Shown: positions 1 through 11,802 of the stretch, piece by piece
How the letters are laid out: every line of letters starts with the position of its first letter
Position numbering within the stretch: position 1 is the stretch's first letter
Assembly: GCA_045105515.1 (NCBI GenBank)
Contig: JBGCDR010000217.1
Location: forward strand, 1-11,802
Direction of reading: 5' to 3'
Source: Oligoflexales bacterium
Lineage (GTDB): Bacteria; Bdellovibrionota_B; Oligoflexia; Oligoflexales; Bog-1112
Length of the DNA: 11,802 nt
Notes under the pieces: generated by a model
Database searches by the model: none
What the model saw: the letters and a program-made list of their open reading frames with translations, nothing else
Told to the model about the DNA's origin: nothing
Program-made: the position numbers and the translations under genes

Positions 1-5
1 CGCAT
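1..5 (-). CDS. Possible start codon of a gene running off the left edge of the window
   Basis: Minus strand reads TTGGGGGTGCCC-ATG-CG: an SD-like GGGGGTG just upstream of an ATG at 5..3, with TATAAT boxes further upstream. Too little coding sequence is visible to identify it. Confidence 0.4.
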
Positions 6-37
6 GGGCACCCCCAAGATCTTTTGATTTTCCGACA

Positions 38-105
38 ATTATAGCCTTTTTAGAGAAACTGGGGAAATTCGCTAAAGATTATAGTGCTCTAAGCCTTACA
101 TACAA
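38..105 (-). promoter_or_regulatory. Tandem sigma70-like promoter candidates for the off-window gene
   Basis: Two perfect TATAAT hexamers on the minus strand (38-43 and 78-83, 40 bp apart). Candidate -35 boxes are TTCCCC (61-66, 17-bp spacer) and TTGTAT (100-105, 16-bp spacer). Confidence 0.4.
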
Positions 106-202
106 AGGCGGCGGTGTGTTTCCAATCAGGCACTATCTATAGTAAAAATACGGTGATTTTCGATAACTAGAGACTATACACTACGGGCAGAGATTCCTTG
201 CG

Positions 203-1360
203 CTAAACATAGGATCCACGCTCGATCTTCTCGAGGATAATCTTCTCAAATATCTGCGGATCTTTTCCATCAACTGAAAAAAAAGCCTGTTGTTCGCATC
301 GCTTACGATTTTCGATAAGCCACTCCAAGATTTTAGCTAAACCCCTATTACGTCTACTTTTGAAGAACGGATCATTTTCAAGTGCGTCCCTCGCCTTTTT
401 GATTGATCTCATCTCACTGGCATCACCAGCAATAACATCATAAGCAAATAGATCATATTTTTTAAGATCCTCAGGAAGCACACCCAAAAATTTTACTTCT
501 GGTGCTGAAAAATCCTTATTTCGAATTAATGAAGCTGCAGACCCTGCCTTAAGAGTCCGATAAATATTTTGCAGAGTATAAGCATCTAGGTCTCCAAAGA
601 AAAAAATAGGAGTTCCGAGCTGATCTTGGATTCTTTTTACCCATCCTCTTACTGCATTGGAAGGAACTCCTTGAGCACCGATCACAATACACTTATGCCG
701 ACGAGTAATACCATTGGCAACAATAGTGTTAGCAGTGCCTTCAGATTCAACTACAAGACAAAAATCAATTTTCTTTTTTGCTGACAGAGTCAGATTTTGC
801 GGACGATTCTTTGGCATAAAGGGAGAGGTCCCTAACTTTGAAAGGTCAATTTCAGCAGTTTCTCCATTAGGCATGGTTTCCGTGACCACCAAATGCTGGG
901 AGTAAGTTTGTCCCCCTCGGTCATTCGCATAACAGTTGAGCTCTTCTCGGTAGCATTCCAAAATTTCGCAGATAAAGTCAATGACACTATCAGATTCGCT
1001 CTGATCGTCGAAATCAAGTGGCTTAAGATCTGGATTCTGCTTCAGTAAACCCTTACAGATATAATACAATTCGCGCTTCGTATTAACCCCTCCGGTACCA
1101 ACATTTCTGAGGAGTATTTCTAGCATAAATATCGCTCTTGACATTTTTTGCACCGAGCCAGCATTCAATTCGGTTTTTACTTTTTTAGAACCTGGAGTTA
1201 GAAACCCAAGACCTGGTGAATAAAGCGAGTTATCAAGAGAACATTTTGTTGCTGCTAGAACAGGTCTCTTGGCCTTTTCAAGATCGTTGAGGATCTTATC
1301 ACAAAGCTGCTTTGATATATAAGGGATTTCCGATTGTTTTCTAGTTGCATATTTTACCAT
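203..1360 (-). CDS. top6A: DNA topoisomerase VI subunit A (Spo11/Top6A family)
   Basis: Catalytic Tyr motif NTKRELYY, TOPRIM Glu in VVESEG, GAQGVP, DxD motif FGDLDAY, FLGV and C-terminal KRCEQQA. Lies directly downstream of top6B. The ATG at 1360 is preceded by GGAGAGGT; the ORF track start at 1381 is an alternative. Confidence 0.93.
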   Translation of the reverse strand: MVKYATRKQSEIPYISKQLCDKILNDLEKAKRPVLAATKCSLDNSLYSPGLGFLTPGSKKVKTELNAGSVQKMSRAIFMLEILLRNVGTGGVNTKRELYYICKGLLKQNPDLKPLDFDDQSESDSVIDFICEILECYREELNCYANDRGGQTYSQHLVVTETMPNGETAEIDLSKLGTSPFMPKNRPQNLTLSAKKKIDFCLVVESEGTANTIVANGITRRHKCIVIGAQGVPSNAVRGWVKRIQDQLGTPIFFFGDLDAYTLQNIYRTLKAGSAASLIRNKDFSAPEVKFLGVLPEDLKKYDLFAYDVIAGDASEMRSIKKARDALENDPFFKSRRNRGLAKILEWLIENRKRCEQQAFFSVDGKDPQIFEKIILEKIERGSYV

Positions 1361-1392
1361 GACAGACTCGCACCTCTCCATTAATAATCAAA

Positions 1393-3585
1393 CTATTTTT
1401 TAGCTTTTTTCTTTGTTTTCTTTTTAGAGTTTTGCTTGGATTGTTTCTTAACAACTGGCTTCTTTTTGCTTGCAGAATTTTTTTTCTCCACTCTCTTACT
1501 GGATTTTTTTACTACTTTTTTAGTAGGTTTCTTACTCGTCTTATTCGGTGCGTTCTTCGTTTCCTTTTTACCAGCCTTTTTCACTACTTTTTTTGATGGT
1601 TTCTTGTTGGTCTTTTTCTCAACTTTCTTAGCTACCTTCTTGCTGTTCTTTTTCTCAACTTTCTTAGTCACCTTCTTGCTGGTCTTTTTCCCAACTTTCT
1701 TAGTCACCTTCTTACCAGCCTTTTTCACTGCTTTTTTTGAGGTACTCTTTTTGGTAGTTTTGTCTTGATTTGCTTTAGATCTCTTTTTACGGATAGCTCC
1801 ACTTTTGCTTTTTTTGCCCTCAGAGCTTGCCACTGTATTCAATTCAGATTCTGCAGTTTGCAATTTAGTCTGATTATCTTGATCGAGCTCATTATCTTCT
1901 TCTTCGCTCTCGAGTAGCGAATCCTCTTCCTGAAACACAGTTAAGCGTTTTTTCTGCCCAGCTAAATGTTCGCTTAGTCGCTCTTCAGCTTTGGCAAGCT
2001 GTTTTTCCGTTTCTTTATGATCCCTGCCGAGTATTTTCTTAAGTCCTAATTCAGCTCGTTCTTTTCGCTTTTTTGGTGCTTCTAAAATGCGACACAAAGT
2101 TTCCACTAGGATAGGGCTAAATTTTTCAATGTGCTGAGTTTTAGCTTCTAATTCTTTAGCTTTGTGCTCACGCTTGAGGTGCCTAGACAATCTCTGGCCC
2201 GCAGTCATCAACGCTCTTCGAATTTCAGTAACCAGATCGTCTGCTGCATCGATGGTTTCTTTAGAGGCATTCTTAAACTTAATAAATGGGGAGATTACAC
2301 TCACTGCCATTATATAGGGTCCTATTGGTAGCAGCCCTCTTGATTGTCTTAATCCATAGCTTTTCCAGTTAACTGAGGTGATTGCTTTTACGATGGCACA
2401 GGCCGACTTATCGAACTGTAGTGGGACTCTGTTTGCAAAACGCAAAACACCCACTGGATTATCGGAGTCACCTGAACGCTCTTGCAAACGAGCAATTGCC
2501 ACTTCAACTTGCACAGGCTTCATATCACATATAGTAGGTTTACGACTCACTACTGAGAAATAATCAGTTGCTCCTAATCTTTGTATACTTAAAGCTAAGG
2601 CATCCTCACCAACAGCCATCACCGACTGTGTTGATGGAGCTCTTAATTGGGTTTTTTGCACCCCTGAAAAAATCTTTTTAAAATCATCATCTTTCAAACT
2701 TGAAATTGTTGCATTTCTACCTTTGCCTTTCCATTGCGCATTACTCAATATTTCGTCAACAACTTTATCACTTACTCGCGAAAATCCTCTTTTCAACCAC
2801 TCACTCAATTTGTACTTATTGAATAAGTGCGCATGAGAAATGAATTCCCCTAACTTCATGGTATGCAAATGAGGTGGTAGTGCAGGAGGAATTGTTGGGA
2901 CTTGCCCGGAAATTCGTTCTATAAATTGAGATTCCATATCTGGAAGCTGATAACGCAAACTCATGTGGGGGTTCAGCAATAGGTTTCCTCTAATATATGC
3001 TAGAATTCCTCCTTCCCCATTTAATTGTAGCCTTCCATCAAATTGAAAACTAACTTTGGTGCCATGAGGTTTGTCCCAAGCCACCATCTCCTTATTCTTG
3101 ATTATACCTTTATTATTTTTGAGGTCAGTCACCACCATGCAGGATAGTGCTTTACGTTGACCTTTACATTTCGTCAGGATTTTTGCGCCTGTTGCCGATG
3201 TCTGTAGAGCCCAAGTGGTTGCTGCGGAAATACCAATTCCTTGCTGACCTCGCGAGCATCGCCCCTTCCCAAACTTAGAAGAGGCAAGGTACTCACCAAA
3301 AACCATGGGAACCTGATTACTGTCTAAACCGGGACCATTGTCTTCCACGCTCAGCTCAATCCTATCCGTATTCCGCAGTGCACCTGCACCAAGCTTTTTA
3401 ATAATGATTTCGATTTCGGGAAGGATTTGGTGATCTTCACAGGCATCAAGAGAATTATCAACCGCCTCTTTCAAAGTCGTCAAAACTGCTTTTACAGGCG
3501 AGGAAAACCCTACCTGTTGTAGGTTTTTGGCAAAATACTCTGCGGTACTACTTTTTGTAATTGCTGATACTTTTTTCTTAGCCAT
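1393..3585 (-). CDS. top6B: DNA topoisomerase VI subunit B with acidic patch and long Lys-rich C-terminal tail
   Basis: AEYFAKNLQQVGF N-terminus; GHKL ATPase motifs KEAVDNSLDA, EDNGPG, SRGQQGIG and HGT; transducer motifs RFANRVPL, VNWKSYGL and FKNASKE. Confidence 0.96.
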   Translation of the reverse strand: MAKKKVSAITKSSTAEYFAKNLQQVGFSSPVKAVLTTLKEAVDNSLDACEDHQILPEIEIIIKKLGAGALRNTDRIELSVEDNGPGLDSNQVPMVFGEYLASSKFGKGRCSRGQQGIGISAATTWALQTSATGAKILTKCKGQRKALSCMVVTDLKNNKGIIKNKEMVAWDKPHGTKVSFQFDGRLQLNGEGGILAYIRGNLLLNPHMSLRYQLPDMESQFIERISGQVPTIPPALPPHLHTMKLGEFISHAHLFNKYKLSEWLKRGFSRVSDKVVDEILSNAQWKGKGRNATISSLKDDDFKKIFSGVQKTQLRAPSTQSVMAVGEDALALSIQRLGATDYFSVVSRKPTICDMKPVQVEVAIARLQERSGDSDNPVGVLRFANRVPLQFDKSACAIVKAITSVNWKSYGLRQSRGLLPIGPYIMAVSVISPFIKFKNASKETIDAADDLVTEIRRALMTAGQRLSRHLKREHKAKELEAKTQHIEKFSPILVETLCRILEAPKKRKERAELGLKKILGRDHKETEKQLAKAEERLSEHLAGQKKRLTVFQEEDSLLESEEEDNELDQDNQTKLQTAESELNTVASSEGKKSKSGAIRKKRSKANQDKTTKKSTSKKAVKKAGKKVTKKVGKKTSKKVTKKVEKKNSKKVAKKVEKKTNKKPSKKVVKKAGKKETKNAPNKTSKKPTKKVVKKSSKRVEKKNSASKKKPVVKKQSKQNSKKKTKKKAKK
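1558..1737 (-). repeat. Coding tandem repeat: 15 consecutive KKxx tetrapeptides, including three 36-bp (12-aa) higher-order copies
   Basis: Translation runs KKAV KKAG KKVT KKVG KKTS KKVT KKVE KKNS KKVA KKVE KKTN KKPS KKVV KKAG KKET. Positions 1606-1713 hold three imperfect 36-nt units, each with (t/c)caactttcttag(t/c)(c/t)accttctt on the plus strand. Confidence 0.9.
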
Positions 3586-3760
3586 TAGCCTCTCATACTA
3601 TAAATGGGCACTTTCCCTATTGATGAATATCGTGTAAAAGTTGTCTTATTAGCTGCTCTATTGAAGCATGCAAGCACTACTACCATCTAATTTTTGCTTA
3701 AAATTCCCTACTGGGAGAATTGGATATAACCAACCTTATCTAAAACACAGGAGTAACTCC

Positions 3761-4339
3761 ATGGCTATTAACTTACCTGAGCTTCCCTACGCCCTTGATG
3801 CCCTTGCACCTCATATCTCCAAGGAGACTCTTGAGTTCCATTATGGCAAGCACCACCAAGCTTACGTAACAAATTTGGGCAAGCTTATAAAGGGAACTGA
3901 GTTCGAAAATGCCTCCTTAGAAGAAATTGTCTTAAAATCTGAGGGCGGAGTTTTTAACAATGCCGCTCAAATCTGGAACCACACTTTCTATTGGAATAGC
4001 TTATCACCAAAAGGTGGCGGAGAACCAAACGGAAAAATTGCTGACGCTATTAATAAGGACTTTGGTTCTTTTCAATCCTTCAAGGAAGCTTTTACTAAGG
4101 CAGCTGCTACTCTATTTGGTTCAGGCTGGGCATTTCTGGTCCAAGATGCAAGTGGAACATTGTCTATTACTCAGGAACCCAATGCAGGTAACCCCTTAAC
4201 TAAGGACCTAAGTCCCATCTTAACTTGTGATGTATGGGAGCATGCCTACTATATTGACTACAGAAATGCTCGCCCGAAATATATTGAAACCTTTTGGAAC
4301 CTCGTCAACTGGGACTTTGCATCAGGTAATTTGAAATAG
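3761..4339 (+). CDS. sodB: Superoxide dismutase [Fe]
   Basis: LPELPY, HYGKHH, Fe-type [14 protein letters not shown] and DVWEHAYY metal-ligand motifs. SD AGGAG at 3749-3753 supports the ATG at 3761 rather than 3668. Confidence 0.96.
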
Positions 4340-4342
4340 ATC

Positions 4343-5398
4343 TTAAGGCGTTTCCTTCTTTGGAGTTTCCAACTCCACCTCAAATTCTGGTTTTGCATCC
4401 CTGCTTATAAGCTCGAGGACAACTTGAGATATTGGCTTTTTATCATAGATAACCTGGTAGACGGCATTCGTAATTGGAGTGCTAACATTTAGACTCTTTG
4501 AGAGTTTCTGTGCAGAAAGCGTCGTCGTCACCCCTTCCGCGACAGATCCAATTTGACCTAGCGCCTCATCCAAAGAACCCCCTTGTCCCATAATGTACCC
4601 AACCGAAAAATTGCGACTTTTTTCCGAAGAGCAGGTCAAAAACAAATCACCTACACCGCCGAGCCCCTTAAAGGTAAGTGGGTTTGCTCCCACTGCAACT
4701 CCTACTCTAGTCATCTCTGCCAACCCTCGTGTGATGAGGGTAGCTCTACTATTAGCTTGAAAACCAAGACCAGCACACGCCCCAGCTGCAATAGCAATTA
4801 CATTCTTCATCGCCCCTGCGACCTCAAGTCCGATAGGGTCGTTGGAGGTGTATGCTCTAAACTTTGGTGAATGAAAAACATCTTGAGCCCACTCTGCTCG
4901 CACGGTTACCCTGGAAGCTACTGAAACACCAGTAGGTTGTTTCTTAGCGACCTCAATAGCAAAACTGGGTCCAGATAGGGAAACCATATGGTGAGAGATA
5001 AATGTTCCACAGATTTCAGCCAAAATATCCGAAGGTAGCTTTTCTGTGCCTACTTCAATTCCTTTAGCTGCGCATACTAGCAACTGATCAATATGCATTT
5101 TGTCACTTATTTGCTCTACGACCATCCGCACATATTGAGTAGGAATTGCAATGACAATCGCATCGTATGCCTGGATGGGAGCTTCTTCCAAGCGGGTAAA
5201 AGCTTTTACTCGTGGAGATAGAGATATTTCCTTTAAATATTTAGGATTTATATGCTTACTATTGATACCTTCAGCAACCTCTGGAGACCTTGCCCATATT
5301 TCAACTCGATGTCCCTGACATGCTAAATGTTGGCCAAGGCATGTTCCAAAGTTACCAGCTCCAAGCACCAAAATATGTTGGTTATTTCTTGTTTGCAT
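4343..5398 (-). CDS. gpsA: NAD(P)H-dependent glycerol-3-phosphate dehydrogenase
   Basis: Rossmann VLGAGNFGT, AAKGIE, LSGPSFAIEV, GAMKNVIAIAAG, GLGGVGDLFLTCSSEKSRN and VAEGV. GGAG lies 9 nt upstream of the ATG at 5398. Confidence 0.96.
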   Translation of the reverse strand: MQTRNNQHILVLGAGNFGTCLGQHLACQGHRVEIWARSPEVAEGINSKHINPKYLKEISLSPRVKAFTRLEEAPIQAYDAIVIAIPTQYVRMVVEQISDKMHIDQLLVCAAKGIEVGTEKLPSDILAEICGTFISHHMVSLSGPSFAIEVAKKQPTGVSVASRVTVRAEWAQDVFHSPKFRAYTSNDPIGLEVAGAMKNVIAIAAGACAGLGFQANSRATLITRGLAEMTRVGVAVGANPLTFKGLGGVGDLFLTCSSEKSRNFSVGYIMGQGGSLDEALGQIGSVAEGVTTTLSAQKLSKSLNVSTPITNAVYQVIYDKKPISQVVLELISRDAKPEFEVELETPKKETP

Positions 5399-5451
5399 TT
5401 GTCTAAGCTCCAAAGTGGCGATATACTACAGACCCCGTACCCAAGAAAAAA

Positions 5452-5469
5452 AGGATGTCATGACTTCCT
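5452..5469. promoter_or_regulatory. 18-bp operator-like palindrome in the divergent gpsA/nuoJ intergenic region
   Basis: AGGATGTCA|TGACTTCCT, with 8 of 9 positions pairing and no spacer. Confidence 0.45.
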
Positions 5470-5494
5470 ATTTATCAGTTTTACTCACTATAGT
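5465..5494 (+). promoter_or_regulatory. Candidate sigma70-like promoter for nuoJKLMN-lgt
   Basis: TTCCTA (5465-5470), 18-bp spacer, TATAGT (5489-5494), about 85 bp upstream of nuoJ. Confidence 0.3.
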
Positions 5495-5579
5495 CTTTGG
5501 CTTAGTAGCGGGCTCGATAATACGAGCTTCATCCCGCTTCTTGGCCATGGCTCTTTCCCTCCTTACCTAGGTGTGTTTT

Positions 5580-6128
5580 ATGGATGATTCCTTGATATTT
5601 TACGCGCTCGCCATCTTAAGTGTAATATTTTCGCTCCTGCTTATCTCCCAGAAGCAAGTTGTAAAAGCAACTGTTTATCTATTATTCCACTTGTGTTTCA
5701 CGGCAGGCATCTATGCATATCTTGGAGCCGAGATTGTTGCAGTGATGCAGATTATCCTTTATACCACTGCAATTTTAGCACTTTTTATATTTGCTAGAAA
5801 GCTCTCAAACTTTGAGCTAACATGCAAAGAGGAATTAATAAAACCTGGCAAGTTTGAACTCATAAGCACCTCTTTATTAATCATTGGGATGATAGTTTTT
5901 TCTTGGGCTGGATTCTTTTCGAAGGAACTTGGCTCTAAAACCAGCTCTCATCTTTTAGAAGAAATAAGTATCTTCGACTTTAGCTTACAAATATTCTCAC
6001 GTTTCAAATGGCCCCTTACAGTAAGTTTCCTCTTATTTGTGATGACAATGGTCGCCTGCAAAATCACTAGCAAAAATAGCAATAAAAGCTCTAGTTCAGC
6101 TGAAGGAGGTCCTCTTGGTCCCTATTGA
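5580..6128 (+). CDS. nuoJ: NADH-quinone oxidoreductase subunit J-like (divergent)
   Basis: About 5 hydrophobic segments. AGIYAYLGAEIVAVMQIILYTTAILALFIF matches NuoJ TM2-TM3. Lies directly upstream of nuoK. AGGTG precedes the ATG at 5580. Confidence 0.85.
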   Translation: MDDSLIFYALAILSVIFSLLLISQKQVVKATVYLLFHLCFTAGIYAYLGAEIVAVMQIILYTTAILALFIFARKLSNFELTCKEELIKPGKFELISTSLLIIGMIVFSWAGFFSKELGSKTSSHLLEEISIFDFSLQIFSRFKWPLTVSFLLFVMTMVACKITSKNSNKSSSSAEGGPLGPY

Positions 6129-6417
6129 GCACTACCTCATATTAGCATGTCTCCTATTTACGATCGGAGTGATTGGAGTATTAGTTCGAAAAAATATTTT
6201 TTTTATTTTAATGTCCATTCAATTGATTTTGAATGCAACTAACCTTGTTTTTATAGCTGCTTCAAGGCACATTGGTAATCTTGATGGAGAAGTATTCATG
6301 ATTTTCATTATCGCAATTGCGAGCTGTCAAGCAGCAGTAGGATTATCTATAGTGATTTCACTATTTCGTCAATACCGGTCTATTAATAGTGACTTTTTTA
6401 AAATTTTAAGAGGTTAA
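6115..6417 (+). CDS. nuoK: NADH-quinone oxidoreductase subunit K (E36Q/E72Q variant)
   Basis: 100 aa with 3 TMs: YLILACLLFTIGVIGVLVRKN, ILNA, DGEVF, AAVGL and C-terminal LRG. TTG start after a perfect SD AAGGAGGT; overlaps the nuoJ stop. Confidence 0.95.
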   Translation: MVPIEHYLILACLLFTIGVIGVLVRKNIFFILMSIQLILNATNLVFIAASRHIGNLDGEVFMIFIIAIASCQAAVGLSIVISLFRQYRSINSDFFKILRG

Positions 6418-6438
6418 GAAATAAGACAAGGATTAGAT

Positions 6439-7167
6439 ATGGTCTGCTTGATGCTTTTTTTACCACTATTTGGGGCTGTTATTAGTAACATCATAAATCA
6501 TAAATTCGTCAATACAAGCTTTTATTTTTTTTTATGCTTGCTAGCTTCAGCTTCGTTTTTGACAAGTATTCTGGCTTATATTGACCTTTTTAGACAGGGG
6601 CACCAAGAACTCATATTAGCAAGCATTACTTGGATAAAAATAGGATCTATCAACATTCCTTTTGAATTAATATTTAATCAACTATCAAGTATTATGTGCA
6701 TAGTTGTTACAGGCCTTGGGACCCTTGTCTTTTTTTATACTATATTTGTAAAAAAAGATATAAATGCCCTTTACTTGCGTTTTTTTTCACTTGTTAACTT
6801 GTTGGTTTTTACCCTTCTCATAGCAGTGCTTGCTAACAGCATGCCTGCGTTATTGATCTCCTGGCAAGGAGTGTTTTTTTGCAGTTTTATACTAAGCAAT
6901 CATTATTTTTCTAATAAATATTTATTCCTTAGAAACTCCCGAATTTGTCAACTATTAGAGTTGAGCACAAGACCATTTGTTTATTTATCCAGCTTATCTT
7001 TGAAAATGGATAAATTGGGTATCAACAGGTTGATTAACTCAATCTCTCACCTAATATCGGCATCTAGTGGTGTCACTAGTTTTTCTATGGAAGGAAGTAT
7101 TCAGCGCCATGCAAGCTCCATGATTTTAGGGTTTGTGGTTCTTTTAGTGCTGGCATTCGCAATTTAG
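6439..7167 (+). CDS. nuoL: Internally deleted mini-NuoL (N-terminal TM1-5 fused to C-terminal amphipathic helix and last TM)
   Basis: LPLFGA, TWIKIG beta-hairpin region, FNQLSSIMCIVVTGLG, YLRFF and SWQGVFFCSFIL match the NuoL N-terminus. RPFVYLS...MDKLGINRLIN...GSIQRHASSMILGFVVLL matches the NuoL C-terminus. It is 242 aa against ~610+ typical and sits between nuoK and nuoM. Confidence 0.85.
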   Translation: MVCLMLFLPLFGAVISNIINHKFVNTSFYFFLCLLASASFLTSILAYIDLFRQGHQELILASITWIKIGSINIPFELIFNQLSSIMCIVVTGLGTLVFFYTIFVKKDINALYLRFFSLVNLLVFTLLIAVLANSMPALLISWQGVFFCSFILSNHYFSNKYLFLRNSRICQLLELSTRPFVYLSSLSLKMDKLGINRLINSISHLISASSGVTSFSMEGSIQRHASSMILGFVVLLVLAFAI

Positions 7168-7183
7168 AATCAAAGGAACCAAG

Positions 7184-8767
7184 ATGGATTGGATAAATAA
7201 TCATATTATAACTATAAGCATCACAATTGCATTGATAACATCATTACTTTGTATAGCTGCTCCAAGCTCATTTATAGCTCTTAGAATTAGCCTTGTAGGT
7301 TCCGCAGCATGTTTTTTCTCAGCACTACATATCTGGTACCATTATCAAGCATCATTGGGAAGTATCCAATTTAATGAGTCCTATGAATGGATAGGACTAT
7401 TTGGCATTAGCTATCAGGTGGGAGTGGATGGACTAAACCTTCTATTCATAGTTTTATCAACTTTCTTAACACCTATTGTCATTCTTAGTTTGTGGGACAA
7501 GCAAATTAAGAATAAAAAAATCTTGCTAAGCTTGGTGATGTTTCTAGAAGCTTCCATTTTAGGAGCACTAGCAGCTCTAGATTTGTTCTTTTTTTATTTT
7601 TGTTGGGAAGTCATGATCATCCCCGTATACTTAATCATTGGTTTCTGGGGTGGAAAGAAACGGTTTCAAACTAGTAAAAAATTAATACTCTGTAATGCAT
7701 GCGGATCTATTTTTATGTTTGTCGGCATCATTGCTCTCTATATAAAACATACTGGAGAATTCGGGTTTTATAGTGCCAGCTTGATAGATTTATTGAAAAT
7801 TAATTCTCTAGATTTAAGCACTCAGAAGTGGTTGTTTGCTGCCTTTACTTTTGCTTTTGCTGTGAGAATCCCGGTATGGCCCCTCCACACATGGCTAGTC
7901 TCAGCATACTCACAAGCACCCTTTTTTGGCTCCATCATTCTTTCGGGAGTAGTTCTTAAAATAGCCTGCTACGGATTCTTAAGATTTGTAATCCCCTTAT
8001 TTCCTGAAGCATTTACTTTTTTTGCACCCTCGACATTAATTCTGGCGATAATTGGATTTATCTTTGTAGCACTAGCTGCTTGGAAACAAGAAGATATTAA
8101 GAAGCTAGTAGCATATGCATCAATTTCACATTTGAGTCTCGCTTTTGTCGGCTGTGTGCTTATCAATGGATGTGATATGTCTCCAGAAGCCTTAATGGGT
8201 GCAGTATACAGAATCATAAGTCATGGGATTTCATTTAGTGCACTTTTTATTATTCTATCCAACCTTTACGGTAAAAAATTGAGCTCAAAAACGAATTCCT
8301 GTGAAAAATCACAAAGACTAAATCGCTATTTAAAAGTGGCCGTTATGTTGATCACCCTCGATTGCATGGGAATTCCTGGAACCGGAGGCTTTATTAGTCA
8401 ATTTCTAATATTAAAAGAAATATACACAAGCAGTGGAGTCACAGGAACATTTATAAGCTTAGGTGTTCTTGCTAGTGCTGCTCATATGTTTAAAATCTAT
8501 AAAAAACTACTTAATTCAAAAAATCAAGCTCACACAAACTTAGTTGAGCTATCGATTAGAGAGAAACTACTCTCTATGTCGCTCATCTGTATAGCTCTAG
8601 CTATGGGAATCTATCCTGAGTTAATATTTTCAAAAGTGAGGCCGACCATTGAACATTTTGCGAATAACTATCAGACTTACCTGCTAAGAACAGAAAACGA
8701 ATTAACTAGAGTTCCTAAGCATATAAAAATGGATATTTATACATCTCTTATAAAGGGAGAAAAATAG
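7184..8767 (+). CDS. nuoM: NADH-quinone oxidoreductase subunit M (divergent)
   Basis: GVDGL, DLFFFYFCWEVMIIPVYLIIGFWGG, FAVRIPVWPLHTWL, LKIACYGFLRF, DIKKLVAYASISH, SHG, GIPGTGGF and MGIYP. Confidence 0.93.
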   Translation: MDWINNHIITISITIALITSLLCIAAPSSFIALRISLVGSAACFFSALHIWYHYQASLGSIQFNESYEWIGLFGISYQVGVDGLNLLFIVLSTFLTPIVILSLWDKQIKNKKILLSLVMFLEASILGALAALDLFFFYFCWEVMIIPVYLIIGFWGGKKRFQTSKKLILCNACGSIFMFVGIIALYIKHTGEFGFYSASLIDLLKINSLDLSTQKWLFAAFTFAFAVRIPVWPLHTWLVSAYSQAPFFGSIILSGVVLKIACYGFLRFVIPLFPEAFTFFAPSTLILAIIGFIFVALAAWKQEDIKKLVAYASISHLSLAFVGCVLINGCDMSPEALMGAVYRIISHGISFSALFIILSNLYGKKLSSKTNSCEKSQRLNRYLKVAVMLITLDCMGIPGTGGFISQFLILKEIYTSSGVTGTFISLGVLASAAHMFKIYKKLLNSKNQAHTNLVELSIREKLLSMSLICIALAMGIYPELIFSKVRPTIEHFANNYQTYLLRTENELTRVPKHIKMDIYTSLIKGEK

Positions 8768-8768
8768 C

Positions 8769-10235
8769 TTGAATTTCATACCACAGATCCACCAAGAATT
8801 CATTGATGAATATTTATCTGTATTAGTTCTTTCAATCGGATCTATGATAAATATATTAATCTCTTACAATAAAGATCTAGCAGAGAATACAATATCTAAA
8901 ACCATCTTGTTTTCTTCACTTGGATTCGCTCTGTTCTTTTGTCTACATGGAAGCCTTGGAAATCTATTAGAATACTCTGCCTTCACAAGTCTAATACAAT
9001 GCTTATTAATTACTACAACTCTTACTCTATGTTTCCTAGCATCAAGCTCCCATTTAGATTTATATATCTTTAAATATGATGTTGTTAGTTTACTACTCTT
9101 ATCTCTAGTAGGAATGATAGTTCTAGCCACGACCGATGACCTATTTACAATGTTTTTAGGAATGGAGCTTAGCTTATTAGCACTTTGCGCTCTTTCCGGG
9201 AATATTCGACCAAACCGATTTAACCAAGAAGGGGCTCTAAAGTTTTTTATCCTCGGAAGTTTCGCAAGTTCGATATTTATTTTTGGCTTAGCAATGGTGT
9301 ACGCAAGTACTGGAGAGATACACCTGAATACATTGATTAAGTCCTTAAATGGAACTTCTCAACTAGTTTTATGGGCACGCATGGGCCTTGTAGCTATGAT
9401 CGTAGGCCTCGCTTTTATACTCAATCTTTTTCCTTTTCAACTGTGGGCAGCAGATACTTATGAAGCCTCACCAACAATCATAAGTGCCTATTTATTTATT
9501 TCCTTTAAAGTAATAATTATAAGCAAATTTATTAAGATTTTTGGACTTGGCATGTCTGATTTAGAATCACCGTGGCTACAGATAATGATGCTTTTGGCTG
9601 GAATGTCCCTCATTTTTGGAACTCTACTGTCTCTGGTGCAGACCAATATTAAACGTCTCTTGGCTTACGCAGGTATCAGCCAGGGTGGATATTTAACAAT
9701 GGCAGCAGGGGCATTGTCAACTACAAGGTCTCATGCTAGCGAGTCAATATTGTTTTATCTCATAACATATACCGTGACTTCTATTCTTGCATTTGGGATT
9801 CTGATGAGGTTGGAATCCGAGCAAAAGCAAAATCTCTGCATAGATGACCTGCGAGGCTTAGCTCACACTAAACCTTGGTATGCTCTGGGTTTAACAATCG
9901 CTCTTTTTAGTTTTGCAGGAATCCCACCTACAGCAGGATTTATAGCTAAGTTTATGCTTTTCTCCTCTGCGCTACAAAATCAACAGCAGGTAATTCTTGT
10001 GGTGCTTGCTGCAATTTGTAACGCCATAGCACTATTTGTCTACCTCCGCATTGTCGCTTATATGTATATGCAATATGAACCTAATGGTAAGTTGCTCAAA
10101 TCGAAACTCTTTTTGCTACCAAGTATGATCCTAGTTTTAGCTAGCTTTGCCACGATCCTTCTTGGTACCCTGCTTCCCGGTAAAACCTTTGAATTTATCG
10201 TACCTATGTTAGAATCGAAGCATAGTAATCCTTAA
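8769..10235 (+). CDS. nuoN: NADH-quinone oxidoreductase subunit N (divergent)
   Basis: DLFTMFLGMEL, EGALKFFILGSFAS, PFQLWAADTYEASP, QTNIKRLLAY, SFAGIPPTAGFIAKF and YLRIV. TTG start 1 bp after the nuoM stop, with SD GGGAG upstream. Confidence 0.93.
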   Translation: MNFIPQIHQEFIDEYLSVLVLSIGSMINILISYNKDLAENTISKTILFSSLGFALFFCLHGSLGNLLEYSAFTSLIQCLLITTTLTLCFLASSSHLDLYIFKYDVVSLLLLSLVGMIVLATTDDLFTMFLGMELSLLALCALSGNIRPNRFNQEGALKFFILGSFASSIFIFGLAMVYASTGEIHLNTLIKSLNGTSQLVLWARMGLVAMIVGLAFILNLFPFQLWAADTYEASPTIISAYLFISFKVIIISKFIKIFGLGMSDLESPWLQIMMLLAGMSLIFGTLLSLVQTNIKRLLAYAGISQGGYLTMAAGALSTTRSHASESILFYLITYTVTSILAFGILMRLESEQKQNLCIDDLRGLAHTKPWYALGLTIALFSFAGIPPTAGFIAKFMLFSSALQNQQQVILVVLAAICNAIALFVYLRIVAYMYMQYEPNGKLLKSKLFLLPSMILVLASFATILLGTLLPGKTFEFIVPMLESKHSNP

Positions 10236-10253
10236 TATCCAATGGTAAATTCC

Positions 10254-11081
10254 ATGTATCCAATACTATTCGAATGGAATGGGTTCATTATCCCTGCATG
10301 GCATTTCTTCTATATGCTAGCTGCAATAGCTGGATTATTTTTTCTCTTTCATATAAACCTAAAATGGAACATCGAACTAAATCCCAAGCACCTATCTGGA
10401 CTCTATGCATGTTCTTACATAGGTGGTTATTTTGGTGCCCGCGCACTGTCAATATACATCGATGAATGGAATAAGGTCATAGACTATTCCGATATTTTTT
10501 GGCTGCTATTTTCCTTTGGTCCAATGACTTTTTATGGAGGGATGTTTGGTGCTAGCGCAGGAGCAATCCTGTTTGCTAATATTAAAGGAATTCATAAATT
10601 AAAGATTCTTGATCTAGGCATACCATGCGGATTACTTGGGCTTTGCATTGGCCGAATTGGATGCTTTTTAAATGGAGATGATTACGGCATTGCAATTTCC
10701 GAAATGATGACAGGTCAAACTCCATGGTGGGCCGTGACCTTTTCTAACCATTACGATAAAATTCCCAGGGTTCCTATCCAGATCATTGAAAGCTCATTGG
10801 TATTTATTCTTGTGATATCAACTTATGTTTTAAAAAATAGATTTGCAAATAAATTTTCATCAGGACTTTGCGGTTACATTTTGATAATTTCATATGCTCT
10901 AATTAGATTTTTATTAGAGTATTTCCGAGGTGATTTGAGGGGATGGGTGATCGAGGGTCACCTCAGCTCCTCTCAATTTATAAGCCTAGCTATCGTCACA
11001 ACACTAGGCCCAATTTTTATTTTCTTCAAACGAAAAAGAAAGAATTATAGATCACAAATGCCTGGCTCGTCGCAGCCATAA
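10254..11081 (+). CDS. lgt: Prolipoprotein diacylglyceryl transferase family protein
   Basis: MYPILF N-terminus, FGAR, MTFYGG, IGRIGCFLNGDDYG, PIQIIES, YALIRFLLEYFRGD and SSSQFIS. The ATG at 10242 is an alternative start. Confidence 0.9.
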   Translation: MYPILFEWNGFIIPAWHFFYMLAAIAGLFFLFHINLKWNIELNPKHLSGLYACSYIGGYFGARALSIYIDEWNKVIDYSDIFWLLFSFGPMTFYGGMFGASAGAILFANIKGIHKLKILDLGIPCGLLGLCIGRIGCFLNGDDYGIAISEMMTGQTPWWAVTFSNHYDKIPRVPIQIIESSLVFILVISTYVLKNRFANKFSSGLCGYILIISYALIRFLLEYFRGDLRGWVIEGHLSSSQFISLAIVTTLGPIFIFFKRKRKNYRSQMPGSSQP

Positions 11082-11572
11082 CCATCATCTTCTTCAATAG
11101 GTTCTCCATTTTTTGAGAAGAACAGACCTTGGATTGAGCCAAGACCAACACACCATCCTGAATATCTTGTCACACCAACAGACAGCTTCATATCTAGGGT
11201 TGGATTGATACTTGCGCCTACATCAATCGTTCCTCCAACTGCATCTCCGAGCATAAGACCAACTTCAGCTTTTCCCATTACGGAAAGAAACTCTTCTAGG
11301 CTAAACCCAACACCGGCAGCTTCTACAGTACCCTCAGCTCTACAAACTCCAAGTTTTGCGCCCAGGCCAGCCATATGCACATCTAGGTCGCGTGTATATG
11401 AATTACCAACTACATCTTCACAAGTTACAACTGCATCACCTTTTCCAAACTCAGCAACTATAGCTACGGATTTTACATTGTAGTCCATTGAACAGTGGAC
11501 AAGTGCAGCCTGTGATTGCGCAGCTGCCATTAAACCAGCAGACATTAGCAATGAAGATAATACCTTTTTCAT
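11045..11572 (-). CDS. Hypothetical secreted protein (Sec signal peptide, 6 Cys, Gly-rich beta-type body, acidic tail)
   Basis: SD GGAGGT 4 nt before the ATG at 11572. MKKVLSSLLMSAGLMAAAQSQA is a typical signal peptide ending in SQA. The ORF is 175 aa. Confidence 0.8.
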   Translation of the reverse strand: MKKVLSSLLMSAGLMAAAQSQAALVHCSMDYNVKSVAIVAEFGKGDAVVTCEDVVGNSYTRDLDVHMAGLGAKLGVCRAEGTVEAAGVGFSLEEFLSVMGKAEVGLMLGDAVGGTIDVGASINPTLDMKLSVGVTRYSGWCVGLGSIQGLFFSKNGEPIEEDDGYGCDEPGICDL

Positions 11573-11705
11573 ACCTACCTCCAAAAAATAATTGTTAATT
11601 TTCATAGATACTTTAAGATGAGGACTATCTCAATTACAACTTAAAAGAGCTTTAGTGATAGAACAGAGTTGTCTAACAATTGATAAAACCCTTTGGTAGC
11701 TTAAT

Positions 11706-11801
11706 TTATGTTATTTTATAGTTCCAAAGACCTGCTGCTGCGTAACCTATTTCATCACGAAGCTTATCAATTCTGACTCTTAACTTTGAAGAAGCTGCGT
11801 T
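11706..11801 (-). CDS. Possible 3' end of a gene entering from the right edge
   Basis: Open frame from the window edge, NAASSKLRVRIDKLRDEIGYAAAGLWNYKIT*, ending about 130 bp upstream of the secreted-protein gene. Confidence 0.4.
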   Translation of the reverse strand, partial: NAASSKLRVRIDKLRDEIGYAAAGLWNYKIT

Positions 11802-11802
11802 G

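Follow-up and report, generated by a model that had tools for sequence, protein, structure and literature searches.

A fast-evolving nuoJ-N locus in an Oligoflexales bacterium, probably a selection-retained remnant of a complex I operon

The window analysed here, a stretch of 11,802 nucleotides from an Oligoflexales bacterium (GCA_045105515.1, JBGCDR010000217.1:1-11802), carries five genes of the complex I membrane arm between gpsA and lgt. We propose that this locus is the remnant of a nuoH-J-K-L-M-N-lgt operon and was probably retained by selection as a subcomplex with a non-redox function. We are nearly certain that the remnant is without a redox partner, and its substitution pattern makes it very likely that the proteins are still under selection; we lean towards a genuine cellular function for it. 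That this function would be ion exchange is a tentative suggestion, and we give a purely structural role similar odds.

Results

Layout of the locus

As originally predicted, nuoJ, nuoK, nuoL', nuoM and nuoN are open, tightly packed ORFs (Table 1). All are on the + strand with zero internal stops, and their junctions from nuoJ through nuoN measure -14, +21, +16 and +1 nt. Pfam and NCBIfam assign names to all five; the NCBIfam cut-offs are missed by NuoJ (50.8/154), NuoL' (93.5/556) and NuoN (317.1/332.6). Four of the genes are full length (nuoJ, nuoK, nuoM, nuoN), and the nuoL' ORF spans 6439-7167 (242 aa). The start of nuoJ is probably the ATG at 5580 rather than the GTG at 5571 of the listed ORF, judging from an AGGTG upstream of 5580 and from the protein of a genus mate, which begins MDD. 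On its left, the ancestral nuoH-N operon is bounded by gpsA. The operon promoter presumably lies between gpsA and nuoJ, where a promoter scan returned no more sites than expected by chance. An assembly artefact can be dismissed: in each of 3 runs, a single contig piece spans positions 4300-11100 and shows 0 differences. The runs come from one study that may be the assembly's own source and are therefore not independent.

Table 1. Features of the nuo remnant and its neighbours in the window
Feature	Position	Strand	Evidence or remark
gpsA (glycerol-3-phosphate dehydrogenase)	4343..5413	-	PF07479/PF01210; divergent upstream neighbour
gpsA-nuoJ intergenic region	5414..5579	.	nuoH site in most full-complex relatives examined
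nuoJ (ND6 homologue)	5580..6128	+	PF00499, 60.2 bits
nuoK (ND4L homologue)	6115..6417	+	PF00420, 85.4 bits; NF004320, 104.3 bits vs cut-off 57
nuoL' N-terminal part, aa 1-160, TM1-5	6439..6918	+	NuoL profile, 94.3 bits
nuoL' C-terminal part, aa 191-239	7009..7155	+	NuoL profile, 28.3 bits, conditional E 1e-10
nuoM (ND4 homologue)	7184..8767	+	TIGR01972, 397.5 bits vs cut-off 263.8
nuoN (ND2 homologue)	8769..10235	+	TIGR01770, 317.1 bits vs cut-off 332.6
lgt (prolipoprotein diacylglyceryl transferase)	10242..11081	+	PF01790; 6 nt after nuoN

The NuoL protein had been described as truncated, and this can be refined. In an hmmsearch with a NuoL profile built from 13 relatives, nuoL' covered positions 2-160 and 598-646 of the 648 in the profile, and its N-terminal part matched E. 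coli NuoL at 3-160. The protein has thus undergone an in-frame internal deletion, which removed TM6-15 and left TM1-5 and a C-terminal anchor. The C-terminal part comprises the end of the lateral helix and the last transmembrane helix (the TM16 anchor), with the motif SGVTSFSMEGSIQRH...LGF, which is the best-conserved part among four L'-type proteins. Two further full-length proteins of this type were found by a profile search of 1.84 billion representative proteins.

The locus in related genomes

Most full-complex relatives examined have the order gpsA|nuoH-J-K-L-M-N, usually followed by lgt, and a gpsA-nuoJ gap of ~1.5 kb that holds nuoH; G029 has nuoH on another contig. The nuoN and lgt genes adjoin in 10 of the 13 full-complex loci examined, and in most relatives lgt closes the ancestral operon. 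The link between nuo and lgt is not universal: G026 has a 1.5 kb gap, and the locus is without lgt in G027, G002 and G008.

Three genomes carry reduced forms of this arrangement. In addition to the genome bearing the locus (G000; J K L' M N), its genus mate G001 has J-K-L'(236 aa)-N-lgt with a likewise short gpsA-nuoJ junction of 167 nt, and G004 has J-K-N with solely the C-terminal anchor part of NuoL (107 aa) between nuoK and nuoN. The nuoM gene is absent from this locus in both G001 and G004. At the end of the series stand G006, G018 and G022 with nothing left; in the latter two gpsA adjoins lgt with zero trace of nuo. Complete deletion of the nuo genes is thus tolerated. The same series can also be read as a slow road to loss.

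No neighbour gene is both new and common to G000, G001 and G004; the conserved ones are the ancestral gpsA and lgt. This bears on the idea that a catalytic partner so far unrecognised has taken over the module, which is close to an option of the original prediction, a module with a new partner or substrate. PF00361 proteins are known to be reused in modular fashion, antiporter-like subunits having been recruited by DabA, CupA and hydrogenase modules. A DabB-DabA pair is present in the same genome, and G004 has an additional 273-aa ORF between nuoN and lgt. With no shared new neighbour, we consider such recruitment improbable.

Missing partners and the presence of Na+-NQR

The original prediction assumed a complex I that could be uncoupled. 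The searches covered NuoA, B, D, F and H in G000, NuoA, B, D and H in G001, and NuoD and H in G004 (MAGs of 91%, 94% and 88% completeness), and control genomes were positive for each family in every case. There were 0 matches to PF00146 (NuoH), PF00346 (NuoD) or PF01512 (NuoF) in G000, to PF01058 (NuoB) or PF00507 (NuoA) in G000 and G001, and to PF00146 or PF00346 in G001 and G004. Of the quinone-reduction module and its membrane seat, the three families searched (NuoB, NuoD, NuoH) were thus not found in G000 or G001. Of the NADH-oxidising module, the family searched (NuoF) was not found in G000; some accepted complex I-like enzymes are also without the NuoE/F/G module. The full-length membrane set (NuoA, J, K, L, M, N) is likewise incomplete, as NuoA was not found and NuoL has 242 aa. 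A second canonical nuoJ-N set, which had been suggested as a check, does not occur in G000, where the sole other PF00361 match is the DabB-DabA pair.

Na+-NQR, an NADH dehydrogenase type known to pump Na+, is present in G000. Across the order, NqrA was found in 15 of 17 genomes without NuoH versus 2 of 78 with it, and COX1 in 5/5 genomes tested. Eight other Nqr-bearing, Nuo-less genomes of the order had neither this remnant nor a MrpC/NuoK match, which argues that Na+-NQR does not depend on such a module.

Could the rest of complex I have been missed, because the MAG is incomplete or because the contigs with nuoA-I were left out of the bin? G000 consists of 461 contigs at 90.9% completeness, and since the order spreads its nuo genes over two or more loci, the second might lie outside the bin. 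However, G000 is without five families, and G001, an independent MAG that is 94% complete, is without four. The locus itself, contiguous and assembled reproducibly, has no nuoH, and its NuoL carries an internal deletion. The genome also has Na+-NQR, like most NuoH-less genomes. We regard this explanation as highly improbable.

Changed and kept residues

Every codon cited in the original prediction was as stated, and alignments confirmed the residue equivalences. NuoK Q36 (CAA, 6220-6222) and Q72 (CAA, 6328-6330) stand where two membrane Glu are expected: NuoK aligns gap-free with E. coli 3rko_K (1-100 on 1-100), which has Glu at 36 and 72. In the alignment of NuoL', Q143 (CAA, 6865-6867) falls on E144 of E. 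coli NuoL. NuoM R228 (AGA, 7865) and Q406 (CAA, 8399) line up with two motifs of chain 8qby_M, those of the TM7 Lys and the TM12 Glu, and NuoN I217 (ATA, 9417) lines up with the TM7 Lys of chain 7ar7_N. These six positions (E, E, E, K, E, K) are invariant in 13/13 full-complex relatives.

The changes had been taken as systematic, isosteric de-charging by selection, a view that the data do not support. The four CAA codons are not remarkable, because CAA is the commoner Gln codon in the window's ORFs (77 vs 41), GAA the commoner Glu codon (106 vs 59), and GAA to CAA a single base change. Charged and His invariant columns were not lost in excess of other invariant columns (Fisher p 0.11-1.0 in 10/10 subunit/genome tests). 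Sister lineages differ at these sites, with Q/L/Q/H at NuoL E144, Q/L at the NuoM TM12 Glu, Q/E/Q at NuoK E72 and I/K/K/K/R at the NuoN TM7 Lys. Since charges were not preferentially lost and the replacements vary by lineage, the E-to-Q changes look like relaxed constraint, not designed de-charging.

Columns invariant in full-complex relatives are kept here at 14/30 in NuoJ, 117/188 in NuoM and 49/68 in NuoN. NuoM keeps E142 and K259, with R228, Y242 (7907) and Q406 changed; NuoN keeps E133, K158, K247 and K394, with I217 for the TM7 Lys and Q224 and Q305 for two His. Among five reduced-type NuoN proteins, the TM5 acid, K158 and the TM12 Lys are kept in 5/5, the TM8 Lys in 4/5 and the TM7 Lys in 3/5. 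Kept in all three reduced genomes are 8/12 charged invariant NuoN columns vs 18/56 other invariant ones, a comparison made without a formal test. NuoN is the subunit that the clade retains best, and most of its charge network is still in place. The relay-residue set of complex I (NuoK E36/E72; TM5 Glu, TM7/TM8 Lys and TM12 Lys/Glu of NuoL, NuoM and NuoN) is nevertheless incomplete, and an ion path in G000 is doubtful because the NuoN TM7 Lys, two NuoN His and the NuoM TM12 Glu are lost.

These data also bear on the overall interpretation first offered, in which selection has turned the membrane arm of a complete complex I into a non-pumping or low-stoichiometry scaffold. Its frames are indeed intact, the locus is not a plain decaying pseudogene, and the NuoK E36/E72, NuoL E144, NuoM TM12 Glu and NuoN TM7 Lys residues are gone. 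The complex I identity did not stand, and the selected de-charging is not supported: G000 gave no match to NuoA, B, D, F or H and G001 none to A, B, D or H, nuoH is gone from its ancestral place, and the losses show no preference for charge. With the partner families not found and NuoL TM6-15 deleted, this explanation is largely refuted and seems to us extremely improbable.

Rate of evolution and selection

The nuo genes of G000 and G001 have diverged far more than their neighbourhood, with identities of 94% for gpsA, 42% for nuoJ, 63% for nuoK, 29-30% for nuoL' and 45-46% for nuoN. The NuoJ+K+N tree path between these genomes is 2.22 vs 0.24 for gpsA+lgt, whereas two full-complex pairs gave 0.33 vs 0.34 and 0.84 vs 1.07. 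The remnant is therefore evolving about 9-fold faster than in full-complex relatives.

Such rates could be expected of a functionless relic en route to deletion, in which selection keeps the proteins harmless rather than useful: a nonsense mutation would be polar on the essential lgt, 6 nt downstream, and misfolded polytopic proteins would be harmful. Consistent with this, lgt directly follows nuoN in the window and in most full-complex loci; each loss observed is a clean deletion, either in frame or of a whole gene (nuoH, nuoL TM6-15, and nuoM in G001 and G004); and end states with nothing left exist. The invariant columns kept by different lineages also overlap almost at random. For NuoN, 28 are kept by both the g1 lineage and G004, where 24.5 and 26.0 would be expected (p 0.05 and 0.20), and for NuoJ and NuoK p was 0.22-0.85. 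This overlap is little above chance, and diffuse relaxation fits it better than a sharply defined new function.

The substitution pattern, however, is not that of simple frame maintenance, in line with the earlier claim that this is not plain decay. A simulation with stop avoidance only gave ~13% amino-acid identity and equal codon positions, whereas nuoN shows 45-46% at saturated synonymous sites (pS ~0.75) and codon-position identities of 0.55/0.73/0.38 for positions 1/2/3, so that conservation falls from position 2 to 1 to 3. A 488-codon open frame would arise by chance with a probability of 2e-13. The dN/dS ratio, proposed earlier as a check, is given as bounds, about 0.15-0.4, because dS is saturated. 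The buried charges kept in every reduced-type NuoN (TM5 acid, K158, TM12 Lys) are not demanded by harmlessness alone; NuoN of G004 keeps 34/68 invariant columns on a branch of ~10 changes per site; lgt is untied from nuo in G026, G027, G002 and G008; and the NuoL anchor piece is present in every reduced locus and protein seen. A functionless relic is, on balance, unlikely, and protein-level selection on the remnant is strongly indicated.

Discussion

Selection keeps the leftovers intact, and some other membrane job is therefore probable. We suggest the following scenario. The lineage would have lost nuoH, NuoA and the peripheral arm, and it carries Na+-NQR in place of complex I. As the quinone site would be absent, the module could no longer act as a redox-driven pump. 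With the redox drive gone, the residues by which pumping is connected to the quinone site or the subunits to one another (NuoK E36/E72, NuoL E144, the equivalents of NuoM K234/E407, and the NuoN TM7 Lys) would be freed from constraint, and may have drifted in single-base steps, differently in each lineage. Selection would hold the proximal block of NuoJ, NuoK and NuoN with the NuoL anchor helix, NuoM being an optional extra here. Most likely the block assembles into a subcomplex in the membrane and has a role outside redox chemistry.

Our best guess, for a cell whose type of NADH dehydrogenase is known to pump Na+, is that the block exchanges or conducts cations and protons through NuoN, driven by a gradient, much as Mrp antiporters do. 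We raise only as a speculative possibility that NuoJ-NuoK-NuoN and the NuoL C-terminal anchor form an autonomous, selectable membrane machine, a minimal Mrp-like exchanger or conduit for cations and protons that outlasts complex I and has been kept independently in several phyla (Oligoflexales beside Na+-NQR; Orbaceae). If true, the proximal membrane block of complex I would be a free-standing functional unit, and these bacteria a living model of pump modules working without redox drive.

Among known systems, the closest is complex I of related Oligoflexales, encoded in the split gpsA|nuoH-J-K-L-M-N-lgt operon: the genes are orthologous and in the same place and order, the folds are recognisable through Pfam and solved structures, and NuoJ, K, M and N are full length. 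The locus differs in that searches for NuoA, B, D, F and H drew no match, NuoL is without TM6-15, coupling residues are replaced and evolution is ~9x faster.

Gene sets consisting of nuoJKLMN only are already in print for Gilliamella: according to the accessible text of PMC11325843, all 95 Gilliamella genomes, and other Orbaceae, have them with the catalytic subunits absent, the authors consider them possible remnants of genome reduction, and 'nqr' has 0 occurrences in that text. The present locus similarly keeps the J-N subset while the searched nuoA-I families (A, B, D, F, H) are absent. It differs from what that text describes in its internally deleted NuoL and in a NuoM that relatives can dispense with, and Gilliamella belongs to another phylum, which implies an independent origin. 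Conservation of the orphan set across related genomes is seen in the reduced loci of G001 and G004, and in L'-type proteins (P0124, P0125) and NuoM/NuoN relatives (P0002, P0274, P0275) from other assemblies.

Mrp (Mnh/Pha) antiporters have NuoL/M/N homologues (MrpA, MrpD), a NuoK homologue (MrpC) and a NuoJ-like part, and no redox module. Three other genomes of the order that have Nqr and no Nuo contain Mrp-like operons, as judged solely from the order and sizes of the genes. In contrast, synteny makes the genes here orthologous to Nuo, not Mrp. Instead of a seven-gene mrpA-G set, in which MrpA has a C-terminal MrpB-like extension, all that occupies the ancestral nuo site is Nuo orthologues, with no MrpE/F/G-sized partners and with the MrpA-like subunit cut to TM1-5 and the anchor. 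Antiport by the remnant is a guess, not a finding.

Finally, the ND2 module of mitochondrial complex I, an assembly intermediate of the complete enzyme, consists of ND2, ND3, ND4L and ND6 with a contact to TM16 of ND5. Apart from ND3 (NuoA), which was not found here, the retained NuoN-NuoK-NuoJ and NuoL C-terminal anchor correspond to this natural sub-assembly of the membrane arm.

The window carries a nuo block, probably without the rest of complex I

The window is the entire contig C217 (11,802 bases) of G000, a metagenome-assembled genome of 6.29 Mb in 461 contigs (90.86% completeness, 4.83% contamination, 38% G+C). Its gene order is topoisomerase VI subunits A and B (reverse strand), an Fe/Mn superoxide dismutase, gpsA (reverse), nuoJ-nuoK-nuoL-nuoM-nuoN-lgt (forward, with a NuoL of 242 aa) and a conserved secreted hypothetical protein (reverse). 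The five nuo frames are open and tightly packed, as the original prediction described them: there is no internal stop, the successive spacings from nuoJ to nuoN are -14, +21, +16 and +1 nt, and lgt follows nuoN after 6 nt. Positions 4300-11100 recur in one piece and with zero differences in Logan contigs of each of three runs, which belong to one study, perhaps the source, and hence indicate reproducible assembly rather than independent confirmation. A scan for promoters and terminators showed no excess of sites over chance: the counts were 18 and 7, where shuffled sequence gave 23.0 and 4.7.

The locus had been interpreted as a candidate for an uncoupled or repurposed complex I; however, it is not complex I. 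Whole-genome family searches for NuoH, NuoD, NuoF, NuoB and NuoA gave no match in G000, and neither did those for NuoH, A, B and D in its sole genus mate, G001 (94% complete). A second canonical nuoJ-N set was also sought in G000 and is not there: the genome has a single NuoK-family match, and its PF00361 genes are nuoM, nuoN and one DabB on contig C283, located beside DabA. We take this pair to be a DAB-type inorganic-carbon uptake system, the DabA-like neighbour being named from gene order and the PF00361 match alone being computed. That a complete complex I lies hidden in this genome is thus highly improbable.

The surrounding genes have features of their own. Both topoisomerase VI subunits are encoded here by a bacterium, and subunit B ends in a tail of about 150 residues made of lysine-rich repeats (KKVxKK...), which is shared with G001 and with G004, a genome from another genus of the same family, and resembles histone H1-like tails. 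The real start of sodB is probably the internal Met ahead of AINLPELPY. The 186-aa protein found beside lgt in G000 and G001 had no match in Pfam or NCBIfam.

Coordinates of features in the window and in related loci
Feature	Location	Strand	Remarks
Topoisomerase VI subunit B	window 1393-3585	-	subunit A at 203-1381 (-); counterparts L017 9496-12742 (G001) and L018 12381-14399 (G004)
sodB ORF, 223 aa	window 3668-4339	+	N-terminus about 30 residues beyond the 192-194 aa of relatives
186-aa protein, signal-peptide-like start	window 11045-11605	-	counterpart in G001, L017 2959-3510 (+), 72-75% identical
LysR regulator / DabB-like PF00361 protein (491 aa) / large DabA-like protein	C283, locus L003 905-3661		LysR divergent from DabB
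273-aa ORF of G004	L018 4509-5330	-	between nuoN and lgt
264-aa ORF of G006	L032 10618-11412	-	between gpsA and lgt
nuoM of G009	G009:C44:4659-6224		one in-frame TGA

Stages of loss across the order

In most of 13 related Oligoflexales genomes with a complete complex I (full-complex relatives), gpsA stands next to a divergent nuoH-J-K-L-M-N operon, with lgt directly next in 10 of the 13 and the remaining nuo genes elsewhere in the genome. The window therefore carries an in-place remnant of this operon. nuoH is absent from the G000 locus, and gpsA and nuoJ are separated by 158-167 nt in G000 and G001. Two of the full-complex relatives deserve mention. G029 has nuoJ directly after gpsA (locus L027), with nuoJ-N on contig C3 and nuoH on C20, so that nuoH can move away without complex I being lost. 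The in-frame TGA in nuoM of G009 may reflect recoding, recent pseudogenisation or an error in the sequence.

The locus of G001 reads topoVI-sod-gpsA, then nuoJ (181 aa), nuoK (104), a shortened nuoL (nuoL', 236), nuoN (490) and lgt, with nuoM missing. G004 (88% complete, without NuoH or NuoD) has a nuoJ-like gene (178 aa), a nuoK-like gene (101), a 107-aa ORF, a nuoN-like gene (468), the 273-aa ORF and lgt; the 273-aa ORF has a hydrophobic N-terminal segment and is absent from G000 and G001. In two further genomes, G018 and G022, gpsA and lgt are immediate neighbours, and the gpsA-lgt intervals of these two and of G006 gave no significant Nuo profile match (best 4.4 bits). The former nuo place in G006 is occupied by a multi-helix membrane ORF of 264 aa, which may be a last, unrecognisable nuo remnant or an unrelated insertion.

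NuoH is absent in 17 of the 95 genomes of the order, and the NuoK family was matched in 6 of those 17. Three of the six (G055, G058 and G073) were rejected as remnants, their loci being Mrp-like operons by gene order, ORF sizes and tblastn; the other three are G000, G001 and G004. A tree of NuoJ, NuoK and NuoN groups these three reduced genomes (support 76/96), a grouping for which long-branch attraction is possible, and a two-gene tree of gpsA and lgt leaves the placement of G004 relative to the other two unresolved. A single and a double origin of the reduced state are both compatible with these trees. A NuoM profile scan of the genome contigs returned 80 loci, all ordinary NuoM, the best at 41% identity and none a close relative; a scan with the single sequence returned no match.

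The shortened NuoL

NuoL had been described as truncated, which can be refined to an internal deletion. With the full-length NuoL proteins of the 13 full-complex relatives as a profile, NuoL' of G000 gives two matches, one of 94.3 bits at 2-160 and one of 28.3 bits at 598-646 (conditional E 1e-10); that of G001 matches 4-158 and 590-646, and the 107-aa ORF of G004 matches 564-645 only. Since the NuoL' matches lie at both ends only, TM6-15 were cut out in frame, and the Lys, His and Asp residues of the antiporter core went with them, as did that core in its entirety. The retained C-terminal piece consists of the final transmembrane helix together with the last stretch of the lateral helix. Its motif SGxxSFxMxGSxQRH...LGF, also kept in full-length NuoL, lies in the most conserved region of NuoL'. 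In solved complex I structures NuoL TM16 contacts NuoN/ND2. Structure prediction of NuoN with the 82-aa NuoL' C-terminus, run with two alignments, returned a score close to the bottom of the scale and speaks for neither side.

Among 1.84 billion representative proteins four match the whole NuoL' profile: those of the window and G001, and P0124 (240 aa) and P0125 (223 aa), on contigs of 119.8 kb and 126.2 kb. A class-wide profile search of 131 genomes found no full-length NuoL' outside G000 and G001, and a word-based protein search returned only NuoL' itself and one unrelated partial protein.

Residue changes in the coupling network

The original prediction named six substitutions, and these are indeed present. 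CAA codons at 6220, 6328, 6865 and 8399 encode NuoK Q36, NuoK Q72, NuoL' Q143 and NuoM Q406, and the TM7 Lys is replaced by R228 in NuoM (AGA, 7865) and I217 in NuoN (ATA, 9417). The Glu and Lys equivalences proposed for all four subunits hold in alignment: NuoK pairs without gaps with its E. coli counterpart (3rko_K) over residues 1-100 of both, E. coli having Glu at 36 and 72, NuoL E144 of E. coli is the partner of NuoL' Q143, and the substitutions in NuoM and NuoN map to motifs of solved chains, those of the TM7 Lys and the TM12 Glu. In 13 of 13 full-complex relatives the six positions are E, E, E, K, E and K without exception. For each of the window's changes, a single base substitution in the most frequent codon for the ancestral residue suffices (GAA to CAA, AAA to AGA, AAA to ATA), and CAA is the commoner of the two Gln codons.

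The proposal that charges were removed systematically, by Glu-to-Gln changes repeated across three subunits, did not survive comparison. Counting columns that are invariant in the full-complex relatives, charged or His columns were not lost preferentially in any of 10 subunit/genome comparisons (Fisher p 0.11-1.0), and NuoN shows the opposite trend, all three reduced genomes keeping 8 of 12 charged vs 18 of 56 other invariant columns (raw counts). The replacements vary by lineage, with NuoK E36 as the exception: G000, G001 and G004 all have Q there. NuoK E72 is Q, E and Q in the three; the NuoL E144 position is Q, L, Q and H across the four NuoL' proteins; and the NuoM TM12 Glu is Q in the window and L in a relative, P0002. 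For NuoN we could compare five reduced-type proteins, two of them (P0274 and P0275) provisionally assigned to reduced lineages because their contigs have the same lengths as those of P0002 and P0125 and because they resemble the window's protein more closely than those of full-complex genomes do. The TM7 Lys position in these is I, K, K, K and R, while the TM5 acid, K158 and the TM12 Lys are kept in 5 of 5 and the TM8 Lys in 4 of 5. The pattern looks like relaxed constraint on coupling residues after loss of the quinone site, and an engineered non-pumping complex I, as was first envisaged, is scarcely credible.

Weak selection on fast-evolving proteins

Protein identity between G000 and G001 is 86-97% for the flanking genes, compared with 42% for nuoJ, 63% for nuoK, 29-30% for nuoL' and 45-46% for nuoN. 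Synonymous sites are saturated (pS 0.66-0.80; fourfold sites 24-53% identical), so that Nei-Gojobori estimates of dN/dS are unreliable and the ratio can only be bounded, at roughly 0.15-0.4 provided that dS is at least 2. Identity at codon positions 1/2/3 is unequal in all four genes: 0.55/0.73/0.38 in nuoN, 0.67/0.83/0.48 in nuoK, 0.59/0.64/0.44 in nuoJ and 0.47/0.61/0.30 in nuoL'. Simulated drift of nuoN that forbids only stops yields, at a position-3 identity of 0.38, about 13% protein identity with all positions equal, and a random 488-codon frame of the same composition would be open with a probability of 2e-13. The unequal codon positions, and identities above those of stop-only drift, therefore point to selection on protein sequence in both lineages since their split. 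The J, K, L' and N proteins have thus been held by selection, though weakly.

On the G000-G001 path of the tree, NuoJ+K+N accumulated 2.22 changes per site vs 0.24 for gpsA+lgt; for two pairs of full-complex genomes the values are 0.33 vs 0.34 and 0.84 vs 1.07. The remnant has thus evolved about nine-fold faster. The original claim that the changes are not random decay consequently stands as regards open frames and protein-level selection, but must be tempered by the weakness of that selection and the raised rate. G000 retains 117 of 188 invariant columns in NuoM, 49 of 68 in NuoN, 19 of 29 in NuoK and 14 of 30 in NuoJ, where full-complex sequences in a leave-one-out control retain at least 86-95%.

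These observations bear on the chief rival view, in which the block is a functionless relic whose frames are preserved because stops would be polar on lgt and misfolded membrane proteins are costly. This view accounts for the clean deletions and for a series that ends in total loss. It explains poorly, however, that buried charges are kept, that the anchor piece persists in every reduced locus, and that G004, on a very long branch, still holds 34 of 68 invariant NuoN columns; we regard it as rather unlikely.

Association with Na+-NQR

We used NqrA as a marker for Na+-NQR and found it in G000, G001, G004 and G006, and not in the full-complex relative G007. Across the order NuoH and NqrA almost exclude each other: 15 of 17 NuoH-less genomes have NqrA, as do 2 of 78 NuoH-bearing ones, a count that ignores kinship and involves five families. 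Both NuoH and NqrA are found in G028 and G072, and neither in G032 and G056. In five families of the order, Na+-NQR seems to have taken the place of complex I. A haem-copper oxidase is present in 5 of 5 genomes tested, and these bacteria therefore still respire, with Na+-NQR apparently standing in for complex I.

Possible role and comparison with known systems

We consider the locus to be, on balance, a retained and relaxed remnant in which NuoJ, NuoK, NuoN and the NuoL anchor (here with NuoM and NuoL TM1-5) persist with no redox drive and serve some non-redox role. The subunits would probably still assemble in the membrane. As a guess at this role we prefer an Mrp-like exchange of cations for protons driven by a gradient, because the subunits are homologous to MrpD, MrpC and MrpA, NuoN keeps its charges and the background is one of Na+-NQR. 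Counting against exchange are I217 and Q406 in the window's own genome and eight Nqr-bearing, Nuo-less genomes without such a module. Recruitment by a novel, as yet unrecognised partner is improbable.

Complex I is commonly viewed as present whole or not at all, and incomplete gene sets are written off as decay or assembly gaps. Here a defined subset (NuoJ, NuoK, NuoN and the NuoL anchor helix, with NuoM optional) was kept intact well beyond the loss of the redox half and its apparent replacement by Na+-NQR, over a divergence that saturates synonymous sites. Evidence of selection on such a sub-block turns what is usually dismissed as debris into a testable question. If the retained remnant conducts ions, it would be a natural minimal system for the old question of ion movement by antiporter-like subunits, could show what NuoK and NuoJ contribute without a quinone site, and would bear on the relationship between complex I and Mrp. 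If inert, it would be a staged example of the gene-by-gene dismantling of a large membrane complex. Either way, nuoJ-N matches in metagenome bins do not mean that complex I is present.

In the literature searched, supplements aside, no publication was found that analyses J-K-L'-N as an orphan module of Bdellovibrionota. Searches on Oligoflexales and NADH gave nothing relevant by title or abstract, those on partial complex I or its membrane arm nothing on bacterial orphan arms, those on Schmidhempelia with NADH dehydrogenase and nuo no match, and those on Gilliamella with the same terms nothing judged relevant. Surveys of complex I list many 'incomplete' sets, and in the sections cited here 'partial' or 'incomplete' denotes sets without NuoEFG or unspecified subsets, with orphan arms of this kind left unanalysed (PMC12361115, PMC4453560). 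A published parallel is Gilliamella, where the cited passages report nuoJKLMN in all 95 genomes and catalytic nuo genes in none, and suggest genome-reduction remnants, as proposed earlier for G. apicola and Ca. Schmidhempelia (PMC11325843). The likeness to these orphan nuoJKLMN genes of Gilliamella and the Orbaceae makes a single locus unsurprising to specialists. The present locus is a further, independent instance of a recurring orphan nuoJ-N pattern, to which it adds three details: how exactly NuoL was cut, that NuoM is dispensable, and that the remnant is associated with Na+-NQR.

Follow-up and report, generated by a model that had tools for sequence, protein, structure and literature searches.

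A probable orphan complex I membrane-arm remnant with a glutamine-substituted NuoK in a Na+-NQR-bearing Oligoflexales bacterium

The window analysed here is a stretch of 11,802 nucleotides from a metagenome-derived genome of an Oligoflexales bacterium (G000, 90.9% complete), in which five nuo genes lie between gpsA and lgt. The upstream boundary is formed by gpsA (4343..5413, minus strand, Pfam NAD_Gly3P_dh), which in canonical relatives lies divergently beside nuoA-nuoH. In the window gpsA abuts nuoJ across a spacer of 166 bases (5414..5579), whereas relatives carry nuoA-nuoH in between. Since the spacer is the place where nuoA and nuoH are expected, we regard it as a deletion scar. The nuoJ gene (5580..6128, plus strand) matches Pfam Oxidored_q3 with 60 bits; its open reading frame opens with GTG at 5571 and the likely start is the ATG at 5580, as in the related genome G012. 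The following nuoK gene (6115..6417, plus strand) encodes 100 amino acids from a TTG start, which is preceded at 5 bases by the Shine-Dalgarno-like sequence GAAGGAGG (6102..6109, plus strand). The counterpart in G012, GATGGAGG, is found at the same place. On the same strand follow a shortened nuoL, here called mini-nuoL (6439..7167, 242 aa), nuoM (7184..8767, 527 aa), nuoN (8769..10235, 488 aa) and, six bases further, lgt (10242..11081, Pfam LGT), which forms the downstream boundary and from its start context likely begins at ATG 10254. Shine-Dalgarno-like sequences also occur ahead of mini-nuoL, nuoM and nuoN. A promoter/terminator scan of 5300-11200 gave 17 promoter-like sites against 21.2 expected.

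The mini-nuoL product matches the NuoL profile in two blocks: residues 1-160 correspond to profile positions 2-160, and residues 190-238 to positions 595-643 (of 646), which we take to be the end of the lateral helix and the last transmembrane helix. Between these blocks an in-frame deletion has removed about 434 core positions. The five nuo frames are open over 185, 100, 242, 527 and 488 codons. The six frames over 5571-10235 hold 78-130 stops each, and outside the nuo frames no open run exceeds 164 codons.

NuoK matches PF00420 (Oxidored_q2) over residues 6-99 of 100, scoring 85.4 bits (cut-off 26.1), and a hydropathy scan places three hydrophobic segments, as for the family, near 6-24, 28-46 and 63-81. 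It aligns with E. coli NuoK (3rko_K) from 1-100 on 1-100 without a gap. A preliminary description of this DNA had reported that both membrane glutamates are replaced by Gln and that Gln59 has become Glu, and the codons bear this out: CAA at 36 (6220-6222) and 72 (6328-6330) and GAA at 59 (6289-6291) stand opposite E36, E72 and Q59 of E. coli. The pair of membrane glutamates by which a complex I-type NuoK is recognized is missing. The stated near-invariance of E36 is also correct. Among the nearest NuoK homologues E36 occurs in 118 of 119 and E72 in all 119; a set of 80 NuoK-like stretches, drawn from 79 genomes of this order, has them in 76 and 77 cases, respectively; and in a species-genome scan all 53 loci have E36 and 52 have E72, the remaining one being an alignment gap. 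The presence of Q36 and Q72 in the window protein is far from chance.

Contigs from three runs were identical over 5500-10300, at depths of 12, 37 and 41; the runs belong to one study, possibly the source of the window itself. Sequencing error as the cause of Q36, E59 and Q72 was rejected because these contigs agree. In a low-depth relative (ca. 91% identical) eight nuoK differences are listed, five of them synonymous and three within two codons (I66V, V80A). Its codons 59 and 72 are without listed differences; codon 36 lies some 10 bases from the contig end, where differences go unlisted.

Tabulation of positions 36, 59 and 72 showed that Q36 is linked with the loss of NuoH. Position 36 is Gln in all three NuoH-less genomes of the order with a NuoK-like stretch. 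Of the 77 stretches found in NuoH-bearing genomes, 76 have Glu there; the remaining one, from G020, is a weak paralogue of 26% identity. All 76 strong matches from NuoH-bearing genomes keep both E36 and E72. Across the three NuoH-less genomes position 72 reads Q, E and Q, and position 59 reads E, Q and N. Five other Q36/Q72 NuoK sequences (P0122, P0130, P0163 and P0232 among them) have Q, S, Q, Q and N at position 59, none of them Glu, and in G036 E59 occurs alongside intact E36 and E72. The suggestion that E59 compensates for the lost glutamates is not supported by this comparison. From the gapless E. coli alignment, position 59 would lie 13 residues before 72 and near a helix end, and E59 appears to be a sporadic, incidental substitution near the membrane surface. 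Searches with the other Q36/Q72 proteins gave a best identity of 59% for P0163 against species-genome contigs, where all 53 loci had Glu at position 36, and 50% for P0122 in a phylum-wide search of 131 genomes, with G000 and G012 as the best matches. A metagenome scan with P0163 aligned to its cluster members and P0232 returned 23 loci, none of which had Gln at 36 or 72.

The preliminary description considered the rest of NuoK to be very canonical and the changes targeted, which does not agree with the wider comparison. Against 18 canonical NuoK proteins of the order, 13 of 39 near-invariant columns are changed, and identity to the canonical proteins is 49-60% (median 54%) as compared to 59-86% (median 69%) among themselves. 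Conserved residues have been lost in the neighboring proteins as well. NuoJ deviates at 20 of 38 near-invariant columns and, aligned with E. coli NuoJ, retains Y59 and has Thr for G61. In mini-L the TM5 Glu is replaced by Gln (CAA, 6865-6867). NuoM deviates at 82 of 203 columns, including K228R (7865-7867) and E406Q (8399-8401) at the positions of E. coli K234 and E407, and H242Y and H366L, with E142, K259 and H316 retained. NuoN deviates at 31 of 94 columns, with K217I (9417-9419), H224Q and H305Q, and retains E133, K247 and K394. The E. coli numbering of the NuoM and NuoN sites follows the available parts of bioRxiv 10.64898/2026.01.27.702182 and PMC9271201. The conserved Lys/Glu axis of a working complex I (E. 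coli K234 and E407 in NuoM; K217, E133, K247 and K395 in NuoN) is interrupted by NuoM K228R and E406Q and by NuoN K217I. Over the five proteins 6 of 12 near-invariant Glu columns are replaced, four of the six by Gln.

The partners required by a working complex I are missing. A profile search of G000 gave no match for NuoH (PF00146) or NuoD (PF00346), and NuoH, NuoA (PF00507), NuoB (PF01058) and NuoD all had zero matches in G000, G012 (94% complete) and G011 (88% complete). As controls, PF00146 matched in 11 genomes out of 14 and PF00507 in 9, and NuoA, NuoB and NuoD were present in the canonical relative G015. A tblastn search with NuoA, NuoH and NuoB of G015 against the whole of G000 gave nothing at E<=0.01. 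The missing subunits covered by these searches are NuoA, NuoB, NuoD and NuoH. A full-length NuoL with antiporter core and lateral helix is also lacking. The gene absences rest on metagenome bins (461, 710 and 100 contigs, 88-94% complete), yet they are consistent over three bins and directly visible at the locus boundaries. The proposed check on E-channel acids thus found NuoA and NuoH themselves gone rather than depleted in acids. With NuoH, NuoA, NuoB and NuoD absent there is neither an E-channel nor a redox module, and the link between E-channel and NuoN is broken, as the preliminary description had offered as one option; its other option, a rerouted link, is not supported. Membership of a hydrogenase-type complex was rejected as well, no NuoB- or NuoD-family protein having been found in the genome.

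Relatives hold nuoA-H-J-K-L-M-N at the same place. The gpsA gene adjoins the nuo membrane operon in G015, G009, G010, G004, G005, G008, G038, G084 and G024, and lgt also follows nuoN in G009, G010, G004, G005, G038 and G024. The nuo genes are scattered in this order; in G015 NuoA is directly upstream of NuoH and NuoB stands alone. In G012 a single contig carries gpsA, nuoJ, nuoK, a mini-L of 236 aa, one nuoN and lgt. In G011 the order is gpsA, nuoJ-like, nuoK-like, a mini-L of 107 aa, nuoN-like, an unknown ORF and lgt. Both genomes have lost nuoM and possess Q36. Further, Proton_antipo_M is without any match in G016 (92% complete), and G017 has a single one with partial profile cover, as with the DabB-type protein of G000. 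Across NuoN of G000, G012 and G011 position 217 is I, K and R, position 247 is K, K and Q, and position 305 is Q, E and H. The proton-path residues that are lost differ by genome, a pattern resembling relaxed constraint rather than a mechanism newly shared by these genomes. The two genera may have inherited Q36 or gained it by convergence: trees of GpsA (15 rows) and NuoN (21 rows), in which the G011 branch has ca. 10 changes per column, leave both, and do not split one from two remnant origins in genera g1 and g6.

The genome of the window encodes a complete Na+-NQR, with nqrABCDEF as six intact ORFs on contig C77. NqrA occurs in 17 of 95 genomes of the order, and 15 of these 17 are without NuoH; likewise, 15 of the 17 NuoH-less genomes possess NqrA. 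Four CPA-type exchanger matches were found, and the sole other PF00361 protein in the genome is DabB, located beside DabA. MrpF (PF04066) and MrpG (PF03334), the two small Mrp subunits searched for, had zero matches in G000, G012 and G011.

The retained genes have evolved several-fold faster than canonical nuo genes. Between G000 and G012 dN was 0.049 for gpsA, 0.245 for lgt, 0.263 for nuoK, 0.489 for nuoN, 0.531 for nuoJ and 0.750 for mini-nuoL. The dN ratio of nuoK to gpsA was 5.4, whereas two pairs of canonical species gave 0.42 and 0.32; for nuoK to lgt it was 1.07, as compared to 0.20 in each of these canonical pairs. For the same genome pair pS was 0.66-0.78, pN 0.22-0.47 and amino acid identity 30-63%; because synonymous sites are saturated, these values give no real dN/dS estimate. 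The genes nevertheless appear to remain under constraint, with the caveat that the open frames could partly reflect a need to transcribe the downstream lgt.

A fold prediction for NuoN with mini-L, both from G012, gave a score of 0.34, and the best of three controls scored 0.00. In a calibration set, 116 out of 157 solved complexes attained the mark applied, as did 2 out of 215 mismatched pairs; at values of 0.60 or below it was attained by only 18 of the 157 solved complexes and by both mismatches. Contacts were shared between runs to at least 90%, with a partner pLDDT of at least 67. Purpose-made alignments were used and similar complex I interfaces have been solved, so the pass may stem from structures already known to the predictor. 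The prediction weakly suggests that NuoN and mini-L could pair.

We consider it likely that nuoK belongs to an orphan membrane-arm remnant of complex I, nuoJ-nuoK-mini-nuoL-nuoM-nuoN, in a lineage that uses Na+-NQR. The ancestral order would have been gpsA / nuoA-H-J-K-L-M-N / lgt, with peripheral-arm genes elsewhere. Na+-NQR, whether newly acquired or retained, may then have served the lineage as NADH:quinone oxidoreductase. Loss of nuoA and nuoH would have followed, together with that of the peripheral arm and the nuoL antiporter core, and nuoM would have been lost additionally in the sister species and a second genus. In the working enzyme, E36 and E72 of NuoK relay a protonation signal from NuoH/NuoA to the K217-E133 pair of NuoN, according to the available parts of bioRxiv 10.64898/2026.01.27.702182 and PMC9271201. 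With the NuoH and NuoA donors gone, the buried carboxylates of NuoK are therefore without a job, and they have been exchanged for the uncharged look-alike Gln, an exchange that also affected Glu in TM5 of mini-L and in TM12 of NuoM. Redox-driven pumping is impossible for such a remnant, and the loss of the NuoK glutamates marks a vanished pump, not a rewired one. The proteins are probably still made, in a non-respiratory role, and from the residual conservation we infer a membrane sub-complex under weakened purifying selection. Our best guess, a speculative one, is that a passive or secondary ion path remains around NuoN, or else that the role is structural only. The ongoing decay (loss of nuoM in G012 and G011, the missing match in G016 and the partial one in G017) counts against the remnant reading to the extent that it suits an outgoing relic.

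A more ambitious view, which we hold only tentatively, is that this is a selected, redox-independent membrane device that outlived complex I after the Na+-NQR takeover, with the interface carboxylates (NuoK 36 and 72, mini-L TM5, NuoM TM12) deliberately neutralised to Gln. It draws on the kept NuoN residues E133, K247 and K394 and the kept last NuoL helix. Orbaceae have reached a state with only nuoJ onwards on their own, and NuoK proteins with Q36/Q72 are met again in unrelated lineages of high GC content. If the device were real, the distal arm of complex I would lead a second existence by itself, for instance as an MrpD-like ion path of minimal size.

At the opposite end stands the view, in our opinion unlikely, that the five genes are dead relics without function at the protein level, their frames open by chance or for the essential lgt downstream. 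The several-fold acceleration fits this, as does the stepwise loss (nuoL core, nuoM in G012 and G011, the whole remnant in G016) with key charges disappearing lineage by lineage. So does the arrangement shared by the three genomes, lgt behind nuoN on one strand, with a 6-base gap in the window, and nuoJKLMN of Gilliamella has been published as 'remnants of genomic reduction' (PMC11325843, available part). Unconstrained sequences should, however, be unrecognisable at saturation, whereas NuoK and NuoN are still 63% and 46% identical between G000 and G012 with pN well below pS, and G011 retains NuoK and Proton_antipo_M matches. Polarity on lgt would account for open frames but not for conserved residues, and short-range variation in nuoK is mostly synonymous. 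The purifying selection on protein, together with the recurrence of Q36/Q72 in other lineages and the occurrence of the remnant only beside NQR, could instead be read as adaptation to a redox-independent, Mrp-like Na+/H+ antiporter that couples the sodium gradient of NQR to the proton gradient. MrpC has His37 and His40 at the place of the complex I Glu pair (PMC7419157, as far as available), and the pair is therefore dispensable for ion transport in the superfamily. We find such an antiporter distinctly improbable: MrpF and MrpG were not found, there is no extra antiporter-like subunit besides DabB, NuoN K217 is Ile in the window and K247 is Gln in G011, and other NQR-bearing relatives lack the remnant. 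With four CPA-type exchangers already present there is no need for the remnant as an antiporter.

That the missing nuo genes reside on unassembled or unbinned contigs, making the remnant an artefact of incomplete bins, might be expected from the fragmentation and incompleteness of the bins and the scattering of nuo genes such as the lone NuoB of G015. We regard it as very unlikely, since nuoA and nuoH are due between gpsA and nuoJ and this junction is sequenced in all three genomes, the nuoL deletion and nuoM loss are internal to contigs, and four families are absent from three independent bins while NuoH is found in every other NuoK-bearing genome of the order. Even less credence can be given to a proton-pumping complex I with a rerouted path between E-channel and NuoN and a compensating E59. 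In its favour, NuoK is unchanged in length, still has three hydrophobic segments and matches its Pfam family strongly, and NuoN has kept E133, K247 and K394. Yet gene content already contradicts a pump: NuoA, B, D and H are missing in three genomes, nuoL is without antiporter core, the gpsA-nuoJ junction is contiguous and NQR is present. Furthermore, E59 occurs in no other remnant or Q36/Q72 sequence, and the position would be near a helix end, 13 residues before 72.

Under the remnant reading the NuoK residues lose their weight as evidence on complex I mechanism: they do not show a natural pump working without E36 and E72. Within the order the NuoK glutamates were lost only alongside the rest of the enzyme, in agreement with the mutagenesis literature. 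In three diverged genomes nuoJ, nuoK, nuoN and a stump of NuoL are still open and recognisably conserved although the redox part was lost long ago, and together with the Orbaceae remnants this raises the question whether the distal membrane arm can assemble and act alone. The remnant also offers natural charge-neutralised variants for modelling of the electrostatic relay. Literature searches found no paper under the mutation name NuoK E36Q, and for nuoJKLMN the only relevant report found was that on Gilliamella (PMC11325843).

Compared to canonical NuoK/ND4L/Nqo11 (chain K of E. coli 3RKO/7NYR), the window protein agrees in family (PF00420, 85 bits), length and place between nuoJ and nuoL, and differs in both Glu to Gln replacements, in the 13 changed columns out of 39 and in the absence of NuoH and NuoA. 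It resembles the Mrp antiporter and membrane-bound hydrogenase module in that MrpC also lacks the Glu pair, with His37 and His40 as the presumed counterparts (PMC7419157, as far as available). Unlike MrpC, it is of the complex I type: identity to canonical NuoK is 50-60%, and an MrpC-like chain was matched at E=1.5e-4; the NuoK sites hold Gln, not His, and a full MrpA is missing along with MrpF and MrpG. Complex I forms without NuoEFG (Campylobacter, cyanobacterial NDH-1, archaeal Fpo) are likewise derivatives without the NADH-oxidising module (PMC4453560, as far as available), but those retain the quinone module, NuoH and NuoA and still pump, whereas the remnant retains none of these. The closest likeness, one of state and not of common descent, is to the Orbaceae remnants, in which also only nuoJ onwards is kept, catalytic subunits are absent and the genes are conserved across the group. 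According to the available part of PMC11325843, nuoJKLMN is conserved in all 95 Gilliamella genomes and its authors regard it as a remnant of genome reduction; that part of the text does not contain 'nqr', whereas Na+-NQR is present here. The Oligoflexales locus belongs to a different phylum, has a mini-nuoL and has lost nuoM in two of three genomes; its NuoK glutamates are replaced, which may be a further difference. This kind of remnant is thus already in print, and new here is the variant with a mini-nuoL and a Gln-substituted NuoK.

The nuoK gene of the window (6115-6417, + strand) is a 100-codon open reading frame with a TTG start and GAAGGAGG five bases before it. Its product scored 85 bits against Pfam Oxidored_q2, and residues 1-100 aligned without gaps to residues 1-100 of E. 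coli NuoK (3rko_K). Opposite E36, Q59 and E72 of the E. coli protein the window encodes Gln (CAA, 6220-6222, +), Glu (GAA, 6289-6291, +) and Gln (CAA, 6328-6330, +). The window is an entire contig (C217), one of 461 in a 6.29-Mb metagenome bin (G000) that is 90.9% complete and 4.8% contaminated. The sister species, at 4.6 Mb, is far smaller, as are other members of the family (1.8-4.0 Mb). Sequencing error at these codons was rejected since a 10,008-base contig in each of three runs (depths 12, 37 and 41) matches the window without a difference over 5500-10300; the runs come from one study, labelled plant metagenome, and are possibly the source of the window DNA itself. The same runs also contain short contigs of low depth that share about 91% identity with the window, at 6212-6388, 9086-9250 and 10095-10240. 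Over 6212-6388 eight differences were listed; codons read by hand showed five to be synonymous third-position changes and three to fall in two nuoK codons (I66V, V80A). Codons 59 and 72 are as in the window, and codon 36 is too close to the contig end to be read. These fragments indicate that the samples also harbour a second, less abundant relative that carries this remnant operon.

The three substitutions noted in the preliminary description are thus real, by codons, gapless alignment and identical contigs, and they are rare. Among the nearest homologues in a word-indexed search (n = 119), E36 was present in 118, the remaining one having Gln, E72 in all 119 and Q59 in 101. A scan of species genomes (53 loci) gave E36 in 53/53, E72 in 52/53 (the other being an alignment gap) and Q59 in 46/53, and 80 NuoK-like stretches from 79 genomes across the order had E36 in 76, E72 in 77 and Q59 in 75. 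Mutants of E36 and E72 have reportedly been studied by Kervinen in 2004 and Kao in 2005. The claim that NuoK is otherwise very canonical was not borne out. Compared with 18 canonical nuo operons of the order, counting columns with at most one exception as near-invariant, the window NuoK differs in 13 of 39 such columns, and it is 49-60% identical to the canonical NuoK proteins, which are 59-86% identical among themselves.

The gene lies in a remnant operon flanked by gpsA (4343-5413, −) and lgt (10242-11081, +), between nuoJ (5580-6128, +) and a 242-aa NuoL fragment, mini-L (6439-7167, +), followed by nuoM (7184-8767, +) and nuoN (8769-10235, +). In G015, the nearest canonical relative, gpsA is followed by a divergent nuoA-nuoH-nuoJ-nuoK-nuoL (650 aa)-nuoM-nuoN operon (L037, G015:C126), with no nuoI between nuoH and nuoJ. 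gpsA was seen beside the membrane operon in nine canonical genomes, six of which also have lgt after nuoN. The nuo genes of the order are split: in canonical relatives the peripheral-arm genes are sited elsewhere, and NuoB of G015 is encoded alone beside a ferritin gene (L210, G015:C45). Because flanks and gene order are shared with canonical operons, the window locus is the ancestral one minus nuoA-nuoH and the middle of nuoL. Against a profile of the 18 canonical NuoL proteins, mini-L residues 1-160 match positions 2-160 and residues 190-238 match 595-643, so that about 434 positions are missing between the two parts; we take the kept C-terminal piece to be the end of the lateral helix and the last transmembrane helix.

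Further upstream, top6A (203-1381, −) and top6B (1393-3585, −) encode a bacterial topoisomerase VI pair (203-3585; A 392 aa, B 730 aa), 86-97% identical between the window and G012, a genome of the same genus; the B subunit has a lysine-repeat-rich C-terminal tail of about 150 residues, also present in G012. The sodB-like frame (3668-4339, +) encodes an Fe/Mn superoxide dismutase with 31 residues ahead of the conserved part, and its true start is probably an internal ATG. A 186-aa protein without Pfam family (11045-11605, −), whose N-terminus resembles a signal peptide and which ends in CDL, is encoded opposite the lgt 3' end with an overlap of 37 bases and is 75% identical in G012 (L035, 2959-3510, +).

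No nuoA-I genes were found upstream of the remnant in the window. Genome-wide searches of G000 gave no match to NuoH (PF00146) or NuoD (PF00346), the same searches being positive in 11 of 14 control genomes, and none to NuoA or NuoB; tblastn with G015 NuoA, NuoH and NuoB returned nothing at E ≤ 0.01. The preliminary description had asked whether the E-channel acids of NuoA, NuoH and NuoJ are also lost; for NuoA and NuoH the whole subunits are missing. Contig C77 (L211, 871-6814, −) holds six intact open reading frames with the domain set of a complete nqrABCDEF operon. The sole other antiporter-like protein of G000, and its only Proton_antipo_M protein besides the remnant, is DabB, encoded beside DabA on contig C283 (L003, 1-3663), a pair of the inorganic carbon uptake type adjoining a divergent LysR-type regulator.

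Related remnants occur in two genomes. In G012 (94% complete) a 16.4-kb contig is syntenic throughout and carries nuoJ, nuoK, a 236-aa mini-L, one antiporter-like gene and lgt. The antiporter-like protein shares 46% identity with the window NuoN but only 28% with the window NuoM, which means that G012 has lost nuoM. G011 (88% complete), which belongs to a different genus in the family, carries gpsA, nuoJ-like (178 aa) and nuoK-like (101 aa) genes, a 107-aa frame matching the NuoL profile only over the C-terminal 80 positions, a nuoN-like gene (468 aa), an extra frame and lgt; the extra frame (L036, 5509-6330, −; 273 aa, no Pfam family) was seen in G011 only. Both genomes lack NuoA, NuoB, NuoD and NuoH and have NqrA. 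Across 95 genomes of the order, NuoK was found in 79 and NuoH in 78, and NuoK without NuoH only in G000, G012 and G011. NqrA was found in 17, of which 15 lack NuoH and two (G037, G071) carry both; NuoH is missing from 17 genomes in all, and 15 of these have NqrA, the two without it being G018 (72% complete) and G054. In several branches, then, Na+-NQR has taken the place of complex I, and for the majority of them the queries used found no complex I leftovers. Among other NQR-bearing family members, G016 and G013 gave no Proton_antipo_M match, and the single match in G017 covers part of the profile only.

Charge loss extends beyond NuoK. With E. coli numbering of NuoM and NuoN as given in bioRxiv 10.64898/2026.01.27.702182 and PMC9271201, the window NuoM has Arg (residue 228) for K234 and Gln (406) for E407, and NuoN has Ile for K217 and Gln for H224 and H305; NuoM E142, K259 and H316 and NuoN E133, K247 and K394 are retained. 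The TM5 Glu of mini-L is Gln (residue 143). Over the five proteins, 6 of 12 aligned near-invariant Glu columns have a different residue, Gln in four cases, and near-invariant columns changed in 20/38 cases in NuoJ, 31/94 in NuoN and 82/203 in NuoM. Different residues are affected in different remnants: in G012 and G011, respectively, NuoN has K and R at 217, K and Q at 247, and E and H at 305. NuoK position 36 is Gln in all three remnants and Glu in 76 of 77 stretches from NuoH-bearing genomes. The exception (L179, G020:C183:3375-3671) is a weak match, 26% identical at E 3.3e-4, with Leu36 and Thr72, from a genome with NuoH, and probably belongs elsewhere in the NuoK/MrpC superfamily. G000, G012 and G011 have, in that order, Q, E and Q at position 72 and E, Q and N at position 59.

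Searching 1.84 billion cluster representatives with a profile built from the three remnant NuoK proteins gave 5254 matches. The best 150 of these have 143 E, 5 Q, 1 A and 1 G at position 36, and 139 E, 7 Q, 2 K and 2 gaps at position 72; the two with Lys72 are P0124 and P0262, the latter's cluster including a Candidatus Omnitrophota record. Q36 and Q72 occur together, among these best 150, in a G011 fragment, in P0122 and P0130, which are low-GC and remnant-like, and in P0163 and P0232, which are high-GC and of a lineage unrelated to the window's. The Q36/Q72 pair therefore recurs, and E59, found in none of the five, is not associated with it.

Between G000 and G012 synonymous sites were saturated in all genes compared (pS 0.6-0.8). 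dN was 0.026 for top6A, 0.049 for gpsA, 0.073 for sod, 0.245 for lgt, 0.263 for nuoK, 0.489 for nuoN, 0.531 for nuoJ and 0.750 for mini-L. The nuoK/gpsA ratio of dN was 5.4, compared with 0.42 and 0.32 in the canonical pairs G009-G010 and G004-G005; nuoK/lgt was 1.07 (0.20 in both) and nuoN/lgt 2.0 (0.68 in both). By these ratios the remnant genes evolve at roughly 3 to 17 times the rate expected of working nuo genes. Their pN of 0.22-0.47 is well below pS, amino-acid identity is 30-63%, and all remnant frames are open in three genomes; the same 4.7 kb of the window contains 78-130 stops per reading frame (six frames) and no open run longer than 164 codons outside the nuo frames. Together these values speak for purifying selection that is weakened but real and acts on the proteins as well as on open frames. 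Co-folding of G012 NuoN with G012 mini-L, using custom alignments and with similar interfaces already solved, scored 0.34 (best control 0.00); at least 90% of contacts agreed between runs, and partner pLDDT was at least 67. Of 157 solved complexes 116 attained the mark, as did 2 of 215 mismatches; at scores of ≤0.60 only 18 of the 157 did so, along with both mismatches. The result is weak support, given little weight.

In current models, as set out in bioRxiv 10.64898/2026.01.27.702182, a signal passes from NuoH E157 via NuoA D79 to NuoK E36/E72, whereupon the NuoN K217-E133 pair opens, followed by NuoM and NuoL. G000 has lost the relay donors, along with the quinone site and the distal (NuoL) end, and buried carboxylates have no use in the absence of a relay; a swap to the uncharged isostere Gln would be expected if fold and packing still matter and proton transfer does not. 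Q36 and Q72 are for these reasons most likely a consequence of orphaning, and E59, 13 residues before position 72, is most likely incidental. The preliminary description had taken the three residues for targeted changes that break or reroute the link between the E-channel and NuoN, with E59 perhaps compensatory. A rewired proton pump is unsupported in a genome that lacks NuoA, NuoB, NuoD and NuoH, has a cut NuoL and carries nqrABCDEF, and its gene content excludes redox-driven pumping by the remaining NuoJ-NuoK-miniL-(M)-NuoN set. By analogy, Mrp-like exchange by this set is conceivable, as MrpC has histidines at the complex I glutamate sites (PMC7419157). However, profile searches found no MrpF or MrpG, NuoN K217 is lost in the window, and G000 has four CPA-type exchangers.

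Orphaning thus remains the preferred reading, and the finding is best filed as an orphan membrane-arm remnant, a variant with added features, of moderate interest mainly since the remnant seems to have been retained. Three of its traits were not found in the literature searched: the mini-NuoL, the loss of nuoM in steps and the systematic neutralisation of Glu to Gln. Published partial complex I operons are mostly those without nuoEFG (PMC4453560). According to PMC11325843, only nuoJKLMN is retained in Orbaceae generally and in every one of 95 Gilliamella genomes, which its authors read as remnants of genome reduction; on that description the window remnant belongs to the same type, in a different phylum.

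Follow-up and report, generated by a model that had tools for sequence, protein, structure and literature searches.

An orphaned nuoJ-nuoK-mini-nuoL-nuoM-nuoN block with an internally deleted NuoL in an Oligoflexales lineage

Whether the lateral helix of NuoL/ND5 acts as a coupling rod or as a strap has been debated for a decade, and mutagenesis now favours the strap. The transverse helix has been described as purely structural, a strap, in a study that also refers to Belevich 2011, to Zhu and Vik 2015 and to older work on truncation of the helix (PMC9802314), and a review presents helix HL as universally conserved, with a size that follows the number of antiporter-like partners (PMC8165549). 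According to the same review, MbhI of the membrane-bound hydrogenase and the HL parts of MBS and Mrp are small subunits, with a short lateral helix flanked by TM segments (PMC8165549). Orphan nuoJKLMN genes are also already known: in Gilliamella and other Orbaceae, these five genes are kept group-wide without NADH-oxidising or quinone-reducing subunits, and they are presented by the authors as remnants of genome reduction (PMC11325843).

Here we describe a block of the same five genes in an Oligoflexales bacterium, belonging to a phylum different from that of Gilliamella, in which NuoL persists only as a 242-aa stump (hereafter mini-NuoL or mini-L). In the Oligoflexales block, NuoL is cut down, nuoM has been lost in one species and the replacement of complex I by Na+-NQR can be traced within one family. 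Whereas the engineered helix mutants have the helix removed or loosened in an active enzyme whose NuoL core is kept (PMC9802314), mini-NuoL represents the reverse situation, within an arm devoid of redox subunits. In this lineage nature has run the converse experiment: NuoL has lost its ion channel, and the most tightly constrained part of the protein is the anchoring end of the strap. Compared with NuoL/ND5/Nqo12 (E. coli 3RKO/7Z7S chain L), mini-NuoL is alike over TM1-5 (E. coli residues 3-163), the end of HL and TM16, and differs by having about 400 residues fewer, a Gln in place of the TM5 Glu and no complex I around it. The MbhI layout is shared, as judged from TM prediction only, by a 107-aa form (one TM, helix, one TM) found in a relative; mini-L differs from MbhI in being a recent deletion from NuoL, with a connector whose length is independent of the number of partners. 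With MrpA (6z16 chain A), the similarity is weak and N-terminal (E 6.3e-5, residues 39-163), the NCBIfam models give mini-NuoL 25-29 bits against cut-offs above 900, and phylogenetically the protein is a NuoL of the local complex I operon. Like Mrp antiporters, the mini-L block would be a redox-independent multi-subunit membrane module, but no MrpB, E, F or G genes are found among the ORFs of the window, i.e., the whole stretch of 11,802 nucleotides analysed. Our literature search returned no paper joining Na+-NQR with nuo remnants of complex I and no relevant paper on a truncated NuoL with helix HL.

The mini-NuoL gene and its homology

The features of the locus are the following:

4343..5413, minus strand: gpsA, divergent left border of the relic block
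5571..6128, plus strand: NuoJ relic, 185 aa; Pfam Oxidored_q3 at 60.2 bits, below all NCBIfam NuoJ cut-offs
6115..6417, plus strand: NuoK relic, 100 aa; the two conserved Glu (E36 and E72 in E. coli) both replaced by Gln
6439..7167, plus strand: mini-NuoL, 242 aa, in-frame internal-deletion derivative of NuoL
6439..6909, plus strand: mini-NuoL residues 1-157, NuoL TM1-TM5 and beta-hairpin (Proton_antipo_N), TM5 Glu replaced (SWQG)
6910..7068, plus strand: mini-NuoL residues 158-210, unconserved connector, predicted helical and partly amphipathic (former lateral helix)
7069..7164, plus strand: mini-NuoL residues 211-242, conserved end of the lateral helix and TM16 anchor
7184..8767, plus strand: NuoM, 527 aa; TM5 Glu and TM8 Lys kept, TM7 Lys replaced by Arg, TM12 Glu by Gln
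8769..10235, plus strand: NuoN, 488 aa; TM5 Glu, TM8 Lys and TM12 Lys kept, TM7 Lys replaced by Ile
10242..11081, plus strand: lgt, beginning 6 nt after nuoN

The mini-NuoL gene lies between nuoK and nuoM, as expected for nuoL, and its ATG is preceded 6 nt upstream by AGGA. At this composition, a run of 243 codons without a stop has a probability of 1.6e-7, the other five frames containing 13-26 stops, and the ORF is therefore not a product of chance. The initial annotation, made from the sequence alone, had assigned residues 1 to about 157 to NuoL TM1-TM5, and all three approaches used here agree with it: the Pfam model Proton_antipo_N (PF00662) matches residues 65-102 with 36.3 bits (cut-off 24.5), profile-profile comparison with the full-length NuoL of six relatives aligns residues 1-160 with NuoL 11-169 (probability 99.5%, E 2.9e-22), and E. 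coli NuoL is matched over its residues 3-163. By BLASTP against the 649-aa NuoL of a relative, mini-NuoL aligns in two pieces, residues 1-160 to 1-158 and residues 152-239 to 558-647; since the first piece ends at 158 and the second resumes at 558, some 400 NuoL residues are missing, corresponding approximately to TM6-TM15, that is, the antiporter core with the broken helices and their Lys. The in-frame loss of the core had thus been correctly recognised, its size being closer to 400 residues than to the 370 initially proposed. Likewise, the expected pair of split terminal matches was obtained by BLASTP, whereas Pfam gives Proton_antipo_N only, with no match to Proton_antipo_M (PF00361) in mini-NuoL. 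Whole-protein NuoL cut-offs of NCBIfam are not reached either (93.5 vs 556 bits for NF005141, 81.2 vs 407.5 for TIGR01974), only positions 4-159 of the 615 of the NuoL model being covered. Together, these data show that the 242-aa protein descends from a full-length NuoL that a single in-frame deletion shortened by some 400 residues, with a junction near residues 158-160. A split gene, with the NuoL core encoded elsewhere, was considered and rejected: this genome (G000), a 461-contig draft 90.9% complete with 4.8% estimated contamination, contains three Proton_antipo_M genes, namely NuoM, NuoN and a DabB adjoining DabA, and because the sole third gene is this DabB a separate NuoL core is ruled out.

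The C-terminal part was examined with an HMM built from the last 110 alignment columns of the NuoL of six relatives and searched against 30,325 stop-to-stop ORFs of at least 50 aa from the whole G000 genome. Similarity of the tail to the NuoL C-terminus had been proposed from the letters alone, and mini-NuoL indeed ranks first of all these ORFs (E 1.4e-8, residues 191-239), the next one having an E-value of 0.025. The demonstrable similarity starts at about MDKLGINRLIN (residue 191 on), as initially read, whereas the RPFVYLS stretch read in the same way is not alignable, the similarity of residues 158-190, i.e., the first half of the lateral helix, to NuoL being not significant. As a result, of the two elements thought to be kept, the final TM is retained and the lateral helix only by its end; the helix proper, lying in the connector, has no invariant position. 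Among 40 related genomes, a separate tail match (E <= 0.01) was obtained in 18, with pieces starting at residues 120-194 and ending at 236-240; in 17 of them it lies inside a 641-687-aa frame that also carries the N-terminal match, about 1.4-1.7 kb downstream of it, and in the remaining one (G037) it is on a contig other than that of the N-terminal match.

The same architecture was sought, and found, in other ORFs of about 240 aa: a sister species (G001) encodes, in identical synteny, a mini-NuoL of 236 aa with 30% identity, and a third lineage (P0008), known from a 119,790-base Logan contig, one of 240 aa (34% identity), while a family relative (G004) encodes a 107-aa micro-L made of one TM, helix and TM16, with a recognisable tail motif. 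P0008 was the mini-NuoL among 30 short matches (<300 aa) examined from 150 matches listed; the other 29, discarded as mini-NuoL candidates, are N-terminal or frameshifted pieces of ordinary NuoL with an intact GWEG. Scans of metagenome contigs with an alignment, and then with P0008, gave no further relative, a scan of genome contigs gave the G001 contig only, and word-indexed searches yielded one partial NuoL (near lengths), one full NuoL (longer) and nothing shorter, with no mini-NuoL among them.

Across the three mini-NuoL proteins, invariant positions amount to 15 of 32 in the tail (residues 211-242, motif GV-SF-M-GS--RH---M-LGF), 19 of 157 in TM1-5 and 0 of 53 in the connector (158-210); the strongest constraint thus falls on the tail anchor, and of the NuoL lateral helix only the end, with TM16, is demonstrably kept. 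The TM5 Glu, at least 90% conserved in a 41-row NuoL alignment, is replaced in all three (SWQG in G000, SIQG in P0008, SFLG in G001), the TM5 motif of G000 reading SWQGVF versus GWEGVG in relatives. TM prediction places no segment between residues 157 and 220, and the hydrophobic moment is highest at residues 187-212.

Two properties of the connector speak against a strap: it has no invariant position, and, where a precise strap would be expected to adapt, it is not shorter in G001, the distance from TM5 to TM16 being about 63-65 residues in G000 and G001 alike although the latter has no NuoM.

The AlphaFold2 (AF2) model of mini-NuoL has a mean pLDDT of 85.5, falling to 48-54 at residues 161-190, when a 41-row alignment made mostly of full-length NuoL is used, and of 38.5 with the three mini-L alone. 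In a Foldseek search, the 41-row model is matched best by NuoL chains from E. coli, over about 160 columns and with an rmsd of about 2 Å. Prediction of a complex between NuoM (8-row alignment) and mini-L (41-row) gave scores of 0.04 and 0.05, against a mark of 0.32, which are taken as evidence neither for nor against binding.

Loss of complex I and presence of Na+-NQR

Mini-L belongs to an orphaned NuoJ-NuoK-mini-L-NuoM-NuoN block, amounting to 1542 residues, in an Oligoflexales lineage. The genome-wide family searches for the missing complex I covered NuoH, NuoB, NuoD and NuoF; none of these four was found in G000 (90.9% complete), G001 (94%) or G004 (88%), all drafts, whereas all four are present in the relative G011. 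Overall, NuoH was found in 29 of the 41 genomes searched, G000 and G001 not being among them, and NuoD, NuoB and NuoF in one of five genomes tested (G011). In G011, G013 and five other relatives, the genes follow the order nuoA-H-J-K-L-M-N, flanked by gpsA and lgt in G011 and G013, where the flanks were fetched. In G000, nuoA and nuoH are absent from the syntenic gpsA-nuoJ interval: they have been deleted from an ancestral gpsA|nuoAHJKLMN|lgt locus. An NqrB-type gene (PF03116) is present in 6 of 16 family genomes, which are exactly the six without NuoH, and in none of the ten with NuoH; G000 itself carries a complete nqrABCDEF-apbE operon on contig C77, and COX1 occurs in all 16. The lineage therefore carries Na+-NQR instead of complex I, a clean and datable case of this transition within one family with intermediate stages of decay preserved. 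It also documents for a second time, in a phylogenetically independent group, that exactly nuoJKLMN are retained, which is puzzling.

The loss series among kin runs from J-K-L'-M-N through J-K-L'-N (nuoM is absent from G001) and J-K-L''-N to nothing. The block is dispensable in kin, an observation bearing against the strap reading: in G006 only orf264 lies between gpsA and lgt (gpsA|orf264|lgt), and neither G005 nor G006 yielded a nuoN-type gene. The nuoN-lgt order is shared by G001 and G011, and G004 has one extra ORF in between; this orf273 and the orf264 of G006, both beside lgt, have no similarity to each other. In the window, 6 nt separate nuoN and lgt, and lgt is thus probably co-transcribed with the relic. 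Scans for promoters and terminators were no better than shuffles (18 promoter-like sites vs 23 expected, 7 terminator-like sites vs 4.7). An 86-aa ORF upstream of nuoJ (5327-5587) and its 85-aa G001 counterpart were treated as spurious, since they do not resemble each other and have no Pfam match.

In complex I, the charged axis formed by NuoK E36 and E72 and, in NuoM and NuoN, by TM5 Glu, TM7 Lys, TM8 Lys and TM12 Glu/Lys is functionally important. In G000 this axis is broken, with NuoK Q36/Q72 (read from a gap-free alignment to E. coli NuoK, 3rko_K), NuoM TM7 Arg and TM12 Gln, and NuoN TM7 Ile; in addition, the conserved NT and PFE motifs are lost in the NuoJ relic. The TM2 Glu of NuoK is a Gln in all three relics, and G004 NuoN has lost its TM8 Lys to Gln. 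The NuoN TM5 Glu/Asp and TM12 Lys are present in 3/3 relics, and G001 NuoN retains all four canonical charged residues, so that some ion conduction stays possible.

Sequence divergence follows a distinct regime in the relic block. Between G000 and G001, GpsA (94%), TopoVI-A (97%) and SOD (94%) are nearly identical, while identity falls to 64% for NuoK, 51% for NuoN, 42% for NuoJ and 30% for mini-L; in a genus pair whose complex I is intact, the values are 93% for NuoK, 89% for NuoL and 89% for NuoM, against 84% for GpsA. All relic ORFs are nevertheless open (P = 1e-3 to 1e-16), with dN/dS values, at saturated dS, of about 0.09 for NuoK, 0.18 for NuoN and 0.36 for NuoJ. The block hence evolves much faster than its neighbours, yet remains open and constrained. 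In a NuoN tree, whose forks are open, the G004 branch reaches a length of 6.68; the G004 relic may group with genus g1 or apart from it, the truncation having one or two possible origins.

Possible roles of the relic arm

Our preferred reading, to which we give a probability of about one half, is that mini-NuoL is the strap or anchor subunit of a relic membrane arm without redox partners. The five relic proteins would still be made and would come together as the contiguous distal section of the former arm, in which mini-L would conduct no ions and act as a strap, with its TM1-5 beside NuoM, a loose helical connector running along NuoM and NuoN, and the tail motif and TM16 anchored close to NuoN and NuoK. 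Because buried carboxylates and lysines have been neutralised lineage by lineage, such an arm would most likely not pump. Selection may maintain these proteins foldable, assembled and non-leaky and keep the operon translated through to lgt, and a residual role for the arm is possible. G004 goes further in the same direction, keeping one TM, the helix and TM16 only.

A possible, although not probable, explanation is that the block has no role of its own and that its frames stay open through its position in an operon upstream of the essential lgt, nonsense and frameshift mutations being polar; misfolding membrane proteins would moreover be harmful, leaving in-frame deletions (the L core, the whole nuoM) as a tolerated route of decay. 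The short nuoN-lgt gap and the tight spacing throughout the block, the stepwise losses across kin, the strongly accelerated rates and the lost catalytic charges all fit this explanation, as does the view of the Gilliamella authors of their own nuoJKLMN as remnants (PMC11325843). Polarity alone, however, leaves the protein sequence free, yet NuoK is still 64% identical with a dN/dS of about 0.09, the mini-L tail is 47% invariant in three lineages at saturated synonymous sites, and the block persists in at least four lineages (G000, G001, P0008 and G004). If its retention is functionless, the locus exemplifies operon decay by in-frame deletions tied to an essential downstream gene.

Beyond mini-L itself, a doubtful but broader proposition is that the distal arm NuoJ-K-L-M-N constitutes a self-sufficient module, repeatedly kept after the loss of redox subunits, in Orbaceae and now in Oligoflexales, for a redox-independent job; the tail strap would be the one part of NuoL that this module cannot do without. 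If true, the job could be, e.g., exchanging ions in a cell that uses Na+-NQR or organising the membrane, and the full L, the 242-aa mini-L and the 107-aa micro-L would show, as deletions made by nature, which parts of NuoL the arm requires.

Co-option of NuoJ-K-L'-(M)-N as an Mrp-like, redox-free cation/proton exchanger or gated proton path appears unlikely. Such a module would be useful where the NADH dehydrogenase pumps Na+, as with the Na+-NQR present here, and it would agree with the key residues remaining in NuoN (TM5 and TM12 in 3/3 relics, all four in G001). None of the 95 Gilliamella genomes has lost these five genes (PMC11325843), proton conduction is described for antiporter-like modules in isolation (PMC11496545), and deactive complex I is described as performing Na+/H+ antiport (PMC3464577). 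Against this stand the Gln at the NuoK TM2 position in 3/3 relics, the replacements in G000 NuoM (TM12 Glu to Gln) and NuoN (TM7 Lys to Ile) and in G004 NuoN (TM8), the expendability of nuoM (G001) and of the whole block (G005, G006), and a window without MrpB/E/F/G-like neighbours.

The initial annotation had proposed a natural pump architecture lacking L, that is, a working complex I deprived of the NuoL channel only and moving fewer protons per NADH. The canonical K-L'-M-N order and the retained clamp end agree with it, but NuoH/B/D/F were not found in three independent drafts from two genera, the locus has lost nuoA and nuoH by deletion, the genome encodes NQR and the charges are stripped, which brings this interpretation close to refutation: mini-NuoL sits in the charge-stripped leftover arm of an enzyme replaced by Na+-NQR and is hence not part of an "L-less pump".

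An assembly artefact or a contaminant contig fusing the two ends of a normal nuoL, conceivable in a 461-contig draft with 4.8% estimated contamination, can be dismissed: the junction, for which a check against misassembly had been advised, is bridged identically, without joints and with 0 differences, by one contig covering 5500-8800 in each of three per-run assemblies (3/3 runs of one study, possibly the source of this DNA), orthologous genes exist in G001 and P0008, and the flanking genes are 91-97% identical to those of the Oligoflexales sister genome. The deletion in mini-NuoL is real and old.

Gene layout and origin of mini-NuoL

The window spans the full length of contig C217 (11,802 bases), which belongs to a 6.29-Mb draft genome, G000 (461 contigs, 90.9% complete, estimated contamination 4.8%). 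From NuoJ through lgt, its genes are tightly packed on the + strand and include a 242-aa NuoL-derived protein, mini-NuoL.

Features of the window
Left part: topoisomerase VI A and B, Fe/Mn superoxide dismutase, gpsA
5571-6128, +: NuoJ
6115-6417, +: NuoK
6439-7167, +: mini-NuoL, 242 aa
7184-8767, +: NuoM
8769-10235, +: NuoN
10242-11081, +: lgt, starting 6 nt past nuoN

The topoisomerase VI A/B pair (203-3585, - strand) is bacterial, and 97% and 91% identical to that of the sister species G001, with synonymous sites saturated. The superoxide dismutase (3668-4339, + strand) carries ~34 residues N-terminal to its Pfam domain (~56 in the G001 copy), which may be an export signal.

Mini-NuoL keeps TM1-5 and the C-terminus of NuoL and has lost the antiporter core, as the initial annotation had proposed. 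Indeed, a Pfam scan retrieved Proton_antipo_N alone, leaving the core unmatched, and residues 1-160 align with NuoL 11-169 (hhalign, six full-length NuoL of relatives, probability 99.5%). With an HMM built from the last 110 alignment columns of these six proteins, mini-NuoL ranks first of the 30,325 genomic ORFs searched (E 1.4e-8, residues 191-239; runner-up E 0.025). BLASTP against the 649-aa NuoL of a relative gives a two-piece match (1-160 to 1-158; 152-239 to 558-647), from which it follows that ~400 residues are absent. Among the 40 related genomes searched, 18 gave a separate match to the tail (E <= 0.01); in 17 of these it lies 1.4-1.7 kb downstream of the N-terminal match and within the same 641-687-aa frame, and in the remaining one (G037) on a different contig.

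By simple hydropathy, the residues up to 153 hold five TM segments, 157-220 hold none and 221-242 form one, with an amphipathic peak at 187-212. The AF2 model (41-row alignment; mean pLDDT 85.5) exceeds 95 for most of residues 1-150, falls to 48-54 for 161-190 and reaches 72-94 for 191-242, with predicted helices at 169-189, 193-216 and 221-241; Foldseek places E. coli NuoL chains at the top of its matches to this model (~160 columns, ~2 A). Residues 158-190 have no significant alignment with NuoL, and the assignment of 'RPFVYLS' to the NuoL C-terminus could not be demonstrated. A separate NuoL core was not found elsewhere in G000, the third Proton_antipo_M gene being a DabB adjoining DabA. 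This pair (DabB NuoL-like, 491 aa) is divergent from a LysR regulator on contig C283 (L003:1-3661) and represents a DAB-type inorganic carbon uptake system; the bacterium is probably host- or prey-dependent.

Complex I and Na+-NQR in the family

The syntenic locus of relatives G011 and G013 runs gpsA, nuoA-H-J-K-L(649 aa)-M-N ... lgt; the nuoA-H-J-K-L-M-N order recurs in five further relatives. The membrane subunits hence form a separate operon in this family, from which genus g1 (G000 and G001) has lost nuoA and nuoH. NuoH, NuoD, NuoB and NuoF were all found in G011 and in none of the draft genomes G000, G001 and G004 (another genus). Among the 16 family genomes, 10 carry NuoH and the remaining 6 carry an NqrB-type gene, none having both, and COX1 is present in 16/16. 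In G000, the NqrB gene lies within a complete nqrA-B-C-D-E-F operon followed by apbE (contig C77:2286-9313). From this gene content we conclude that the clade respires via Na+-NQR and that the nuo genes of the window are the remainder of complex I. The family thereby offers a clean series of NQR-for-complex-I replacement, and the locus a natural deletion experiment on NuoL.

G000 also encodes TLC/NTT nucleotide transporters, with six strong paralogues (contigs C74, C181, C166, C40, C393 and C190) and further matches that are weaker, and 4 to 9 TLC matches occur in each of the 5/5 family genomes tested. This set is consistent with an energy-parasitic or predatory way of life, under which complex I loss may be tolerated.

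Decay and constraint in the remaining block

The block is J-K-mini-NuoL(242)-M-N in G000 and J-K-mini-NuoL(236)-N in G001, where nuoM is gone. In G004, J-K is followed by a 107-aa ORF and then N, and in the relative G006 a single unrelated ORF lies between gpsA and lgt. The 107-aa ORF has one N-terminal TM, then a match to NuoL 565-645 including the SF-x-x-G-x-x-R tail motif (E 1.5e-3, measured within that locus only). Directly after nuoK (L015:7230-7370), and out of frame with this ORF, 41 aa bear a faint resemblance to the TM3-4 loop of NuoL (HMM positions 101-130, E 0.11); the stretch may be a frameshifted remnant, weakly hinting that the 107-aa form derives from mini-NuoL by further loss. 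The G+C of the G004 nuo genes is only 23-30%.

Charged residues carrying the proton relay of complex I have been replaced in these blocks. In NuoK of G000, the residues matching E. coli positions 36 and 72 are both Gln (gap-free alignment); across the three blocks, the TM2 Glu of NuoK became Gln in 3/3 and the TM3 Glu in 2/3. The TM5 Glu site of mini-NuoL holds Gln or Leu. In NuoM of G000, Arg replaces the TM7 Lys and Gln the TM12 Glu, and in NuoN of G000, Ile replaces the TM7 Lys; NuoN of G004 shows TM8 Lys to Gln, and that of G001 retains all four key charged residues.

Between G000 and G001, protein identity is 91-97% in the left flank versus 64% for NuoK, 51% for NuoN, 42% for NuoJ and 30% for mini-NuoL, an order that is reversed in a genus pair whose complex I is intact (NuoK 93%, NuoL 89%, NuoM 89%; GpsA 84%). 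The dN/dS values (K 0.09, N 0.18, J 0.36) are rough because synonymous sites are saturated; for mini-NuoL dN is 0.75 and dS was not computable. The probability of these ORFs staying open by chance is 1e-3 to 1e-16. In the NuoN tree, both g1 terminal branches measure 0.9 and match the branches between families in length. The step in divergence coincides with the gpsA|nuoJ border and not with the end of the nuo block: lgt is 65% identical, a converging ORF of unassigned kind (11045-11605) 72% and the genes left of nuoJ 91-97%.

Invariant positions among the three mini-NuoL proteins number 19/157 in TM1-5, 0/53 in residues 158-210 and 15/32 in 211-242, which makes the tail motif and TM16 the best-kept part. 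The lateral helix itself is retained in character only.

Possible role of mini-NuoL

NuoJ, K, L, M and N are physical neighbours in complex I. Beyond the established descent of mini-NuoL and gene content, we infer that it would act as a strap-and-anchor subunit of an assembled, redox-less, probably non-pumping J-K-mini-NuoL-M-N subcomplex. For the transverse helix of NuoL/ND5, a purely structural role is now accepted (PMC9802314). Helix HL is described as a universal feature of the complex I superfamily, and MBH carries it on a small subunit, MbhI (PMC8165549). When free, antiporter-like modules conduct protons and may dissipate the proton-motive force (PMC11496545); this would account for selection on assembly as well as on the neutralisation of buried charges. 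Against a strap stand the unconserved connector (0/53), its unchanged length in G001 despite nuoM loss and the absence of the block from relatives that live without it.

Possible, albeit doubtful, is a pure relic whose frames are held open by polarity on lgt, as the 6-nt spacing from nuoN would favour. A retention of exactly nuoJKLMN, read as a remnant, is reported in all 95 Gilliamella genomes (PMC11325843), the likeness to the window being J-K-L-M-N kept and other nuo genes absent. J-N retention itself is thus already in print; no report of a 242-aa NuoL built in this way was found in the literature searched, most subscription journals being outside its scope. Co-option as an ion module is unlikely. 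The locus is not a new pump: the 'L-less pump' of the initial annotation, with the NuoL clamp kept and the proton channel deleted, is overturned by context (NuoH, NuoD, NuoB and NuoF not found, nuoA and nuoH lost, nqr operon present) and is highly improbable.

Mini-NuoL is not an artefact, an explanation of negligible probability. A possible misassembly at the junction was checked in 3/3 runs of one study, which may itself be the source of this DNA; in each run one contig spans 5500-8800 without differences, gaps or alternative joints. Other short NuoL-type ORFs, which the initial annotation had suggested seeking, do exist: the G001 orthologue (236 aa) has synteny identical to G000, and HMMER, run exhaustively on 1.84 billion representatives, gave one further end-to-end match, P0008, from a third lineage (240 aa, 34% identity). 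Of the 30 short matches fetched among the 150 matches listed, the other 29 are fragments of ordinary NuoL. On contig C308 of G000 (6604-6834, - strand), a weak match to mini-NuoL 146-224 (E 6.7e-4) contains two TGA stops and is probably due to chance, since the six-frame view holds no open frame.
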